From the sequence record MZ444140.1: a DNA stretch of 64,000 nt; one strand, given 5' to 3'. This document shows positions 1 through 64,000 of this stretch, in pieces; positions within the stretch are counted from its first letter, which is position 1; each line of letters begins with the position of its first letter. A model generated the notes under the pieces. That model saw only the letters and a list, made by a program, of their open reading frames with translations. It did no database searches and had not been told where the DNA came from. The position numbers were made by a program, and so were the translations under genes.

Positions 1-355
1 ATGCATGTACACTAATGGGTTTGGTAGTAATTTCACTACTTGTCCCTGAAAAATGAGTTGTAGCTACATATAACTGGGTATCATCAACTAACCCATTTGG
101 ATCCCTACCAACATGTACAAATGGTGGCCTGCTAGAAACATTAGGATGGTCGTCTTTAATAACAAGATGACCATCTTCAGATGGGTAAGCATAGTCATAT
201 CCAGTTACATAGATACGTAGAGCGCCATTCTTAAATGCTTCTTTAATATAAGAATATTCTTCAAAATTAAAACGAATTGAATCAACCACAGCAGTAGTTA
301 ATTTAAGAATAGGGTGTAGTGGCCTTGATGAGTTATTATTCTTAATTAATAGCAT
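1..355 (-). CDS. Hypothetical phage protein, truncated by the window edge (MLLIKNNNSSRPLHPILKL...)
   Basis: Hand translation: ATG at 355-353, open frame running off position 1; overlaps the end of the 342-677 gene; absent from the supplied ORF track. Confidence 0.7.
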   Translation of the reverse strand, partial: MLLIKNNNSSRPLHPILKLTTAVVDSIRFNFEEYSYIKEAFKNGALRIYVTGYDYAYPSEDGHLVIKDDHPNVSSRPPFVHVGRDPNGLVDDTQLYVATTHFSGTSSEITTKPISVHA

Positions 356-677
356 CGGTATTTTCCTTAACGTAAAAAGCAATATGTGGATGGTTCCACA
401 ATGGACTCTCATCACAAAAACTATAACTATGTATTTCCTCGCCAGTATCTAATTTAATAGAGACCACTTCACCTTCAATGACTGTGAAAATAAATTTAGT
501 ATCAGGTGAAACATAATCACCAGTTACATAGTCATTATCGGGAAGATACAATAGTCGTGTTTGATTATCGTATTTAAGTTCTATTCCATCTGTACTATTA
601 AAGTACATATATCCCGTACCATCTGGACTTTTTTGAAACATCTTTAGTTTATTTGGTACGAGTAGATCAATTGACAT
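342..677 (-). CDS. Hypothetical protein
   Basis: 111-aa ORF with GGAG RBS, co-oriented with neighbours. Confidence 0.75.
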   Translation of the reverse strand: MSIDLLVPNKLKMFQKSPDGTGYMYFNSTDGIELKYDNQTRLLYLPDNDYVTGDYVSPDTKFIFTVIEGEVVSIKLDTGEEIHSYSFCDESPLWNHPHIAFYVKENTDAIN

Positions 678-728
678 AGATCTCTCCTAAACGATAGAAG
701 AGAGCCCCATGTAGGGACTCTCATTTAT

Positions 729-1340
729 TTAACCTAGAAGATTACCTACGACTGAAGTTGGATCTTCTTCACCTGCGTCCAGATGTTCATCAATAGCATT
801 CCACATACGGATGATGTCAACTTTCTCGTGCAGACTAAGTTTACGATCGCTCTTGATATCTTCGTGATAGTTTTTATAACCGAATTCTTTCTTATCGGTA
901 TACATAACTCCATCCATCACGCGGCGATAATCAAACTGTCGTTCACCTACAGCATCACCTTGGATGTTATTATAAGAACCACCATATCCATCAACTTCAT
1001 TATTAAGATACATAGTTCTTAGACGCTCATGCGCCATAACCCAACGTTGCATAATTGGACCAGCTGTTTGTAGTTCAGCTAATGTCTCAAGATACACAAT
1101 GTTGTTCGACTGCCATAAGTTATCTTTCTTTGTGGTCAGATTCCGCAGTGCTTGAACAGCAGCTGATTCACTAATCATACTGTACATATTTTGAGCAGTA
1201 TTAAAAAAGCTAGCAGCAGCAGTTGACATAGTTGAACGAAGTGCCTGACTACGCTCACCCAACCATTGAGTTGTTTGCTGTGTAAGATGGCCACCTGCAC
1301 AGATGTCCAAGAGGTCTACACCATGTGCATCTACAATCAT
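729..1340 (-). CDS. Conserved phiKZ-like core protein, probably the gp59/Imp3 (nuclear import factor) equivalent
   Basis: 203 aa; fourth gene after the RNAP exon 2, matching the gp59 position; Imp3 identity recalled from literature, not aligned. Confidence 0.5.
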   Translation of the reverse strand: MIVDAHGVDLLDICAGGHLTQQTTQWLGERSQALRSTMSTAAASFFNTAQNMYSMISESAAVQALRNLTTKKDNLWQSNNIVYLETLAELQTAGPIMQRWVMAHERLRTMYLNNEVDGYGGSYNNIQGDAVGERQFDYRRVMDGVMYTDKKEFGYKNYHEDIKSDRKLSLHEKVDIIRMWNAIDEHLDAGEEDPTSVVGNLLG

Positions 1341-1348
1341 TATACACC

Positions 1349-1774
1349 TCAGTTATTGGCCGTATATGACCAGCATAGATTAAACGGATGTTGCATAGGT
1401 AAGTTAAATGTATCTAGTTCCTGACCGATCCAATTGACAGCTTTTGTAACACCTTCAACAGTTACAGTTAATTCAACATGGATATCATGTTCAGGTGCAG
1501 TCACCACAATAGTGATTGGATCATCATGTTTAATACGGAATCCAAACTTAGGATGATGGAATCCAGTATATTCACCTTTAGTATTTTCTAGAATACATTC
1601 AAATAGATTAGTTTCTTTATTAAGTTTAAATGTAACTAGTTTATCTGAATCTTTAAGTAAACCATTATCCCCAAATACATTGAATCGATAATGCTTATGG
1701 CAGATACCAAGTGTTTTTGGTACATCATGGGAATTATCGATTTGCTTAGTACATTCGTTGCATTTACTATTCAT
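1349..1774 (-). CDS. Hypothetical protein
   Basis: 141-aa ORF in the minus-strand operon. Confidence 0.7.
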   Translation of the reverse strand: MNSKCNECTKQIDNSHDVPKTLGICHKHYRFNVFGDNGLLKDSDKLVTFKLNKETNLFECILENTKGEYTGFHHPKFGFRIKHDDPITIVVTAPEHDIHVELTVTVEGVTKAVNWIGQELDTFNLPMQHPFNLCWSYTANN

Positions 1775-1786
1775 CTTTATTTACCT

Positions 1787-2170
1787 TTAATAGATTTGTT
1801 TATCAAAAGAACAATTGATTGGAATAGTGATAACTTCATTAGTAATTACATGTTTACCTGTCTTTTTAAAGAATTGTGCAAATTTTGAAGTAGCTGGAAT
1901 TACAAGGGTATCATCCCGATCATTATTTGACATATTGTAAAAAGTAAACTTACCGTCTAGGTTAAACCTAATGCACCACTTAATATTTCGTATTTTGAAA
2001 TCTATACCAAATCTTAAATGACCATCAATCAATTCAGAACCACCGTATTCATAAGCTCCGGTGAAATTCCAATTAATTTCTGATAATTGGAAAGTTACAG
2101 GATGTTCGCCATATTCATCTTGTATGTAGTAACCATCATGAGCTTTCCAATAGATAACTAAATCATGCAT
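1787..2170 (-). CDS. Hypothetical protein
   Basis: 127-aa ORF with GAGG RBS. Confidence 0.7.
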   Translation of the reverse strand: MHDLVIYWKAHDGYYIQDEYGEHPVTFQLSEINWNFTGAYEYGGSELIDGHLRFGIDFKIRNIKWCIRFNLDGKFTFYNMSNNDRDDTLVIPATSKFAQFFKKTGKHVITNEVITIPINCSFDKQIY

Positions 2171-2186
2171 ACTACTAGCCTCAAAG

Positions 2187-2219
2187 AATTAATAGGGGAT
2201 TCAAACTCCCCTATTAATT
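2187..2219. terminator. Intergenic stem-loop, probable terminator
   Basis: AATTAATAGGGGA/TCCCCTATTAATT perfect 13-bp inverted repeat. Confidence 0.65.
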
Positions 2220-2229
2220 TATTTTGCTT

Positions 2230-2418
2230 TTAATCATTAAGCTTAGAGATCATTTCGACATATGCATCGACAAACCTTCTGTTTACCACTACATCACCAT
2301 TCCCGCAAGTAATATATCTCTTAGTGAATACGGCTACCGATCTGGCTTCACGTTCATCTCATTCGACTTGTGATAAACATTCCGGGTTACGTCGAATAAT
2401 TTCACGAATATTAGACAT
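2230..2418 (-). pseudogene. Small gene (62 codons plus stop) interrupted by one in-frame TGA at codon 20
   Basis: MSNIREIIRRNPECLSQVE*DEREARSVAVFTKRYITCGNGDVVVNRRFVDAYVEMISKLND; GGGGA RBS, own upstream promoter motif and downstream hairpin. Confidence 0.65.
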
Positions 2419-2449
2419 TGGGTATTCCCCTTATCACTATTGCATCTTA

Positions 2450-2472
2450 GTGATATAAATCTGAAATTAAAT
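2450..2472 (-). promoter_or_regulatory. Phage promoter motif (AGATTTATATCAC class)
   Basis: Minus strand TTTAATTTCAGATTTATATCAC matches a motif repeated upstream of several minus-strand genes. Confidence 0.55.
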
Positions 2473-2524
2473 CCAGTGGAACTTTACATCCATGGTTAGT
2501 CGCCGCCATAACAGGAAATAAAGC

Positions 2525-2548
2525 CCCCTACTACATAAATAGTAGGGG
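2525..2548 (-). terminator. Stem-loop after RNAP exon 2
   Basis: CCCCTACTA/TAGTAGGGG 9-bp stem followed on the minus strand by GCTTTATTT. Confidence 0.65.
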
Positions 2549-2559
2549 TAAGTTTATTA

Positions 2560-2778
2560 TTACGACTTCAACCATTCTTCTAATGGCGGTAAATACTTCT
2601 CATGCGCCCAGTTAATAATTGTTTCTACAACAGGACCCTGTAATTCAAGGTTACCTGAGATTTCATGTGGTTCATCAATAGATAGAACCCATGTATGTGG
2701 AGCAATGCGTTCAGTTGCTTTGGTTAAATACACATCAGGCATTAACGTTAAATTCAATTGATCGCCGTCAAAATCCGC
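2560..2778 (-). CDS. Non-virion RNA polymerase beta-prime-like subunit, exon 2 (phiKZ gp56.1 equivalent)
   Basis: Frame begins GCG GAT TTT GAC GGC GAT (ADFDGD); joined to exon 1 (...KAPN) it rebuilds the NADFDGD catalytic motif. Confidence 0.9.
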   Translation of the reverse strand, partial: ADFDGDQLNLTLMPDVYLTKATERIAPHTWVLSIDEPHEISGNLELQGPVVETIINWAHEKYLPPLEEWLKS

Positions 2779-4167
2779 CGTTATGTTCAGTATGGGTCGT
2801 TAATCCATACCCGGTAGTATAATTACCACATGATAATTACCACCTGCTGCATGTCGCCATGCAGACCAGACTATATCTTCACCCTTCCTTTCGGAGTAGG
2901 GTGTCTCCCATTTCGAGTCACTTGACTCTACATCCTATTTCTAGGACCGGCGCACCTGATACCGTAATAGTCGTTGAACCTTCTCCTATTCCTAAATGGA
3001 ATGTTACGGAGCTTGGCTGCTGATTGTCCCTACCTAATCTTTTTCAAACCTTGGCTTTGTCTTTCGACTCGCAGTGGTAGATTAGTTTAACAGGATATCC
3101 CAGCAATTAGAGAGAACTCATCCCAATGATTACTCATTGGGGGAACTAGACTTGATTAACTTAATAAGGTATTTATCAAGCACCCCATTCTTTTCAAAGA
3201 TTGCTCTTCGAATAGTATTCGGATGCTTAATACCGACATCTCTTGCAAAGTGTGGAATACTTGGATACACTTTGGTAGTGTTCAAGATGGTGTCAGTTAC
3301 TTCAATTGGAGTGCCTTTTCCATTACTAGGTTTTCCAAATGAGGCTTCAATTTCTTTCTGAGTATATTTAGGGAAATCTTCAGGATTAGCAGTATATGAG
3401 AATACCAGACCATCCATGATTTCCTTACTACCTCTAACTAGATGGTAATAGGCTTTATTACGTTTAGTACCTAGTGCAAGTTCCATTTCTGCTAAGTTAT
3501 GAAACACATGTAATGTCTTAGTCTTATAGTCTAAAACATAAACTGTCTTGGTACTTTCACGATCAGCAATCTTAGTCTCACCGGTAATAAATTCAAATGT
3601 GAATCTATTTCTATACGGCTTAGTCTTATGGTCACGTATAATAACCCAAACCGTATTTTTATTAACTCCTAATACCCGAGCAAGTTCATTCATCGAGTAA
3701 TAAGTAGTCTTTTCACCAGTGGTAACATCAGTTGCAATTACCCGTCTATTTTCTTTTCTTAATCCATTTTTGTAAGCATGCTCAATGTTTTCACCACGAG
3801 TCATCCATTCCAAATTGGATGGTAAGTTATTATGTTTGTTGCCGTCTTTATGATTGACTTCATATGTTGGTCCAGGAGATGGACCATGGAATGCAGTACA
3901 AACTAGAATATGCGCTCCCTTACTTTTTGATGTCTTTTCATCATTTTTTGCACCTATATTGAGATATGTCCCAATTGATGTTTTAGTAAGGAAGAAATTA
4001 CATATTCTATTTAACCGCTTATGACGAATCGTTCCTAAGTTACTAGCCTCATAAGCTGAGTATCCAGGAATATCTCGCCATTCAATTTTAAATGAAGCCG
4101 GATCAAAGACGGACACTACTCCGTTTTGTTCCATTGTCTTTTACCTTATTTGGTTATTCAATTGTCC
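2779..4167 (-). mobile_element. Group I intron (1389 nt) containing a homing endonuclease gene
   Basis: Exon 1 ends in U and intron ends in G; core elements P AATTGCTGGGATATCCT (3108-3092), Q AATCAGCAGCC (3025-3015), R GTTCAACGACTA (2979-2968), S AAGATATAGTCTG (2879-2867). Confidence 0.92.
3130..4134 (-). CDS. Intron-encoded HNH homing endonuclease, NUMOD4-HNH with NUMOD1-like C-terminal repeats (phiKZ gp56 equivalent)
   Basis: WRDIPGYSAYEASNLG (NUMOD4); HILVCTAFHG...VNHKDGNKHNN..NLEW...N (HNH); three Y/F-x-S/N-helix repeats. Confidence 0.92.
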   Translation of the reverse strand: MEQNGVVSVFDPASFKIEWRDIPGYSAYEASNLGTIRHKRLNRICNFFLTKTSIGTYLNIGAKNDEKTSKSKGAHILVCTAFHGPSPGPTYEVNHKDGNKHNNLPSNLEWMTRGENIEHAYKNGLRKENRRVIATDVTTGEKTTYYSMNELARVLGVNKNTVWVIIRDHKTKPYRNRFTFEFITGETKIADRESTKTVYVLDYKTKTLHVFHNLAEMELALGTKRNKAYYHLVRGSKEIMDGLVFSYTANPEDFPKYTQKEIEASFGKPSNGKGTPIEVTDTILNTTKVYPSIPHFARDVGIKHPNTIRRAIFEKNGVLDKYLIKLIKSSSPNE

Positions 4168-5412
4168 ATTAGGCGCTTTAAGGCATAAAACTGACATGCT
4201 GATAGAATTATCATTAATGTCATCTTTTACTTTAGTAATAAAGAACTGCTGCGTAGATCCACGTTGAAGCGTTGGATTTCGGTGAAAAGTACAACCCATC
4301 CCTTTATAAGGGGCTGCTTCTGCAATTAGCTCTTTAAATAGATCTGCAATGATTTGGTTATATTGAAGTACATTCTCATATACAAATGAGAATGCTTCAC
4401 GAGTTGTCATGTTAAACTTTGCTTTTAGTTTATTGGTTAGATGATACTTTAATAATTGACAACCTACCCCCCAAGGGATATGTAGTTCATCATAATCATG
4501 CGGGTCACTAATAGAAGTGATTACTGCACGTGCCGTAGCGTTGAGACGAGCACCAAACATGTGACGCCGAGCAAGACCAGGCTTTTGAGCAATTCGTGAT
4601 TTTGCGTAGATCTCGTAGAACTGGCCATATAGTCTTAGTCCTCGCATAGTCCTATTCTGAGCTTTAATTGGACTAAGTGGTACAGATGATGCATCAATAC
4701 TAGCGAAGGTTAAGGTAGCATCAATTGCTGCTTCAATTGGTTTATCTAAGTAAGTACCAGATGTGGTTGATTCTGCTACGAAACAGAGTTTAGAAGGAAC
4801 TGGTAAATATTTAGGGAATAACTTATCTTTATTCTGAGCAACGAATTGAGCGAATTCGGATTTATTATTAGAGATAATATTTGCATCTAGTAGGAATTGG
4901 AAGATCTCATTGAAATTATCAATGAAGTGATTTAATCCTCTTTCAAATCCTCGATGCAGTAGCCTATCTACTTTCCTGCGTGTTTCCTTAGAACCAATAG
5001 ATTCTACATCGTATCGATAAGAAGTATCAGTTAGATATGCTAAGAAATCGAATTCTTTAGTTACTAGATATCCGGTTAGCATAATGATTAAACGTGGGTT
5101 AATTAGGCTACGTACATGTTTTGGTGTACGAACCCACATTGATGGTTCGATAGGGCGGCTAGAAGTATTGACAACTGGAGTATTACAAATATCACAGATT
5201 ACTCCGAGTTTATGTGCGTCTTCGATTGCTCGACAATCACAGCTTACACTACTTTCAATTGCTTCTGAATCTTGGAAATGAGAATAGAAATGTCTATCAA
5301 ATTCTTCTTTCTCATCTGAGTTACTCGTATTGTAATCATTGGCATAAATTCGTTTACCCGTAAATTGATCATGTACTTCATCATGATCAACAACTTTGGC
5401 ATAAAGACCCAT
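4168..5412 (-). CDS. Non-virion RNA polymerase beta-prime-like subunit, exon 1 (phiKZ gp55 equivalent); spliced product 487 aa
   Basis: Zn-binding CDC...CDIC, FGARLNATARAVI and HRNPTLQRGS motifs; frame ends KAPN at the splice site; the unspliced ORF runs 8 codons into the intron. Confidence 0.9.
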
Positions 5413-5435
5413 ACCAAACTCCTATTTATCGATTA

Positions 5436-5480
5436 ACAAAAAAAGGAGATATAAGCGGCCCCCGAAGGAGCCGCTATATC
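5436..5480 (-). terminator. Intrinsic terminator between chimallin and the RNAP gene
   Basis: GATATAGCGGCTCC-TTCG-GGGGCCGCTTATATC with cUUCGg loop, followed by a U-tract. Confidence 0.85.
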
Positions 5481-5800
5481 AGTTTTTACAATGGACCACC
5501 AACGGAGCCTGGCCCGATCCTAGCGTCGTCTACAAAGCTTAACCTCCGCTCTTCTCTGTAGCGCTCTGACACTAGAACCTTTTACCATCCATTGTAGTTT
5601 TTTGATCACACGTCACCTTTTGAGTAACTCCTTTCGGTTAAGTGATCTATCATCCTCGTGTAGTGATAGGTCGACCTAGACTAAGTCCACTAGTCGATTA
5701 CTTCACGGAACCTACTCCTAACCGTTATCACTGAAGTGAACCGGGTCGCAGTATTAGAATCGGGATGTTACTTATTTAACATCCCTATCTACCGAGGTAT
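5481..5800 (-). ncRNA. Candidate structured non-coding RNA or structured 3' UTR of the chimallin transcript
   Basis: No ORF; higher GC than other intergenic DNA; at least six nested stems including 9-bp 5487-5495/5588-5596 and 8-bp 5762-5769/5778-5785. Confidence 0.6.
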
Positions 5801-5806
5801 TTCCTA

Positions 5807-7687
5807 TTAGTACCAGGTACCCGGTGCGTTATAGGAAGGAGCGCCGTAAGTTTGACCCATGCTGCCAGCCATACCAACTTGTGCACTACCAGAAACAGCC
5901 ATGTTACCCATACCGGTGTAACCAGCGAAGCGCTGTTGACCGAAGTTGGTAATTAGGTTTTCCATGGTTACAGTTACACCAGCTGCTGCTGCTGCGGCAT
6001 CCATTGCGGTGATGAATTTCGGGTTAAAGGTTAGACGACGAGCACGACCAGTATAGGTAACGTTACCTAGGTACATCTTGTCGAAGCCTTTACTGTTATT
6101 CATACGACGCACAATGTGGTCATTACCTACCTGAGTAGCATACCAGGTCTTCCACTCTTGGTCATTACCTTCAGACATGTTCATGGCACCTAGAACGTCG
6201 AGATCACGACGGTCGCTTAGTTCACCATGCTCATCAGTGTAGTGACCGAGGTCTACTTCATGATGGTTGTCAAAGATAATCGGACCAGCTTCAGCTAGAT
6301 TATAGAACTGACGGAAATCAGTGCCGTATAGGTTAGTTAGAGCTTGGAAGATCAGACTAACTGCACGAGCTTGGTTTACGCCACCAGCTGCATCTAGGAC
6401 GACTTGCTCAATAGCTGAGTTGTCGCCCATTGGATCGATATCGATCTGGAATGCAGGGTTCTGGTTAACCATCTTGTTCATTAGCATTACGAAGTTGCTG
6501 TCGTCTGCCATGAATGCTTCGGTGCGAGTTTCAATCGCTTTACCTAGCTCTGAGTAATAACCAAGTGCACCAATATCACGCATCTTGCTAGTAGCGATCT
6601 TCGGCATTAGGGTACGAGCCCATGCCTGGGATGCAGTTGCACGATACGCATTACCGAGTGCGAACAGCCACATTTCTAGAGTCCATGCTTGGATCCAGGA
6701 CGCCTTACGAACGTCAGTAATAACGATGTAAGGAGTGAACTGCGGAGGTAGAACTGCACCAGGTAGAGTTACGCCAAACATGCCTTGTTGCTGGCCAGTG
6801 GTCGGAGTCCAATGTAGATCTACGAATAGACTAACTTGGTTTAGCTGGCTATCGGTATCATAGAACTCGTTCTCAGGTACGTTGGTTTTCTTACCACGGC
6901 TAGTGGAGATGACCAGGTCAGAACGGATCGGATTACCACAGCTATCTTTAACCGGAATACCATTGTAGTCTAGATTGCAGGTAAGCTGTTCGTTTTCTGC
7001 TTTGATGTGGGTCGCAATAGAGAACGGAGTCTCATTGTTACGACGCGCAATAGCATCTTCACAGATATTAACGGATTCAACTAGTAGGTTCTTAACAGCT
7101 AGTTCATCTTTGAAGTCGAAGTCAGCATACACTGCACGGGGACCGGCAGATAGTACTTCTAGACCAGGGATGTTGTAACGGTTCCGTAGGAACTCGCCGA
7201 TCTTGCTCCAGTATTGAGCAGTGAATACATCACGCGGTAGTACCTTCTCTTCAATGATGTCATCAGTTAGACCATTGTTGATTTTGTGGGTACGGGGACG
7301 GATGCGAGTACCAGGTAGGTTATCGAGTACTAGAGTACGAACGAATGCCTTCATGGAACCATTGATATCTTTAGCTAGTTTAACAATGAGTAGACCAGCC
7401 ATACCCACTTGTTGTGCATCGCGATCGAAACGATGGATATCGAAGTCATCAGGTAGGTCCTGATGGCGGATTGCTTCTTCTTTTACTTTAGTGAATACTT
7501 GTAGGGCATCTGCTGAACGAGCATCAGAGCCATCTAGCCGACCAGAGCGACGCATTAGATGGTTAATGCCAGTAGTGGACCCAGGTGCGCCAGCCGGACG
7601 TTGAGCTTGACGTTGTGCAGTGGGTTGCGGAGCCGGAGCGGTAGCTTGAGTTTGAACGGTGCCGATTTCGTTTTCGTTAACAGCCAT
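5807..7687 (-). CDS. chmA: Chimallin, major phage nuclear shell protein (phiKZ gp54 equivalent)
   Basis: 626 aa; N-terminus [14 protein letters not shown] recognised; low-complexity termini; high-expression codon bias; directly upstream of the nvRNAP beta-prime gene as in phiKZ-like phages. Confidence 0.9.
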
Positions 7688-7759
7688 TTTAAATACCTTT
7701 ACGATTATGGTTTCTTGATCAAGAAGAACCTAAGTACTTAGTATACTAGATTCAATTTA

Positions 7760-7783
7760 GTAATATAAATCTCAAATTTTTTT
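7760..7783 (-). promoter_or_regulatory. TATATTAC-type phage promoter for chimallin
   Basis: AAAAAAATTTGAGATTTATATTAC on the minus strand, 73 nt upstream of the ATG; TATATTAC is the published phiKZ early-promoter core. Confidence 0.7.
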
Positions 7784-7840
7784 CATTACAACATAGACGC
7801 TATAATCTGCTATCAGCAGATCGTAACGAACACTATGTTC

Positions 7841-7875
7841 ACTACATATTATTACAATCTGAGTATTATTTATTT
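7841..7875 (-). repeat. 35-bp element identical (inverted) to 63847-63881
   Basis: Reverse complement AAATAAATAATACTCAGATTGTAATAATATGTAGT matches 63847-63881 exactly. Confidence 0.9.
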
Positions 7876-7998
7876 TTCATCTTACAATTTCCATATCTTC
7901 TTTTTTGAGTTTATGGGTATAAAGTTTGAATCCAGAAACTAATTTACGTCAGTCCTGTATTAAATAATAACTATCAGTATTTTTATAAAATGCAGTTA

Positions 7999-8364
7999 TC
8001 ATTTACTTCGCATATACTTACGAACTGTTCCAAAAAGAGAATGATACAGTTTGTATAGTTTACTAACTGGATCAACTTTATTATTATCAGTTGTATCAAA
8101 TTTAGCAATAAATGGTGAATGTGCCGAAGCAGATGTTTCATTTACTTTAACTACACTACCAAATCGATATGCGACTAATACCTTTATTAATTCCTCATGG
8201 AGTTTAGTAGCAGTTGCTAATGGATTGGGATCATTAGGATCTATCTTAATCCTACGCTCGACATTGAAAAAGTTTACTACAATTTCTTTGCTAGTCATGT
8301 ATACAGTAAGATCTTTGTTATTACCTAAATATAGTGGCGGATCTTCAACATTATTTTTAGCCAT
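7999..8364 (-). CDS. Hypothetical protein (gp53 position)
   Basis: 121-aa ORF with GGA RBS and upstream promoter motif at 8406-8430. Confidence 0.7.
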   Translation of the reverse strand: MAKNNVEDPPLYLGNNKDLTVYMTSKEIVVNFFNVERRIKIDPNDPNPLATATKLHEELIKVLVAYRFGSVVKVNETSASAHSPFIAKFDTTDNNKVDPVSKLYKLYHSLFGTVRKYMRSK

Positions 8365-8405
8365 TGTATATTCCTATTTGTAATTACTACTGTTGTTACC
8401 AAACT

Positions 8406-8430
8406 ATGATATAGATCTCAATTAATTTTT
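8406..8430 (-). promoter_or_regulatory. Phage promoter motif (AGATCTATATCAT)
   Basis: AAAAATTAATTGAGATCTATATCAT on the minus strand. Confidence 0.55.
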
Positions 8431-8445
8431 AATCGGATAATAACC

Positions 8446-9537
8446 ATGTATAATTTATTTAAGAATGCTCCGTCACGTAAATTGGGGCAGGTGGTTGATC
8501 CTAACATCCATTATATCCGACGAATCTACGCTGAGCAAATTAGGGACGTTAAAAGTTATTATAGACGGGCACCGAAGTATGTTGAATCTAAAAATATATT
8601 AGCACAAATGATTCGACATTTTAACGTAGAGTTACTAAGTGATGATGCTACTTTTATAAAGAACGTGGACGATCGTTCACGTGCTATTATTCGTTCATTT
8701 GGTATTACATCATCTTTAAATAAAGGTAAGGTTCATGTAGGTGGTGTTACACTTGGCCCTCAGACTGAAGAAGTTTTAGTATCCACATCAGAGAGCTTTG
8801 ATCTAAAAGATCTAAATAAAACATGGTATAAACTTTCCCCTGTTACGTATCTGTATCATACACGTACTGATACTAATTTACCTATCATGAACAATACCAC
8901 ACAGGGTAGAGGCTATGGTGTAACTCTAGTAAATATACCAATGCTTCTTGTGATGTACCGTTACTGGTATCGATGGCAAGTTGAGAAGAATCCTGATGAA
9001 GTAGAAGACACTTATAGGTTTATAGGATCATTTGTATTGCCAAATATGGTTGACTCTTATTTAGATATTTCTTTCTTTAATAGGTTAGCAAGGAATGCTT
9101 TAGATATTAAAAATCCAACATTCCCTATACCGCATCCATTTTACATCACTGATATGAATCCACGTATTGATAAACTATGTACAACTATCAATAGAGAATC
9201 CATATTAAAAGGTGTAGACATGGAAGGTTTATCATGGATAACACCAGCTATCGTACAATCTAATTTGTTCGATATGATGCGGCTCCCACGAGAACCTATT
9301 AACAGGAATAATGAATGGGCTTATGTATTGGCTCGCACACCCTTCATTAAGTATCTTGTAGGGCAGCTTTTAAAGAATACTGGTTATGATCAATCTTCTG
9401 TTAACACTGTATTAATTGATCTTATAGAAGCATCTAATGATCAAGCATTTAAGCAACAAGCAAATAGTGAGTTTGTAAAAGCTCAACAGGCACAAGTTGA
9501 TTGGATGATAGATGCACTTAAAAGAAAAGAAATGTGA
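8446..9537 (+). CDS. Conserved phiKZ-like virion/core protein (gp52 position)
   Basis: 363-aa plus-strand ORF between chimallin and the DNA polymerase, conserved synteny in this family. Confidence 0.65.
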   Translation: MYNLFKNAPSRKLGQVVDPNIHYIRRIYAEQIRDVKSYYRRAPKYVESKNILAQMIRHFNVELLSDDATFIKNVDDRSRAIIRSFGITSSLNKGKVHVGGVTLGPQTEEVLVSTSESFDLKDLNKTWYKLSPVTYLYHTRTDTNLPIMNNTTQGRGYGVTLVNIPMLLVMYRYWYRWQVEKNPDEVEDTYRFIGSFVLPNMVDSYLDISFFNRLARNALDIKNPTFPIPHPFYITDMNPRIDKLCTTINRESILKGVDMEGLSWITPAIVQSNLFDMMRLPREPINRNNEWAYVLARTPFIKYLVGQLLKNTGYDQSSVNTVLIDLIEASNDQAFKQQANSEFVKAQQAQVDWMIDALKRKEM

Positions 9538-9541
9538 CATA

Positions 9542-9567
9542 AACCCCCTCCTAAATTGGAGGGGGTT
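9542..9567. terminator. Bidirectional stem-loop between convergent genes
   Basis: AACCCCCTCC/GGAGGGGGTT 10-bp stem. Confidence 0.75.
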
Positions 9568-9580
9568 ATATGCCGTTTTA

Positions 9581-10303
9581 TTAGAAATTACCTTTCTTCA
9601 TTTTAGAAAGTAATTTTCTACGTTCAGCTCGGTTAATTCCTGGGATAGCTGGTAATAGCATTTTATTACTAAACTTACCTGGCTTGCGGTCATGATTTAG
9701 TAATTGATCAACTACAGCTTGGTCACTGCTTTTAACTCCATTATCCATTTCATCTAATGGGTCCATAATAGCTTTAGCAGTCAATCTTAGATGAGTAACT
9801 AGTTCATCAAATGAACTATCGGTATTAATAAGTTGTTTATCAACACCTTCTTTAAGAGCTTGTTTAATAGTTACGTCTTTTACCAGGATATTATCACATT
9901 CCCAAAGAGTTGTATGATGGGTATTTAACATTAATTCAAGTGAGACATTATTGTAATCGTTGTCAGCACTTGAGTGCCAATTGAATTCATCAATATAGTC
10001 ATTTAGACTCATTAACTTTGGTGGTTCGTTACTAGAGGTAATTAAACCAATTGGTTGAACATCATCTAGTGAACTTTTATCACTAGTAATTGCAGTTGTT
10101 TCAGTAGTAACATCAACTTCTTTTAATTCGTTGGTATAAGTTACATATACTAATTCTTCACTACCGTCATCCAAAAGAACATAGGCTGTTGCTTTGGTGG
10201 AATCATCAGGTGCTAATCCATGGATCCTAATACGATTATCATTTACTAATTTACTATAATCATTCCAGGTAATTACGCGGACTTCTTTATTCTCTTTCAT
10301 CAT
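9581..10303 (-). CDS. Hypothetical protein
   Basis: 240-aa ORF; C-terminal NRAERR motif common in phage proteins. Confidence 0.7.
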   Translation of the reverse strand: MMKENKEVRVITWNDYSKLVNDNRIRIHGLAPDDSTKATAYVLLDDGSEELVYVTYTNELKEVDVTTETTAITSDKSSLDDVQPIGLITSSNEPPKLMSLNDYIDEFNWHSSADNDYNNVSLELMLNTHHTTLWECDNILVKDVTIKQALKEGVDKQLINTDSSFDELVTHLRLTAKAIMDPLDEMDNGVKSSDQAVVDQLLNHDRKPGKFSNKMLLPAIPGINRAERRKLLSKMKKGNF

Positions 10304-10496
10304 TAGTTACCTCTTTTAATTTGTCTTTAATATAACTTCGGATAAATGCTCGTTTTTCTTCACGAGTTAACCCATGTGGAGCGGTTGGTAATGTGATAGT
10401 ACCACTGTTAATTGCCTTCTTCATCCGATCTAAGTCAAAATTAAATTCGGTATGATTTGTCATTATATTGAACCATATTAAGTTAGTAATTGGCAA
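10287..10496 (-). CDS. Small hypothetical protein
   Basis: FDLDRMKKAINSGTITLP..GLTREEKRAFI; the real start may be the second Met; promoter motif at 10501-10525. Confidence 0.6.
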   Translation of the reverse strand: MPITNLIWFNIMTNHTEFNFDLDRMKKAINSGTITLPTAPHGLTREEKRAFIRSYIKDKLKEVTNDERE

Positions 10497-10500
10497 TCAG

Positions 10501-10525
10501 ACTATATAAATCTTAATTATTTTTT
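10501..10525 (-). promoter_or_regulatory. Phage promoter motif
   Basis: AAAAAATAATTAAGATTTATATAGT on the minus strand. Confidence 0.55.
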
Positions 10526-10561
10526 AGTATATAAGCCTCCCACTAGGGGAGGCTATATTTC

Positions 10562-12757
10562 TTAATAGAAGTCAGAGATGAGTCGATCGTTATTTTTATC
10601 AATAAGGAAAATACCTAGGGACTCTAAGGTTAGATAGAATACACCCATAGTATTTCCAATGATAGTTCTAACGTCAGCAACACGCGTAATAACTTCTGGA
10701 ATACGACCAGTTTCTACTACTGTACTCGGGATATGGAAATCACCAATACTGGTTTTATTTTCTTCAGTAACCCATGCTTGAATACGAGCAGCTAATTTCT
10801 TATCTTCGATACCATCAATCCATTCTTTGATCGCAGTTTTATTATTAAGAGTAACTGAGATCTTTACATGTGAATAAGGTGGATCACCAGCGTCACCAAA
10901 TGACGGAGCAAATACAGTCTTCCACACCAATCCCTTTTTATGAGTTGAGTTATCTTCAGATTTATAAGATTCAGGTCGTTTAGTTTGACCACTTGTAAGA
11001 TACTCGGCTTTACCACTTCTAACAGACTCAATAATTTCTCTTTCGATATTACCGGCTTCTTTTAGAATTGAAGCTAAGTCGATTTTCTCTTCAGCCTTTA
11101 CCGTCTTAATAATATCTTCCATGAGTTTTTTAGCACGACTATTAATCTTCTTAGGTACTTTACTATCCCTTAGCCCCACGCCTTTAATCTCCATCCGAGA
11201 TTCATTAAACATCACCCCTTCTTGGGCATCCTGTGATGCAAAGTAATGTTTAGAACGAGTAGTTAAGGCCAGTACTGCGAAATAAAATTCGTTCTTCATT
11301 GCAAATAGACGAAGCTTATCTTTAGATACACCCATATTAGCGGATTGAATCGCTAAGATATGCATAACTACTTCAGATACTAGAAACACTAGTGCAAATA
11401 CTAGTCGTTTAGCTTCATTGCTAAAAGTTACTTTACCAAAGAATTCCTCAACCCACCATTGTAATGTAAACATAGTGGAGTCAGTATCTGAAATAACAGC
11501 AGCTCGTCTATACACAGTTGGAAAAGCATGAATGCTTGATGGTACACATTTAGTCAAGAAGAAAGCTTCAATCAATAGACGATATTCATTAAGAGTTTCA
11601 GCGATATTTCGACCAGTGGCATAAACTTGGTTTAATGTATCTGGATCTGACTCTTTTAGTTTAGCTTTAGATCGACCTTTAACAGTATCAAAGCAAATAA
11701 AGCTAGCCAATAGATCCATATCACCATCATAAGTTGAATATTCTTCTTCAGTGATGATTTGTTCTTTTGTTCCAACCTGGCTTAATTTAATTAGAAAGCT
11801 CTTGATTAATTCTTTATTGTATTTATATAAGTGATATAGATCACCTACGTACATAACTGCTGCTCGTTCGACTGGTGTCATCCCAGTAGCTAGTTTTAAA
11901 ATCTGCGCCGTGTAGTACTTATTTTGCCAATAGTGTTTAGTTGAATAAAGAACCATATCAACTACTTCTTCTGGCGTTGGGCAATGTAGATTAAAATTAG
12001 TTACTGCTTTTTGAATTAACTCCATATCAGCTACATTAATAGTGTTTACTAAATTAGCTTTTGTGATTTCTGGAGTATAATAATGCCTATTACCCATAAT
12101 GAATTTTTCATTATTTGAGTTAGCATAAGAGGTACCAGTTCTACAGGTAGATGTTAAACTAGAGTGTGTGGACTTATAATAAAGAATAGTGGCAGCAGAT
12201 ACAGTACCGCCTGAATATGAGTTATTGTTAATTTTGAAGTTTTCTTGCTCGCCTTTACGTACTTGTGCAAGTTCTGTTTTAATTTGTGAATTCTCTTTAT
12301 CGCCGGCCTGTAGGAAAGCAGCTGCTTCACGTTCAGCCTGCATCTGTTCACCTTTAACACGCTTACGGTTTTTCACACCTTCGGCAATATAGATGGAGTG
12401 CGTAGACTGTCTAACAGACTCTGGTAAATATGCGGTCATTGATGGAGATAATAATAGATTCTGTTTCTTAACACGGTTAAGAAAAGCCATAAATGAAACC
12501 GTCTTTAATTCCCTATCACCAAACTTATTTTTATCTAGAATAGTTGCTAATGGATTACGAAGTGCATATTCGCCATTTTGACGTAATTGTTCTTTAACAA
12601 ATTCTTTACATTCTTCTAAACTAATATTTAATTCATCTTTTGTCATTAATTGAAGATATTTGGCATTATCATCAAGACATGCATTAATGATATCAATATC
12701 ACGATGGTAATCATTGACATCTTTTAAAAACGGATTTGGTTGGGCAAATGCGGTCAT
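10562..12757 (-). CDS. Family B DNA polymerase, polymerase-domain subunit (phiKZ gp50 equivalent)
   Basis: 731 aa; K..NNSYSGG (motif B-like), ISDTDS (motif C), SKHY and EIKGVGL; no exonuclease motifs recognised. Confidence 0.85.
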   Translation of the reverse strand: MTAFAQPNPFLKDVNDYHRDIDIINACLDDNAKYLQLMTKDELNISLEECKEFVKEQLRQNGEYALRNPLATILDKNKFGDRELKTVSFMAFLNRVKKQNLLLSPSMTAYLPESVRQSTHSIYIAEGVKNRKRVKGEQMQAEREAAAFLQAGDKENSQIKTELAQVRKGEQENFKINNNSYSGGTVSAATILYYKSTHSSLTSTCRTGTSYANSNNEKFIMGNRHYYTPEITKANLVNTINVADMELIQKAVTNFNLHCPTPEEVVDMVLYSTKHYWQNKYYTAQILKLATGMTPVERAAVMYVGDLYHLYKYNKELIKSFLIKLSQVGTKEQIITEEEYSTYDGDMDLLASFICFDTVKGRSKAKLKESDPDTLNQVYATGRNIAETLNEYRLLIEAFFLTKCVPSSIHAFPTVYRRAAVISDTDSTMFTLQWWVEEFFGKVTFSNEAKRLVFALVFLVSEVVMHILAIQSANMGVSKDKLRLFAMKNEFYFAVLALTTRSKHYFASQDAQEGVMFNESRMEIKGVGLRDSKVPKKINSRAKKLMEDIIKTVKAEEKIDLASILKEAGNIEREIIESVRSGKAEYLTSGQTKRPESYKSEDNSTHKKGLVWKTVFAPSFGDAGDPPYSHVKISVTLNNKTAIKEWIDGIEDKKLAARIQAWVTEENKTSIGDFHIPSTVVETGRIPEVITRVADVRTIIGNTMGVFYLTLESLGIFLIDKNNDRLISDFY

Positions 12758-12930
12758 TTCACATATCTCTCAGTATACTTATTTTTAATTATAGTGAATG
12801 ATTTCTCTCTCTTTAACTAAAAAAGAAAAGGAAAGAATGGGTACCCTATACGGGCACCCTAAATTGAGAGGTAGCACATCAACTTACATTCACATTAGAT
12901 GATGTAAGCAAGTAAAAATAATACAACATA

Positions 12931-12953
12931 AAAGGAGCCATAATGGCTCCTTT
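12931..12953 (-). terminator. Stem-loop after the 12958-13374 gene
   Basis: AAAGGAGCCA/TGGCTCCTTT 10-bp stem. Confidence 0.7.
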
Positions 12954-12957
12954 ATAG

Positions 12958-13383
<426 letters not shown>

Positions 13384-13408
13384 CTAAAATAGTTGGTTAC
13401 ATAGGGTA

Positions 13409-13792
13409 TTACTCATCTAGTAATACAACTACACCAAACAGACCTTTTGTATCCATTGGCACTGTAATTAATACATGTCCATTTGGATATTTTTCTTTAA
13501 AGCTATTGATAAAGTCGGTACAATATTCAATAACATATCCTTTAGTAGAATAATTCTCTAACTCAATATCTTCGTCAGGATCATCAAATGAGTCATGTCC
13601 ATACATCAGCATATGGATATATATGTCATTATTAAGCGTATCCATATAACTTAACTTACGTGATTCTTCAAATAAATCAAGTGGTGTTGGACAATCTGGA
13701 TATATCATTCGTTTTGTATATTCACGAAGCAAATGTTGCGAATATATTTCTGACTCTTTAGATTTAAATACGATAAATACTCGTTTTTCCAT
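13409..13792 (-). CDS. Hypothetical protein
   Basis: 127-aa ORF with AGGA RBS. Confidence 0.7.
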   Translation of the reverse strand: MEKRVFIVFKSKESEIYSQHLLREYTKRMIYPDCPTPLDLFEESRKLSYMDTLNNDIYIHMLMYGHDSFDDPDEDIELENYSTKGYVIEYCTDFINSFKEKYPNGHVLITVPMDTKGLFGVVVLLDE

Positions 13793-13864
13793 ATCGGTTC
13801 CTAGTAGGAAGCCTATGTGAACCGATAGGCTTTCCTATTTACGTCAATTGTTAATATGTGTCAC

Positions 13865-14401
13865 TTAATCCACATCATTGTAGCAGTCCATACCAAAGTC
13901 TTCACCTTCTAGAATATAACCTTGATTATGTTGATCAACTGCTATTGATTGGATTCTTTCTACACCATATCCATTCTGATAAAGATACGCTATTTCAGAT
14001 TGTAGTTTACTAGCCAGTGTTTTACACACAGCTGCAAACCACATATTAAGAATACTCAATGCATATTTATCTTGCATAATCACAGGCGCTACTGATGGAA
14101 AGTATTCTTGTAAATAATAGTCAACCCCTATAATTGGTTGAGTAGGCTGTTGTGCTAGAAATTCAATATATGCATTAATCGCCTGATACCATAACTGTTC
14201 TATAGATTGGTGTTCAGTATATGGGTAAGGAGTATTGTAAGACTTATTGACAACTACATCAGCCATTTTATTAACAATGGGCCAGATATCACTGATGTTA
14301 ATAACTACGAAACTCGTCATTCCTTGTTGGCCTGGAGTTATGTTATTAGCATCATTTATCCGCTGCATTTCTTGTTGTCTATAAAGAAGTGGATGCATCA
14401 T
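13865..14401 (-). CDS. Hypothetical protein
   Basis: 178-aa ORF, start overlaps the upstream stop (ATGA). Confidence 0.7.
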   Translation of the reverse strand: MMHPLLYRQQEMQRINDANNITPGQQGMTSFVVINISDIWPIVNKMADVVVNKSYNTPYPYTEHQSIEQLWYQAINAYIEFLAQQPTQPIIGVDYYLQEYFPSVAPVIMQDKYALSILNMWFAAVCKTLASKLQSEIAYLYQNGYGVERIQSIAVDQHNQGYILEGEDFGMDCYNDVD

Positions 14402-14832
14402 GTTTGAGACCTCATAACTAATTTAGTTACCATCTTATATTTATCTACTTCTATACATTTAAGACTAGTAATAAGATTACCTGCTTGAATAACTTGTTTT
14501 TGGATTATCTCTAAGAAATCAGTTCCAAATAAATCCAATACCCTTTCGATAATCTCAGCAGATCTTAAGTGCCAATTGATAGTATTAGGATTTCCCTGAT
14601 GATCAAATACCATCATGCTCATCGGTCTATCTGGTTCTATATAGGTATCGCTTAAGTAATCTTCTAACCATTGCTCTAAAAAGGTAGGCCAATCTAATCT
14701 CTGCCAGTGGTTAAAGTATTCTACATATGCTGCTAGAAGTCTATTGATACACCACAGTACAAAGTCAGTCGGTTCATCTACACCTAGCTCTTCCGTAAAA
14801 GAACGCGGTTTCAAAATTAGCAACAATTGCAT
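14398..14832 (-). CDS. Hypothetical protein
   Basis: 144-aa ORF with GGAG RBS. Confidence 0.65.
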   Translation of the reverse strand: MQLLLILKPRSFTEELGVDEPTDFVLWCINRLLAAYVEYFNHWQRLDWPTFLEQWLEDYLSDTYIEPDRPMSMMVFDHQGNPNTINWHLRSAEIIERVLDLFGTDFLEIIQKQVIQAGNLITSLKCIEVDKYKMVTKLVMRSQT

Positions 14833-15214
14833 ATTGACTCCACTCTTTACCAGTGACTATAGTTAATAGAACAACTTTGTTATCTATTACACTAATGAAC
14901 TTATAGTCTATTAAATTCTTCGGTGTTCTATGTAGTAATTGGATTCCAGTTGTATAGAACAAATTAATGAACTCATCCCAATCTGGACCATTTCCTAGTT
15001 GTATTGATATATCCACAAAAGGAATAACCGTATTATCCTGTTGTAATTTAGACATCATCTTAACAACCCATTGAGTTAATAAGACGATGACTGTAGCTTC
15101 ATCTTTATTTGTTAGGTAAGTAAATTTCTTTATCAATGTGATTAATTGTGGGAATACCACTTCGATTGGCAATACATATACCAGACGTTGTACTTCCTCC
15201 GATGTACAATCCAT
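14774..15214 (-). CDS. Hypothetical protein (start revised to MDCTSEE)
   Basis: Open frame to 15289; ATG at 15214 gives less overlap with the neighbour. Confidence 0.55.
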   Translation of the reverse strand: MDCTSEEVQRLVYVLPIEVVFPQLITLIKKFTYLTNKDEATVIVLLTQWVVKMMSKLQQDNTVIPFVDISIQLGNGPDWDEFINLFYTTGIQLLHRTPKNLIDYKFISVIDNKVVLLTIVTGKEWSQYAIVANFETAFFYGRARCR

Positions 15215-15557
15215 CTCGTGCTTCTGTTTCATACCACAGTTCCTTAGTATTTGTTGGAATGAGGTGCATGATCTGCTCAGCACCCTCATCGAGAAGTTCT
15301 ATTAGTTTATGCATGAAATGAATGTCTTTAGCATATTCATAGAACATTTCTTCTTTAACGACCATTTGCATAAGCTTCTGTTCTGCCAATGCAACAAGCA
15401 AATGCATTGCTTCGATATAACTAATATCTAAAAAGTCCAATACAAATCTTAGATAGTTATCATCTTTAATAAGTTTACTTTTAGTCGCTCTTAGTAAAAA
15501 ACGAGGTTGTGGTGTGGGTAATGGTGACGTATAGATCTTCTGGTTTCTCAGTATCAT
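15105..15557 (-). CDS. Hypothetical protein, start uncertain
   Basis: 150-aa frame overlapping both neighbours. Confidence 0.55.
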   Translation of the reverse strand: MILRNQKIYTSPLPTPQPRFLLRATKSKLIKDDNYLRFVLDFLDISYIEAMHLLVALAEQKLMQMVVKEEMFYEYAKDIHFMHKLIELLDEGAEQIMHLIPTNTKELWYETEARDGLYIGGSTTSGICIANRSGIPTINHIDKEIYLPNK

Positions 15558-15870
15558 AAATAACCCTATTTAACTGGATGTTACCAGCTGATGGTAGAAC
15601 TACCCGGTTAGAACAATTATACAGATAAGTTGTTAAATTAATATCACAAATATCCCTATAACCCAGCATCTGATTAATTAGTTCTATGACATCATTAGAT
15701 GTGCTACCCGATGCCCTCTCAGACGCTGCTGCCAATACAATTGTTAATGCATATTCTGCACCAATACTATTTTTTATAGATTTCCAAATATCAGAATGTT
15801 GATCTTGTACAAAAGATCTTACTTCCATTCTGATACACATTGATGTGTCTTTATCATTAGATATGTTCAT
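15481..15870 (-). CDS. Hypothetical protein
   Basis: 129-aa ORF. Confidence 0.6.
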   Translation of the reverse strand: MNISNDKDTSMCIRMEVRSFVQDQHSDIWKSIKNSIGAEYALTIVLAAASERASGSTSNDVIELINQMLGYRDICDINLTTYLYNCSNRVVLPSAGNIQLNRVIYDTEKPEDLYVTITHTTTSFFTKSD

Positions 15871-15919
15871 TATAAAAACCTTATAATCGGTATAAAGCCC
15901 CCCATAAGGAGGGCTTTAT

Positions 15920-16993
15920 TTAGTATAGATTATTTTCTAAAATGTATCGCTCAGCTTGCGCTCGCTGATCATCAGGTAAATAATCACCACGTTGATATTC
16001 AAATACTAATTTCTCAATAGGATAAGTTGCATTCTTATTCTTGTATACAGAAATTACATAGCTATGATACTCTAGTTCATACTTAACGTCATGCTCAATT
16101 CTGGTTGAAAAATATGCCATGTTAATAGAACTAACTAGAGGGCTAATATATTTCTCTTCAAATAGTAATAAATTATCAAGTCCTAAACTTGCAAAGAAAT
16201 CATGGTTAACCTTAGGTATTAGATAAGATACTTTAATATTACTATATTGTTTAACAATTACACCAATAAGTAATGCAGTTAACTGTTCTTGAATATATTC
16301 TACTGCGATGTTATATGCATGGTTAGTGGTGATGTGGTCTTTATTTAAAGTATAGCTACCACCATTAGCAAGAGATAGCTGAGTTTTACGCCTAGATTCG
16401 TAGATACTATAACCTAATGTTTGTAAATTAATTCTGTCAAAGCCATGGAAGAATGTACGGAGAAATTCACTAAATAAATAGTTTAATGGGTTCAGTAGGT
16501 TAAGTGATACCACTGCATGATCATCACCATTATCAATCCCATGGACACGATCATATTCCGCGATACGATAATCTTTGCCACTGATTAAAGTTATAACTGA
16601 ACCAGCTTTAACTACATCCCATTGGATCCATGTACCGCTATCGATATATTTAGCTACTTGTTTATAGATATCTAGATAGATAGTTTCTAGATAAGGTAGT
16701 TTCATTAGATTTTCTACCCAAGCAACTTTATTACTATCTACGTCAGTTACAGCACAATTAAAAATAGCTGCTGCCATCTTAAGATTGGTGTACTGGTCTT
16801 TGGCTGTTTTATATGAAACTAAACTCTCTACTATATTTTCAACCATTAGATGTAAAAACTGTTGAGCCACATCTTTACTCAATTTCACCCCAATCGCTTC
16901 ATCAATTGAAGCTGAAGCTGTAAGCTGACCTAGTAAATCGTATATTGCTTTTTCTTGGTGGCGCGTATCAAGTACAATGAGCTTATTCGACAT
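15920..16993 (-). CDS. Conserved hypothetical protein
   Basis: 357-aa ORF with GGAGA RBS. Confidence 0.75.
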   Translation of the reverse strand: MSNKLIVLDTRHQEKAIYDLLGQLTASASIDEAIGVKLSKDVAQQFLHLMVENIVESLVSYKTAKDQYTNLKMAAAIFNCAVTDVDSNKVAWVENLMKLPYLETIYLDIYKQVAKYIDSGTWIQWDVVKAGSVITLISGKDYRIAEYDRVHGIDNGDDHAVVSLNLLNPLNYLFSEFLRTFFHGFDRINLQTLGYSIYESRRKTQLSLANGGSYTLNKDHITTNHAYNIAVEYIQEQLTALLIGVIVKQYSNIKVSYLIPKVNHDFFASLGLDNLLLFEEKYISPLVSSINMAYFSTRIEHDVKYELEYHSYVISVYKNKNATYPIEKLVFEYQRGDYLPDDQRAQAERYILENNLY

Positions 16994-17006
16994 TATATTT
17001 CTCCAA

Positions 17007-17435
17007 TTAATTTTTTGGAATAGCGATCCAAACTGTGTTCTTTAACCGATAAAATATTACAAACTTACCTGCATTTACTCTAGGTATAATTTTTAATATA
17101 TCCCAAAGATCAGATGCGGCCTCATGATTATCATGAAACCATTGGATTTCTTGAGGGGTGTTATTTATTGGATTATATCCAGTAGTATACATGAATTCAA
17201 AAGAGTCAATAGAATATTTAAAGAAGTCATCAATTAAGCTGTCCTCTACTGATTTAAATATATGCTCTAATGTACCATAGTCATCTGGATGTATTCCAAA
17301 GCTTTGGCACCTAATTGCTAAACGAGCATTTATTAGCTCTTTTGGCGATCTTGGTACTAACTTGGCTATCACCCTCGTTACATCTATTACATACAGGTCA
17401 GCTACTTGGGGAGTAGTCACAGTACAATCTCTCAT
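17007..17435 (-). CDS. Hypothetical protein
   Basis: 142-aa ORF; promoter motif at 17451-17475. Confidence 0.7.
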   Translation of the reverse strand: MRDCTVTTPQVADLYVIDVTRVIAKLVPRSPKELINARLAIRCQSFGIHPDDYGTLEHIFKSVEDSLIDDFFKYSIDSFEFMYTTGYNPINNTPQEIQWFHDNHEAASDLWDILKIIPRVNAGKFVIFYRLKNTVWIAIPKN

Positions 17436-17450
17436 TAAATGTTCAGGAAC

Positions 17451-17475
17451 ATGATATAGATCTAAAAATATTTTT
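17451..17475 (-). promoter_or_regulatory. Phage promoter motif
   Basis: AAAAATATTTTTAGATCTATATCAT on the minus strand. Confidence 0.55.
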
Positions 17476-17562
17476 AGTCAAATCTGTTCGTGGTAAGCCG
17501 ATGTATATTATACCTTAGTTGGGTATTATCTCCATCGAAAAAACGCGTACAGCGCATTATAG

Positions 17563-18372
<810 letters not shown>

Positions 18373-18390
18373 AAAAAAATAAAAAAAAGA

Positions 18391-18422
18391 CATAATGCCC
18401 TCCCATTGCGGGAGGGCTTATG
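18391..18422. terminator. Bidirectional palindrome; 21-bp core is the exact inverse of 28097-28117
   Basis: CATAATGCCCTCCCATTGCGGGAGGGCTTATG. Confidence 0.75.
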
Positions 18423-18480
18423 CCATTAAGATAATATCTAAATAACACTATATTTAAAAACATACTGGTATAACCCATCA

Positions 18481-18786
18481 TCAATTAATACTGTTGAGAA
18501 TCTTTTTGATGAGATCACCAGGTGCAATACCAATACCTGAACAATACCGTCTAAAGTTATTACACGGTTGACATGCTTTCTTTTCAACGATATTTAATTC
18601 AAAGCAAATATTGCCACGTGAATCTAGAATGGATATAAATGCTTTGTTACCTGTTACGCGATATGTCTTACCGAATACAACAGTTGTTTTATATGCAAGG
18701 CTATTCATGATTATTCCTTTAACATGGATTATTATCATGTTTGTAATATAGCCTTTAAATGTATTTAAATATTTATTAAACCCCAT
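18481..18786 (-). CDS. Hypothetical protein (start possibly at MNSLAYK)
   Basis: 101-aa frame with CQPC/C cluster. Confidence 0.55.
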   Translation of the reverse strand: MGFNKYLNTFKGYITNMIIIHVKGIIMNSLAYKTTVVFGKTYRVTGNKAFISILDSRGNICFELNIVEKKACQPCNNFRRYCSGIGIAPGDLIKKILNSIN

Positions 18787-19063
18787 AGCGATGAGCTATA
18801 TATGTTTTTAATACCTCATATGCCTTATCAGTTGCCATGGAACTATTGACAAAATCAGAATGATCAATCTTAATAATCTTACCGAATGAATCATAATCGA
18901 TAGTTGTAACTGCTATTCGATCACTATCACGGATCAATAGTTTATTTTTATTTAAAACAAAAATATTCCATTTCTCGCCATCGGCTAAAATAACATCCTC
19001 ATCTTTAAGATTAAGACGAACAAACTGTTTTACATAAATACTTAACTGAGCAACTGTTGACAT
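18776..19063 (-). CDS. Hypothetical protein
   Basis: 95-aa ORF in operon. Confidence 0.65.
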   Translation of the reverse strand: MSTVAQLSIYVKQFVRLNLKDEDVILADGEKWNIFVLNKNKLLIRDSDRIAVTTIDYDSFGKIIKIDHSDFVNSSMATDKAYEVLKTYIAHRYGV

Positions 19064-19374
19064 AATGATTTCTCGATATCTGTTAATGAAATAATCATAT
19101 CTTGGACATTGATGGTAATAACATTTTTATAAGTTAAATAAGTTGGATATGAACCCATAAATGTAATAGTCCCACAGATATGATTTTTATATCTAATATC
19201 AACACATCCGTCATATCTCCAGATAAAATCAAATGATCCTTTAGTGTGGTGTTCAAGTGAAAGAATAGAACCACTAACTAATTTAGGATATTGTTCAAAT
19301 TCAGACATTACATAATCTGCCAGTTCCTTAACCTCAGGATAATCAATCAATAATAGCATATACGTAAATCTCAA
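19042..19374 (-). CDS. Hypothetical protein
   Basis: 110-aa ORF in operon. Confidence 0.6.
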   Translation of the reverse strand: MRFTYMLLLIDYPEVKELADYVMSEFEQYPKLVSGSILSLEHHTKGSFDFIWRYDGCVDIRYKNHICGTITFMGSYPTYLTYKNVITINVQDMIISLTDIEKSLCQQLLS

Positions 19375-19844
19375 TTAGTTAATATAACACCCCATCCAGG
19401 GTGGACTCTTTCGAAAAATGGTAATGTATTATTTCGTATACTGTCTGCATCAATATTTGGAATGTGGATGGTACAACAGTGGGGGTTACTGTCAATCTTG
19501 AAATAGAAATTATCTTTTAAATCTTCAACCTTGGATGTTTGTAATGGATATAAAATACCATTCCCCCAAACATACCAACGTCTATACAGCTTATCGTTTA
19601 ACCGCTTCTCAATAACCGAATGCGATTTGAAACGAGGAACTCGCAAACGCATCCCGTTTACTTCAGCCCATTTGTCTACCCGATCATAGCTAATAATTCC
19701 ATCCTTAACCATTACAAAGATAAATCCCTCAACTATGTTGGGGAGACGAACTACGTGTTTCAGAACCATAGTAAACGGAGATAACGTCAGATCAAGTTCA
19801 GCTGCCATTTGCTCGTCGAGCTTTTTAGCAGTGTTCTTTGCCAT
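19371..19844 (-). CDS. Hypothetical protein
   Basis: 157-aa ORF with AGGAG RBS. Confidence 0.7.
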   Translation of the reverse strand: MAKNTAKKLDEQMAAELDLTLSPFTMVLKHVVRLPNIVEGFIFVMVKDGIISYDRVDKWAEVNGMRLRVPRFKSHSVIEKRLNDKLYRRWYVWGNGILYPLQTSKVEDLKDNFYFKIDSNPHCCTIHIPNIDADSIRNNTLPFFERVHPGWGVILTN

Positions 19845-19883
19845 CGGTTATCTCCTAATATACAGATTATTAATTATCGCTAG

Positions 19884-20366
19884 TTATTTAATATCTGCAA
19901 AATTCTGATTTACTTTACCCATAAAAATACCATCGGCTCTATCGTCATAATAAAGCTTCCCTGCTTTAGCATTACATAAAACTCCATAAATGTGACCATT
20001 GTAACCATCAAAATTAAATAAAGATGGATTATGCGGTACATGAATGAATCCCATTTTATCGCACAGAAACTTAGCTACAGCAGCCGATCGGCTAATACCT
20101 GCCTCACAGTGTACGAATAGGTGTTGACCCTTACCAAGAGCTTCACAGAAGGAAATAATACGTTGTGCATGCCGATGATCAAATAGATCATAAGAAGAAT
20201 CAACATAATCCTCAATGTCATCAACATTGATACGTAAATAATTAAGATGTTTTGCTGAATAAAGTGGGACTCTACCTTTCTCCAGTAGACAGATCATATT
20301 TCTAGGGGAATAAAATGATTCAGCTACATGCAAAGGAATATAAGTAACTGTATTTACTGGCTTCAT
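19884..20366 (-). CDS. Cysteine-based (CX5R) protein tyrosine/dual-specificity phosphatase-like protein
   Basis: VHCEAGISRSAAVA signature. Confidence 0.8.
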   Translation of the reverse strand: MKPVNTVTYIPLHVAESFYSPRNMICLLEKGRVPLYSAKHLNYLRINVDDIEDYVDSSYDLFDHRHAQRIISFCEALGKGQHLFVHCEAGISRSAAVAKFLCDKMGFIHVPHNPSLFNFDGYNGHIYGVLCNAKAGKLYYDDRADGIFMGKVNQNFADIK

Positions 20367-20394
20367 ATTACACCTCGTTACAAAAAAAATAAAA

Positions 20395-20412
20395 GGAGCC
20401 CCGAAGGGCTCC
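20395..20412 (-). terminator. Intrinsic terminator after phuZ
   Basis: GGAGCCC-TTCG-GGGGCTCC followed by TTTTATTTTTTTTT on the minus strand. Confidence 0.8.
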
Positions 20413-20420
20413 AGTATAGG

Positions 20421-21404
20421 TTAATCGAATACAAGACCACTACTAGTTGCTTGGTCATCCACATCTAGAGTAGACTGACGCTTACGCATATTAGCTTTGG
20501 CTCGATTCATCATTTCACGACGTTCTTCTAATCGTTTACGAATATCTTCAACAGATAGACTAGTGATCACAAAATGCATTTGATCGAAATCATATTTCTC
20601 GGGATCAGCATAACCAGTGGTACGAGTTAAAACAGTGTTAATGGATACTTCGCGATCAGGGTCAGTGTATAGCGAAGCAATAGAAATTGGGTCCAGAATA
20701 GCCTGGGCTTCTTGACGATCAAAACACACGTGTAATTGGACAGTCTGTACAGGTACATCATGGTGTTTATGGAAGTGTGCCCAGTTAGTGATATCCATTA
20801 GATCAAGACTTTGGTGTTCTTGATTAAATAGAGTTACTAGTGCATCTAGTACTTCAAGAATGTTTTGGTTCACCATTGACTGCGGTACACCTTCAACATT
20901 CTCATGATAGTTAATAATCATCGGAACTTTACTAACAGAGGAAACCCCTTCAAACGTCTTAAGGCTACCACTACTATTTCGAAGACTAATATCGCTGTCG
21001 TAAGATCCAATGACCACACTTACAACTACTTCACCTTGTTGTTGTAGATGACTGACAAGGGAAGGACCAATAGTTGAACCAGAAGCACCACCCATTGAAT
21101 ACACTACAATGTTAGCATCCCCTGCTGGGAAATGATGGGCAATGGCAGGAATGTGTGAAGAGATTAGTTCTGCGGCTGCCTTACGATCTTTACCCATACC
21201 GATAGCACGTTTACGTGCGGTCTGGTCAGCTAGCTTAGTATCCGCTTCAATAATGATCGTATTATCGTCAGTATTGTGTTTGTGTTTATTTTGTACACTG
21301 GTATCAATGTAGCAAACATCCTCATGATAACCATGGAATAGTTCACCAATACGGAAACCAGCACCACCACAAAAGTAAATTCGAGTTTTTACTTTAGACA
21401 TCAT
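20421..21404 (-). CDS. phuZ: PhuZ phage tubulin (phiKZ gp39 equivalent)
   Basis: 327 aa; CGGAG (T1 loop), YIDTS, GMGKDR, SMGGASGS tubulin signature, acidic LVFD tail. Confidence 0.95.
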   Translation of the reverse strand: MMSKVKTRIYFCGGAGFRIGELFHGYHEDVCYIDTSVQNKHKHNTDDNTIIIEADTKLADQTARKRAIGMGKDRKAAAELISSHIPAIAHHFPAGDANIVVYSMGGASGSTIGPSLVSHLQQQGEVVVSVVIGSYDSDISLRNSSGSLKTFEGVSSVSKVPMIINYHENVEGVPQSMVNQNILEVLDALVTLFNQEHQSLDLMDITNWAHFHKHHDVPVQTVQLHVCFDRQEAQAILDPISIASLYTDPDREVSINTVLTRTTGYADPEKYDFDQMHFVITSLSVEDIRKRLEERREMMNRAKANMRKRQSTLDVDDQATSSGLVFD

Positions 21405-21454
21405 TACACCTCATTGTGTTTAATATAAATTCATATACCAACTTGTAAATGGTA

Positions 21455-21967
21455 TCAGTGCTTAAAAGTAACGATCTCTTCATGAGTTCGTTCTTGATGA
21501 ACAATTAATTCATTAACCACTTTACCAGTATCAGATTTAAATTCGATTACCATCTTATCTCGACACATGTATGTTTGCCAAGTACCACCAGACTTAACAC
21601 AATCAATAATCATGTTAAGTACATTCTTAACTTCAATCTTACTAACTTTATAACGATAAACGTTTAGAAGTTCAGTAAGCCATTTCGTTTTTGGGATTTT
21701 GGCATTTTTACGTTCTTTTGAAATATCAAAAGGAATTAGTGCAATGATCTCACCATCTTTGTTGGTGAATTCAAATACCATTCCTTTTGAGTTAGCTAAA
21801 GGACGAATGTTATAATTACCTTTAACACTGCATACTTCTTCAGATAACTTAACTAACCTATCTAGTTGAACATCAGATGCATGAATGTTATCTTCTTTAA
21901 ATGCTTTCTTTAGTTCATCATGAGTTAGTGGAGTACGTACTAGAGTGTAATCTTTCTGTTCAGTCAT
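21455..21967 (-). CDS. Hypothetical protein upstream of phuZ
   Basis: 170 aa, lysine-rich; two halves each containing an MVxEF motif. Confidence 0.7.
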   Translation of the reverse strand: MTEQKDYTLVRTPLTHDELKKAFKEDNIHASDVQLDRLVKLSEEVCSVKGNYNIRPLANSKGMVFEFTNKDGEIIALIPFDISKERKNAKIPKTKWLTELLNVYRYKVSKIEVKNVLNMIIDCVKSGGTWQTYMCRDKMVIEFKSDTGKVVNELIVHQERTHEEIVTFKH

Positions 21968-22214
21968 TTTTCATTTTTTCCAATTTTTCTATTTTCAAAT
22001 TAAACGGTATTGGCTTTTTATAGCCAATCCCTTATTACTAAAAGTAATAGATTCTCGAACTAAGGATGGGTTATACCCCTTCTCTAATAATAAGGAATAT
22101 TATATGGGACCCCCCCAAAGGGTCCCCCCCACATAATATACTATTTATATAATTTTCTTTTTAGAAGAAAAGAGATAAATAAGAGAAATACAGTCTATTA
22201 AAGTAATGAATTTC

Positions 22215-23036
22215 TCAAAAATTAAATAGTACACCGCGCGTCCGTTGCGTCGGATTGGCCTGCCGGACGATGGTCCGGATGTGCGGTAATAGCGGGTTTT
22301 TCAAAAATACTTGCATCGCGGTTGAATTGAGCGGTTGATTATAACGTGTGATCTTAATAGTAAATAGAACTTCTTCAACATCTGAATGACATCCTTCGAA
22401 ACTAAAATATACTTCAGTCCGATCAATAAACTGATACATTTCTACAGCTGGTTCAGCTGGATCTTTAAAGGCCAGCTTATTAGCGAAATAATCAGTATGG
22501 GCTAGAATTAATTCTTTTACATTAATTGCATTCTTCTTATCAACAAGGAATTCAAACTCTTCAAGGTTATCTGTTTTGAAAATACCTTGATAAGATGACG
22601 ACTCGATTAGTTCATCACTGATATCATCAACATGAACGCCTGGCATAAATTCAATGACTGGTAGAATAAGCTTGTTACCTCCTACGCCGTCAGCGATATG
22701 AATTCCAATCACATTACCATCACTAATGTATTCGTCATTACCGCAAATAACGGCACCAGCCGCTAGATATAAATTATCAACATATTTCAGATTATCGGCA
22801 ATAATGCGAGATAGTACATATTCTCGCACCATGGCATCATCTGGACTTGACTGCGGTTTAAAAGTATAGTGGGTGTTATGACTACTCATGGTCGCACATG
22901 TAACAAAAACTGAAATATCTACTGGATTAAATACCCAATGAACGGAGATATCCTCTAATTTATGTGGATGATGTAAACCATCTAGCTTAGATAGGGCTTG
23001 GAGTTGTTCTTCCCAGGTGATGTTAAATTGAGTCAT
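22215..23036 (-). CDS. dip: Dip, RNase E degradosome-interacting protein (phiKZ gp37 equivalent)
   Basis: 273 aa from MTQFNITWEEQLQALSKLDGLHHPHKL (GAGG RBS); sequence recognised from phiKZ Dip. Confidence 0.85.
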   Translation of the reverse strand: MTQFNITWEEQLQALSKLDGLHHPHKLEDISVHWVFNPVDISVFVTCATMSSHNTHYTFKPQSSPDDAMVREYVLSRIIADNLKYVDNLYLAAGAVICGNDEYISDGNVIGIHIADGVGGNKLILPVIEFMPGVHVDDISDELIESSSYQGIFKTDNLEEFEFLVDKKNAINVKELILAHTDYFANKLAFKDPAEPAVEMYQFIDRTEVYFSFEGCHSDVEEVLFTIKITRYNQPLNSTAMQVFLKNPLLPHIRTIVRQANPTQRTRGVLFNF

Positions 23037-23072
23037 TTTTTCTAACCTCTTCATTTATTAAAAATAATACAC

Positions 23073-23885
23073 TTATTTTACTTTAGCAGTTGATACTTCA
23101 CATACATTAACTAATTGTTCAAATAACGGTTCATTATCTGGATCATTAACTAATTTTGATGTATTAATAATAATACCAGAATACAGCATATCAGCTGCAT
23201 CTCGATCACTTGTTTTGCTGGTTACACCTTCCCACTTCCATCCATAGTAAATTAAATCAAATGATGAACCAATGTTAAAGGTTGATTGAATAAATTTGCA
23301 TGTACCATTTTCTTTTAACCAATCAGGCCTATATGGTTCATTTTTATAAAATTCATGCATGAGTACTTTAAAATCAGTTTTAATGTTTTCATGAATAATG
23401 CAATCAATAGAATTAAGAGCTTCATCAAGAGCTGATTTAGACTCAATAATGATTTCTGATACATTGGCAGATTTTAGTGTAATCATGCCTAGTTCATCTG
23501 AGTGTGCTCTTCCGATTTGAAATACATTGAGCTTACCAATTGGTAAGGTGGCTTTTAATGGCAGATTAGTATAGTGAGATACATCGCTTTTATAACTGTC
23601 TTCATATGACTCAATTAAATTAAGCCATGCTCTTTCAATACGTGTATTCTCAAAATGCTGTTCTTCTTCTAGTAGTCTAGAAATTAGATGATTAATGTAT
23701 TGAACATTATGGCCAGTACCTGTAATTGAATTATATTTCGTATTACCGGTAATTCCCCATTTATTATTTTCTTTATTTATCCAACCGTAGATTACACTGT
23801 TTTTAGGATATTTATTTTTAAAATTATCGTATATTTCTTTTAGATGTGGATTAGGGGTAAAACTAAAAGTAGTTGATTCAGTCAT
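23073..23885 (-). CDS. Hypothetical protein
   Basis: 270-aa ORF with TATATTAC promoter upstream. Confidence 0.7.
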   Translation of the reverse strand: MTESTTFSFTPNPHLKEIYDNFKNKYPKNSVIYGWINKENNKWGITGNTKYNSITGTGHNVQYINHLISRLLEEEQHFENTRIERAWLNLIESYEDSYKSDVSHYTNLPLKATLPIGKLNVFQIGRAHSDELGMITLKSANVSEIIIESKSALDEALNSIDCIIHENIKTDFKVLMHEFYKNEPYRPDWLKENGTCKFIQSTFNIGSSFDLIYYGWKWEGVTSKTSDRDAADMLYSGIIINTSKLVNDPDNEPLFEQLVNVCEVSTAKVK

Positions 23886-23925
23886 TATAGATACCTATTT
23901 GAATATTGTTTATTATTGCAAATAT

Positions 23926-23950
23926 GTAATATAGATCTTAAACTTTTTTT
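23926..23950 (-). promoter_or_regulatory. TATATTAC-type promoter for the 23073-23885 gene and dip
   Basis: AAAAAAAGTTTAAGATCTATATTAC. Confidence 0.7.
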
Positions 23951-23988
23951 AACTCAGCATAAAGCCTCCCCTAGGGGAGGCAATATGT

Positions 23989-24804
23989 TCATTTATCTAT
24001 TTCAGCGTTTGGATCATACCAAGGTAATAAACTTAGTAATGCCGGTTGTTGTTTCTTCATATCCTCTAAGATTGTTGCTTCACTTGCACCTTCTAACATA
24101 GTGGTGAAAGTAATCATGTTCTTAGAGTTATATATCGGACGTAGACCATTACCAAAGAATTTTACCTGTTGAACCATTATTTTGAAATCAGGGTTATCGA
24201 CTACATCTGGGATATAGATAGCAGGTGGCGCACTGAAATAACGTTTAATTAACTCAATAGCCCAATACGTTGGTAAATCACCAAACTGTGATTTCACTGT
24301 AGCTAGGTTTAATTGGAATGCTTTAGGTTCTTCAGGCGGTGGTTCCACCGGATCAACTGGATCAGTGGGTTCTTCAGGGTCAGTAGGTTCAGTTGGCTCT
24401 TCAGGATCCTCTGGATCGCCTTCTGTTGGCTTTTCTTCAGATGTGCCACCATCAGGGTCACCTGAACCATCATCATCTTCAACGGGCTCCTCAGGCGTTT
24501 CTATAGGCTCCTTCGGATCTTCCTGATTCTCCGATAGATCGGGCTCTTCTGATTCCCCATCTCCATTTGCTTCAGTAGAAGACGTGTCTTCTGATTCTTC
24601 ATCTGTTGTCGAGTCAGTTGCGGCTGTGTTTTCTGAATCGGCAGTGGTATTTTCATTTTCACTTGATTCAGTAGAAACAATTTCAGTAGGAGTGGTTTCA
24701 AGTTCATTGACACTATCCTCTGCATTAGTTACTTCATTAGGGATTTCACTAATTTCTGATAATGTTACTGGTGCACTTACTGCGCGAGTTTTTCGTTTAG
24801 CCAT
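23989..24804 (-). CDS. Acidic low-complexity protein with (D/E)P(E/T/V) repeats and a folded C-terminal domain
   Basis: 271 aa; basic N-terminal MAKRKTR then about 150 aa rich in E/D/T/P. Confidence 0.75.
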   Translation of the reverse strand: MAKRKTRAVSAPVTLSEISEIPNEVTNAEDSVNELETTPTEIVSTESSENENTTADSENTAATDSTTDEESEDTSSTEANGDGESEEPDLSENQEDPKEPIETPEEPVEDDDGSGDPDGGTSEEKPTEGDPEDPEEPTEPTDPEEPTDPVDPVEPPPEEPKAFQLNLATVKSQFGDLPTYWAIELIKRYFSAPPAIYIPDVVDNPDFKIMVQQVKFFGNGLRPIYNSKNMITFTTMLEGASEATILEDMKKQQPALLSLLPWYDPNAEIDK

Positions 24805-24813
24805 GGTTGTACC

Positions 24814-25593
<780 letters not shown>

Positions 25594-25679
25594 CTACAAT
25601 TATATTTGAGTTATTGTACTACAGATGATAAAAGAGAAAATACATCATAAGCCCTCTCCTTATGGAGAGGGCATTATAT

Positions 25680-25883
25680 TTACATAGTGTTAAAACACGC
25701 ATTAAATTTAGATAATGAGCAGCCAGTATAAATTAATGATTGCTCTAGTTGTATGATGACATCGCCATTACTATCAAAATCAGCAGCAATAAAAGTAGAT
25801 TCAGTTATCTTAAAAGTAGATGGTAGCATTTCTAAATAATTAAATATTGCTTGATTATCGATGTCATGAGGATTTAAATCCAT
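25680..25883 (-). CDS. Small hypothetical protein
   Basis: 67-aa ORF with AGGT RBS. Confidence 0.55.
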   Translation of the reverse strand: MDLNPHDIDNQAIFNYLEMLPSTFKITESTFIAADFDSNGDVIIQLEQSLIYTGCSLSKFNACFNTM

Positions 25884-25890
25884 ATGTTAC

Positions 25891-26760
25891 CTATACATGG
25901 ATAGTTATGGACCAAATATTAACAGGACTGCATAAGACAATTGTGATTAAATCTCTATGAGTTCTTTGATAATGATTGGAACACATAACTTTGATTAACT
26001 TTAATTTTTTAGTTTCTTTATTTTGAATTTCTTTGATAAGCGATTCAATAAGCTCATTAGTAATAAGTGAATGTCCATCAATAAATGGTTTTATACTTAC
26101 TAGCGAATCTTTGTTAAATAGAATTGCATCATCATATTCGCATGTAGCTGCGGTCTTGTATATGGATGCAACTTTATTAACTTTGTCATTAGTGACTATA
26201 GAAAAATTAAATTCACTCTTAGTTTTACTTAACGATGTTTCAAATAATTTATATTTATCAATAATAGTTTTATTATCAATAAATGATTTCATCCCAATAT
26301 TTAAATCTATGTCCAGTGTGTAAGAATCATGTATTAAACCAATTGATAGTTGAGTCTCATTACCACTATTGTTAAACTTAATATTATTAACTGAACATAT
26401 CTGATTATTAATAAACGATAATAATAGTTTAGAAATAGTTTTAATAACATTAACTTCATAATCATTATTAGTACAAGCAAGTGCAGTTGTCATGTATCGA
26501 CTAACTTGACTAACATCTAGTTTCTGATAGTTACTACCACTATCTATCCATGGGTCAATAGTTAAATTAATCCTTAGACTAGCTAGAATATCAGAAGATG
26601 TTTCAGAATAAATGAAAAACACATTATTGTTAAGATCATCTTTTAGCCAACCACTAGTTCTAAGATTTTCTAGATCTTTTTCATTAGATACCGATTGACT
26701 TAATTGCTGAATTAAACTAGGGTTAGCTAGGTTTAATAAACTAATCATTTTATAAACCAT
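25891..26760 (-). CDS. Hypothetical protein
   Basis: 289-aa AT-rich ORF with GAGG RBS. Confidence 0.7.
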   Translation of the reverse strand: MVYKMISLLNLANPSLIQQLSQSVSNEKDLENLRTSGWLKDDLNNNVFFIYSETSSDILASLRINLTIDPWIDSGSNYQKLDVSQVSRYMTTALACTNNDYEVNVIKTISKLLLSFINNQICSVNNIKFNNSGNETQLSIGLIHDSYTLDIDLNIGMKSFIDNKTIIDKYKLFETSLSKTKSEFNFSIVTNDKVNKVASIYKTAATCEYDDAILFNKDSLVSIKPFIDGHSLITNELIESLIKEIQNKETKKLKLIKVMCSNHYQRTHRDLITIVLCSPVNIWSITIHV

Positions 26761-26814
26761 TTTATTATCCTCTAATTTATGTAATTACATGGAATAAATA
26801 ACATAAGTACTTTT

Positions 26815-28089
26815 ATGACTTATGATTTGATTCTCCAGGAGGTTTTCCCAATGGCAACTATTAAAGAAGTCCTTGATAGAAATTTTAAGGATGTTCAATT
26901 TGATCGCGATTTATGTAAAAGAATTATTGACTTTACTATCAGTTTTATGAATAGGAATGCTGATCACTCTGCTTTCTTTGGTGGTGTATTACTAGGTGTA
27001 CAACAAGTTAAATTCTTCGATACGGATCGTGAGATTTGGTATGATGATGTTTTACGAATTGATGAAGCGCTGTTAGTCCAAGATTTTAAGTCAGTTGAAT
27101 TCATTGACCCTAACCATCGTGTAATGTCAGATGTATTCAATCATCTTCCTGCCTATATTTGTTCTAGGCTTTTAAAAACAACTAATGTTCCTTTGAATAT
27201 TAGACATGAAGCAATGGTTAGTTGTTTCATGGTGTTGCATTTTAAATATCTAACATCTTTACTTGTACCACGCTTTAAATATCCTGCACGTAAAGAAGTA
27301 GCCGAAGCTGCATTCGCCGCACTCAATTATCGATTTGACATTAAGACAATTGGGTCATGGGAGAAACTATTTAGGCAACGGGCTGAAGGTATCATTGCAC
27401 CTGATTCTATTTATGCACCTTTCTTAACTGGTAAAACACAAGAACTGGATTATTGGTCTGGTCGTGTAGTATCTGATACTCAAACACGTCTACGTGAATT
27501 AATCAACAAGTACTATGATGTTTATATCAGAACACTGCAATCAGGTGGTAAATTAGTTATTTCATCAGACATGGCTATTAATTCTGATGGTGAGCAGATT
27601 CTACGCGATAAGTCTACTGGGTATCGCTCATATCTTACTTATATCCATCAAGTTGCGCAACAAGAACAAAATTTCATTAGACCTGAGTTAGTCGGTATTA
27701 TTGAAAAGATAATGCCCACAATGCCACCAGAAATGTTCATGGCGACACTTAGACACCTTTCCCGTAACATCGGTCAACCTAGGGCACAAAAGCTTGAGAA
27801 ACTCGTAGATGAGTGCTTATTGTATGCTTTCGATTATATGCAATCACTCCGTACAATGGTTGCTAGAAATAATGATCTACAAACATTGCTTGTAAAAATA
27901 CGAGCAAAGATAATGGCATCTAAAACAGAAAATGCTCAAGTTATTTTCATGCGTGAAGAAGGTGAGAAGTTAGTTAGGGATGCGACTAATTCTAGGGTAC
28001 CTGCATATATCGCAGCAACTAGGACTGGGTTGATGTTGTATTTAATTCTACGTGCTATGACTAAGAATTACTATACAAAAACAAAATAA
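26815..28089 (+). CDS. Conserved phiKZ-like virion structural protein (gp32 position)
   Basis: Long plus-strand ORF; likely start MATIKEVL after AGGAGG. Confidence 0.7.
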   Translation: MTYDLILQEVFPMATIKEVLDRNFKDVQFDRDLCKRIIDFTISFMNRNADHSAFFGGVLLGVQQVKFFDTDREIWYDDVLRIDEALLVQDFKSVEFIDPNHRVMSDVFNHLPAYICSRLLKTTNVPLNIRHEAMVSCFMVLHFKYLTSLLVPRFKYPARKEVAEAAFAALNYRFDIKTIGSWEKLFRQRAEGIIAPDSIYAPFLTGKTQELDYWSGRVVSDTQTRLRELINKYYDVYIRTLQSGGKLVISSDMAINSDGEQILRDKSTGYRSYLTYIHQVAQQEQNFIRPELVGIIEKIMPTMPPEMFMATLRHLSRNIGQPRAQKLEKLVDECLLYAFDYMQSLRTMVARNNDLQTLLVKIRAKIMASKTENAQVIFMREEGEKLVRDATNSRVPAYIAATRTGLMLYLILRAMTKNYYTKTK

Positions 28090-28090
28090 A

Positions 28091-28122
28091 CATAATGCCC
28101 TCCCGCAATGGGAGGGCTTATG
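28091..28122. terminator. Bidirectional palindrome
   Basis: CATAATGCCCTCCCGCAATGGGAGGGCTTATG. Confidence 0.75.
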
Positions 28123-28135
28123 CTGTTAAGTAACA

Positions 28136-28498
28136 TTAGCTAGATTGATCATTACATAAATTTTTCAGAGCATCGTAAATAGCCACATAAGTAAAAATAG
28201 TTAAACTATCTTTAATTTCCTTACGCGGGGTACCACTGAATCCACCCCATGATACATTTGTATTACTAACGCATACAGTGCTAATAGCTGGCTCATGATA
28301 GCCACCATCTACTTTACGCTTTGCATAAACCTTAGCCGTAATTTCTCCACGTAACTTTTTGAAGAAAACTAGAGCACCCGGAACGACTATACGTTTATTA
28401 CCAATCTTCGTAATAAATTCTTTACGATTAGTAAAGTGCTCTTTTAATAAATCATTAATAATTTTAGTTAAACTATCAATTTCATTCTTCATCGACAC
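28136..28498 (-). CDS. Hypothetical protein
   Basis: 120-aa ORF. Confidence 0.65.
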   Translation of the reverse strand: MSMKNEIDSLTKIINDLLKEHFTNRKEFITKIGNKRIVVPGALVFFKKLRGEITAKVYAKRKVDGGYHEPAISTVCVSNTNVSWGGFSGTPRKEIKDSLTIFTYVAIYDALKNLCNDQSS

Positions 28499-29685
28499 GT
28501 TGTTAGTTCCTTACAAATAAACTTGATAACGTGATCACTTACAAATTTCAATGGACCAGAACAATTAGATTTCTCAATAGCGGTTTCAGTGTATGAAATT
28601 ATTTGATTTCCACTTAAGGATAATGAATCAAATAATTCATAAGAGTTATTATTTTTATTCTTAAAGGATACTGCATATTGACTATTTTCACTATTGATGC
28701 AAAATAGGTTAATAGCTGGGATAGATACAGAGTTATCTGAAGTATGGCTATTTTCCGTAATATTCCAATTACTGTATACAGTGAAAATATTTGCAGCTAG
28801 TAAAAGGTTGGCATTAACCGTTTCTAAACTAACATACTCCACAGAAGTACCTTTATGCCAATATAGTTCAATTGGATTAACCCAAGTATACCCAATGGTT
28901 TTATAGAAGGCATGCATTACATATTCTCGCCAACGTGTGGGTTTCTTATTATCAGTTAAAACACACGTAATATTGCCTGACGGATAAATGTGGTGGATGC
29001 TACATGCATTAATTTCATCTCTAACATTAGTTGTTTCAGTAATATTAGAATGATCCTGTTTGAATAGCCATTTTAAATGACTATTAGTTGTGTCATCACC
29101 TTCCCCATTTGCAATGTCATTTTCTAACCACTTTTCAAATGTAGCTTGTCTATCAGGTGTTGGCATTCCCCAATAGGTAGCTAAAATGAAACGATAATAG
29201 TATCGAATAATATCATCATCGTTAAGAATATTTTTATCCAGTTTCCAGTGATGTTGATACTCGTATACTTCGCTTGGAATATTATTTACTTGATACCATG
29301 TATTAATTAATACTTGAATTGTTAATTGCCGAATACTCTCACTTGTTAGAGTGTAATATTCCCTGCTATGCGGCTCTTCAATTGTCACTTCTTGATCAGT
29401 ATAACCAATGTATTTAGGTTTACCATCGATGAGTGCAAAATTAACATTCCATGATGTATCATTACTAAAAGTGATATTAATAAAACCTTGTTCAAAGCTA
29501 GGCTTCACTACGAAACTGACATCATCCTTCTGATATGTCATTTGCGTTAGAATACCAAAATTAATTTTAGATGTAAATTCTTTATCGAAGTTATGTTTAT
29601 AAAGTAATCCTAGTAAACAATCAATTTTATTAATAGTGTGGTTTTCTAATAATAAATCAGTATTTGTAAGTTCATTAATTTTCAT
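28489..29685 (-). CDS. Hypothetical protein
   Basis: 398-aa AT-rich ORF with GAGG RBS and TATATTAC promoter. Confidence 0.75.
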   Translation of the reverse strand: MKINELTNTDLLLENHTINKIDCLLGLLYKHNFDKEFTSKINFGILTQMTYQKDDVSFVVKPSFEQGFINITFSNDTSWNVNFALIDGKPKYIGYTDQEVTIEEPHSREYYTLTSESIRQLTIQVLINTWYQVNNIPSEVYEYQHHWKLDKNILNDDDIIRYYYRFILATYWGMPTPDRQATFEKWLENDIANGEGDDTTNSHLKWLFKQDHSNITETTNVRDEINACSIHHIYPSGNITCVLTDNKKPTRWREYVMHAFYKTIGYTWVNPIELYWHKGTSVEYVSLETVNANLLLAANIFTVYSNWNITENSHTSDNSVSIPAINLFCINSENSQYAVSFKNKNNNSYELFDSLSLSGNQIISYTETAIEKSNCSGPLKFVSDHVIKFICKELTTCR

Positions 29686-29738
29686 TTTAACCTCTCTAAA
29701 ATTTACAATCTAGTTTTACTTATTGAATAAGCAAACAT

Positions 29739-29762
29739 GTAATATATATCTTAATTATTTTT
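29739..29762 (-). promoter_or_regulatory. TATATTAC-type promoter
   Basis: AAAAATAATTAAGATATATATTAC. Confidence 0.7.
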
Positions 29763-29786
29763 TAGCATAGTTTTTAACAACATAAA

Positions 29787-29804
29787 GCCTCCCCGAAGGG
29801 AGGC
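29787..29804 (-). terminator. Terminator of the sheath-tube operon
   Basis: GCCTCCC-TTCG-GGGAGGC-TTTATG on the minus strand. Confidence 0.75.
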
Positions 29805-29812
29805 GATATGCT

Positions 29813-29994
29813 TTAGCTTTTTTGGTTAGTACCGACAGTCTGCTCATTCTTTTCAGTTTGAGCATTTCGCCGAAGTTGACTAACCAGACCATTGCCAGCC
29901 GCAACTACATCGGGAGAAAAGAATGCATTGATATCAAAGTTCTGATCTTGGTTGCGAGTCTTCCCAGGTGGGACCATCGGATATACTTTTGCCA

Positions 29995-29995
<1 letters not shown>
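29813..29995 (-). CDS. 60-aa protein translationally coupled to the tail tube gene
   Basis: TAATG stop/start overlap; sits before the operon terminator. Confidence 0.6.
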
Positions 29996-30879
<884 letters not shown>

Positions 30880-30907
30880 ACTTTTCCTCATTCTGAAAGC
30901 CACCCAC

Positions 30908-32998
<2,091 letters not shown>

Positions 32999-33122
32999 TT
33001 AATTCTCCCAAGTTGGAGCTTTGAACTCGATGTTATGAGTGTTAACTAACAGTCAATCATAGATATTAATCATAGTTGACCATACTAGTTATTTTTTACT
33101 ATCCATTTAAGGAGTAGCGGTA

Positions 33123-38453
<5,331 letters not shown>

Positions 38454-38460
38454 ATATACT

Positions 38461-38485
38461 GCCCCCTAGGAATCACCTAGGGGGC
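38461..38485 (+). terminator. Stem-loop after the baseplate genes
   Basis: GCCCCCTAGG/CCTAGGGGGC followed by TTTAT. Confidence 0.7.
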
Positions 38486-38592
38486 TTTATAACGTCTTTT
38501 AACACATTATCCATATGAGACTATACTTTACAATTGCCGTTCAATACGGCTTTATTATGGCACATTAAAATAAGTACCTTAAAGGGCAGTGT

Positions 38593-40746
38593 ATGGACGT
38601 TATACTTTTCAATAGTGATTGGGATAAATACTACAGCGCTAGTGTTGATCTTACTACTAAAAATAAATCTTTTATAAAGTTAGCCTTGACTTATAAAAAG
38701 ATGGGTATTAAAAATTACAAATTTATACTAGCTATATTGGACCAAGGTTTAATTGGGGTGGATCCATATGACCCTAATCTTAGCGAAGAAATGAAGTTCC
38801 GTATTAACATGGAATGCAAATATAATCCTTGGTATTTTTTTAGGGAAGTGGCAAGAATCCCCCCTAACTCGGGTAATAACCCAATTCCATTCCAAGCTAA
38901 CCGTGGTAATATTGCTTTATTCTGGTGTTATTTCAATCACGTAGATTTTGGTTTATTACAGCCTCGTCAGACAGGTAAGTCCGTATCAACTGACGTGCTC
39001 AATACAGGCATGATGTATATCTGGGGTGAGAACACTAAGATTAATCTTATTACTAAAGATAACAAACTACGTAATGCTAACATCGAGCGTCTAAAAGTAA
39101 TGCGTGATTTGTTACCAGAGTATATCCACTATACTGATCCATTAGATGCGGATAACTCCGAATTGATGACATGTATTAGATTAGGTAATAGGTATCTAAC
39201 AGCTGTTGGTCGAAATGATGTTAACGCAGCTGATAAATTAGGTCGTGGTCTTACTGTACCAAATATGCACTTTGACGAACTTGCATATATTAACTTAATT
39301 GGTGTTTCACTACCTGTTGCACTTGCGTCAGGTTCAGCAGCTCGTGATGAAGCTCGCCGTGAGAACCAGCCTTATGGTAACATCTATACAACTACAGCTG
39401 GTAACATCACTACCCGTGATGGTGAATTTGCATATCACTTCTTAACAGGTGGCTGCCCATGGTCAGAGGAATTCTTTGATCTACCAGATCAGAAAACTCT
39501 ACATCGTGTTGTAGAAAAAGGCACTACTGGAAAGAAACCTCTAGTTTATGGTGCATTTAACCACCGTCAATTAGGACGTACCGATGAGTGGTTATATAAC
39601 ACACTTCGTGAATCAGGTTCATTCGGTGAAATTGCCGATAGGGACTTCTTCAATATTTGGACAGTTGGTGGTGAAGGTTCACCCTTATCATCAGATGAGA
39701 AAGATAAACTTAAAAACAATATGCGTGAGCCAAGCTGGACAGAAATCACGGATGATGGTTACACACTTCGTTGGTATATACCAAAAGAAGAAGTAGCCTC
39801 ACGGATGATGAAAGGTAGGTTCGTTATGGGTACCGACCCATCTGAACTTCTTGGTGAAGATAATGACGCCACCGGCACAGTTGTAGTTGACGTAGAAACA
39901 CATGAGGTTATGTGTGTTGGTAGATACAATGAATCATCAGTGCCATCAATGGGTAATTTCTTTGCAACAATGCTATTGAGATATCCTAATATTCTTTGGA
40001 TACCAGAACGTAAATCAATAGGTATATCGTTAATTGACCATGTTATCTTGATTCTACATACTAAAGGAGTAGATCCATTCCGGCGTATCTTTAACAGAAT
40101 TGTCAATGAATCATCAGAAAGAGAAAATGATTTCAGAGACATTCAAACTCCGTTATCAGCAAGACAACCATCGTTCTATGATAGGTTTAAACGTTATTTT
40201 GGCTATGCAACGTCAGGTACTGGCGAGTATTCTCGTGATAATCTATTTAAGGTGGCATTACCATCAGCAATGCATTATGGGGTAAGGACCATCTATGATA
40301 AACCACTTAGCACGGAGTTATTAGCACTTACTATCCGTAATGGTAGAATTGACCATGCTAAGGGGAACCATGATGACTTAGTGGTATCATTATTATTAGC
40401 CCATTGGTTATTAATACAAGGTAAGAATTTATCTTATTATGGTATCAATGTTCCCATCTTAGGTAAATCAAAATTACGTGATAAAGAACCAAGTCAACTT
40501 GAAAAATATCATGAAGAGAAAGAACAGCAAGGTCGCAAAGAATTTGAAGAGATAATTGAGCAGCTTCACGGTGAAAAGAACCCGATGATTGCAGCTAAAT
40601 TAGAAATGCGTTTGAAACAATTGTCTAAACGTGTTAATATTGATGATAGCAGTGGTGTAGGTATTGATGCCATGTTAAATCAAGCTCGTACAGAGCGTAC
40701 ACGTAGAGTGCGTATTAACAGATATTCTAGAAATAGTTGGTATTAA
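38593..40746 (+). CDS. terL: Terminase large subunit (phiKZ gp25 equivalent)
   Basis: Walker A QPRQTGKS, Walker B MHFDE, nuclease GTDPS and HDDLVVS; 717 aa. Confidence 0.92.
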   Translation: MDVILFNSDWDKYYSASVDLTTKNKSFIKLALTYKKMGIKNYKFILAILDQGLIGVDPYDPNLSEEMKFRINMECKYNPWYFFREVARIPPNSGNNPIPFQANRGNIALFWCYFNHVDFGLLQPRQTGKSVSTDVLNTGMMYIWGENTKINLITKDNKLRNANIERLKVMRDLLPEYIHYTDPLDADNSELMTCIRLGNRYLTAVGRNDVNAADKLGRGLTVPNMHFDELAYINLIGVSLPVALASGSAARDEARRENQPYGNIYTTTAGNITTRDGEFAYHFLTGGCPWSEEFFDLPDQKTLHRVVEKGTTGKKPLVYGAFNHRQLGRTDEWLYNTLRESGSFGEIADRDFFNIWTVGGEGSPLSSDEKDKLKNNMREPSWTEITDDGYTLRWYIPKEEVASRMMKGRFVMGTDPSELLGEDNDATGTVVVDVETHEVMCVGRYNESSVPSMGNFFATMLLRYPNILWIPERKSIGISLIDHVILILHTKGVDPFRRIFNRIVNESSERENDFRDIQTPLSARQPSFYDRFKRYFGYATSGTGEYSRDNLFKVALPSAMHYGVRTIYDKPLSTELLALTIRNGRIDHAKGNHDDLVVSLLLAHWLLIQGKNLSYYGINVPILGKSKLRDKEPSQLEKYHEEKEQQGRKEFEEIIEQLHGEKNPMIAAKLEMRLKQLSKRVNIDDSSGVGIDAMLNQARTERTRRVRINRYSRNSWY

Positions 40747-40768
40747 ACAAAAAAAAATAATAATACGT

Positions 40769-40793
40769 TACCCTCTTCGCAATGAAGAGGGTA
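40769..40793. terminator. Bidirectional stem-loop between convergent genes
   Basis: TACCCTCTTC-GCAAT-GAAGAGGGTA. Confidence 0.75.
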
Positions 40794-40800
40794 TTTGAAG

Positions 40801-41067
40801 TTAAGCAACTCTAGCGAACAAAAGATTACTGGAGTTAGAATTAATATGATAGTTAGACGATCCGTCAATCCATTTAGCATCGGAAATCTTGTTTACAAGC
40901 TGACCATCGCCAATGTAACCTAGGAAAGTTTTATTATCATATACAGCAATTTTGATTAGCTCATTTCGTCCGTAGACTAGTGGCTTACCATTGAATGCTG
41001 TTACTTCTAAACCAGACATGTATCCATAAATTGGATCAGGTCTGGAACTTGTTTCAAAGACTTTCAT
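40801..41067 (-). CDS. Hypothetical protein (start revised to MKVFETS)
   Basis: GAGGAG RBS before the ATG at 41067. Confidence 0.65.
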   Translation of the reverse strand: MKVFETSSRPDPIYGYMSGLEVTAFNGKPLVYGRNELIKIAVYDNKTFLGYIGDGQLVNKISDAKWIDGSSNYHINSNSSNLLFARVA

Positions 41068-41350
41068 TCGAAGTCTCCTCTGCAAGAAAGCCCATTTTGG
41101 GCAAAAATGTCAAGCTTAAACTTGACGACATATAGCCCTCCTGGTGCAACAGGAGGGCTAATCTTTTCAGAACGTACGGTGTTGTTATAATATTACTAGC
41201 GAAAATACCCATGATGGGTAAGTAGCTAATCCGCAGTTCTCTTGGATGATACCTACTGACAGTGTAGTCGCGAATGCGCTGTTTGGAACCCCACTGGTTT
41301 AGCGGCCAGTGGGAATTCCTTTTATGCCGTCTCGACCTTCTTTACTGAGT

Positions 41351-41566
41351 TTAGGAAAAATTGAAAACGATTTCATTATCATGCCATTCCCAGGTGGCCA
41401 CAATGATAGATTCATCACTCCGCTTCAACAGCTTACCCTGACCAAGTACATGTTGGTCGATCCACGTCAGTGGTCGACCTTCTTGTTCGGCCAATGCATT
41501 TAATACGGCTCCATAAGTACCAGCCTTATAATTACCATAAGGACCATTATACATTTTCATTGACAT
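41351..41566 (-). CDS. Small hypothetical protein, possibly truncated
   Basis: 71 aa with AAGGA RBS. Confidence 0.5.
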   Translation of the reverse strand: MSMKMYNGPYGNYKAGTYGAVLNALAEQEGRPLTWIDQHVLGQGKLLKRSDESIIVATWEWHDNEIVFNFS

Positions 41567-41643
41567 GAGTTAATTTCCTTTAACAGCTACAAATGGTCTT
41601 GTTACTGAACTCGAAGATTGAATGCATCTTGTCCATGATGACC

Positions 41644-41979
41644 TCAGATATTTACCATGTTCATGAATTCGGCGTAGTTATAGCCAGTATTCATGTCGAG
41701 GTAGTCTTGTTCGACCATGTCGTCATTCAGGTACTTGACGTAAGCCTCGGCGTGAGCAGTGGCTACCGACTTGGTGAAGAAGTAACGAGCGTGTTGACGG
41801 TTCTGTTCGAATCGACGCAGATTAGTAGTGGCCTGACCGCCGAAACCATTGACCTCCATTACCCCGTAAACAGTACGATCATCCAAAGTAGTGATCTGTG
41901 CAATCACTACACGAGAAGCATTTTCCGAATGGTCGATGAACGTCATACTGTAAATCTCGATTTCTTTGAAGTCTTCCAT
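41644..41979 (-). CDS. Early-region hypothetical protein
   Basis: 111 aa, GC-richer codons. Confidence 0.7.
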   Translation of the reverse strand: MEDFKEIEIYSMTFIDHSENASRVVIAQITTLDDRTVYGVMEVNGFGGQATTNLRRFEQNRQHARYFFTKSVATAHAEAYVKYLNDDMVEQDYLDMNTGYNYAEFMNMVNI

Positions 41980-42125
41980 TAGAATTTCCTGTTAAGAAAT
42001 GAATAGACAATCCCTACCCGAAGGGAGGGGCCTTATATCGTTACTTGCTGTGAAGATTTTTCTCGCGTACAGCGTCTGTTAACTGACGTGGCGGGTTGAG
42101 TTGATCTGACAGGAGCTTCCGGAGG

Positions 42126-42383
42126 TTATCCAGACCGATTACTTTCTTCTTGGATATTGAGATTATTCTCTTTAAGTAATTTGTTGAGGTGGTATTTAAC
42201 CTCCACCCATTCTAACCTACCCACGTCAATCCACTTCCGATAACCAGGAGCAGCAGGTTTGAGGACCTGGGTTTTCCAGCGCTGAAATCGGAAGTTGCCG
42301 ACACGGATATCGGTGCTCTCAACAAAGCGAGGTGGGAGTATACCGAGGTCAGTCAGTATCCCTCGTAGCTTGTCAGAGTTCAT
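42126..42383 (-). CDS. Early-region hypothetical protein, possibly frameshifted near its 3' end
   Basis: 85 aa; a protein-like +1 frame continues to about 42040. Confidence 0.55.
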   Translation of the reverse strand: MNSDKLRGILTDLGILPPRFVESTDIRVGNFRFQRWKTQVLKPAAPGYRKWIDVGRLEWVEVKYHLNKLLKENNLNIQEESNRSG

Positions 42384-42523
42384 CAGTAAGAACGCCTTGA
42401 GTTTCGAACACCGAAATGATCGATCATTCGTTGGAACAACTTGCCAAACGAGAACTTTTCATACTCGCAGTCGATATGGAGGACATCAACGGTGTCCACC
42501 GGTGGATTATAACTACTGCTCAT
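42383..42523 (-). CDS. Small hypothetical protein (46 aa, start revised to MSSSYNPP)
   Basis: AAGGAG RBS before the ATG at 42523. Confidence 0.55.
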   Translation of the reverse strand: MSSSYNPPVDTVDVLHIDCEYEKFSFGKLFQRMIDHFGVRNSRRSY

Positions 42524-42851
42524 TGGCCATCTCCTTACGTTTGTTTTTGGCCCAGTTCTTTTCATAATCGGAACGGATGAACTTAGCGCCGGCGGCATTT
42601 AGCCAGTAACGCTCCCCTTTGAAATAACGTTCTCGTTTAGCACGGGTCAAGCGAAGAGGATCGAACATATCTTGTTCCTGACACATGAATCGATTACGCA
42701 AGAAGCAGTTATCATTCAGGATTCGAACCGAGTACAGTTGACCAAGCCGGCAGTTAGCCAACTCAGCTTTCTCGGTACGTAGCCGAGTTTCGTATTTCTT
42801 TGCATCTTCGTGATGATTGCGAGGATGTTTCTTTCCAAGTTTCCTAGACAT
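42513..42851 (-). CDS. Basic hypothetical protein
   Basis: 112 aa, K/R-rich. Confidence 0.7.
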   Translation of the reverse strand: MSRKLGKKHPRNHHEDAKKYETRLRTEKAELANCRLGQLYSVRILNDNCFLRNRFMCQEQDMFDPLRLTRAKRERYFKGERYWLNAAGAKFIRSDYEKNWAKNKRKEMANEQ

Positions 42852-42862
42852 TATGTTTTTTC

Positions 42863-43168
42863 CTATTCTGTTGTTTTACGAAAAATCTTATCATGGAACG
42901 TCATTGCCAACACGACGCCTATCGAACCACCTAGACCGCTGGATATGATAGCAGGAAGACCCACTATTACAAATAGTCCAATGGTGGTCAACTCAAGGGT
43001 ACTGATACCCCATGAGGTGAAGAAAGCAGCTTTTTTGTACCCATGAAAGATGTTTCTTTGTTGAAAGGTTTTTACAAAGGCATAGATGAATGATGTAGCT
43101 GTACTTAACAGTAGTAATATCCAGATAGGTAGATCATGATTAATGTTAATCACTTCTCTTGTTCCCAC
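42863..43168 (-). CDS. Small multi-pass membrane protein
   Basis: Three hydrophobic segments and a GLGGSIG motif. Confidence 0.65.
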   Translation of the reverse strand: MGTREVININHDLPIWILLLLSTATSFIYAFVKTFQQRNIFHGYKKAAFFTSWGISTLELTTIGLFVIVGLPAIISSGLGGSIGVVLAMTFHDKIFRKTTE

Positions 43169-43218
43169 ACGGTGGGCTCACATTTAGTATGTTGGACATT
43201 ATGAATATCTTCCAGTTG

Positions 43219-43506
43219 TTAGATATTGTGTTCCTTCGTATCGATGGCCGCCAGCGCCACGATTTCGACATGATAAGGATGATCCACATTATGGCTGATA
43301 CATGCCTCGCATTTGAAGATACGCCACATTCCATACGAAGGTAGTTCACGGTTTTTCAAATAAGCATAATCGTGAGCGGCCGCAAGATATTTTTGTTGGA
43401 TGGAAAACTCACAAGTAATGTAACCTTTCTCACGAATGAATTCATTGGTCATCTGATCGAAGATCTGTTTGAGTTCATCAGTAAGGGCGACTTGAGTTTC
43501 GAACAT
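43219..43506 (-). CDS. Hypothetical protein
   Basis: 95 aa with AAGGA RBS. Confidence 0.65.
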   Translation of the reverse strand: MFETQVALTDELKQIFDQMTNEFIREKGYITCEFSIQQKYLAAAHDYAYLKNRELPSYGMWRIFKCEACISHNVDHPYHVEIVALAAIDTKEHNI

Positions 43507-43563
43507 TGAAAGTTTCCTTTTGATATATTAAATAGTTTTGATTATTTCGGAGTTATTGAATAT

Positions 43564-43782
43564 TTAGGTTACCATCTGCTCTATATAAACTCGGCTGATT
43601 TCATTTAAGTAAGCGAGTGCCAATAGAATACCAGCCCAAATAACAATTTTTCGAGTAGTCTGTTTTTCTATTACACCTGGGTGTGATTCACGAATACTAC
43701 GGTGACAAAATACATAAAACAGACACAGACTCATTGTAACAAAGATAATGGTAAACCATCCCAGATAGATCATTTTCTTCAC
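43564..43782 (-). CDS. Small two-helix membrane protein
   Basis: Two hydrophobic segments. Confidence 0.6.
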   Translation of the reverse strand: MKKMIYLGWFTIIFVTMSLCLFYVFCHRSIRESHPGVIEKQTTRKIVIWAGILLALAYLNEISRVYIEQMVT

Positions 43783-43802
43783 CTATTTTTTATAAATAGA
43801 GT

Positions 43803-44132
43803 TTATAGTTTAGTTAGGCGGATGATTTCTTCTAAAGCTGCATCAACTTGATAATACGGCCATGAATCAACACGAGGTTCGTTATCAAAGTATGTCCAAA
43901 GTTGAATACCTTGGAGTTTATTGTAGAATACATTGATTCTGATTCCTTCATGGCCAACAAGACCTTCAATGTAAGCTGCACCATGCACATACGTAACATG
44001 TAGTGCGTACTCGCTATCTTCACCAATGTATTGTATAGGTCTGGAGTAGATGAAGGAATAAGGATTAAATGGATCAGCCTGAGTGATATGTTCGAAGAAT
44101 TCTTTCAAACTAGATTTTTTCATATTGGACAT
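43803..44132 (-). CDS. Hypothetical protein
   Basis: 109 aa with GAGG RBS. Confidence 0.65.
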   Translation of the reverse strand: MSNMKKSSLKEFFEHITQADPFNPYSFIYSRPIQYIGEDSEYALHVTYVHGAAYIEGLVGHEGIRINVFYNKLQGIQLWTYFDNEPRVDSWPYYQVDAALEEIIRLTKL

Positions 44133-44194
44133 TATATTTTCCTCATGATTTATTAAGTATACCTCCTAGAAGATAGACTTAATACTATTCGATG

Positions 44195-44587
44195 TTATTT
44201 TAAGACACCTGCCTTGTAACCTTTAACAACAGTTCTAGCTTCTAATGCACTGATTTCGCCAATGTGTTTACGCAGTGCTTTAATAGCGTTGATGGTAGGT
44301 TCATTATCCGCGATATGTCGCCAGTTTCCCTTACCCTTAATGAGTTCAACATCCTGGACATATAGACCATCTTTAACTAGATCCATTGTTTCTACCAACT
44401 TTTCGACTTCTTTAGTTAGATGCGTATGAAGACTGGCGAGGGACATGTCAGTCATTTGATGCACATCATAGAGAAAATCCCTATTATCAGAAGACGATAA
44501 AATTTCTTTGGTGAGTTTATTTACAGTGTCAATGTTTGCTGCAATTGAAACTAGCAGTGCAGCATATTTCTCTGCATTATAATTCAT
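44195..44587 (-). CDS. Protein with a C-terminal ribosomal bL12 (L7/L12) CTD-like motif
   Basis: INAIKALRKHIGEISALEARTVV resembles bL12 I.VIKAVREITGLGLKEAK.LV. Confidence 0.55.
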   Translation of the reverse strand: MNYNAEKYAALLVSIAANIDTVNKLTKEILSSSDNRDFLYDVHQMTDMSLASLHTHLTKEVEKLVETMDLVKDGLYVQDVELIKGKGNWRHIADNEPTINAIKALRKHIGEISALEARTVVKGYKAGVLK

Positions 44588-44615
44588 TAATACGTATTCC
44601 TATTTAAAATTGGAT

Positions 44616-44759
44616 TTAGTGTAATGCGGTAATACTGCGAATATCTAATTCATGTAAATCATATTTCTTTAGGAACTCATTCACCGCTTGCTGAATGGTG
44701 TACCCACTCGGAGATTCCCACTGAGTACCATTAAAAGCAATAATACGATAACCTACCAT
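44616..44759 (-). CDS. Unlisted small protein (47 aa, MVGYRIIAFNGTQWESPSG...)
   Basis: Hand translation; GAGGA RBS; fills the gap after the 44783-44810 hairpin. Confidence 0.6.
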   Translation of the reverse strand: MVGYRIIAFNGTQWESPSGYTIQQAVNEFLKKYDLHELDIRSITALH

Positions 44760-44782
44760 TTTTTATTCCTCTAATCACAAAA

Positions 44783-44810
44783 TAAATACCCTCCCGAAGG
44801 AGGGTATTTA
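44783..44810. terminator. Stem-loop terminator
   Basis: Perfect 12-bp stem TAAATACCCTCC/GGAGGGTATTTA; UUCG loop on the minus strand. Confidence 0.75.
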
Positions 44811-44815
44811 TATCG

Positions 44816-45295
44816 TTACCAATTGATTACAGCGACAAACTCAAATACCCGACACAATTCTTTATCACGATGGGCATGATGAAAAGATTTACCTTCAATA
44901 CCGCAATACGGATAAAACAATTTTCGGTGTTCCGTGTCGCCGAACCAGAAGGTGGTGTTATTGGAATCAACCACACCATGGATAGCCACATCACGAATGT
45001 ACTGAAATACATGAACTGCCTTATCAGTGATCACTCGCAGTTCTACACCGTGTTCCTTCATCATAGCCAGGATGTCTTCCTTGGTGTAATCTGCTTGTTC
45101 AGCATTGGTCATGATCTTGTGAGTCAGAGAACGCTTTTCCTTGTCACCGAAACAGATACAGACCAATTGCACCAACTGACCTTCTACCTTGAGACCACTG
45201 GTCGGTTTTAGTAGAACGAACTCATCATATTTGTAATCATTGGTGACAATCAGTGCCGACTTATTGCGAGTGACAATACCTAAGCTATACGACAT
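44816..45295 (-). CDS. Hypothetical protein
   Basis: 159 aa with GAGGA RBS. Confidence 0.7.
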   Translation of the reverse strand: MSYSLGIVTRNKSALIVTNDYKYDEFVLLKPTSGLKVEGQLVQLVCICFGDKEKRSLTHKIMTNAEQADYTKEDILAMMKEHGVELRVITDKAVHVFQYIRDVAIHGVVDSNNTTFWFGDTEHRKLFYPYCGIEGKSFHHAHRDKELCRVFEFVAVINW

Positions 45296-45379
45296 AATTA
45301 ATTTTCCTCATTTTAGAATATGTTGAACCTTGTGGATGTCTTACAGATTACTGTTAAGGCCAGAAGCTATGTCATAGTG

Positions 45380-45826
45380 CTACTGATTTACACGTTTTTG
45401 GTATCCCACCATGTAACTTTTATTGAGGTAGCCCTTGATATTACAATCTACCTCCAGTTCATCTGCTGGGAAACCACTACGGATACGTCTACGAATAGCC
45501 AGTAAGATGGATTCAGATTCTTCTGGATCGAACAGATCTACGCCAAAGGTAGTCCAACTATTACCTATTTTGTGCTGATATTCCAGACGTACGGTAGTGC
45601 CATCCGGTGCGATGAACCAACGTTCGTACTCAGATACGACCATATGACAACCACACTGCCACAAAGTACCTAGTGGATCTTTAGAAGCAAGGATACGTTT
45701 GGTATCATTCTCATCTTGCGATTTCGAATCAGGGCTGGAACAGAGATGGGATAGTAGAAACAGAAGCGATGCTTCGGTGCTATGAGTACACAGCATTGCG
45801 CGGGTGAGGTTTGCATTGATGATCAT
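45380..45826 (-). CDS. Hypothetical protein
   Basis: 148 aa with AAGGA RBS. Confidence 0.7.
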   Translation of the reverse strand: MIINANLTRAMLCTHSTEASLLFLLSHLCSSPDSKSQDENDTKRILASKDPLGTLWQCGCHMVVSEYERWFIAPDGTTVRLEYQHKIGNSWTTFGVDLFDPEESESILLAIRRRIRSGFPADELEVDCNIKGYLNKSYMVGYQKRVNQ

Positions 45827-45893
45827 TTGTATTTTCCTTTTTACAGTTTATGAATCTATTGCTAAATAAAAAAATAAGATACAGAAAATAAAA

Positions 45894-45911
45894 GGGAGTC
45901 CGAAGACTCCC
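45894..45911 (-). terminator. Intrinsic terminator
   Basis: GGGAGTC-TTCG-GACTCCC then TTTTATTTT on the minus strand. Confidence 0.8.
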
Positions 45912-45926
45912 ATTATTGCGTGTAAT

Positions 45927-47039
45927 CTATTTGACAATAACCGCTTTAGAAAGAGTTTCCATACTTCCAATAACTAATTTGGATTTCTCTTCTTCAGGGT
46001 TCTCCATAGCTTCATGCAGGAGTTCACCGATGGTTTTGGGTTGAATGTCATCACTGATTTCACGCGAGCAGGCCGCGTCGTCATACATGTCAAACATATT
46101 CAGATCATCATCGTCCAGTGGTGTGCTGTCATTCCATGAATAGCTTGATTCATCTGAGATATAATCAGACCCACTATACTGTTCACGGAGGTCACGGTCC
46201 AGTTCCTCCTCATACATCTTATCCATTTCTTTTTCCTCCATTTCTTGTGCTTTACGGCGTGAAGTTTTGTAAAACGGTAGTAGACGTTGCAGGACTTTAT
46301 GGAACTTCTTCTTGCTGATCAACCAACTGATGGAGTAATGGGTTAATTGTACTTCAGCAGCCTTAATGGTCGGATCAGAATACATCGCCGCAATCAGTTT
46401 CTCTAGGTCATAAAGATGGTCTTTTACTGGATCAGCATAAGCTGGATGTTCTTGAAGTGCGAACATTACGAATGTACGCATATCAGTAATAAAGTACTGG
46501 TTGTGATGTTTGTTAATTTCAGCGTAATTGATATCAGTGTAATGATAGTAGACAGATTCTTCCTCACGGGTCAAACTACGGATTTTGGTAGGGCGCGTTC
46601 CTTCCATCCAGTATACAGACGGATGTTTCACACGGGTATTCCAACCATGGGCATGATCGCACGTGGTGGATTCTTCTTTGAACCAAGTGAAGTTACCTTT
46701 ACCACGTTCGAGGATCTTTTTACACCAGCTAATATTGATTGACTTGTTACGATCTTCAGTCAGATCACAGGGTTGATCCAGAACAGCGACATAGCTGTCA
46801 TGACCATTAGCCACGATACCAAGAACGGTAGCTTCGAATGTCTCGTAGCGCTGACCGGGATACACACGTTCATTTTCGTTCAGGAAACGAAGAGAGCAGG
46901 ACTCGAAGATTGCACGGGTGCCAGCAGGGAAATGAGCGCGACCGAAGGGGCTCTCGGCTTTACGTTCCTTGCGACGTTCAATGACCCATTCCAGTTTTTC
47001 TTTGGTCAGACGGGTGACGGGTTCGCGATATTGTTTCAT
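45927..47039 (-). CDS. Probable phiKZ014-like early ribosome-associating protein (370 aa, acidic C-terminal tail)
   Basis: Start revised to MKQYREP (AAAGGA RBS); length, position and acidic tail agree with my recollection of phiKZ014. Confidence 0.55.
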   Translation of the reverse strand: MKQYREPVTRLTKEKLEWVIERRKERKAESPFGRAHFPAGTRAIFESCSLRFLNENERVYPGQRYETFEATVLGIVANGHDSYVAVLDQPCDLTEDRNKSINISWCKKILERGKGNFTWFKEESTTCDHAHGWNTRVKHPSVYWMEGTRPTKIRSLTREEESVYYHYTDINYAEINKHHNQYFITDMRTFVMFALQEHPAYADPVKDHLYDLEKLIAAMYSDPTIKAAEVQLTHYSISWLISKKKFHKVLQRLLPFYKTSRRKAQEMEEKEMDKMYEEELDRDLREQYSGSDYISDESSYSWNDSTPLDDDDLNMFDMYDDAACSREISDDIQPKTIGELLHEAMENPEEEKSKLVIGSMETLSKAVIVK

Positions 47040-47136
47040 TTGTATTTTCCTTTTTACATTTGGGTTTAATTGAGTACATCTCAATGCATCCTTTTCAAGA
47101 CACATTGAGATGGGGTCTCTTCGGAGACCCCATCTA

Positions 47137-47739
47137 TTATTCCTGGGTCAATTCCCCAAGACGACCTTCAGCTTTCATACGACGGATCTCTGAAATGGAC
47201 TTACCATACTTTGCCGCAAGTTCCTTGACAGTACCTTCCGGAGCAGGTTTACCCATGTCGCGGAAGTTTTGCTTAGCGATGTCGTAGCGTTGTGCCTGAA
47301 GAGTCTTCAACTCAGAACGAACTAAAGCATTACCAAGGAATTGAGTGAGAATTGGCATCACGAAAGATTTCATCTTATCGCGGTACATGTTGACCCATGC
47401 ACAGTATTCATCTACGTGAATGGATGCGTACTCAGCTACTTTAGTATATTCTAAAAAGCCAACAGCATCCGGGCCTTGATCAACATAGACCATCTTGTTG
47501 AAAAGAGCTATGCCAATGATCGAGGAGCGCTCTGCTTTTATGAAGGCTAGAGTATCTTCGATGATAATCTTTTCCAGGTCCTTGTACTTAACAGGGTCGT
47601 TATTGATCAATGCCAACATGGCATCAACCTTTACAGTCAACTTCATGTCTTCATTACGACAATAGACCAGTTTATTGGTCTGTTCTTGGGTGAACACATG
47701 GTCCACGTTTTGGAAGACTTTCGACAGACGACTATCCAT
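47137..47739 (-). CDS. Protein with a C-terminal helix-turn-helix
   Basis: TVKELAAKYGKSISEIRRMKAEGRL. Confidence 0.65.
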   Translation of the reverse strand: MDSRLSKVFQNVDHVFTQEQTNKLVYCRNEDMKLTVKVDAMLALINNDPVKYKDLEKIIIEDTLAFIKAERSSIIGIALFNKMVYVDQGPDAVGFLEYTKVAEYASIHVDEYCAWVNMYRDKMKSFVMPILTQFLGNALVRSELKTLQAQRYDIAKQNFRDMGKPAPEGTVKELAAKYGKSISEIRRMKAEGRLGELTQE

Positions 47740-47916
47740 TTATTTATCCTCATTTACAGTGAATGCAAACATAGTACATTTCGGCTTAGCGGGATGCTGA
47801 CACCATTTCTCTGAAACTTTACCTTCAGGCTTAGTGAGTCCGTAATAGAACTCACCAACTGCCATCGAGAAGCCGATCAGAATTGCAAGAAAACCTACCA
47901 CTATTTTGGTTTTCAC
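47740..47916 (-). CDS. Unlisted small membrane-anchored protein (58 aa)
   Basis: GTG start overlapping the upstream TGA; N-terminal hydrophobic helix; W-C...C pair; stop abuts the next ATG. Confidence 0.65.
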   Translation of the reverse strand: MKTKIVVGFLAILIGFSMAVGEFYYGLTKPEGKVSEKWCQHPAKPKCTMFAFTVNEDK

Positions 47917-48311
47917 TTAGCGATGATCCGTTGTACGAAATGTTGGAGATTTGCAACCAGCCGATTGAACTCTTCCTCGGTCAGCTGATCACGATGAGAT
48001 TCCAGAAGTACTTCTACCTCTGGAATGACGTTGAGTGAGATATCCAATTGGATCTGCGAGATGAATTCTGCGACATCCAATCCGATATCACGCCTGAGCC
48101 GATTCACCAGCTCGCGATGTTGCTCACTGTTACGGTATTCGGTGATCTTATCGATCAGGATGTCCGAGATACTGTTTTCGATCTGTTGTACTTCGGTCGG
48201 GCCTTCCTCTTTGTAAGTTGCCTTTACTGCCAGAATAGCTGCTACTGCGGTAGAGGTAACAGCAACTACAATGAGACCGAGTCCCAGTGCATTTTCTTTA
48301 ATGAAGTTCAT
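47913..48311 (-). CDS. N-terminally membrane-anchored helical protein
   Basis: LGLGLIVVAVTSTAVAAILAV followed by a soluble helical domain. Confidence 0.7.
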   Translation of the reverse strand: MNFIKENALGLGLIVVAVTSTAVAAILAVKATYKEEGPTEVQQIENSISDILIDKITEYRNSEQHRELVNRLRRDIGLDVAEFISQIQLDISLNVIPEVEVLLESHRDQLTEEEFNRLVANLQHFVQRIIAK

Positions 48312-48316
48312 GATTA

Positions 48317-48658
48317 TTACCCTTTCAGAGTAGCATCCGAATTGAAGACATCGGGACTAACCGAGAGACTTCCCAGAAGATCCGGAGCAAGGTAAACGGA
48401 GTTGAGGGTTTCGTATACACCGGTAACAGTATCTACGTTAACCAGACTAGAACTACGCAGGGGTACCCATTCACCGTTAAGGAAGGTTTCGCCGACCAGT
48501 ACACGAACACCATCTACGTCAGTGCGGTTCGGCCATAGATCCTTACCTTCTACTATTTCTACGTTACGAGCATGGTAGACTAGTTTACCATTCATGCGAG
48601 CAACGATATTCGGACGGCGCAAGTCGTCGACTACTTTAATTGCTACGGACTCTTCCAT
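48317..48658 (-). CDS. Hypothetical protein
   Basis: 113 aa; RSSSLVNVD....YETLNSVY motif. Confidence 0.7.
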   Translation of the reverse strand: MEESVAIKVVDDLRRPNIVARMNGKLVYHARNVEIVEGKDLWPNRTDVDGVRVLVGETFLNGEWVPLRSSSLVNVDTVTGVYETLNSVYLAPDLLGSLSVSPDVFNSDATLKG

Positions 48659-48672
48659 TTTTATACCCTTAT

Positions 48673-49023
48673 TTACACTAAATAATTTACAACACGCAGA
48701 TTATCTTCAGAAGAATAGTTCCAAAGAATTTTACCATAGGTAATTCCATCTAACCATATTTCAATATGTTCTTTCTTAAGATCTGGAATACCCTGATTTA
48801 TTTCTTCACCAATAATATCTCTATCGGCAGTAAGGTGATATAATGGTGTGCCGTCGCAATCACGTCCATACCCAAAAACATAAAGACGGGTGCCTGAATG
48901 TACATCTTCTACCAACTCACCAATAGCGATATTATGGTTTTTAGCCAAATTATTCTCACGTACAGTTTTGCCATTTTCTTCAACAAGATCGCAGACGAGG
49001 ATGACTACATTATCTTTAAGCAT
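48673..49023 (-). CDS. Hypothetical protein
   Basis: 116 aa; RDCDGTPLY motif. Confidence 0.7.
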   Translation of the reverse strand: MLKDNVVILVCDLVEENGKTVRENNLAKNHNIAIGELVEDVHSGTRLYVFGYGRDCDGTPLYHLTADRDIIGEEINQGIPDLKKEHIEIWLDGITYGKILWNYSSEDNLRVVNYLV

Positions 49024-49049
49024 AATTATTCTCCATTTAATAGCGGTGA

Positions 49050-49205
49050 TTATTTGGTAACGAGAATTTCAACGCCATTAGGGGCGATGCGATGACCCAG
49101 TACAACTTCTTCTTGAGCAGTAGTCTTAGAACCATTGTCATAGTTGGCATTGATGAACAGACCACCGAATACCATACCAACGACAACCAGGGCAATTGCT
49201 TTCAT
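49050..49205 (-). CDS. Unlisted small membrane/secreted protein (51 aa, MKAIALVVVGMVFGGLFINA...)
   Basis: Hand translation; AAGGA RBS. Confidence 0.65.
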   Translation of the reverse strand: MKAIALVVVGMVFGGLFINANYDNGSKTTAQEEVVLGHRIAPNGVEILVTK

Positions 49206-49258
49206 GATGATTTCCTTTGATTAGACTGCTTCGAGGTTATTGAGATAAGCTATCGGTA

Positions 49259-49519
49259 TTACATATCGTGCAGATAGGTCTCATCAACGATGGCACGGGC
49301 CAGCTCAATGAGGCTATCTTCATCAACAACAATGTTACCATCTTTCCAAGTAGCACTATGGGACAACCAGTTACGGTAATCTTGACCTCGTACAGGATTG
49401 ATGCATACCTGACGAGTAGCTGCATCACGGTCACCACGGAAACCCATGATAGCACGTGCACGGCGGATTGCTTCTTTCTCCAAGTCTTCGTCAGATTTGA
49501 AAGTCAGGAAAGTTGCCAT
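49259..49519 (-). CDS. Early hypothetical protein
   Basis: 86 aa directly behind an early promoter. Confidence 0.7.
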   Translation of the reverse strand: MATFLTFKSDEDLEKEAIRRARAIMGFRGDRDAATRQVCINPVRGQDYRNWLSHSATWKDGNIVVDEDSLIELARAIVDETYLHDM

Positions 49520-49560
49520 GGTTTGATTCCTTTTTACTAATTTAATAGGTTTAATTACAC

Positions 49561-49592
49561 TTTTGTAATATACTGTTTAAATAGGTTTGAAT
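49561..49592 (-). promoter_or_regulatory. Early (virion RNAP) promoter
   Basis: TTCAAACCTATTTAAACAGTATATTACAAAA; contains the published TTTAA and TATATTAC elements. Confidence 0.8.
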
Positions 49593-49599
49593 GTATTTT

Positions 49600-49944
49600 T
49601 TATTTCCATATCCGACAATAGTCATCTACATGTCGAGTGATTTCAGCAACAGCACGTAGTCGCCTACGACCTGTCAATTTAGAACAATGTTTATTAATTA
49701 GTGAATCAACAGCCTTGCGCAGTTTAACACAACGTTCTTCATTGGGTATATCTTGTTCGATAAACGTGCTGGTTAGTTTTTGAATCTCTACATGTATTTT
49801 TTTACATGCATCTGTAGCAGCTCTTTCTTCACTTAACTTGTCATATGCCTCTACTAATTTAATTATAGCAGTGGTAACAGTGGTGGCGGTTACAAGAATT
49901 TGAATACCATTGATAAAGTTCTTATTAAACATTATAAACTCCAA
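49600..49944 (-). CDS. Hypothetical protein with an N-terminal amphipathic/hydrophobic helix
   Basis: 114 aa with GGAG RBS. Confidence 0.6.
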   Translation of the reverse strand: MEFIMFNKNFINGIQILVTATTVTTAIIKLVEAYDKLSEERAATDACKKIHVEIQKLTSTFIEQDIPNEERCVKLRKAVDSLINKHCSKLTGRRRLRAVAEITRHVDDYCRIWK

Positions 49945-50011
49945 TTACTATATTAAAAAAAATATGTGCGTATTAATAATAAAGCCCTCCCCGAAGGGAG
50001 GGTGTATTTCA

Positions 50012-50221
50012 TTAGGCGGAACCATACATTCTTTCAAAGTTGTTTACATCACAACCTGAGTAGTGTGTTGCTGAACCACCTGAGTTATTATCTATAATCT
50101 TGACTATCACCTCATCAGATTCGACATAAACGTGCATCGTATCACGAATGGAACAAACATGATCGCCCCGAGAACGTATAAATGCAGATACAGCTTCACT
50201 ACTAATCTTTTGCTCAGTCAT
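50012..50221 (-). CDS. Small hypothetical protein
   Basis: 69 aa. Confidence 0.6.
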   Translation of the reverse strand: MTEQKISSEAVSAFIRSRGDHVCSIRDTMHVYVESDEVIVKIIDNNSGGSATHYSGCDVNNFERMYGSA

Positions 50222-50223
50222 TA

Positions 50224-50481
50224 TTATTTACTCGATTTATTCCAGTTAAAATTATCTTTTGCATTTTTAGTGAAGAACCCGTCACCCCAACCAAATGAGT
50301 ATCTAAAGTCCTTGACTACACCAGCATCTGAATCGATAACTTTATATTCGATGACTTTATCGCTATTTTCCAGAATGACTAAGATTGCGATAAGATCTTT
50401 AGGATTACCTACAGTCAGTTCATGTCTTTCAGACTCGTCTCTGTGGATAACTATATACATGGTATTTAATTCTCCATTCAT
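50224..50481 (-). CDS. Small hypothetical protein
   Basis: 85 aa, start overlaps the upstream stop. Confidence 0.6.
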   Translation of the reverse strand: MNGELNTMYIVIHRDESERHELTVGNPKDLIAILVILENSDKVIEYKVIDSDAGVVKDFRYSFGWGDGFFTKNAKDNFNWNKSSK

Positions 50482-50993
50482 TCCCAGCTAGTTACAGGGA
50501 GTTCGAAGGTTTCACACAAGTCGAGTACCTTCCGATGTTCTAGGTTATTTTCAGGATAGAAGGTAATAAGTGTAGTCGGACTACCCCAATTAACACGACA
50601 TCCAGTTTCTTTATGGATTTCACCAAGTGCAACATACGCACCTGCCCCATCTGCATAACCCATTTGATTAGGGTTAATGCAGATTTGAGTAAAGCGCTCC
50701 ACCAATACTCGATTAATAGTGACGGTCAAGAGACGAACGAACTCACGGGTCTTTTCGATATCATCTACCCAGAATTCCAGAAGGATCCATTTCCCATGAG
50801 GGTTATCATGTCCACCCTGGAAGAATACACTGAAACCTTCTTTTGCTTTATAAAACTCGTGATTGGTGATGTTGCATTCAACCATTTGTTTCACTGCATG
50901 CCATACACGCTCGGTGACATAATCACCATAAAGTTCGATGCAGTGACCACGGCCAGGAAATTGTTCTTTTTTAGCAAATTTAATTTCGAACAT
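50478..50993 (-). CDS. Early hypothetical protein
   Basis: 171 aa behind an early promoter. Confidence 0.7.
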   Translation of the reverse strand: MFEIKFAKKEQFPGRGHCIELYGDYVTERVWHAVKQMVECNITNHEFYKAKEGFSVFFQGGHDNPHGKWILLEFWVDDIEKTREFVRLLTVTINRVLVERFTQICINPNQMGYADGAGAYVALGEIHKETGCRVNWGSPTTLITFYPENNLEHRKVLDLCETFELPVTSWE

Positions 50994-51036
50994 GGTATAG
51001 ATTCCTTTTTACATTAATTAAAGGTTTAATATCAAG

Positions 51037-51068
51037 TTTGTAATATACGCTTTAAAATGGTTTGAATG
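51037..51068 (-). promoter_or_regulatory. Early promoter
   Basis: TTCAAACCATTTTAAAGCGTATATTACAAA. Confidence 0.8.
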
Positions 51069-51087
51069 TATTATCAGTAGGGAAGGG

Positions 51088-51492
51088 TTACCCTTTTAAC
51101 TTTTTAATACTATTGGATAAGTACATGACACTACGGAAAATTTTGAATCTTGAAAAGTATTCACGTACTTCTTTTTTAGTCAATACAAGTCTTCCATCTT
51201 TGTTTACATTATCACCAAAGACAATTTCCTGAGTATTTTTCCATAAAGATCTATAAAGATAACATCCGTGTGGTGCATCATACCAATCATAGATCTTAAG
51301 TTCAAATTCAACTTTGTCGACAATATCGTTATCAAATAAAATAATATTTCCTTTACTATTTAATTCCATTAACTCATTTGCACAACTTATTGCAAACTCA
51401 ACCGCTGCCCAGGTCCTACTACCACTGAACATATCTTTATTTAATTTACTTAGATCGATAGCATTATAAGTTGTTTTCTTAGGTTTCTTCAT
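51088..51492 (-). CDS. Early hypothetical protein
   Basis: 134 aa behind an early promoter. Confidence 0.7.
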   Translation of the reverse strand: MKKPKKTTYNAIDLSKLNKDMFSGSRTWAAVEFAISCANELMELNSKGNIILFDNDIVDKVEFELKIYDWYDAPHGCYLYRSLWKNTQEIVFGDNVNKDGRLVLTKKEVREYFSRFKIFRSVMYLSNSIKKLKG

Positions 51493-51540
51493 GGACTGTA
51501 CTCTCCAATAATAAATAGAATAATCTATATTTAATTACAC

Positions 51541-51572
51541 TTTTGTAATATACCCTTTAAATAGGTTTGAAT
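51541..51572 (-). promoter_or_regulatory. Early promoter
   Basis: TTCAAACCTATTTAAAGGGTATATTACAAAA. Confidence 0.8.
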
Positions 51573-51609
51573 ACATGACATAAAGCCTTCCCATTAGGGA
51601 AGGCTATTA

Positions 51610-52134
51610 TTATGTTTTAATCCAACGTGTATATTTACACAAATCTGTTTCTTTAATAATGGTTGATTTCCATTTATCCCATTTAATGATTTCTTTAGGG
51701 AAATAAACACAACTACTATTATCGATTTCCATCTTGACAGTAGTAATGTACATTTCGTCTAAAATATCCTTTTTAATGGCTTCTTTATAAAGTTGAGAAC
51801 CACCAATGGCCCATACATCCTTTTTAGTTTCTTTACTAAAATGATCAGCATATACAAGAGCCGCATCTAGATTAGGGAGTACACCTAATTTATTATCACA
51901 GGATACTGGGTAATTACCGTTACGATATAAACTTGATGATACAACAATGTTATTACGATTAGGTAACGGTTTACTACCTAAGGATAAGAAAGTATTTTTA
52001 CCCATGATAACACAGCAACCAGTTGTCATTTCTTTAAAGAAAGCTAAATCCTCAGGTATATGCCAAGGTAATAGATTATTATACCCGATGACACCATTTA
52101 GGTCATGGGCAACGATTAATTTAATAGCCATCAA
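51610..52134 (-). CDS. folA: Dihydrofolate reductase
   Basis: IVAHDLNGVIG...LPWHIPEDL.FFK.MT, VIMGKNT, PLPNRNNIV, AIGGSQLY. Confidence 0.95.
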   Translation of the reverse strand: MMAIKLIVAHDLNGVIGYNNLLPWHIPEDLAFFKEMTTGCCVIMGKNTFLSLGSKPLPNRNNIVVSSSLYRNGNYPVSCDNKLGVLPNLDAALVYADHFSKETKKDVWAIGGSQLYKEAIKKDILDEMYITTVKMEIDNSSCVYFPKEIIKWDKWKSTIIKETDLCKYTRWIKT

Positions 52135-52637
52135 TTTTCCTTAGGCCAGAATTTACAAGATACTTCATTATCTTTAAATTCAATAGCCCAACTACAGCAA
52201 GTGAAATTAGTTTTAAACTTAAATGTAGACGCTAATAGGTAATTAATTTGAGCCATTTGTAGTAGCGTTAATTCACCATACACTTTCTCATCAATTAATA
52301 CACCAGGTCTTTTATGTTTAATAACCAATTCATTAAGCTTGATATCTTGTTCAATATAAAGGTATTCCACTTCGCCTTTTTCTAGTATAGGCATGTCCCA
52401 AAGAATCAGACTAATCTGTTGTGTGAATTCCTCAATACTAGTTGTAATATCTAGTCCTTCATAACCTATCAATAGATTTATAAGTACTTGTAGACTAATC
52501 AGATTAACAGGTAAGTCTTTTAAATCGTCTTCTTTAATAGTTGTTCTAAAATAAACAGTGCCATCTAAGTTTTTAACTAATAATCTATTTAATAGATGAT
52601 TGACTTCTGATTTAATCTGATAATCCAGTTTGATCAT
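52131..52637 (-). CDS. Hypothetical protein (gp3 position)
   Basis: 168 aa. Confidence 0.65.
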   Translation of the reverse strand: MIKLDYQIKSEVNHLLNRLLVKNLDGTVYFRTTIKEDDLKDLPVNLISLQVLINLLIGYEGLDITTSIEEFTQQISLILWDMPILEKGEVEYLYIEQDIKLNELVIKHKRPGVLIDEKVYGELTLLQMAQINYLLASTFKFKTNFTCCSWAIEFKDNEVSCKFWPKEN

Positions 52638-53196
52638 TAGCTAACTCCTTGAGTCTAGTCATGCCATTACTAACTTCAATAATGTAACTAAAGTCAAAAC
52701 TATATTTCATCATTTTGAATTCTTCTTTAAAGTTAGCGATATTTCCAGACAGAGCAATTTGTTCAAATCGACTAAAATCAGTAATAGTTTCATCGAACAT
52801 TAGTTCTCTTGCGGTAATATCTGGATCATAGTTAGGATGATCAACTACAGTACCTTCGTGGTTTAAAGTACCTTGAAAATTCAAAGTCTTTTTAACATGG
52901 TCTACAGTTATTTTCCAACTAGTTGCAATATACCGAGCTTTAACTAAATTAGGAGCATACCTGTAAATACACCATTGTAATGGAGTGCCAACAGTTTGCG
53001 TATCATGCGTGGCTTTTATAACTTTAATAAAATTCTCAAGTTGATCAAATGTAACATTCCTAGTTACACCATCATTAGTGGTTATATTAAGAGATGGTCG
53101 AAGACCAGTACCAAGATCATTGGTGATGATTATATCCTCAACTAAAGCTTCATATAACTTTAGTCCTTCTTTTCTGGATCCAACATCATTACCCAT
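52612..53196 (-). CDS. Hypothetical protein at the gp2 position; candidate chimallin-interacting ChmB homolog
   Basis: 194 aa; assignment from gene order and recalled literature only. Confidence 0.4.
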   Translation of the reverse strand: MGNDVGSRKEGLKLYEALVEDIIITNDLGTGLRPSLNITTNDGVTRNVTFDQLENFIKVIKATHDTQTVGTPLQWCIYRYAPNLVKARYIATSWKITVDHVKKTLNFQGTLNHEGTVVDHPNYDPDITARELMFDETITDFSRFEQIALSGNIANFKEEFKMMKYSFDFSYIIEVSNGMTRLKELANDQTGLSD

Positions 53197-53549
53197 TGTT
53201 TAGCTTCCTCTTTTGTTACCAGTTGATAAAGTTTATTAAATTCACGTTGACGCATTAATTTGTAATCTAGTATACGCCCATTATTTTTACGAATTAAAAT
53301 AATAAAATCACCCGGACAGACAATTTTATCTTTATCTGGGCCTACACGTAAAATACCATGACTAGATTCAGTTAGATTACATAATGGGCAAATCGCATTA
53401 CTAAGAGTAGACTCTTTAGTAGGTATAGCATAACCAACAATAGCACCTTGGTTGATATTATTGATAACGCCATCACCAGGTATATCACCGTTCTTTTTCC
53501 ATTCGATTGCTTCAATTGGATCGGTGTATTTCGGTAGATAAAAAGACAT
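53160..53549 (-). CDS. Conserved phage protein (gp1 position)
   Basis: IEAIEWKKNGD...CPLC...HG...IVCPGDFI motif seen in many phages. Confidence 0.65.
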   Translation of the reverse strand: MSFYLPKYTDPIEAIEWKKNGDIPGDGVINNINQGAIVGYAIPTKESTLSNAICPLCNLTESSHGILRVGPDKDKIVCPGDFIILIRKNNGRILDYKLMRQREFNKLYQLVTKEEAKQWVMMLDPEKKD

Positions 53550-53893
53550 TCTTAATTAACTCCGATAAATAATAGTAGTATAGTAAAAAGCACTTAGGTA
53601 TATTTCTATTTTAAGCTATATTGTTGATAAAATAAAACCTAAGGGTACATAGTGGGTTATTATTTAAAGCTCTTAAATAGCATGGTAGAACGATATTGGA
53701 CTATATAGCTGTAACCCTTAAGGCACTAAGGCTACAGAGGTTTTTAAGATAAAGATATCCAATGTACCATAATATGCTTTTACAATAGATCAACTAAATT
53801 CATTTAAAATGGGTCGTAAAAATACTTAGTTGATCTAAAGATATGTTGAATACTTTTTCACATGAACTTACGACTCACAATTGGAAATTAACA

Positions 53894-56182
53894 ATGTTAA
53901 AAACTATCATTAAACTAGACGGTACTGAAGAAGCATACTCACCTGCTAAGATTAATGGTTGGGGTGAATGGGCAGCCCAACATCTTGGCGATAAGGTGGA
54001 TTGGAGTAGTGTTGTGATGGATGCTGTTCAAGCTCTTGGTGATAAAACTTCATCACAAGAACTACAATTACAACTTATTGAAGAATGTTTAAATCGTAAG
54101 ACATGGTCTTATTATCTAATGGCTGGTAGACTATATGCGATTTATCTTCGTAAGAAGTTCTATGGTCTAAATGGCATCCCAACTGTTAAAGCGCTTCAAA
54201 CCAGGATGCGTAAAGATGGTATCATTGTTAAATTAGATTATAGTAGTAAAGAATACGCTCAGATTGAAAAGATCATTGATCACGATCTTGACCTACTTTG
54301 TCCGCATTTTTCACTTCATCACATTCGTGGAAAGTATGCTCTACGTAATCGTAAAACTGGTCAAGAATATGAGACTGCCCAGTTTGTATATATGCGAATG
54401 GCAATGGCTCTAGCTGAAAAAGAGCCAGCTGAAACTCGCATGACTCATGTGGAGAATTACTATAAACTACTTTCTAATAAAATTCTTAGTGCGCCAACAC
54501 CTAACTACGTTAACCTAGGTACTAAGCTTCGTGGTTTTGCATCATGTTGCCTATTTGCTTCTGGTGATAATGGTGTATCACTGGCAATGGGCGATTATAT
54601 TGCTAACATCATGACCCAATCATCAGCAGGCATTGGTGTTAACTTAATGACTAGGTCAATTGGTGATCCTATCCGTAATGGCCTAATCATTCACCAAGGT
54701 AAGAAACCATACATCGATGTAATTGGTAAAGCAGTAAGGGCTAACCTACAAAATGGTCGAGGTGGTGCTGTTACGTGTTACTACAGTGCTTTCGATCCTG
54801 AAGCAGATATGATTACTCAGCTACGTAATCCACGTTCTACTGAGGATAGGAAGAACCGTGATCTTCACTATGCATTCCTAAGTAATAAGTTCTTTGCTAA
54901 GAAAGCGGCTCAGAAAGATGGCATGATCTTTGTATTCAATCCATTTACTGCTCCAGATCTACATGATGCTTTCTATAGTGGTGATATTGATAAGTTTATT
55001 AAGCTTTATGAAAAATATGAAGCGGATCCTAAATTTGAGAAAACTTATGTAAATGCTCGGGATCTTCTCAAATCAATGCTAGTTGAAGCATATGAGACTG
55101 GAACCATCTATTCAGCTCAAATTGATGAACTCAATCATCATACACCATTTAAAGAACCTATTTACAGTTCTAACCTATGCCTTGAAATCGCAGAACCCAC
55201 TAAGCCTTACTATCGAATGGAAGATCTTTATTCTAGTGAGGATCACGGGCGCGGTGAGATTGCTACTTGTTCACTGGCTGCTATTGCAGTGGATAACGTT
55301 CCTGATAAGCAAACTTATGAAATGGCGGCTTACTACGCACTTAAGATGATTGACTATTGTATCCTTAATGCAGAGTATGCTTTCCCACACCTTGCACTAA
55401 CCGCTAAGAATCGAATGAGTGCTGGTGTTGGTATCATGGGTCTAGCCACACATATGGCACGTGCTGGCCTTAAATATAGCAGCGATGCTGGTAAAGCTGA
55501 AATCCACTTCATTGCTGAACGGCATATGTACTTCCTTATCAAGGCGTCACTTAAGATTTCTAAAGAACGCGGGAATGCGCCTTGGATTCATAAGACTAAA
55601 TGGCCAGAGGGATGGACTCCACGTAAGACTTATAATAAGTCAGTGGATACTATCATTGAAGGTGGCTTTGAAGAACTTTATCCATGGGATGAGCTAGAGA
55701 AAGAAATTAAGGAGAATGGTGGTATTGCACACTCCGTACTAGCTGCATACATGCCTGGTGAAGCATCATCTAAGGCACTAGGGTCAACTAATGGTCCATA
55801 CCCGGTACGTCGCCTAATTCTTAATAAGACTGATAATGGTGCACGTGTGCTATGGGCTGCTCCATATGGAGATGATGACTCCTATGTGTATGAATCAGCT
55901 TATGATATCCCCACTAAAGATCTTATTGATTGCTATGCCATTATTCAAAAGTGGACTGATCAAACAATCAGTGCGGACCTCTACCGACGCATTGTAGGTT
56001 CTGAAAAGATCTCTTCTAATGAAATGCTAGGTAATCACTTCTACATGGTGAAACGTGGAATGAAAACCCGGTATTATGTAAATCTAGAAACAGCAGCAGG
56101 ACTTGATATTAAATCACTTGAACGTGCTGTTGAGGTAACTAATACTGAAGTTAGGTGTGCAGGCGGTTCGTGCACTCTTTAA
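53894..56182 (+). CDS. nrdA: Ribonucleotide reductase class I alpha subunit
   Basis: APTPN, ASCCL, SNLCLEI, GVGIMG, MPGEASS, C-terminal CAGGSC; start revised to MLKTIIKLDG. Confidence 0.95.
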   Translation: MLKTIIKLDGTEEAYSPAKINGWGEWAAQHLGDKVDWSSVVMDAVQALGDKTSSQELQLQLIEECLNRKTWSYYLMAGRLYAIYLRKKFYGLNGIPTVKALQTRMRKDGIIVKLDYSSKEYAQIEKIIDHDLDLLCPHFSLHHIRGKYALRNRKTGQEYETAQFVYMRMAMALAEKEPAETRMTHVENYYKLLSNKILSAPTPNYVNLGTKLRGFASCCLFASGDNGVSLAMGDYIANIMTQSSAGIGVNLMTRSIGDPIRNGLIIHQGKKPYIDVIGKAVRANLQNGRGGAVTCYYSAFDPEADMITQLRNPRSTEDRKNRDLHYAFLSNKFFAKKAAQKDGMIFVFNPFTAPDLHDAFYSGDIDKFIKLYEKYEADPKFEKTYVNARDLLKSMLVEAYETGTIYSAQIDELNHHTPFKEPIYSSNLCLEIAEPTKPYYRMEDLYSSEDHGRGEIATCSLAAIAVDNVPDKQTYEMAAYYALKMIDYCILNAEYAFPHLALTAKNRMSAGVGIMGLATHMARAGLKYSSDAGKAEIHFIAERHMYFLIKASLKISKERGNAPWIHKTKWPEGWTPRKTYNKSVDTIIEGGFEELYPWDELEKEIKENGGIAHSVLAAYMPGEASSKALGSTNGPYPVRRLILNKTDNGARVLWAAPYGDDDSYVYESAYDIPTKDLIDCYAIIQKWTDQTISADLYRRIVGSEKISSNEMLGNHFYMVKRGMKTRYYVNLETAAGLDIKSLERAVEVTNTEVRCAGGSCTL

Positions 56183-56190
56183 GTGTATAC

Positions 56191-56212
56191 ACCCTCCCTT
56201 AATTGGGAGGGT
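56191..56212 (+). terminator. Stem-loop after nrdA, identical to 57868-57889
   Basis: ACCCTCCCTTAATTGGGAGGGT. Confidence 0.7.
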
Positions 56213-56282
56213 GTTATTCCCAATTTATACTAACCTCTATTATTTATTGTAAGAAATATTTTTAAATTGTAAAGGAACTGAT

Positions 56283-57446
56283 ATGTCTACTAAATCTCAA
56301 CTACCAAAGAAAATCTTCAATGTTGCTAAGAGTGATTATCATCTACCGGAAATTATTCTTGGAGATGATCCAGGTCTACTAGATTCAATCCACACTCATT
56401 ATCCTAAAATGTGGGAGCTATATAAGCGTCTAAAGATGCTTGATTGGGATGAGCTAGAATTTGACTTTTCCACTTGTCTAGTAGAATTTGAAACGTGTGA
56501 TAAATCAACTTATGACATGATGATTAAGACACTGGCCTGGCAATGGGAAGCTGACTCTGTAGCCAGTCGTTCCATTGTTAATATTCTATCACCTGTCATG
56601 ACAGATTCACGAGTATGGGCGGGATATGTACGTATTAATGATAATGAAGACGTACATGCTTTAACTTATTCTGAAATTGTACGTAATAGCTTTAAAGATC
56701 CTAAAGTTATTCTAGACGAAATTCTTAGGGTAGAAGAAGCACAAGAACGAATGGTTGCAGTAGCCCGCACTATGGGTGAAGCACATGACGCAGTTCATGC
56801 GTATGCTCTTAATCAGGTACCCAATGATCAAGAACTTTACAATAAAGTATTCATGTTCTTCATCGCTCTATATTTCCTAGAACGTATCCAGTTCATGGCA
56901 TCCTTTGCAGTAACCTTTGCTATTGGTCGTACTGGTGCATTCCAGCAAATTGCAGCCGCTGTTAAGAAAATTGCCCAAGACGAATTCGAAATCCATGCAC
57001 AATATGGACAAGAAGTTATTCGTGCACTACTGGCAACTGAACGCGGTAAACTCGCTTACAGTCAATGTAAAGATAAAATCATTGAACTACTATGGGAAAT
57101 TGTAAAGACTGAAGTTACCTGGATTAATTATCTATTCTCTGAAGGTCGTGAACTAACTGGTGTTAATGCGACTAAACTTATTAACTGGGTACTTTTCAAT
57201 GCTAATGCCGCAGCAACATTCCTAAGTATTGAAAATGATGTTGTAGAACAGTATCAAGTGGAGTTTAAAGAATCAGCTGGATTTGATTTTGTTTGGCCAG
57301 AGAAGAACCCACTTCTTTATATGGAAGACTACCTAGATATTTCATCAACCCAAGCATCTCCTCAGGAAGAAGAGAAGCCTGATTACATGGTCAACGTTGT
57401 AAATGATGTTGGTGAAGAAGAAGAATTCGAAGTAGATTTCATGTGA
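56283..57446 (+). CDS. nrdB: Ribonucleotide reductase class I beta subunit
   Basis: W.ADS, EDVH..TY, LERIQF.ASF and DEFEIH di-metal ligands. Confidence 0.93.
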   Translation: MSTKSQLPKKIFNVAKSDYHLPEIILGDDPGLLDSIHTHYPKMWELYKRLKMLDWDELEFDFSTCLVEFETCDKSTYDMMIKTLAWQWEADSVASRSIVNILSPVMTDSRVWAGYVRINDNEDVHALTYSEIVRNSFKDPKVILDEILRVEEAQERMVAVARTMGEAHDAVHAYALNQVPNDQELYNKVFMFFIALYFLERIQFMASFAVTFAIGRTGAFQQIAAAVKKIAQDEFEIHAQYGQEVIRALLATERGKLAYSQCKDKIIELLWEIVKTEVTWINYLFSEGRELTGVNATKLINWVLFNANAAATFLSIENDVVEQYQVEFKESAGFDFVWPEKNPLLYMEDYLDISSTQASPQEEEKPDYMVNVVNDVGEEEEFEVDFM

Positions 57447-57859
57447 TGAATAAATTAATTCTTGCACTATCCTTAGTGCTCGCATCCATGACTCTTGAAG
57501 CCAATGAGATTAAAACAACTACTAGTGGGGTTATTAAACAAGTCGATTGTCAACTTGTAGCTAAAGATAATAGTATCGCCGGTGCAACTATAGGTGGTAC
57601 TGTCGGAGCTGCTGCTGGCGCTGCGGTAGGTAAAGCACTTCTTGGTAAATCGGGTAGTTGGATTGGAGGTCTGATTGGTGGGGCGGCTGGTGGAGCTATC
57701 GGCAATAACATGGCTGCAACAGAAACTTATCAATGTAAGATGATCATTGAAGGTCATGGTAAGCTATACATGAACCAAATCGTCACAAATAAGAAGTTAG
57801 AACCAGACATGTCTGTAACTATTGTAGAAATGTCCGATGGTACCTACGAAATAATGTAG
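57443..57859 (+). CDS. Exported glycine-zipper protein
   Basis: Signal peptide and GATIGGTVGAAAGAAVG...GGLIGGAAGGAIG. Confidence 0.8.
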   Translation: MMNKLILALSLVLASMTLEANEIKTTTSGVIKQVDCQLVAKDNSIAGATIGGTVGAAAGAAVGKALLGKSGSWIGGLIGGAAGGAIGNNMAATETYQCKMIIEGHGKLYMNQIVTNKKLEPDMSVTIVEMSDGTYEIM

Positions 57860-57867
57860 ACATAATA

Positions 57868-57889
57868 ACCCTCCCTTAATTGGGAGGGT
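57868..57889 (+). terminator. Stem-loop, identical to 56191-56212
   Basis: ACCCTCCCTTAATTGGGAGGGT. Confidence 0.7.
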
Positions 57890-57944
57890 TTATGCTAACA
57901 ATTCTATAGCACTCTTATTAACAGTCATCAACGAGAGAGTAGAC

Positions 57945-59855
57945 ATGAATAAAATGCTAAACTTCCTAAACCGTACGCTATATAGCAGTACTGAGAAAGT
58001 ATCTTCAAAAGCAGCGCCGAGTATTGAACACTTTAAAACTAATGTCGAGCAAGTCGATAAAAAGATTCTACAACCCTTTAGTACTAAGTTTAAAACCATT
58101 CTGAAAGAATGTTACAGCAATGAAGAGTGGGTTGAAGAACAATCATTTATTGAAGAACCTATTGATCTTGGTTCAGCTGCGCGTGGTCTTACCGAACGCG
58201 GTATTATGCGTGGTGATTGGGGACGCTTAGCGCATTCCACTATTAAAGAAGCAGAAGGTATGATGCGTACTTATAGTGGTCGTCTAAATGAAGATATGGA
58301 GGCATCTGAAATTAATGAAGTAATTCGAGATATGCCTTATAACTTCACAGCTGGTTCAGCTAATACTGGTCGTTTAGAAGAAGATGATTCTATTTTTGTT
58401 GAAGCAGATACAACAGTAGTTGAACCTTTATCTAAGCAGACTCTACCAAAAGTAGCAGAACTTACTAATCAATTAGTGGAAGTCTATAATCGAATCACCG
58501 AAGAATTTACAGAAACGGGTATTGCTAAGGTTGACCAGGTTGAACAACCTGCCGTTCTTGTTGCACTTGGTGAAATCATTAGTAGTTTTAATAAACTAAT
58601 TGATGCCTCATGTGGTGCTATTCCAGTTGAAGAAATTGTAACTGAAGAAGATCCGCTACCTGCTATTGTTACTGGGCCAACTACTGAACCAATTGATGGG
58701 GAAGTTCCAGCAGTCGATGCTATCAACAATACTGCATTAGAAGAGTTTATTGAAGAAGTATTAAGTACTAATCCTGAATTTATTAAATACCAAAGTATGA
58801 ACGATAGTAATATTGATTCATATCTAACTGGAGATGACTGGATTATACTAAAATTTAAAGATGGCTCTTATTATTTATACAATGCCCAAAGTGTTGGTGA
58901 AACGAATATAGAAATCATGAAAGATATGGCCGAAACTGGCAGTGGTCTTAATGGTTTTATAAATCGAGTTATTCGTGGTAGTTATGTAGAGAAGACCATC
59001 AGTAATGAAATCGTTAGTACTCCTGGCTTTGAGCAGTATAATAGTAACGACCAAATCATTTACATTCATGTAGGAAATAAACTGCATGTCTCAAATGAAG
59101 GTCTTATTGACATCATTAAGAGTATCTTCGACTCTGGTCCTGAGATCAATCTCGATAAAAAGAAGAAAGCTATTGCTACGCTAAAAAGTACTTATGGTGA
59201 CGCTAACTGGGTGGCAGAAGCAAAGCTTAAAACCGGCGAAGTAAAAGTATCGAATTACGGGACGTTCGCATCTAATGATCCTAAGACCGCAAAAGTTAAT
59301 ATTACTAATGCTGTAGCTAAAGCTGATCATCACAACCAGAAAGTTCTGGATGAGAACAGTAAGATGCTAGCCCCCGTGGTTAACCTGTTCAAAGGGAATG
59401 ATTGGCAAGACCCTAAGAAAGTCGCTACTCTTCTAGCTGAATGGAAACCCAAGGTAAAGACAAACTTCCAAGAACCCAAATGGCCGGATAATGCTGGTAC
59501 TAAGATTAAGTTACTTGATGCTACCGGTATTGTGGAAGCAGCTAACGTTATCATTGACATTTTGTCTAACAACACTAAGACTATTGCGGACACTTGGTTA
59601 GCCCAGTATCCTGACCTATCTGTCAATGGGGATATCTACAAACATAAGCTATCCACTATTAAAGATAAAGATGCTCTTGAGGACATATATCTGCTGGCTA
59701 AACGGGCCGATGACATCATTCTTAACATTCATGCAGCGTATGATGATGCTAAGGTTGAATCTACATATCGAGTATTTGCTATCGATATGTTGAAACTAAT
59801 GCAAGCGTCTATCAGTAGCTTCCCAAGTGGTTCATCCGTAGAGAACACCAATTAA
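57945..59855 (+). CDS. Virion head protein (gp303 position), multidomain with an internal KTSC-like domain
   Basis: 636 aa; several S/A/G-X-E head-protease-type sites (SSTE, ALEE, PGFE, VSNE). Confidence 0.6.
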   Translation: MNKMLNFLNRTLYSSTEKVSSKAAPSIEHFKTNVEQVDKKILQPFSTKFKTILKECYSNEEWVEEQSFIEEPIDLGSAARGLTERGIMRGDWGRLAHSTIKEAEGMMRTYSGRLNEDMEASEINEVIRDMPYNFTAGSANTGRLEEDDSIFVEADTTVVEPLSKQTLPKVAELTNQLVEVYNRITEEFTETGIAKVDQVEQPAVLVALGEIISSFNKLIDASCGAIPVEEIVTEEDPLPAIVTGPTTEPIDGEVPAVDAINNTALEEFIEEVLSTNPEFIKYQSMNDSNIDSYLTGDDWIILKFKDGSYYLYNAQSVGETNIEIMKDMAETGSGLNGFINRVIRGSYVEKTISNEIVSTPGFEQYNSNDQIIYIHVGNKLHVSNEGLIDIIKSIFDSGPEINLDKKKKAIATLKSTYGDANWVAEAKLKTGEVKVSNYGTFASNDPKTAKVNITNAVAKADHHNQKVLDENSKMLAPVVNLFKGNDWQDPKKVATLLAEWKPKVKTNFQEPKWPDNAGTKIKLLDATGIVEAANVIIDILSNNTKTIADTWLAQYPDLSVNGDIYKHKLSTIKDKDALEDIYLLAKRADDIILNIHAAYDDAKVESTYRVFAIDMLKLMQASISSFPSGSSVENTN

Positions 59856-59894
59856 CGCAATACACTCATCGATGTTGAAAAATAATTTACTGAG

Positions 59895-60056
59895 TATGTA
59901 ATGATATGTAGAAATGATCCCTCCCCCTCGTTTCTACATTAGTCATAATAGATCGGAGCCAGTTCCCCTTCCAGCTGGCTTCAAGAGAGTAAAACTCTCT
60001 ACTGGGCATTCATGACGATATATTGCCTCCCTTCGGGGAGGCTTTATATTTTTTTT
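59895..60056 (+). ncRNA. Candidate small RNA with three hairpins and a terminator
   Basis: TATGTA start motif; stems 59906-14/59931-39, 59955-62/59975-82, 59984-90/59994-60000; UUCG terminator 60025-60056. Confidence 0.5.
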
Positions 60057-60110
60057 GTTTTTTACTAGTGTACCTTAAAATATGTATAAATAACATAGAG
60101 TAATTATAAC

Positions 60111-60557
60111 ATGATTAAAAATGAACTTTTACCAGGGCTAATCTATGCCCAAAAAGAATTTGATAAAATTGCAGCTAATGTAAAAGACTATGATAAATAT
60201 AAAAGACGCGAAGCTGGTCGGGCAAGTGCCGTTTTAAGAAGTCTAGTAAATAATATTGTAAATCAGAATAAACCATCTTCACTTAAACATGACGGTAAAG
60301 TTAATATCACTAATGAATATTTAGAAGAAGTTAATGATTACTTCTTTAATATTAGTAATATTAAATTAATTCCTCCTAAACATATAAAAGAAAAATTAAC
60401 AATTGATCTAATGAATATTTATGTTAAATGGAATATGCTTGGGGTAGCTGGTCGAAATGATGTACCAATCATTGAGCACAGAATTAATAATTGGTGTGAA
60501 GTAACTGATGTCTACATTAATGGTAATAAGATAACTTCTTTACAATGGCCTATCTAA
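60111..60557 (+). CDS. Hypothetical protein
   Basis: 148-aa ORF. Confidence 0.7.
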   Translation: MIKNELLPGLIYAQKEFDKIAANVKDYDKYKRREAGRASAVLRSLVNNIVNQNKPSSLKHDGKVNITNEYLEEVNDYFFNISNIKLIPPKHIKEKLTIDLMNIYVKWNMLGVAGRNDVPIIEHRINNWCEVTDVYINGNKITSLQWPI

Positions 60558-60633
60558 TACTAAAATAAGTTAAGTAATTAATAGATGTTGTAATAAAATA
60601 CCTAGCATTACATGTTATGTATTGAAGCACAAT

Positions 60634-60718
60634 GCCCGAATGGTGAAATTGGTAAACACAGAAGACTTAAAATCTTCCGACTACGGTCTTGTCGGTTCGA
60701 ATCCGACTTCGGGCACCA
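60634..60718 (+). tRNA. tRNA-Leu (UAA)
   Basis: Cloverleaf with long variable arm; anticodon loop CTTAAAA; GTTCGAATC; encoded CCA. Confidence 0.95.
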
Positions 60719-60727
60719 ATTTAAATA

Positions 60728-60803
60728 CGGAGTGTAGCGCAGTTGGTAGCGCACCTGCTTTGGGAGCAGGATGTCGGGAGTTCGAGTCTCCCCACTCCGA
60801 CCA
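60728..60803 (+). tRNA. tRNA-Pro (UGG)
   Basis: 76 nt; CCTGC-TTTGGGA-GCAGG anticodon arm; encoded CCA. Confidence 0.95.
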
Positions 60804-60811
60804 TTTAAATA

Positions 60812-60840
60812 TAAAACCCCTCTGCCATGGAGGGGTTTTA
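60812..60840 (+). terminator. Terminator after the tRNA pair
   Basis: TAAAACCCCTC/GAGGGGTTTTA. Confidence 0.7.
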
Positions 60841-60861
60841 TATTGAATTGAGATAATAGGC

Positions 60862-61083
60862 ATGGATATTGCAACAATGTTTGTTTTAGCGATTCATGTA
60901 GGGTTGTTTGGAATTACATCCATAGAAGAATCGACTATCCAATTTGAAAATAAAGCACAGTGTATTTCGCGTCTAGATATTTTAGAAAACAAGTACCATG
61001 GATACGAGGTACTACGAACAGAGAATACGTTGAAAGTTACTAATCCTGACGAGTATTCTATTTTTATTTTCAAATGCCTTTAA
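60862..61083 (+). CDS. Small protein with a hydrophobic N-terminus
   Basis: 73 aa; signal/TM segment followed by F.....QC motif. Confidence 0.55.
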   Translation: MDIATMFVLAIHVGLFGITSIEESTIQFENKAQCISRLDILENKYHGYEVLRTENTLKVTNPDEYSIFIFKCL

Positions 61084-61179
61084 GAGAAAATTATAGAACA
61101 CCAAGAACAAAAAGCGCTACTAAAAGAACCATTGCAGAAACTTTAAAATCTTACGTTTAGCCCCCGCTTATGTAATGGA

Positions 61180-61380
61180 GTGATAGCTCCTGATTGGATT
61201 CACCTGACCGATGAAGTAACCTTATTCCCAAACGGATTAGATATTATAATCAATGATATTACACGTTGTATCAAATGGGAACTTATCGAGGAGAATGTAA
61301 GTAATATTACTTATGTTGAAGCCATGTTCTTTAATAAAAGTCTTAAAGCAGTTAGGGCATATCTCAAACATACGGAGTAA
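61180..61380 (+). CDS. Small hypothetical protein
   Basis: 66 aa; GTG start with GGAG RBS. Confidence 0.55.
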   Translation: MIAPDWIHLTDEVTLFPNGLDIIINDITRCIKWELIEENVSNITYVEAMFFNKSLKAVRAYLKHTE

Positions 61381-61382
61381 AT

Positions 61383-61730
61383 ATGAACCATCTAACACAA
61401 ACACAGAACGCCGTATATTTCACATTTGTTAGTCCTGAGTTTATGAAACTAACTCTTGTTGAATCATTTGTAGCTATCCACAAGAAACATCCAGAAGTAA
61501 AGCACTGTGTTAAGAAAAAGATTAGTGCTAATGAAACGCAGTTTATCTTTATCTTCAAAGATGGGACTGATAATTTAATCGTCACCCGTAAGACTGAGCC
61601 CTGTCCTGAACTGGATAGTCCAGTAGGTGATATAATTAAGTTGTCTGGTGAAGAACTTAAAAATATTCTCACTAAACATGGTCGCCCTAGTGACAGTAAC
61701 TATTTTAAGCATTGGACAGACCGTCCATGA
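61383..61730 (+). CDS. Hypothetical protein
   Basis: 115 aa with GGAG RBS. Confidence 0.65.
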   Translation: MNHLTQTQNAVYFTFVSPEFMKLTLVESFVAIHKKHPEVKHCVKKKISANETQFIFIFKDGTDNLIVTRKTEPCPELDSPVGDIIKLSGEELKNILTKHGRPSDSNYFKHWTDRP

Positions 61731-61774
61731 TATTATAAAATCCCTATGTATGCCAATATGTAGGTAATGAATTA

Positions 61775-61851
61775 GGGCCTATAGCTCAGTTGGTTAGAGC
61801 AGGCGACTCATAATCGCTTGGTCGCAGGTTCAAGTCCTGCTGGGCCCACCA
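61775..61851 (+). tRNA. tRNA with CAU anticodon, most likely tRNA-Ile2 (lysidine) rather than Met
   Basis: 77 nt; GGCGACTCATAATCGCTTGGTCGC as in E. coli ileX; C4-G69 and C5-G68 pairs. Confidence 0.85.
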
Positions 61852-61860
61852 AATTAATAA

Positions 61861-61899
61861 AGCATAATGCCTTCCCTATTTAAGGGGAGGCATTATGCT
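61861..61899 (+). terminator. Long palindrome after the tRNA
   Basis: AGCATAATGCCT/AGGCATTATGCT perfect 12-bp outer stem. Confidence 0.7.
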
Positions 61900-61975
61900 G
61901 TCTACGATAATAAAATAAATATCTGAACCGCAAAGGTTATCTTATGACTTAACTGTATTACTTGAGAATATACTC

Positions 61976-62983
61976 ATGTTTGAATTACTATTATCACCAG
62001 ATATAGGCGAAGAGTTACCCTTGGTTGGATTTAATGAAATTATTAAATTAGGTGATCTGCCTGTGGCACTAGCTGGTACAATGTCATATGTGGATGGAAA
62101 TACACTGTATGTTGGATCTGGTCATCATACTGAAGGGCAAACAGCTGCAACTGTGTTCAGACGTTTTACCATATCGCCATTTGCCGATATAGGTGCAACT
62201 GCTTCTGGAACATTCTTACCAGGGGTATCTTTAGGATTTGGGACATTACATAAGAATAACTTTATTGTTTATGGCGGTATTACTGGATGGAACTCGGCTG
62301 GTAATGGTGGTACGGGAACATCTAACTTTATACAACATTTTGATATAGCTACAGGCAATAGGGTTGAGCGATATAGTGGCCCCGTACCACTTTGGGGCAC
62401 AGCCTCCGCATCAGATGGTAATGATCTTATTCTATGCGTTAACCCAATTGGCGTAAACACAATGCGATTAAAACCATCAAGTAAGTCTTGGCTTAGCGGG
62501 CAAGACTACGCAGGTGGTGCTCGTTCAGGTCAACAGTTATTCTTTTATAATGGTTACTTTTACCATTTTGGTGGTTGGGATAATACAAAGAACATACCTA
62601 ATCTTGAAGTTTATCGATATAATGCAACTACCTTAATATGGGAGCAAACACCTTGGATGATTATACCTGCTGATAAAGGAACAATCTGGCAAGGTAATGG
62701 TTATGTAGATGGTGACTATTTTAATTACCTTAACGCTGTTAATGTCGGCGGTGTAACTAAAATGTTTGCACAACGTTTTAATATTAGGCGCCGGAAATGG
62801 GCTGAACCATTTGAACTAGGTATCGGATTCCTCAATATTTCATCTATAGCTAAAGGTCCGGATAATAGCATGATCATTGTAGGTGGATCTAAAATGCCAG
62901 TTGGTGGTGGAGCATACATGTTGAAAAGCCAATTGTTATCAGGTATCTATCAGGTAAAACTAGCACCATTAATCATTGATTAA
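61976..62983 (+). CDS. Kelch-repeat beta-propeller protein, likely virion/tail-associated
   Basis: LYVGSG, IVYGG, YHFGG and IIVGG repeats; MFELLLS N-terminus. Confidence 0.75.
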   Translation: MFELLLSPDIGEELPLVGFNEIIKLGDLPVALAGTMSYVDGNTLYVGSGHHTEGQTAATVFRRFTISPFADIGATASGTFLPGVSLGFGTLHKNNFIVYGGITGWNSAGNGGTGTSNFIQHFDIATGNRVERYSGPVPLWGTASASDGNDLILCVNPIGVNTMRLKPSSKSWLSGQDYAGGARSGQQLFFYNGYFYHFGGWDNTKNIPNLEVYRYNATTLIWEQTPWMIIPADKGTIWQGNGYVDGDYFNYLNAVNVGGVTKMFAQRFNIRRRKWAEPFELGIGFLNISSIAKGPDNSMIIVGGSKMPVGGGAYMLKSQLLSGIYQVKLAPLIID

Positions 62984-63032
62984 AATAATAATATTTATAA
63001 CTATTTAGATAATTATACTGGCACGATGATAT

Positions 63033-63141
63033 TATGTAAGAGTACTATACTAAAGTATTCTTAAATCTATCCACTAAACACACTCGGTGGTAGAACTTAT
63101 TATAGAGTGTGTCTAAATGCCAGGGGTTTGCCACCCCTGGC
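63033..63141 (+). ncRNA. Candidate pseudoknot-containing small RNA
   Basis: H-type pseudoknot 63066-63112 plus an 8-bp GC hairpin 63119-63141. Confidence 0.5.
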
Positions 63142-63268
63142 TATATTCATTGTTACTATTATAAATTCATTTATAGATGAGAAAAGGTTTTATCACCTTT
63201 TCAAAATCGGCATTTGATTCTAGTTAAAAAAACTGAATCTATGCTACATTGTAATAAAGGAGTCTATT

Positions 63269-63781
63269 ATGACTAACTCTAATCCGTTTGTAAGAACTAT
63301 TGTAAAGTACCAAGATATCCTAGATGCTTTAATTCAAAAAACGAATGAGAACTGGGTTAATTATCGATCTAATTCTATTGGCCATATTGTTATTCGTGAA
63401 TACAGGACTGTTGGATTATTTGTAGGTCGGCAATGTGGTAGTACAACTGCATTGATTGAGTTTGCTAATCGTCATCCTGGCGAATGTCTAGCTGTATTTG
63501 TAGAAGATAAAATTAAACAGGCTGTACTGGCTAAGTTCCAGAATGCTAAAGATAATATTGTTTCTTGTTTAATTACACACCAACTCCGTAAATATATTCA
63601 TCAACCTGAAGAATCATCTATTCAAAAAGATATTAAAGAAGAATTAATATCGTCTGTAAAATATATTCTTGTTGACAATGCCTCATTTAATCTGAACCTA
63701 CGCGGTATCACTGATAAAGAATTTAACCAGTGGGTTGCAGATACTTTTGGTACAGAGGTAATGGTGGTTCGTTTTAGTTAG
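63269..63781 (+). CDS. Small P-loop NTPase-fold-like protein with a degenerate Walker A
   Basis: VGRQCGSTT and YILVDNA. Confidence 0.55.
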   Translation: MTNSNPFVRTIVKYQDILDALIQKTNENWVNYRSNSIGHIVIREYRTVGLFVGRQCGSTTALIEFANRHPGECLAVFVEDKIKQAVLAKFQNAKDNIVSCLITHQLRKYIHQPEESSIQKDIKEELISSVKYILVDNASFNLNLRGITDKEFNQWVADTFGTEVMVVRFS

Positions 63782-63846
63782 AATTAGTAACTTTGATAGT
63801 TTCTAATAAGATTAACTACACGTTATTTACATAATGTCATAACAAG

Positions 63847-63881
63847 AAATAAATAATACTCAGATTGTAATAATATGTAGT
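63847..63881 (+). repeat. 35-bp element identical (inverted) to 7841-7875; probable promoter for tRNA-Asn
   Basis: AAATAAATAATACTCAGATTGTAATAATATGTAGT, containing a TATG late-type start motif. Confidence 0.85.
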
Positions 63882-63942
63882 TATTACATATCTATATTAG
63901 GTTGTCAGTAACTCATCTCTAATATAAAATCGCCATAATTCT

Positions 63943-64000
<58 letters not shown>

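Follow-up and report, generated by a model that had tools for sequence, protein, structure and literature searches.

A conserved three-domain RNA in the spacer between the chimallin and nvRNAP genes of phiKZ-type Pseudomonas phages

A genuine, evolutionarily maintained RNA of about 320 nt, folded into three domains, is encoded directly downstream of the chimallin gene chmA of a PA7/phiKZ-type phage, on the minus strand at positions 5481-5806 of the window, i.e., of the whole 64,000-nt stretch of record MZ444140.1 that was analysed. The element is the chmA 3' UTR and, at the same time, the intercistronic spacer of the chmA-nvRNAP operon. A preliminary description, made from the letters of this DNA, had proposed here a ncRNA or 3' element and a new component of the phage-nucleus system. 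The former stands, in that a structured RNA, transcribed together with chmA from the same strand, precedes the nvRNAP gene; the latter, taken in a general sense, is unsupported, as will be seen from the phyletic distribution.

The chimallin of the window shares 99.4% of its amino acids with PHIKZ054. Its stop codon TAA (5807-5809) is followed by a second in-frame stop, TAG, at 5804-5806, and 394 non-coding nucleotides (5413-5806) separate it from the gene for the nvRNAP beta' subunit, a homologue of PHIKZ055 (the PHROG label of the match is 'RNA polymerase beta subunit', and it is used as nvRNAP context only, outside the RNA element). The spacer of Pseudomonas phage PA7 is 100% identical to that of the window, and the one of phiKZ (47,529-47,922) is 95.7% identical. 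Blastn matches the spacer in 57 phage records, Pseudomonas phages without exception, and at one place per genome, with no paralogue elsewhere; wherever the match spans 80% of the spacer or more, as it does in 54 records, the element is kept. Most of these 57 GenBank relatives leave the spacer unannotated, and a few have hypothetical-protein calls in it. The sense strand of the 394-nt spacer has no ORF above 29 aa, as had been noted for the 320 nt in question; a small-ORF reading is left with just two GTG ORFs of 28-29 aa, and these are frameshifted by indels of 1-3 nt in relatives. The GC content, described before as unusually high for intergenic DNA, is 0.448 at 5481-5806, compared to 0.373 in the whole window and about 0.27 in the spacer upstream of chmA.

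RNAalifold gave the consensus structure when run on eleven aligned copies of phiKZ type and PA1C type; position i of the sense strand is window position 5807-i. The element consists of three junction domains connected by short linkers (table). In Domain 1 (D1), helix P1 (CCUCG/CGAGG) closes three arms, namely P2-P2a, which forms the hairpin 5762-5785, P3-P3b, with a UUCA/UUCG loop, and P4-P4a-P4b. The closing helix of Domain 2 (D2), GAUCAC/GUGAUC, is followed by UUAA, a CC-GAAA-GG hairpin, a single A, a GUUACU-CAAAA-GGUGAC hairpin, and GU. Domain 3 (D3) has the closing helix CAAUGGAU/GUCCAUUG, extendable to 5487-5596, a long arm GGU.CUAGUG/CUACAGAG tipped by a GGAG loop, and a short arm GCCAG...UUGGU with the loop GCUCCG. 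CGGAG and CUCCG of the D3 loops could make a kissing contact, a conjecture and nothing firmer because both are invariant. The conserved unpaired stretches of the element are CUACACG, GAUUCUAAUAC, CACUUAACC, GGUAAAAGG and AGAGCGGAGGUUAAGC. Past the last linker comes the terminator, the UUCG loop of which had already been recognized and is real: the hairpin GAUAUAGCGGCUCC-UUCG-GGGGCCGCUUAUAUC occupies 5448-5480, with the UUCG loop on the sense strand, and is followed by UCC and seven U (5438-5444). A simple terminator scanner missed it because these 3 nt part the stem from the U-run. A matching hairpin and tail, with covarying stems, follow chmA in PA1C, PhiPA3, 201phi2-1, Psa21, D6, Noxifer and Viktualia, and terminator and tail recur in the Pseudomonas relatives examined, Phabio excepted.

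Table. Features of the chmA-nvRNAP junction in the window, and D2-like structures in the spacers of related phages
Feature	Position	Strand	Basis or remark
chmA (chimallin, 626 aa)	5807-7687	minus	Pfam PF25677 Chimallin_Phikzvirus, 1120.6 bits
Domain 1 (D1), four-way junction	5654-5797	minus	RNAalifold consensus
D1-D2 linker AUGAUA	5648-5653	minus	single-stranded in consensus
Domain 2 (D2), tight three-way junction	5604-5647	minus	consensus structure and covariation
D2-D3 linker, A-rich, AAAAAACUA	5595-5603	minus	length differs by 1-3 nt among relatives
Domain 3 (D3), three-way junction	5489-5594	minus	consensus structure and covariation
D3-terminator linker UAAAAACU, 8 nt, A-rich	5481-5488	minus	sequence
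Intrinsic terminator	5438-5480	minus	sequence and fold
Shine-Dalgarno AGGAG and ATG of nvRNAP beta' gene	5419-5423 and 5410-5412	minus	sequence
nvRNAP beta' subunit gene, exon 1 (PHIKZ055 homologue)	4141-5412	minus	PHROG 2987, E 5e-167
D2 architecture, PhiPA3	L003 3644-3688		covarying helices
D2 architecture, Phabio	L007 4409-4460		covarying helices
Possible D2, 201phi2-1	L005 4334-4390		R1 6 bits, not significant

The sense strand without the terminator has a minimum free energy of -105.5 kcal/mol (z = -4.18), which is equalled by none of 100 shuffles, and with the terminator z falls to -5.45, whereas the antisense strand of the element has z = -1.28. The PA1C copy displays the same asymmetry (-2.73 for sense versus -0.32 for antisense), and in the PhiPA3 copy it is weak (-1.77 versus -1.16). 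The structure is specific to the sense strand because G-U pairs are numerous. All seven stems of the preliminary description are true inverted repeats, and five of them are helices of the consensus: thus 5487-95/5588-96 is the closing helix of D3, including the nested CUAG and CUACA helices, 5604-09/5642-47 is the closing helix of D2 with its GAAA hairpin, 5671-79/5690-97 corresponds to P4a/b, and 5762-69/5778-85 to P2a. The remaining two, 5647-52/5664-69 and 5701-05/5732-36, are alternatives to P1/P4 and P3b, and probably do not form, because it is the competing helices that carry compensatory changes.

Covariation among relatives agrees with this fold. Over three phage genera, changes on both sides are seen in 11 of 94 pairs, and 99-100% of the cells are still paired. 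D1 contributes 8 double changes in 47 pairs, with 98.9% of cells paired, as opposed to 30-43% in slid controls, a count that takes in PhiPA3 as aligned by the covariance model. D2 and D3 together contribute 3 in 47, with every cell paired (423/423, versus 29-45% in slid controls); the one-sided changes there all go via G-U, and the compensations in D3 exchange A-U for G-C in the closing helix and U-A for G-C in the lower arm. The observed covariation score is attained in 0 of 500 shuffles. Alignment A4 is model-fitted, and part of the covariation derives from model-fitted alignments; independent events are few because the lineages number just three to five. Within these few lineages, which are independent, compensatory changes maintain the helices better than in the controls, as expected of a conserved structured RNA.

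More distant homologues were sought with two models. Model R2, which represents D1, matches the spacer downstream of chmA in PhiPA3 (47 bits, E 1e-11); the P3 stem of that copy is wholly different in sequence, and there are insertions in P3 and P4, the one in P4 being 157 nt long. Our argument for selection is based on the persistence of pairing in this divergent copy, and not on high identity. Model R1, which represents D2 and D3, matches phiHQ in full (180 bits), and its best two non-self matches after phiHQ are D2 of PhiPA3 and a D2-like junction of Phabio, both on the sense strand of chmA-downstream spacers; D2 of 201phi2-1 is called possible, and no more, because its match to the model is not significant. 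In a manual structural alignment of D2 from phiKZ-type phages, HPP-Temi, PhiPA3, Phabio and 201phi2-1 (four to five lineages), all three helices covary, and the junction nucleotides UUAA, A and GU/UU are retained. A D2-junction descriptor was left out of the evidence, because AT-rich DNA matches it too readily, with a background of about 40 loci per 0.7 Mb. Scans of IMG/VR with two RNA patterns and with chimallin returned only PA7, PhiPA3 and Psa21 themselves. The P2a hairpin pattern had 15 matches in metagenomes and 10 in GTDB genomes, about the number expected by chance, none of them in Pseudomonas, and these were rejected as homologues: R2 aligns to the selected hairpin only, at best with 15 bits and E 0.04 (L022). 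R1 matches at 21729-21857 of the window, inside an ORF, and at 165-205 kb of PhiPA3 were likewise dismissed as noise.

The element matches no known RNA family, in agreement with the earlier failure to match it to tmRNA, RNase P, SRP, 6S or an intron. A search with the 4227 models of Rfam 15, which include all of these as well as riboswitches, T-box, ROOL, GOLLD and ribozymes, gave best scores of 12-19 bits for the region, compared to gathering scores of 42-60 (E 1.3-9.8), and no model reached E <= 1 when the homologous loci of PhiPA3, phiHQ, 201phi2-1, Psa21, Phabio and Viktualia were searched. As a positive control, the same library detects in the window a group I intron at 2847-3167 (85.3 bits) and tRNAs. 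The group I intron model RF00028 has no match at 5300-5950 with E <= 10. ARAGORN finds the tRNAs of the window only at 60.6-61.9 kb, and neither tRNA nor tmRNA in the spacers of seven relatives. A decayed copy of the ORFs that occupy the same junction in 201phi2-1, Phabio and Viktualia was also considered and rejected (tblastn E >= 0.5). A group I intron and its HNH endonuclease are situated 1.3 kb downstream of the element. In its position, the RNA resembles 3'UTR-derived phage ncRNAs, since it extends from the stop codon to the gene's own terminator, on the strand of the gene and with no ORF.

The evolutionary history of the spacer differs from that of the genes around it. Between PA7 and PA1C, chmA is 56% identical at the nucleotide level (49% in protein) and the nvRNAP gene 64%, as compared to 86% for the spacer, and the blastn similarity begins and ends inside the spacer (query 24-385). 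Between PA1C and PhiPA3, the genes are 68% and 76% identical and the spacer 61%, so that the genes of PA1C are nearer to PhiPA3 and its spacer nearer to phiKZ (86% versus 61%). The domains disagree with each other as well: D1 of PA7 differs at 2 sites from phiKZ and at 24 from PA1C, whereas D3 differs at 12 sites from phiKZ and at only 6 from PA1C. In phiHQ, whose flanking genes are 99.8-99.9% identical to those of PA1C, D2, D3 and the terminator are kept, and the place of D1 is taken by an unrelated segment of about 300 nt, part of which is common to the spacer of Psa21 and to Ralstonia phage RP13. The RP13 copy of this segment abuts a tRNA-Leu. The disagreement of D1 and D3, together with the replacement in phiHQ, therefore indicates that the element was exchanged piecewise between co-infecting genera, and its domains are a mosaic traded between Phikzvirus and Pawinskivirus. 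The high identity between genera could, then, be due in part to recent transfer rather than to constraint.

The succession of chmA and the nvRNAP beta' gene is conserved synteny, and the element is not found everywhere that these two genes occur. In the P. aeruginosa phages, the spacer with the element measures 390-540 nt; it is merely 84-105 nt in Noxifer, D6, Goslar and RAY, with a plain terminator hairpin where the sequence was inspected, and 230 nt in RTH11. In Psa21, 201phi2-1, Phabio and Viktualia it is filled by other structured segments or small ORFs. Four nucleus-forming phages of the same synteny thus have room for little besides a terminator, and phiHQ does without D1, which speaks against the idea of a general component of the phage nucleus. 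Because of these short spacers and the loss of D1, we regard the RNA as accessory and modular, not as a core part of the nucleus; any function must be non-essential, since phiHQ dispenses with D1 and several relatives with the whole element.

PHIKZ054 has early and middle transcription start sites and belongs to a six-gene operon (PMC8244752), and it is transcribed in many units (PMC10914365). According to the excerpts available from a Tn-seq study, orf55 is essential, and the only start sites named there for this locus precede orf53, chmA and orf59 (PMC12676376). The Shine-Dalgarno sequence and the start codon of the nvRNAP gene follow the terminator within 30 nt, which leaves no space for a promoter; a sigma-70 scan of the spacer for promoters was at or below chance, and is irrelevant for phage RNA polymerases. 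From the missing promoter room and the start sites given in those excerpts, gp55 is probably expressed by read-through. The ncRNA candidates of Grad-seq and dRNA-seq in phiKZ do not include this locus; both sampled 10 min after infection (PMC8545117; PMC8244752), and the authors of the dRNA-seq study expected phage sRNAs only later than that (PMC8244752). In PhiPA3, eCLIP of ChmC has coverage peaks between chmA (gp53) and gp54 (Enustun et al., PMC11077065; data set GSE243675), and R2 locates D1 in that very spacer. These peaks are a published hint on the ChmC pull-down that the preliminary description had proposed, and the one indirect indication of an RNA species separate from the chmA mRNA. 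This coverage could merely reflect the abundance of chmA 3' ends. The second eCLIP locus, gp203-gp204, is unrelated to the element. The RNA has thus been glimpsed earlier, as an eCLIP peak, yet it was without description, fold or name.

We give about an even chance to the following interpretation: the element is an accessory, recombination-shuffled 3'UTR and intercistronic RNA of chmA that persists as a terminator-anchored, protein-bound ncRNA. Transcription from the early and middle promoters of chmA would cross the element; most transcripts would stop at the terminator, and a minority would read through into the essential nvRNAP gene, bearing the element as an intercistronic spacer. The compact folded 3' block with its terminator hairpin may outlast the coding part of the message and accumulate as a terminator-anchored ncRNA bound to protein, ChmC being the sole partner for which there are any data. 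The conserved junctions and loops would serve as a binding platform and not for base-pairing to targets, and the whole would be a host- or competition-related accessory module, with different jumbo phages carrying different modules at this site.

The same facts may be read more simply, namely that the element acts purely in cis as a 3' stabiliser or insulator, having no function in trans: the folded block and the terminator would keep 3'-5' exonucleases and RNase E away from the very abundant chmA message, and would also set the chmA:nvRNAP expression ratio. The element is directly enclosed by the stop codon and the terminator of a gene among the earliest and most expressed, which fits this well, as do the retention of the terminator, even without the element, in all Pseudomonas relatives examined but Phabio, and the dispensability of the element in part (phiHQ) or entirely (Noxifer, D6). 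However, 320 nt, three junction domains and conserved unpaired stretches are not needed for stabilising, a task for which the terminator hairpin alone suffices in relatives; and the identity of the spacer, 22-30 points above that of the flanking genes, suggests a specific partner. We consider this explanation possible, but rather unlikely. An attenuator akin to a riboswitch, in which the domains would sense a ligand or a protein (e.g., nvRNAP or ChmC) and adjust read-through into gp55, is improbable, despite the classical architecture of a folded domain, intrinsic terminator, Shine-Dalgarno sequence and essential gene with no promoter space, and the necessary dependence of gp55 on read-through. 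No Rfam riboswitch, T-box or leader matches at E <= 10; alignments inspected by eye offer no conserved alternative pairing of D3 or the linker with the 5' arm of the terminator, the sole repeat of an arm sequence, GGCUCC in the D3 short-arm loop, being missing from PhiPA3; an 8-nt A-rich linker parts D3 from the terminator; and in relatives the terminator stands alone.

Patchy distribution, replacement of modules and mosaicism would also be expected of a selfish or decaying insertion, i.e., a functionless relic left in a permissive spacer by some mobile element, intron or gene and spread by recombination in co-infection, and the junction does hold unrelated insertions elsewhere (the ORFs gp106 and PHABIO_83, and the type-B motif), besides the neighbouring intron and its HNH endonuclease. 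Against such a relic, the helices are upheld in different genera by compensatory and wobble changes, and 99-100% of the cells remain paired; none of the 54 records with a spacer match of at least 80% has lost the element. It bears no intron signature, whereas the neighbouring true intron is recognized at 85 bits; it has no protein similarity to the ORFs that occupy the junction in other phages, and no terminal repeats that we noticed. We think it quite improbable. The least credible candidate is a sponge for RsmA/RsmN (CsrA-family) proteins, suggested in the preliminary description on account of about eight GGA motifs, several of them in loops. P. aeruginosa, the host, has Rsm proteins, and there are in fact nine GGA triplets; a single one, in the GGAG loop, is in a hairpin loop, six of the nine are within helices, and their number is at chance level (7.8 +/- 2.0 in dinucleotide shuffles, 35% of which have at least nine). 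With no similarity to RsmY, RsmZ or another Rfam family either, a sponge is very hard to believe.

A more adventurous extension, which we hold to be doubtful, is that the chmA-nvRNAP junction is a hot-spot for interchangeable structured-RNA cassettes (D1, D2, D3, the 'type B' of Psa21 and phiHQ, and others) that are traded between genera and act in trans, in a ChmC-containing RNP at or near the phage nucleus, where they would tune host-specific or phage-against-phage interactions. A cassette of this kind would serve, for example, as a decoy to a host defence factor that binds or targets RNA, or as an mRNA-handling scaffold at the shell; if so, these RNAs are a counterpart of the accessory 'moron' genes. 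PhiKZ is the model among nucleus-forming phages, with chmA as its earliest essential gene, and Cas13a and ASO genetics already work in it, so that the element is a defined target for both. With the element, the unexplained eCLIP peak of ChmC in PhiPA3 acquires a concrete sequence and structure, and the mosaic history of the RNA is direct evidence of natural recombination between Phikzvirus and Pawinskivirus. A 320-nt RNA with three junctions is unusual for a lytic phage, the more so with compensatory upkeep and conservation between genera above that of the shell protein. If it binds ChmC or a host factor, an RNA player is added to phage-nucleus biology; should it do no more than stabilise, jumbo-phage engineering still gains a useful expression part.

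Several known systems share some of these traits. Riboswitch and T-box attenuators likewise combine a folded RNA, an intrinsic terminator, a Shine-Dalgarno sequence and an essential gene dependent on read-through, but here there is no family match, an antiterminator is undetected by eye, and the terminator functions without the element in relatives. RsmY and RsmZ are structured ncRNAs in a Pseudomonas setting with GGA triplets, which in the element are unenriched and mostly base-paired; sequence and structure are not similar. The RNase III processing hairpins of the T7 type are structured intercistronic RNAs of an early operon and could leave a protective 3' structure on the message upstream, but they are single hairpins of about 50-60 nt, unlike three junction domains with conserved loops. 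ROOL and GOLLD, which are common in phages and prophages, are large ncRNAs with a defined structure but no assigned function. The element is like them in its multi-domain fold, GNRA loops, conserved junctions, phage-borne nature and lack of an obvious base-pairing seed, and unlike them in having no Rfam match, a smaller size (about 320 nt), a fixed place after one gene, and a known occurrence in Pseudomonas chimalliviruses only. The closest parallels are 3'UTR_PHIKZ298 of phiKZ (about 100 nt) and ncRNA1 and ncRNA2 of PAK_P3 (Gerovac 2021, PMC8545117; Putzeys 2024, PMC10914365), which also have no promoter of their own, extend from a stop codon to the intrinsic terminator of the gene, which is their 3' end, and are conserved within a genus. 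The element, known here from sequence, is three times larger, has three junction domains as against their two stem-loops, and is, unlike them, shared and exchanged between genera. It is thus a previously undescribed RNA family of a known kind, the 3'UTR-embedded phage ncRNA, and what sets it apart is its size, its modularity and its traffic between genera.

The terminator of the chimallin gene chmA (window 5438-5480) has a CUUCGG-type loop, followed by YUAUYUCC and a U-run, and then by GU. It was found again at equivalent sites in PhiPA3 (L003), 201phi2-1 (L005), Psa21 (L006) and the further relatives L002, L008, L009 and L010, with stems that covary among relatives (GCGGCUCC, GCUACUCC, UGGCUCCC, GAGGGGGCC); it is present in most of the Pseudomonas chimalliviruses read, the case of Phabio being not clear. 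Duplication of a terminator is hinted at as a possible origin of the element itself, because the P2-P2a hairpin of its domain 1 (D1; window 5758-5791, UAGAUAGGG...CCCGAUUCUA) resembles the extended terminator hairpin of relatives (window equivalent 5448-5480), such as AGAUAAGG...CUUCUAUCU in PA1C and AGAUAGGAAUGG... in D6.

The spacer varies among other phages. In the PhiPA3 copy of D1, arm P4 carries an insertion of ~157 nt (L003 about 3700-3860), and the P3 arm is re-coded, with a GAAA loop. 201phi2-1 and Phabio have in common a different hairpin, GUUGUAAC..GGGAUCGAAAGGUCCC, directly 3' of the chmA stop. Small ORFs separate the terminator from the nvRNAP gene in 201phi2-1 (gp106), Phabio (PHABIO_83) and Viktualia (CDS0300). 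A second conserved and apparently structured motif, type B, with the core AAAGGUCUGACG...UGACCUGCCAAAGUC...ACUUACGGUGAUGUAA, is shared by phiHQ, Psa21 and Ralstonia phage RP13, the last an unrelated 171-kb phage; an Rfam scan of the phiHQ and Psa21 copies gave no match.

The other unannotated locus of eCLIP peaks of the protein ChmC in PhiPA3 is the gp203-gp204 spacer (PMC11077065). This spacer (L052 20482-20610), considered as possible kin of the chmA element, proved unrelated to it; one hairpin of 14 bp lies here, together with another one (z = -3.7). Upstream of chmA, the spacer at window 7700-8100 is very AT-rich (GC 0.265-0.27) and corresponds to the published region of PHIKZ054 early and middle TSS.

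Locations of features in the window and in other phages
Feature	Location	Strand	Remarks
Group I intron core	window 2847-3167	-	Rfam RF00028, 85.3 bits
HNH/NUMOD endonuclease ORF	window 3130-4134	-	intron core directly downstream
tRNA cluster	window 60634-61851		Leu-UAA, Pro-UGG, Met-CAU
Further tRNA	window 63943-64000		interrupted by window end
Hairpin 3' of chmA, 201phi2-1	L005 4259-4295		
Hairpin 3' of chmA, Phabio	L007 4253-4290		
Type B motif, phiHQ	L004 3200-3514		takes the place of domain 1
Type B motif, Psa21	L006 about 4400-4600		inside chmA 3' spacer
Type B motif, Ralstonia phage RP13	L047 2501-2588		immediately 5' of tRNA-Leu

The nvRNAP beta' gene, located 3' of the element, appears to be interrupted by an intron of ~1.36 kb, with PHIKZ056.1 as its putative exon 2, since the intron-less PA1C orthologue aligns in two blocks: residues 7-406 match window 4156-5358, and residues 402-472 match window 2569-2781 on the minus strand (87% identity). 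In Goslar, an Intron_gpI is annotated at the same end of the nvRNAP beta' gene.

Follow-up and report, generated by a model that had tools for sequence, protein, structure and literature searches.

The stretch of DNA analysed here, referred to throughout as the window, comprises 64,000 nucleotides of sequence record MZ444140.1. The region was 99–100% identical to PA7, PA02, SL2, phiKZ and approximately 45 other Pseudomonas phiKZ-like phages, and its source is, as judged from these identities, a phiKZ-like (PA7-like) Pseudomonas jumbo phage. Two identical 35-bp elements in inverted orientation, termed copy A and copy B, were found upstream of the following genes:

7841–7875, minus strand: copy A, ortholog of the phiKZ middle promoter P027, with TACT at 7862–7865, TATG at 7845–7848 and the transcription start site (TSS) on the G at 7845
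5807–7687, minus strand: chmA, encoding chimallin, the nuclear shell protein (PHIKZ054 ortholog), served by copy A; full-length PF25677 match (E=0) and phiKZ annotation
63847–63881, plus strand: copy B, ortholog of the phiKZ middle promoter P137, with the TSS on the G at 63877, followed by a 66-nt leader and then tRNA-Asn
63943–64000, plus strand: 5′ part of tRNA-Asn (GTT), truncated at the end of the window; first of the genes that copy B serves; called by ARAGORN at the identical PA7 locus

Each copy is directed at its downstream gene, chmA for copy A and tRNA-Asn for copy B, as a previous sequence-only reading had described. The chimallin ATG (7687) lies 154 nt past the end of copy A. The tRNA-Asn start at 63943, 62 nt past the end of copy B, was inferred from the identical PA7 locus, where ARAGORN identified a 76-nt tRNA-Asn (L001 1597–1672) that the window sequence matches; ARAGORN gave no tRNA-Asn call in the window itself, where the gene runs off the end.

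The exact 35-bp inverted repeat reported in that reading was correct: the 35-mer was present exactly twice in the window, at 7841–7875 (−) and 63847–63881 (+), with no mismatches, and no third copy was found in the window at up to three mismatches. The chance expectation for such matches, estimated from 100 shuffles, was 0. The pair is both the longest inverted repeat and the longest exact repeat in the window, the next-longest exact repeats being 21–22-nt terminator hairpin stems. When the two copies were compared in register with 120 nt of flank, identity was perfect across the 35 nt and fell to background from the first outer base at both edges. The suggested search for further genomic copies was carried out in PA7 (the nearest record) and phiKZ, which stood in for the window's own assembly, and the 35-mer occurred exactly twice in each whole genome. 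In phiKZ, one copy (45460–45494, plus strand) is located 154 nt before the PHIKZ054 ATG, and the other (269752–269786, minus strand) is located between PHIKZ297 and the tRNA-Asn gene t02.

The 35-mer consists of an A-rich tract, TACT (positions 11–14), 13 nt that include TGTAAT, TATG (positions 28–31) and then TAGT. We compared this layout with the TSS tables in the supplement of Putzeys et al. 2024 (bioRxiv version of PMC10914365; Table S3), which were obtained by ONT-cappable-seq in phiKZ rather than in the phage studied here. Two listed phiKZ promoters correspond to the two copies: P027 (TSS 45490, plus strand), a ‘middle promoter’ for which no earlier validation is marked, and P137 (TSS 269756, minus strand), a ‘middle promoter’ also marked as detected by the dRNA-seq of Wicke et al. 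(2021) (Putzeys et al. 2024, PMC10914365). Coordinate mapping from phiKZ to the window placed TSS 45490 at 7845 and TSS 269756 at 63877, both at repeat position 31, and the printed 50-nt upstream strings of P027 and P137 both terminate in the TATG of the repeat. Both phiKZ starts thus fall on the G of the TATG that the sequence-only reading had singled out, and the TSS mapping it had proposed was already available, in phiKZ, for both copies in the tabulated rows. Relative to the mapped start, the 35-mer spans −30 to +5, and AATAATACT at repeat positions 6–14 occupies −25 to −17. Only the first five bases are common to the two transcripts, indicating that the identity of the 35-mer is a feature of the DNA (promoter) rather than of the RNA. 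In the listed phiKZ transcription units, P027 leads to PHIKZ054, and P137 leads to t02 and PHIKZ296, with a longer version that includes five more genes (Putzeys et al. 2024, PMC10914365). Phage phiKZ and the window thus share the same 35 nt, the same flanking genes, the start on the G of TATG and the middle classification; they differ downstream of copy B, where a rearranged tRNA and the HNH gene 296 are found in phiKZ, and a plain 76-nt tRNA-Asn and a hairpin terminator in the closest relative of the window. The identity of P027 and P137 is not mentioned in the main texts of the two mapping papers (Putzeys, Wicke).

A start at G34, which quoted ‘−22/−24’ spacings had suggested, was dropped in favour of G31 on the basis of the published TSSs, a contig break at 7845 and the boundary of a small RNA described below; with the ‘−22’ TACT spacing of Wicke, the start would lie 3 nt downstream of the ONT value.

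The middle promoters of phiKZ have been described as an AAanTTACc box centred near −24, in some cases with a correctly placed TATG (+1) (Yakunina 2015), and as TACT after an A-rich repeat (Wicke et al. 2020). Both features were found in the 35-mer, in which the A-rich tract and then TACT lie approximately 17–25 nt ahead of the start. Mapped 5′ ends are provided by the P027 and P137 entries in the tabulated rows, with which the contig break at 7845 agrees for copy A and, for copy B, a depth jump only. The ‘middle’ label is itself a motif-based assignment in the literature, and the RNA contigs used here carry no time resolution. The earlier reading had labelled TATG as a late-start motif; TATG is indeed present with the start on its G, but the middle box is present too, and the assignment in the literature is middle (A-rich/TACT box plus TATG) rather than plain late (TATG only). 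In vitro, the middle box lowers late-type transcription by the non-virion RNA polymerase (nvRNAP), and purified nvRNAP transcribes late but not middle promoters, for which a recruiting DNA-binding protein has been proposed (Yakunina 2015). An early (virion RNAP) box, of the AT-rich TATATTAC type centred near −10, was absent from the 35-mer; such a box lies 80 nt downstream, at 7760–7768.

Both copies are promoters with the start on the G of TATG in phiKZ, where they are published as middle class, and the 35-bp repeat is very probably one complete phiKZ-type middle promoter present twice. As in the phiKZ middle class (Ceyssens 2014; Yakunina 2015; Wicke 2020), which is used for tRNA units and middle genes, an A-rich/TAC(T/C) box is combined with TATG at the start; members of this class normally share the two short boxes only, whereas P027 and P137 share all 35 positions. 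A tRNA gene (tRNA-Leu) is likewise under a middle promoter in the chimallivirus 201phi2-1 (PMC11512511), a phage of another genus for which no duplication onto the shell gene is reported in that work. The middle promoters of T4, in which a MotA box at −30 and a −10 element are used by the host RNAP with MotA/AsiA, offer an analogy and not a class to which the repeat belongs: they too are two-part, with an upstream box that confers the temporal class, but phiKZ uses its own multisubunit RNAPs.

We also searched for related promoters. The pattern TACY-N13-TATGTA had 12 matches in phiKZ, compared with 1 for a reversed control, and 7 of the 12 were on the tRNA-coding strand at 265.9–273.5 kb, within the 8-kb tRNA region. 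Six of these seven appeared as middle promoters among the supplement rows consulted (P133, P134, P137, P138, P140 and P141), and the seventh, near 265.94 kb, fits an adjacent ‘middle promoter’ row. In the same rows, P134 is followed by tRNA-Thr, P138 by a small RNA and gp297, P140 by tRNA-Asp/Asn and P141 by tRNA-Leu/Pro. The counterparts of this subclass in the window start at 60599 (Leu/Pro), 63016 (small RNA/gp297) and 63857 (Asn). The siblings of the repeat in the window, with the phiKZ promoters and TSSs of the tabulated rows, were:

59878–59912, plus strand: closest sibling, 25 of 35 positions identical, TACT-N13-TATGTAG, before a terminated small RNA upstream of the PHIKZ302 ortholog; phiKZ P144, TSS 274148
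60599–60621, plus strand: sibling middle promoter TACC-N13-TATGTA, directly upstream of tRNA-Leu/tRNA-Pro; phiKZ P141, TSS 273454
63016–63036, plus strand: sibling middle promoter TACT-N13-TATG, before the small RNA/gp297 ortholog; phiKZ P138, TSS 270595

The P027/P137 pair has the spacer word TGTAAT in common with P140 and P144. The small RNA of P138 has a published 5′ boundary (270595) one base past the G of the P138 TATG, which supports the same start rule. Two short terminated RNAs in the window, at 59913–60053 and 63036–63141, begin at sibling TATGs and are the orthologs of phiKZ TU237 and of the re-annotated 270595–270485 small RNA, respectively; TU237 is listed as a 141-nt transcript, with the P144 TSS at 274148 (Putzeys et al. 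2024, PMC10914365). Copy A is the outlier in location, being a promoter of the tRNA-region type set before the shell gene.

Further elements were noted in the window. A tRNA at 61775–61851 (anticodon CAT) has ATATGTAGG approximately 15 nt upstream (61740–61775), with no TACY box at the usual spacing, and this site may, from its sequence, be a variant of the same promoter type reduced to the start site. The order of the tRNAs in the window is Leu, Pro, Met, Asn; phiKZ differs, with an extra Asp-Asn pair and gp301. Two families of direct repeats, D1 and D2 (18726–18770, 49525–49597, 51000–51072 and 51505–51577), contain GTATATTACAAA on the minus strand, the early promoter box of phiKZ (virion RNAP), in copies that are all oriented as chmA.

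Copy A is not the only promoter of chmA. The intergenic region upstream of chmA contains three further features, the phiKZ data being those of the tabulated rows:

7958–7985, minus strand: most upstream chmA promoter, ortholog of the phiKZ middle promoter P026, with an A-rich/TACT box and the TSS mapping to 7958; phiKZ TSS 45377 (Putzeys Table S3)
7752–7768, minus strand: early (virion-RNAP) chmA promoter, ortholog of phiKZ P028, with the TTTATATTAC box at 7760–7768 and the TSS at 7752/7753
7789–7839, minus strand: nested leader hairpin, a predicted fold of −21.5 kcal/mol (z=−2.7)

In the same table, P028 has its TSS at 45583 (mapping to window position 7752), is classed as early and is marked as detected by Ceyssens and Wicke; P026 is marked as detected by Wicke 2021, whereas P027 lacks that mark (Putzeys et al. 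2024, PMC10914365). The 35-mer was considered as the ‘sTSS with middle motif’ that Wicke reported for PHIKZ054 and was rejected for this role, because the table credits P026 (45377), not P027, to Wicke. P54E served as an early template (Yakunina 2015). Independently, in a transposon study, a TSS directly upstream of chmA sustained expression when orf53 was disrupted. Chimallin has three tandem promoters, the middle promoters P026 and P027 (the 35-mer) and the early promoter P028.

The leader hairpin would be contained only in transcripts begun at P027 or P026. It had been described in the sequence-only reading as a nested hairpin leader behind copy A; the fold is predicted as described there, but it is lineage specific and not kept in PA1C-type relatives, the equivalent PA1C leader folding no better than shuffles (z=−0.7). 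The hairpin was consequently rejected as a conserved regulatory RNA. In vB_PA32_GUMS, the loop bases 7812–7814 read, on the transcript strand, ATC in place of GAT, the reverse complement (a loop flip).

Four public RNA runs were examined over positions 7300–8300 of the window. The phage-positive runs consist of assembled contigs, from which starts are not directly readable; the raw-read run X24 had 0 phage reads. In the ONT cDNA run X13, the unitigs break at 7845|7846 and overlap there by 30 nt, as expected for k=31. Breaks caused by the repeat fall at 7841, 7846, 7870 and 7875, so that the repeat does not account for the one at 7845|7846, and no sequence variant was reported at this position in X13. 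The X13 depth was 15 upstream of 7845, 25.5 between 7845 and 7753, and 67.5 downstream of 7753. The X13 contig over 7300–7753 runs straight into 25 adapter-like letters, which we take to be the reverse complement of the ONT strand-switch primer. From this adapter join, a cDNA 5′ end lies at 7753, in agreement with the early promoter P028. At copy B, the contig depth in the Illumina run X14 was 8 leading in and 753 leading out, a difference of approximately 90-fold; this jump is consistent with initiation, and tRNA stability could contribute to it. No adapter branch was found at repeat position 31 in the ONT contig that passes through the tRNA copy. The repeat had been proposed to be a duplicated strong promoter, and the promoter half of this proposal was borne out at both copies by the mapped phiKZ starts, but there was no sign of special strength in the ONT contigs, where the step at the chmA copy was approximately 10 depth units, compared with approximately 42 at the early promoter. 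The strength of copy A relative to the neighbouring chmA promoters looks modest.

We next consider the distribution of the two copies among relatives. Both were present in phiKZ, PA7, SL2, GUMS and approximately 30 others; the chimallin copy alone was present in the KTN4 group (KTN4, fnug, OMKO1, T2P, U1B and others); and the tRNA copy alone was present in the PA1C group (PA1C, phiHQ, phiLBG22 and BRkr), the chimallin of which is 49% identical, phiLBG22 having been placed in this group from search matches alone. In the PA1C group, phiHQ carries the exact 35-mer and PA1C a 29-nt exact core, whereas BRkr keeps the 27 nt from ACTCAG onward and has its upstream half, including the T of TACT, replaced, with the site still located before tRNA-Asn. 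In a five-way alignment that included PA1C, phiHQ and BRkr, a 23-nt promoter core before tRNA-Asn was invariant and as conserved as the tRNA body, and the leader between this core and tRNA-Asn could not be aligned across the two lineages. The chimallin upstream region of the PA1C group is homologous to that of the window and keeps the early box, and the 35-mer is replaced there by a related element that is 12 nt shorter, with TGTAATAC and TATGTG. In the 311-nt chmA intergenic region, seven positions were variable among SL2, GUMS, phiKZ and the window, all of them outside the 35-mer; in IMG/VR, the exact core was found in PA7 only. Because genomes within the phiKZ species group are 98–100% identical, exactness there weighs little and cannot on its own be taken as a sign of selection; the informative observation is the conservation across lineages. 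The search of relatives that had been suggested for this element found the 23-nt core conserved in the divergent PA1C lineage.

Compared with PA1C, the proteins encoded at 60600–63800 of the window were 89% (gp298 ortholog) and 94% (gp299 ortholog) identical, in contrast to 49% for chimallin, and on these identities the tRNA/promoter module has evidently passed between two jumbo-phage lineages of P. aeruginosa that are distant from each other. The distribution of the copies suggests that the promoter alone was copied, or patch-converted, between the two sites in the phiKZ lineage. Copying may have run in either direction (from the tRNA site to the chmA site or the reverse), as the tRNA module has itself moved between lineages.

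Eleven phages (KTN4, fnug, OMKO1, T2P, U1B, U5, phi9_PA9, ANB1, FBPa36, AttikonH10 and Wadjak 1) are without the promoter/tRNA-Asn cassette after a divergent gp297 allele, which has 81–83% DNA identity in these cassette-less phages. The absence was read in the KTN4 sequence (L009 3560–3860), where a terminator and a different gene are found, and was inferred from search matches for the other ten. Judged from these sequences, the cassette is a natural presence/absence polymorphism. The cargo behind copy B also varies. PA7-like phages carry a normal 76-nt tRNA-Asn, whereas in phiKZ and the PA1C group only its 5′ half, up to the anticodon loop, is kept. Next come a tRNA-like gene of 87 nt, which has a GTT anticodon and a long variable arm, and after it the gene of an HNH endonuclease (gp296). 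The loci with the half tRNA and the tRNA-like gene were:

phiKZ: 269539–269679 (L007 3040–3180)
PA1C: L008 3095–3229
locus L013: 2585–2716
locus L014: 2598–2729

From its gene order, this arrangement looks like an endonuclease-associated replacement inside the tRNA gene.

Copy A is the middle one of the three tandem chmA promoters, an arrangement that would allow chimallin synthesis to continue past the early phase of the virion RNAP, and copy B starts a unit led by tRNA-Asn, to which phiKZ adds the HNH gene 296 and small downstream genes. Transcription of chmA and of tRNA-Asn would be co-timed. Recognition would presumably be by the phage nvRNAP together with a further specificity factor, the latter being invoked because middle promoters are not transcribed in vitro by purified nvRNAP.

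It is possible, although we hold this tentatively, that the full 35 bp is in addition the operator of a dedicated, putative phage DNA-binding specificity factor for middle transcription. An operator of this extent would account for the retention of every base from −30 to +5, when other middle promoters share only approximately 13 positions, and it would agree with the inactivity of nvRNAP alone on middle promoters in vitro and with the recruiting protein proposed to overcome it (Yakunina 2015). The core is also invariant across lineages with diverged flanks, and the closest siblings have TACT-N-AG-NN-TGTAAT-N-ATATGTAG in common. However, BRkr keeps the site before tRNA-Asn without the original upstream half, the T of TACT included; identity within the phiKZ group is expected from its low overall divergence; and other mapped middle promoters vary widely in the spacer.

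The inverted arrangement of the copies had also led to the proposal that they could mediate a 56-kb inversion, that is, that they form a recombination substrate that flips the intervening segment and yields genome isomers. In principle, a perfect 35-bp inverted repeat would be long enough for phage recombinases, but this reading is very improbable. A 311-nt query containing copy A and both native flanks gave a single uninterrupted match in each of 47 records, and the relative orientation of the copies, approximately 56 kb apart through the genome ends, was the same in all 33 tallied records with both; a second orientation of the segment was not found in these records. No joints were reported in the RNA runs over 7300–8300, in which one RNA contig spans the chmA copy with its native flanks, and no recombinase gene lies beside either copy. 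The proposed inversion was accordingly abandoned. It is equally improbable that one of the copies has no function of its own and was left behind, neutrally, by a recent duplication or an exchange of modules. The mobility of the tRNA module between lineages, seen in its protein identities to PA1C, would fit such an origin, as would the fact that phages of the KTN4 group do without the tRNA copy, and those of the PA1C group without the one at chmA, but primary 5′ ends are mapped at both copies in phiKZ in the tabulated rows. That the element serves the host sigma-70 RNA polymerase as a promoter of the extended −10 type (TGTAATAAT) is hardly credible despite the TG-N-AATAAT string within the repeat, given that a consensus scan gave no good −35/−10 pair (the best, 9/12, takes positions 6–11 as the −10 and is misplaced for a start at 31), that the region has no excess of such sites (7 found versus 4.1 expected), that the mapped start at position 31 is too near the TG-N-AATAAT hexamer, and that phiKZ transcription is reported to be independent of the host RNAP.

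The reading of the repeat as a duplicated middle promoter is thus supported, but it is already contained in the published P027 and P137 entries, and no new kind of element is involved; the new details are only the exact identity of P027 and P137 and the presence/absence pattern among relatives. We would go further only speculatively, and with more doubt than confidence, in proposing that the 35-mer is a near-complete natural binding site of a putative middle-specificity factor, copied as a unit between the tRNA module and the shell gene and tying nucleus growth to tRNA supply. If this were true, the 35-mer would be a ready-made bait for isolating that factor; in any case, an exactly duplicated 35-bp site that is conserved across lineages is a convenient, defined probe for the reader of phiKZ middle promoters. 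For the biology of these phages, our analysis confirms that three tandem promoters, belonging to two temporal classes, serve chimallin and shows that one of these promoters is letter for letter that of a tRNA unit, so that the shell protein and the tRNA supply share a transcriptional signal.

Follow-up and report, generated by a model that had tools for sequence, protein, structure and literature searches.

The stretch from 59908 to approximately 60048 of the window (the whole 64,000-nucleotide piece of record MZ444140.1 that was analysed) is almost certainly a genuine gene for a small non-coding RNA, orthologous to the phiKZ transcript TU237 with its terminator T131. The RNA itself is already known from phiKZ, so that the novelty of its discovery is low, and the Northern and ONT-cappable-seq evidence is that of phiKZ and not of the window phage. 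New here are the recognition of a single-copy family shared across genera, a three-way-junction fold backed by covariation, a start-site assignment, the link to gp303 and the constraint on the loops.

Locus, published transcript and predicted start site

The window represents a phiKZ-like jumbo phage of Pseudomonas aeruginosa, Pseudomonas phage PA7 (MZ444140), to which the 601 bases around the sRNA are 100% identical. The same 601 bases are matched at 88-94% identity (blastn) by phiKZ, KTN4, SL2 and ~45 other Phikzvirus records. The sRNA occupies a 255-base gap between the homologues of PHIKZ303 and PHIKZ302, on the same strand as both genes, and tRNA-Leu, tRNA-Pro and tRNA-Met are located downstream of this gap, at 60634-61851. 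The flanking genes and the predicted promoter elements are as follows:

57945-59855, + strand: PHIKZ303 homologue, virion head protein (636-aa ORF)
59883-59891, + strand: upstream element like the phiKZ middle-promoter motif (AAanTTACc / TACT), by sequence match only, ~17-21 nt before the start
59905-59908, + strand: TATG initiator of the non-virion RNA polymerase (nvRNAP), by motif match, with predicted +1 at G59908
60111-60557, + strand: PHIKZ302 homologue (148-aa ORF; 91% identical protein)

The transcripts of phiKZ were mapped by ONT-cappable-seq (Putzeys et al. 2024, microLife, PMC10914365). TU237 is 141 nt long, is ended by terminator T131 and lies upstream of PHIKZ302. A Northern blot confirmed both its length and its abundance, and a longer, full-length read-through form was detected in addition. 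It was classed there as a 5'UTR-derived RNA resulting from premature termination, one of 17 phiKZ '5'UTR-derived ncRNA candidates', and the paper's passages on it describe neither a structure nor covariation nor conservation across genera. The locus, strand, TATG and UUCG terminator of TU237 are all shared by the window copy, whose predicted length is likewise 141 nt. The two phages are 88% identical over the intergenic gap, and inside the RNA 130 of 141 positions are identical and the fold is the same; three of the 11 differing positions are in or beside loop 1. The covariance model R1, among whose inputs was the phiKZ copy, scores the window and phiKZ copies alike (115 vs 118 bits). An earlier note, made from the letters alone, had proposed a discrete phage sRNA at 59895-60056: the 141-nt Northern signal of the phiKZ ortholog (PMC10914365) bears this out, and the likely extent, 59908 to ~60048, is slightly inside the proposed unit. 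Earlier work on phiKZ by dRNA-seq (10 min post infection) and by Grad-seq did not report the RNA, nor was it addressed in later phiKZ papers (antisense knock-downs, transposon mutagenesis), and we found no functional study of a TU237-type RNA in the literature.

Late promoters of phiKZ consist of TATG with G as +1, and TATG is necessary for transcription by nvRNAP, while middle promoters add an AAanTTACc/TACT element ~20-24 nt upstream. The TATG at 59905-59908 is invariant in 13 of 13 homologues. TTACT is found at 59887-59891, and Pawinskivirus and PhiPA3 keep both the TTAC-like element and its distance from the second TATG. The two copies of TATGTA listed by the earlier note (59895 and 59905) are indeed present, although the informative motif is TATG and the second copy alone is kept in phiKZ, where the first reads TATC; the hexamer as such shows no enrichment, with 67 copies in the window vs 77 expected. 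It should be kept in mind that the TATG and TTAC motifs are short and frequent and that the promoter call is a matter of motif matching. A scan with a loose TTAC-N-TATG pattern was too unspecific to rank promoters and was set aside.

The RNA data relevant to the window are contigs of public RNA libraries containing a phiKZ-like phage of ~90% identity, so that RNA ends and levels are unprovable from them. These contigs cover the sRNA stretch, and one Nanopore cDNA contig begins with GTAGAAATAAT, no more than one base from the predicted +1, which, coming from a contig, is weak evidence. In the phiKZ copy, 141 nt counted from the G of TATG end six bases past the terminator hairpin. G59908 is also the first base of the first pair of the 5'-terminal hairpin P1. 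It is thus highly probable, as far as the letters allow us to judge, that the RNA is transcribed on the + strand by the phage nvRNAP from TATG, with G59908 as the predicted +1; the promoter class is one that we infer.

The upstream neighbour is constant: the sRNA lies directly 3' of the gp303 homologue in Phikzvirus, Pawinskivirus and PhiPA3. The gene after it is gp302 in Phikzvirus, tRNA-Leu(UAA), ~40 nt past the terminator, in Pawinskivirus, and a 73-aa gene (gene 374) in PhiPA3, with tRNA-Leu ~1 kb further. tblastn gave no match for gp302 in PS119XW and a weak match in PhiPA3 that is not adjacent to the sRNA; the sRNA is therefore not tied to its downstream gene. Since the downstream gene varies and gp302 and tRNA-Leu have separate TATG(TA) sites of their own in the window, the sRNA is better called an independent gene 3' of gp303 than a 5' UTR of gp302. 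In this respect our description differs from that in PMC10914365, where TU237 is a PHIKZ302 5'UTR-derived product, whereas the comparative data tie the RNA to the 3' side of gp303.

Further copies of TATGTA are located at 60081-60086 (27 nt ahead of the gp302 start), 60616-60621 (15 nt ahead of tRNA-Leu) and 61745-61762 (13-30 nt ahead of tRNA-Met). Their placement is consistent with a putative nvRNAP start site for each of gp302, tRNA-Leu and tRNA-Met, and the phage tRNAs have been reported to be nvRNAP-dependent. The PHIKZ302 homologue (60111-60557) has a Pfam winged-helix match below threshold. In a 2025 preprint, a phiKZ orf302 transposon mutant adsorbs to P. aeruginosa Env201 and yields no progeny, and gp302 is called a defence inhibitor; a polar effect on the directly downstream tRNA cluster would be an alternative reading of this phenotype. 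Within the cluster, the 962-base segment 60811-61774 (tRNA-Pro to tRNA-Met) is replaced by 313 other letters in the phiKZ-like RNA-library contigs, which means that the small-gene content between the tRNAs differs between the window phage and the strain used for RNA-seq.

Fold and conservation across three genera

The + strand of the RNA folds at -59.4 kcal/mol, compared with -34.8 +/- 3.7 for 200 shuffles (z -6.68, none of the 200 as good). The predicted parts of the molecule are the following:

59908-59937, + strand: P1, 5'-terminal hairpin in both the MFE and centroid folds, with the 10-nt C/U-rich loop UCCCUCCCCC (loop 1) at 59918-59927
59942-59946 with 60012-60016, + strand: P2, closing helix of the three-way junction that holds P3 and P4 (from the fold)
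59955-59982, + strand: P3, 10-bp hairpin, the most conserved part, with loop CCCCUUCC at 59965-59972
59984-60000, + strand: P4, short hairpin inside the junction (from the fold)
60017-60056, + strand: intrinsic terminator, T131 ortholog, with an extended A-U stem, the G+C stem 60025-60042, UUCG and a U-tract

The succession of three hairpins and a terminator seen by the earlier note is confirmed by this fold, although the fourth helix, P2, had been missed; the cUUCGg terminator with a U-tract was recovered by the terminator scan. Its G+C stem, GCCUCCC-UUCG-GGGAGGC, lies at 60025-60042 and is followed by the U-tract, the extended hairpin spans 60017-60050, and the 3' end is predicted near 60048. 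With UUUAUA... as its 3' tail, the RNA has a poor U-tail of the Hfq type. No other terminator was found in the interval from gp303 to the next gene, and for this reason the sRNA may double as the 3' UTR of the gp303 mRNA. One contig from an Illumina RNA library, with a match to the gp303 gene as well, stops at 60050, which is a contig end and not proof of an RNA end.

A near-identical cassette, ATAT-GCCTCCC-TTCG-GGGAGGC-TTTAT, recurs in the window at 29782-29809 (-), 23959-23986 (-), 49986-50001 (-) and 60020-60047 (+); the UUCG hairpin is a generic terminator of the window phage. With regard to known RNA families, an Rfam search of 59000-62500 on both strands with E up to 10 gave nothing at the sRNA locus, and ARAGORN and the Rfam tRNA model, applied for tRNA- and tmRNA-like RNAs, match only the three true tRNAs at 60634-61851.

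Homologues of the RNA were found beyond Phikzvirus. The core is 72-76% identical (blastn) in the Pawinskivirus phages PS119XW, HPP-Temi, phiLBG22, phiHQ, PA1C and BRkr, and a further copy in PhiPA3 (genus Miltoncavirus) was revealed by an IMG/VR pattern scan. Searches of the complete phiKZ, PS119XW and PhiPA3 genomes with R1 found exactly one copy in each. The model gave no match in 201phi2-1, EL and OBP and a marginal one in D6 (E 0.9). A match in RVTF4 (18 bits) was rejected, as it is inside a coding frame and the loops are missing. A relaxed P3 pattern yielded 22 loci, of which only PhiPA3 and PA7 are real according to the covariance model; the others carry P3 alone or give a weak full-length match (L020, 16.9 bits, E 0.07). 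The >100 unrelated matches from an IMG/VR scan with an AT-rich promoter pattern were discarded.

The Phikzvirus and Pawinskivirus RNAs, folded independently, have the same architecture; the PhiPA3 MFE fold keeps P1, P3, P4 and the terminator and has a different closing helix and an extra small hairpin. In a 10-sequence alignment, 96% of the cells of P1, P3 and P4 are paired, a figure that drops to 38-53% when the partners are slid; compensatory double changes are seen in five pairs, and none of 500 shuffles reaches the covariation score. Two of these pairs, with changes across genera, are in P1 and two in P3, where 100% of the cells are paired, and one pair covaries in P4 (A-U, G-C, U-A), which also has one A-C mismatch in Pawinskivirus. 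The sequence of P2 is entirely different between Phikzvirus (GUCAU/AUGAC) and Pawinskivirus (GACCACAGC/GUUGUGGUC), and two compensatory changes occur among the Pawinskivirus variants PS119XW, HPP-Temi and phiHQ. The P2 equivalent of PhiPA3, CUCGGC/GUCGAG, is hand-drawn and absent from the MFE fold. While the P1, P2 and P4 stems drift, six of the nine counted P3 stem pairs are invariant in the three genera.

Pawinskivirus and PhiPA3 carry a single-stranded insertion of 40-60 nt between the junction and the terminator. In PS119XW (locus L003, 726-790) and PhiPA3 (locus L012, ~100-140, minus strand), it contains CCCCUCCUUUC and UCUCCUUGUUGUGUUGAUG. In 201phi2-1, the corresponding gap downstream of gp455 (locus L150, 8731-8927) contains a TATATGTAAC site and the hairpin of a terminator but no homologue of the sRNA; the transcriptome paper on 201phi2-1 does mention an sRNA immediately ahead of a tRNA.

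The same data bear on the strand and on the coding capacity of the gene. The earlier note had considered that, read on the other strand, the loops would be GGA-rich and could act as an RsmA sponge, and the reverse complement of the loops does have GGA/GGGAGG; the window phage also has an ORF (59914-60015) that would give a 33-aa protein. Nevertheless, a transcript of the opposite strand serving as an RsmA/RsmN sponge, or such a protein, is extremely improbable, and both readings were rejected. The fold of the - strand is weak (z -2.9 vs -6.7). Many stem pairs are G-U pairs, conserved ones among them, which would become A-C mismatches on the other strand, and the strand is thereby fixed. In addition, the terminator, the TATG and the published transcript are all on the gene strand. 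An RNA of the RsmY/RsmZ type on the transcribed strand is contradicted by the lack of an Rfam match and of any G, and hence of GGA, in its apical loops. The sole ORF start, ATG 59914, is ATA in phiKZ, 124.01 and T2P and is absent in Pawinskivirus and PhiPA3, so that the RNA can be regarded as non-coding.

Another possibility is that the locus acts mainly in cis, as a 3' UTR and terminator module of gp303 and/or as a leaky leader dosing read-through into gp302 or the tRNAs, in which case the short RNA would be a stable by-product. The class of premature-termination 5'UTR products and the full-length read-through described for phiKZ in PMC10914365 speak for it, as do the position of the Pawinskivirus terminator (~40 nt before tRNA-Leu, which has no clear separate promoter there) and the presence of only one terminator between gp303 and the next gene, with gp303-matching RNA contigs reaching 60050. 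We consider a mainly cis-acting role fairly unlikely, however, because the downstream partner differs by genus (gp302, tRNA-Leu, PhiPA3 gene 374) and because gp302 and tRNA-Leu have their own TATG(TA) sites in the window. Moreover, the apical loops are conserved and the junction nucleotides are not, which is the opposite of a riboswitch-type sensor; the 40-60 nt insertion in two genera leaves no conserved expression platform or antiterminator pairing; and a terminator alone needs neither P1-P4 nor invariant loops. A riboswitch or attenuator is likewise not indicated, since the junction letters and the downstream gene differ between genera and there is no Rfam cis-regulatory match at the locus. 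Pairing of loop 1 with the 3' arm of the terminator (antitermination) was dropped as a candidate, being kinetically unlikely and not conserved in the other genera.

Exposed C/U-rich loops and functional readings

The two single-stranded C/U-rich loops reported by the earlier note are present, with unpaired probabilities of 0.8-1.0 (0.84 for the P1 loop and 0.81-1.0 for the P3 loop). In the window phage, 14 of the 20 loop letters are C, compared with 19% C genome-wide (p ~9e-7), and none is G. Conservation, on which the note's reading depended, is also found: in all three genera the loop of P3 has the same core, CCCUUCC(A), and loop 1 stays C/U-rich, its variants (UCCCUCCCCC, UCCUUCCCCC, UCACUCCU and CCUACUCCU) all being pyrimidine-only and C-rich. 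Pawinskivirus and PhiPA3 have extra accessible single-stranded CCUCCUU / CUCCUU stretches between the junction and the terminator. C-rich pyrimidine runs of >8 nt in phiKZ, PS119XW and PhiPA3 are apparently, for the most part, the 5' arms of terminators of the UUCG type; two C/U runs in sRNA loops are therefore unusual for the genome.

These data raise the question of what the loops might bind. Our preferred reading, tentative and held with less than even confidence, is that the RNA acts in trans by pairing of its loops with purine-rich ribosome-binding sites; both the action in trans and the nature of the targets are inferred from the architecture. The two exposed, G-free, C/U-rich apical loops would be the pairing surfaces, with the CCUCCUU/CUCCUU stretches of Pawinskivirus and PhiPA3 as possible additional ones. 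They would pair with GGA/GGAG-type sequences, for example in ribosome-binding sites, and the pairing would hide the site from the 30S subunit or mark the mRNA for decay, presumably in middle to late infection.

Phage mRNAs were scanned for targets: phiKZ, PS119XW and PhiPA3 each contributed 360-408 predicted start regions, and the window 86. No outlier above the random-window background appeared among these phage start regions, and the duplexes of the loops with start regions were barely stronger than those with random windows (means of -6.6 vs -5.2 and -6.1 vs -5.5 kcal/mol). The best matches lay in terminator 3' arms, which are already engaged in pairing. Furthermore, loop 1 of phiKZ is without CCUCC and reads CCUUCC, and the complement of the P3 loop, GGAAGGG, is non-canonical for a Shine-Dalgarno sequence. 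Thus, as regards the earlier note's claim that the loops are complementary to ribosome-binding sites, the C/U motifs are exposed, but no specific match was found in the phage start regions. Base pairing ranks first among the functional readings and is plausible, although the phage target scan added no support to it.

The degree of conservation of P3 allows a different interpretation: a host or phage protein that recognizes pyrimidine-rich hairpin loops would bind P3 and the C/U-rich loop 1, and the abundant RNA would titrate or deliver it. The invariance of P3, which extends to six of nine stem pairs and 7-8 loop letters, exceeds what seed pairing needs and therefore points to recognition of the whole hairpin, e.g., by a protein. 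The lack of a convincing phage RNA target in the scan is also in its favor, and the confinement of the RNA to P. aeruginosa-infecting relatives (it was not found in 201phi2-1, OBP, D6, RVTF4 or EL) fits a host-specific partner. On the other hand, the three-genus restriction may just reflect close kinship, and the GGA (RsmA/N) and A-rich (Hfq/Crc) motifs are absent from the transcribed strand. We regard protein binding as possible but doubtful.

It is also conceivable, though unlikely, that the RNA is a phage mimic of the ribosomal anti-Shine-Dalgarno tail, which would mask host ribosome-binding sites or RsmA-type GGA sites (shut-off) or serve as a decoy for a factor or nuclease. An abundant middle/late transcript would then present two to four exposed CCUCC/CUCCUU/CCUUCC surfaces, and in the decoy version it might attract a host factor or defence nuclease whose normal target is the 3' tail of 16S rRNA or the anticodon loop of a tRNA. 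A host-directed role would fit the occurrence of the RNA in P. aeruginosa-infecting relatives only and its adjacency to the tRNA cluster and to the candidate anti-defence gene orf302.

That the RNA imitates the 16S rRNA 3' tail or a tRNA anticodon loop so as to soak up such a factor or nuclease is, taken by itself, very unlikely. Loop 1 and the Pawinskivirus linker do carry CCUCC and CCUCCUU, which match the 16S rRNA 3' tail, GAUCACCUCCUUA, with CCUCCUU as the anti-Shine-Dalgarno core. The invariant CUUCCA also resembles the anticodon loop of tRNA-Gly(UCC), and the gene heads the phage tRNA cluster and adjoins orf302. However, the P3 loop of 8-10 nt and the register of its stem misfit a 7-nt anticodon loop, and likenesses as short as these are expected of any C/U-rich loop.

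Significance and comparison with known systems

The model nucleus-forming jumbo phage phiKZ, in which transcription is separated from translation, is a relative of phages used in therapy, and to our knowledge very little work has been done on regulatory RNAs in strictly lytic phages. The sRNA belongs to the small number of phiKZ ncRNA candidates that a Northern blot supports. Its standing as an independent single-copy gene conserved in three genera, its defined architecture and its two constrained, exposed loops turn an 'abundant short transcript' into a testable hypothesis on the manipulation of translation or of a host RNA-binding factor. For annotation, it offers a family that can be modelled, has no Rfam match and is unannotated in all the phage records examined.

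The other phiKZ ncRNA candidates (3'UTR_PHIKZ298 / 5'UTR_PHIKZ297, the 5'UTR of p40 and the RNA upstream of gp182) are likewise short, structured, terminator-ended, intergenic and made by the phage polymerase, and have no sequence similarity to the TU237-type RNA. Cross-genus conservation had previously been reported for the gp182-associated phiKZ RNA only. An ortholog of the other Northern-confirmed phiKZ ncRNA (3'UTR_PHIKZ298 / 5'UTR_PHIKZ297) lies 3 kb downstream, at 63033-63146, and corresponds to phiKZ 270595-270485, re-annotated; it has a TATG at 63033-63036, a length of ~110 nt and a GCCAGGGG...CCCCUGGC terminator and is without C/U-rich loops.

In Firmicutes, several unpaired C/U-rich loops of S. 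aureus RNAIII and of RsaE/RoxS pair with G-rich ribosome-binding sites. The RNA described here resembles these sRNAs in having several C/U-rich loops, which is an analogy of mechanism and not homology (no Rfam match), and it differs from them in belonging to a lytic phage of a Gram-negative host, whose phage start sites show no enrichment. Type I 3'UTR-derived sRNAs, such as DapZ and MicL, are transcribed from an internal promoter and share the terminator of the parent gene. Similarly, the promoter element of our sRNA overlaps or follows the end of gp303 (in phiKZ, the TTAC-like element is in the last gp303 codons), and the sRNA appears to share the terminator of gp303, the only one found; unlike DapZ and MicL, it would be made by a phage non-canonical polymerase and has a poor U-tail. 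Finally, the tRNA cluster of phage T4 encodes small stable RNAs (species 1 and 2 / RNA C and D). Like these, the sRNA is a non-tRNA RNA at the tRNA cluster of a lytic phage, and unlike them it has, in Phikzvirus, a promoter and a terminator of its own.

Follow-up and report, generated by a model that had tools for sequence, protein, structure and literature searches.

A known phiKZ small RNA in Pseudomonas phage PA7, with a conserved core that could form a pseudoknot

Judged by its sequence, a compact non-coding stretch of Pseudomonas phage PA7, to which an earlier note had drawn attention for its interleaved pairings, is the PA7 copy of an already-known small non-coding RNA of phage phiKZ. 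The stretch lies in a window of 64,000 nucleotides (the whole piece of DNA that was analysed, to which all positions refer) from the record of PA7 (MZ444140), a phiKZ-like jumbo phage. The explanation that best fits the material overall, to which we give a probability of about 80%, is a phiKZ-type small RNA that arises by promoter-proximal termination and has a core that acts in trans. Nucleus-forming jumbo phages are a model of phage-host conflict and are used in phage therapy; to our knowledge, no small RNA of these phages has a known function, and the RNA considered here is the best-documented small-RNA candidate in phiKZ. To its description we add that conservation extends as an island from promoter to terminator across a mosaic boundary, that promoter and 5' hairpin appear to be part of an old gp297 transcription unit found in several genera, and that the invariant core is able to form a pseudoknot. 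The outcome is a concrete structural hypothesis, with the 47-nt core as the part to examine, and no new kind of element: the RNA is real and known, and the pseudoknot is plausible but unproven.

The PA7 copy of a phiKZ transcript

In phiKZ-infected cells, Grad-seq revealed an abundant RNA of ~100 nt in the gap between PHIKZ298 and PHIKZ297, which was confirmed by northern blot and which, 10 min after infection, was found in gradient fractions 3-4 while the tRNAs remained on top (PMC8545117). It was first named 3'UTR_PHIKZ298 and read as a fragment of the PHIKZ298 3'UTR (PMC8545117, Gerovac et al. 2021); the same study gave an M-fold picture with stem-loops only, found no transcription start site (TSS) for the RNA by dRNA-seq at 10 min and detected a longer transcript with the same probe (PMC8545117). 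ONT-cappable-seq and northern blotting later revised the bounds to 270595-270485(-), with a TSS of its own (PMC10914365, Putzeys et al. 2024). This TSS is common to the gp297 mRNA, and early termination within the 5'UTR of the PHIKZ297 mRNA was proposed as the origin of the small RNA: the short RNA starts at a 5' end of its own and stops six bases past a GC hairpin, and longer read-through transcripts carry gene 297 (PMC10914365). Window positions 63036-63147 align with phiKZ 270596-270485 without a gap and with 98.2% identity over 112 nt (BLAST), and the published RNA therefore corresponds to window positions 63037-63147. Locus, strand, TATG start, hairpins and terminator are the same in both phages and 110 of the 112 bases are identical; the two substitutions fall in the loop of the 5' hairpin and at the base of the terminator, where PA7 has a G-C and phiKZ a G-U pair. 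The two descriptions also differ in that expression was measured in phiKZ, for which the papers drew stem-loops and proposed no pseudoknot. By transfer across the 98% identity, an abundant RNA of ~100-111 nt is probably also expressed by PA7. The earlier proposal of a stand-alone RNA is thus borne out, both by the start motif and terminator of the stretch itself and by the 98.2% identical phiKZ transcript with its own TSS and northern signal (PMC10914365, PMC8545117). None of the 46 GenBank records that contain the small RNA annotates an RNA gene.

The elements of the unit follow one another closely on the plus strand. A promoter block running from -29 to +1 (63007-63036, conserved in the KTN4 lineage from 63007) contains a AATTATAC box at 63011-63018 and a TATG at 63033-63036, the G63036 of which is the predicted +1; the TATGTA motif proposed as a start signal is present at 63033-63038. 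Late promoters of the phiKZ non-virion RNA polymerase (nvRNAP) have TATG with the G as +1 (PMC4666361; PMC12809450), and just such a TATG is found at the mapped 5' end. The mapped TSS (270595, window 63037) lies one base off G63036, an offset that is acceptable because the error of the mapping method is 1-2 nt (PMC11512511). From G63036 the RNA, orthologous to the phiKZ transcript 270595-270485(-), extends over 112 nt to 63147. One base past the +1 begins its 5' hairpin, hp1 (63037-63063), in which the minimum free energy (MFE) fold pairs 63037-46 with 63054-63 in 10 bp around a 7-nt loop, in agreement with the small hairpin previously described after the start motif. The unit ends, according to a terminator scan, in an intrinsic terminator (63119-63147) that consists of a GC hairpin at 63119-63141, with an energy of -18.6 kcal/mol (ViennaRNA), and a UAUAUU tail that holds the mapped 3' end of the RNA (phiKZ 270485 = 63147). 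This hairpin had been placed correctly but described as 8 bp long; it has 9 bp, with U63127-A63133 closing a 5-nt loop. What had been described as start motif, small hairpin and GC hairpin thus corresponds to promoter, 5' stem-loop and terminator of a documented transcript. The stretch 63033-63160 as a whole has an MFE of -42.4 kcal/mol (z = -5.35), which none of 200 shuffles equalled.

Intrinsic terminators of the phiKZ type, a hairpin followed by TTAT, are known from 61 sites (PMC10914365). The PA7 terminator resembles them in its GC-rich hairpin, its T/A-rich tail and a 3' end a few bases past the stem, but its arms carry the G-run first and the C-run second, the reverse of the published consensus, and its tail reads TATATT instead of YTTAT. 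Read-through would add the remainder of the gp297 leader (63148-63268, plus strand), which has hairpins at 63181-63202 and 63216-63239, a second TATG at 63240-63243 and an SD. The first of these hairpins has 7 bp (63181-87 with 63196-202), shows compensated changes in KTN4, T2P and phiPA3 when the alignment is read by eye, and has a conserved AAUCGGCAU-like stretch after it. The other abuts the second TATG, 26 nt upstream of the start codon, and at its site the KTN4-type phages have a different, longer hairpin without TATG.

The small RNA occupies a 285-nt gap between homologues of PHIKZ298 and PHIKZ297, on the same strand as both and within the tRNA gene cluster of the phage. The upstream neighbour (61976-62983, plus strand) is a virion structural protein according to the phiKZ annotation (phrog_19623, E 8e-219) and has weak Kelch-like matches. 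The downstream gene (63269-63781, plus strand) matches phrog_2586 (E 7e-48), which is annotated as of unknown function, and no Pfam family scored above cut-off for it. Its sequence has a GxxxGST-type stretch and, further on, a hydrophobic run with a terminal D. These features had been described as P-loop-like, and no Pfam P-loop family scored above its cut-off. Relatives of gp297 occur in phiPA3, Psa21, Phabio, 201phi2-1, Viktualia and EL-like phages, often with tRNA genes adjoining. The gap itself is non-coding, as had been supposed: between 62983 and 63269 the only open reading frames are GTG-started ones of 23-36 aa, which we do not deem credible genes. One of them, which spans the terminator, carries an annotation in a few records. 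A small-protein reading was rejected because the region past the terminator is unconserved in KTN4.

Conservation of the RNA and origin of the gp297 leader

Around the small RNA, ~35 phiKZ-like jumbo phages, including phiKZ, are 98-99% identical to PA7 over 2.1 kb (BLAST). The RNA itself is present in 46 phage records, all of them Phikzvirus. From 16 of these records we derived six distinct sequence variants in two lineages, a phiKZ type and a KTN4/OMKO1/T2P type; the 46 records fall into five identity classes that match these six variants. Between the two lineages BLAST aligns only 63007-63147, a stretch that takes in promoter and transcript and stops with the transcript's last base. Nucleotide identity of PA7 to KTN4 is 97% in gp298, drops to 54% from its stop codon to the TSS, is 83% over the last 29 nt before the start (24 of 29 positions of the promoter block) and 88% in the small RNA, and is 61% from the RNA end to the ATG (55-61% for the flank on the gp297 side) and 71% in gp297. 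By this comparison of sequences, the small RNA stands out in the divergent KTN4 lineage as an island of conservation.

Conservation is uneven within the RNA. Ten of the 30 columns of the hp1 part are variable, as against 11 of the 82 elsewhere (Fisher p = 0.027). The 5' hairpin changes at about the background rate and its stem is kept by two compensated pairs (A-U to G-C and G-U to U-A), and core and terminator are nearly frozen among the six variants, the terminator showing a single G-C to G-U change, in phiKZ. Since the core (63066-63112) is kept nearly letter for letter while hp1 and the flanks drift, the core would be the working part of an RNA that acts in trans. Short RNAs derived from 5'UTRs by promoter-proximal termination form a known class in Pseudomonas phages, with 29 candidates, 17 of them in phiKZ (PMC10914365), and 8 such RNAs in 201phi2-1 (PMC11512511). 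The PA7 RNA is like them in having a TSS and a terminator within ~110 nt, short and read-through transcripts and conservation at genus level; it differs in that its core is kept across a mosaic boundary with a downstream gene that has diverged to 71%. With respect to KTN4 and T2P (window 61976-63781), the mosaic boundary lies at the gp298 stop codon, and the small RNA sits immediately beyond this site of recombination, where the divergent gp297 module begins; the gp297 proteins of PA7 and KTN4 are 63% identical.

The gp297 homologues of phiPA3, Psa21, Phabio, 201phi2-1 and Viktualia also have a comparable A-rich ...ATAC box upstream, with a start of the TATG/TGTA type and an adjacent hairpin. 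For two of these phages, 201phi2-1 and Viktualia, the gene upstream of the gp297 homologue is on the opposite strand, and the box is therefore gp297's own promoter, which argues against an origin of the RNA from a 3'UTR. Such an origin was the initial Grad-seq reading, according to which the RNA is cut from the 3' UTR of the gp298 mRNA and not started at a promoter of its own. The lack of a TSS in the 10-min dRNA-seq and the longer transcript seen with the same probe (PMC8545117) are in its favour, but ONT-cappable-seq placed a TSS at 270595 (PMC10914365), where the TATG is located, the promoter block is conserved, and similar boxes, starts and hairpins stand before gp297 homologues that have no gp298 upstream; we regard processing from the gp298 mRNA as very unlikely. 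From the sequences, promoter and 5' hairpin seem instead to belong to an old gp297 transcription unit common to several genera. In the leaders of these five phages, phiPA3 excepted, the hairpin is followed by the start codon within a few dozen bases. As the other genera do without the core, it follows that an old leader acquired the S1/S2 core and the terminator in one lineage. The phiPA3 leader (locus positions 1686-2000) has the same promoter and 5' hairpin, followed by a GC-rich, strongly folding insert of ~190 nt that bears no relation to the phiKZ core and closes with a terminator-like GC hairpin and then TTTATG; this leader had no Rfam match, and the insert may represent another leader RNA that occupies this position.

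The RNA has also been lost. PA1C, in which one deletion breaks the gp297 homologue, also lacks the core and terminator of the RNA, and phiHQ has neither the small RNA nor gp297; both phages retain gp298 and the following tRNA-Asn. From this joint loss it follows that the RNA is dispensable for such phages, an observation that would fit a purely cis-acting role too. A covariance model built from the six variants found no homologue at the corresponding loci of PA1C, phiHQ, phiPA3, Psa21, Phabio, 201phi2-1, Viktualia and EL, and no second copy in the window. A weak match at window 34729-34842 on the plus strand scored 15.8 bits (E 0.25) and contains an S1-like CCAUCC/GGAUGG hairpin; it lies inside a long coding sequence (34102-36798) and was put down to chance. 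Pattern scans of IMG/VR, of metagenomes (two scans) and of bacterial genomes returned only PA7 itself or unrelated chance matches, and an exact match to the core, as expected of host mimicry or a CRISPR spacer, was found in none of 185,579 bacterial and archaeal genomes.

Alternative folds of the core

Both pairings that had been described for the core exist at their proposed positions. S1 pairs 63066-69 and 63071-74 with 63087-90 and 63091-94, leaving U63070 bulged, encloses the 5' arm of S2 and has a helix energy of -11.0 kcal/mol (ViennaRNA); it could be extended by a U63075-G63086 pair. S2 (63078-85 with 63105-12; 8 bp) is part of the MFE fold and of the RNAalifold consensus and has a helix energy of -14.0 kcal/mol (ViennaRNA). 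The two helices are interleaved and do not overlap, and the loops of the interleaved model, of 3 nt (L1), 1 nt (L2) and 10 nt (L3, AU-rich), the first and last as originally given, look long enough for an H-type pseudoknot. We assessed the interleaving by ViennaRNA helix energies combined with dinucleotide shuffles and a scan of the whole window. Of 1000 dinucleotide shuffles of the 112-nt RNA, 4 attained the interleaved pairing of S1 and S2; of 1000 shuffles of the 51-nt core, none did. On both strands of the 64-kb window (128 kb), an equal or better summed helix energy was reached at six other loci (seven with this one), so that at the scale of the whole window chance could account for the pseudoknot-compatible pattern by itself. 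What distinguishes the PA7 pattern is its location within a documented and conserved small RNA. In its two interleaved 8-bp helices and its loop lengths (3, 1 and 10 nt) the core is like classical H-type pseudoknots (preQ1-I and other small riboswitches, ToxI bound to ToxN), from which it differs in having no Rfam match, no coupled expression platform, no repeats and no toxin partner.

The MFE fold of the stretch consists of hp1, S2 and the terminator, with an inner helix (63087-92 with 63098-103) inside S2 and with S1 absent. This inner helix is weak, three of its six pairs being G-U. The nested fold (S2 plus inner helix) amounts to -14.7 kcal/mol as against a sum of -25 kcal/mol for S1 and S2 before any pseudoknot penalty; with the customary penalties of ~+9 to +13 kcal/mol the pseudoknot would come to lie in about the same range, and the two folds would be about equal in energy. 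Among the six variants, seven of the eight S1 pairs are invariant and the terminal U-A pair is lost in the KTN4 lineage; in the 9-nt 5' arm of S1, variation is confined to the end base and the bulge. The altered end base of the KTN4 lineage can pair with a U or C one position onward, followed by two A-U pairs, as read from the alignment and the T2P fold. S2 has undergone two independent C-to-U changes opposite G, which are one-sided and keep the pairing as G-U. Neither helix shows double-sided covariation among the six variants and two lineages, in the case of S1 because it is almost invariant. Indirectly in favour of S1, an S1-type hairpin has -6.6 to -8.1 kcal/mol in all variants, and the nested alternative weakens across them from -14.7 to -9.1 kcal/mol. 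In its favour, too, variable sites avoid paired positions more in the pseudoknot model (3 of 32 paired and 7 of 23 unpaired positions; p = 0.075) than in the nested model (4 of 28 paired and 6 of 27 unpaired positions; p = 0.50).

On this evidence, formation of an H-type pseudoknot by the S1/S2 core is a tentative proposal, to which we give somewhat less than even odds. The interleaved pairings on which the earlier note based it stand, and the coexistence of S1 and S2 is still a hypothesis, given that S1 has no covariation and the S2 changes are one-sided. Across the relatives the pairing of S2 and seven of eight S1 pairs are kept, and the terminal S1 pair is lost in the KTN4 lineage. The core may alternatively be an extended hairpin of S2 and the inner helix, with the 5' arm of S1 (63066-63074) single-stranded, conserved as a base-pairing seed or a protein site, and with no pseudoknot at all. 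That such a nested fold is both the MFE and the centroid fold and also the RNAalifold consensus, that the published M-fold picture has stem-loops only (PMC8545117), that the inner helix stays paired through one U-A to U-G change, and that S1 is without covariation make it a real possibility, if on balance a doubtful one; three of the six inner pairs are, however, G-U, the loop-closing pair is broken throughout the KTN4 lineage, and the contribution of the inner helix shrinks across the variants (-14.7 to -9.1 kcal/mol) while S1 remains stable. The order of synthesis would also speak against it: since the 3' arm of S1 is transcribed before that of S2, S1 can form first, and S2 could then pair into its loop without S1 having to open.

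Function, known RNA classes and surroundings

Searches for known classes of RNA gave no assignment. At the gathering score, Rfam had nothing relevant to the small RNA in the whole window; at E <= 10, no ribozyme, riboswitch or ToxI was found in 62900-63350, where the best match, on the opposite strand, had 21.6 bits against a cut-off of 72, so that the suggested cmscan yielded no family at either threshold. A tRNA-like origin was also considered and discarded, neither ARAGORN nor the Rfam tRNA model matching the stretch. The RNA contains no tandem repeats, the one repeat detected, a 10-nt AT repeat, lying outside it at 62988-63007, and the neighbouring gene, the gp297 homologue, had no PADLOC or ToxN-like match. 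The idea of a type III, ToxI-like antitoxin thus finds no tandem repeats, no ToxN/AbiQ-type neighbour (Pfam, PADLOC) and no Rfam match to stand on, and that of a nuclease-resistant cap no Rfam match at the gathering score or at E <= 10; against a small ribozyme speak the lack of an Rfam match at E <= 10 and the full-length RNA mapped in phiKZ, which bears no sign of self-cleavage (PMC10914365, PMC8545117). The suggestion of a ligand-binding leader for the downstream gene proved right in part, as the RNA is the 5' leader of gp297 but no pairing such as a ligand-controlled attenuator would need was seen in its sequence. When the sequence was read by eye, no convincing complement to the 5' arm of the terminator was seen upstream that could act as an anti-terminator; the sole overlap, of 5-6 bp, is between GGUGG (63086-90) and a CCACC that spans the loop and 3' arm, as against a hairpin of -18.6 kcal/mol. 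For a ToxI-like antitoxin mimic, self-cleaving ribozyme, exonuclease-resistant cap or known riboswitch there are the pseudoknot-compatible pairing and the phage context only, and, with neither a second copy in the window by the covariance model nor a pairing that competes with the terminator in addition to the negative results above, membership in any of these classes is highly improbable.

In the mechanism that we favour, nvRNAP would start at G63036 of the TATG, and most transcripts would stop at the hairpin 63119-63141 with its UAUAUU tail, that is, by promoter-proximal termination, a minority reading through to become gp297 mRNA. The short product would accumulate because it has a hairpin one base from its 5' end and the GC hairpin at its 3' end. 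S2 is most likely always present in the folded core, and S1 may form first during transcription and so give rise to the H-type pseudoknot, which is the least certain step and one that we put below even odds. The core probably acts in trans, most likely by offering a protein-binding surface, as suggested by its conservation and by the sedimentation of the phiKZ RNA, which is deeper than that of free tRNA and fits protein binding. A more specific proposal, that the core pseudoknot is the binding surface of a small ribonucleoprotein, for example a decoy for a host RNA-binding protein or nuclease, and that it entered the ancestral gp297 leader as an insertion confined to the phiKZ species group, is speculative and rather improbable.

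One explanation does without a trans-acting core. The RNA would be devoid of a function of its own, the locus serving as a terminator that insulates gp298 from gp297 together with the gp297 promoter, and the short transcript would be a stable by-product of an attenuator that sets the dose of gp297, for which one may cite the TSS shared with the gp297 mRNA and the 17 such 5'UTR-derived short RNAs of phiKZ (PMC10914365), the common loss of RNA and gp297 in PA1C and phiHQ, and the other genera that have the same promoter and 5' hairpin without the core. A promoter and a terminator, however, need no 47-nt S1/S2 core, yet it is the core that is kept best while the flanks and the gp297 coding sequence diverge more; no anti-terminator pairing was found in the sequence, and the RNA sediments deeper than free tRNA (PMC8545117), so that the by-product explanation has a low probability.

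The surroundings of the RNA vary among close relatives. On the plus strand of the window, ARAGORN and Rfam place tRNA-Leu(UAA) at 60634-60718, tRNA-Pro(UGG) at 60728-60803 and tRNA-Met(CAU) at 61775-61851, and the window end truncates another tRNA, of which the 5' part is present (63943-64000, plus strand) and which corresponds to tRNA-Asn in relatives. In phiKZ, tRNA-Asp and tRNA-Asn precede gp298 and tRNA-Met lies farther upstream, and relatives align to the window as two pieces with extra DNA at the tRNA site; from the two-piece alignment and the differing order it follows that the tRNA cluster varies among close relatives. Elsewhere in the window, a group I catalytic intron is found at 2847-3167 on the minus strand (Rfam RF00028, 85.3 bits, full-length model match).
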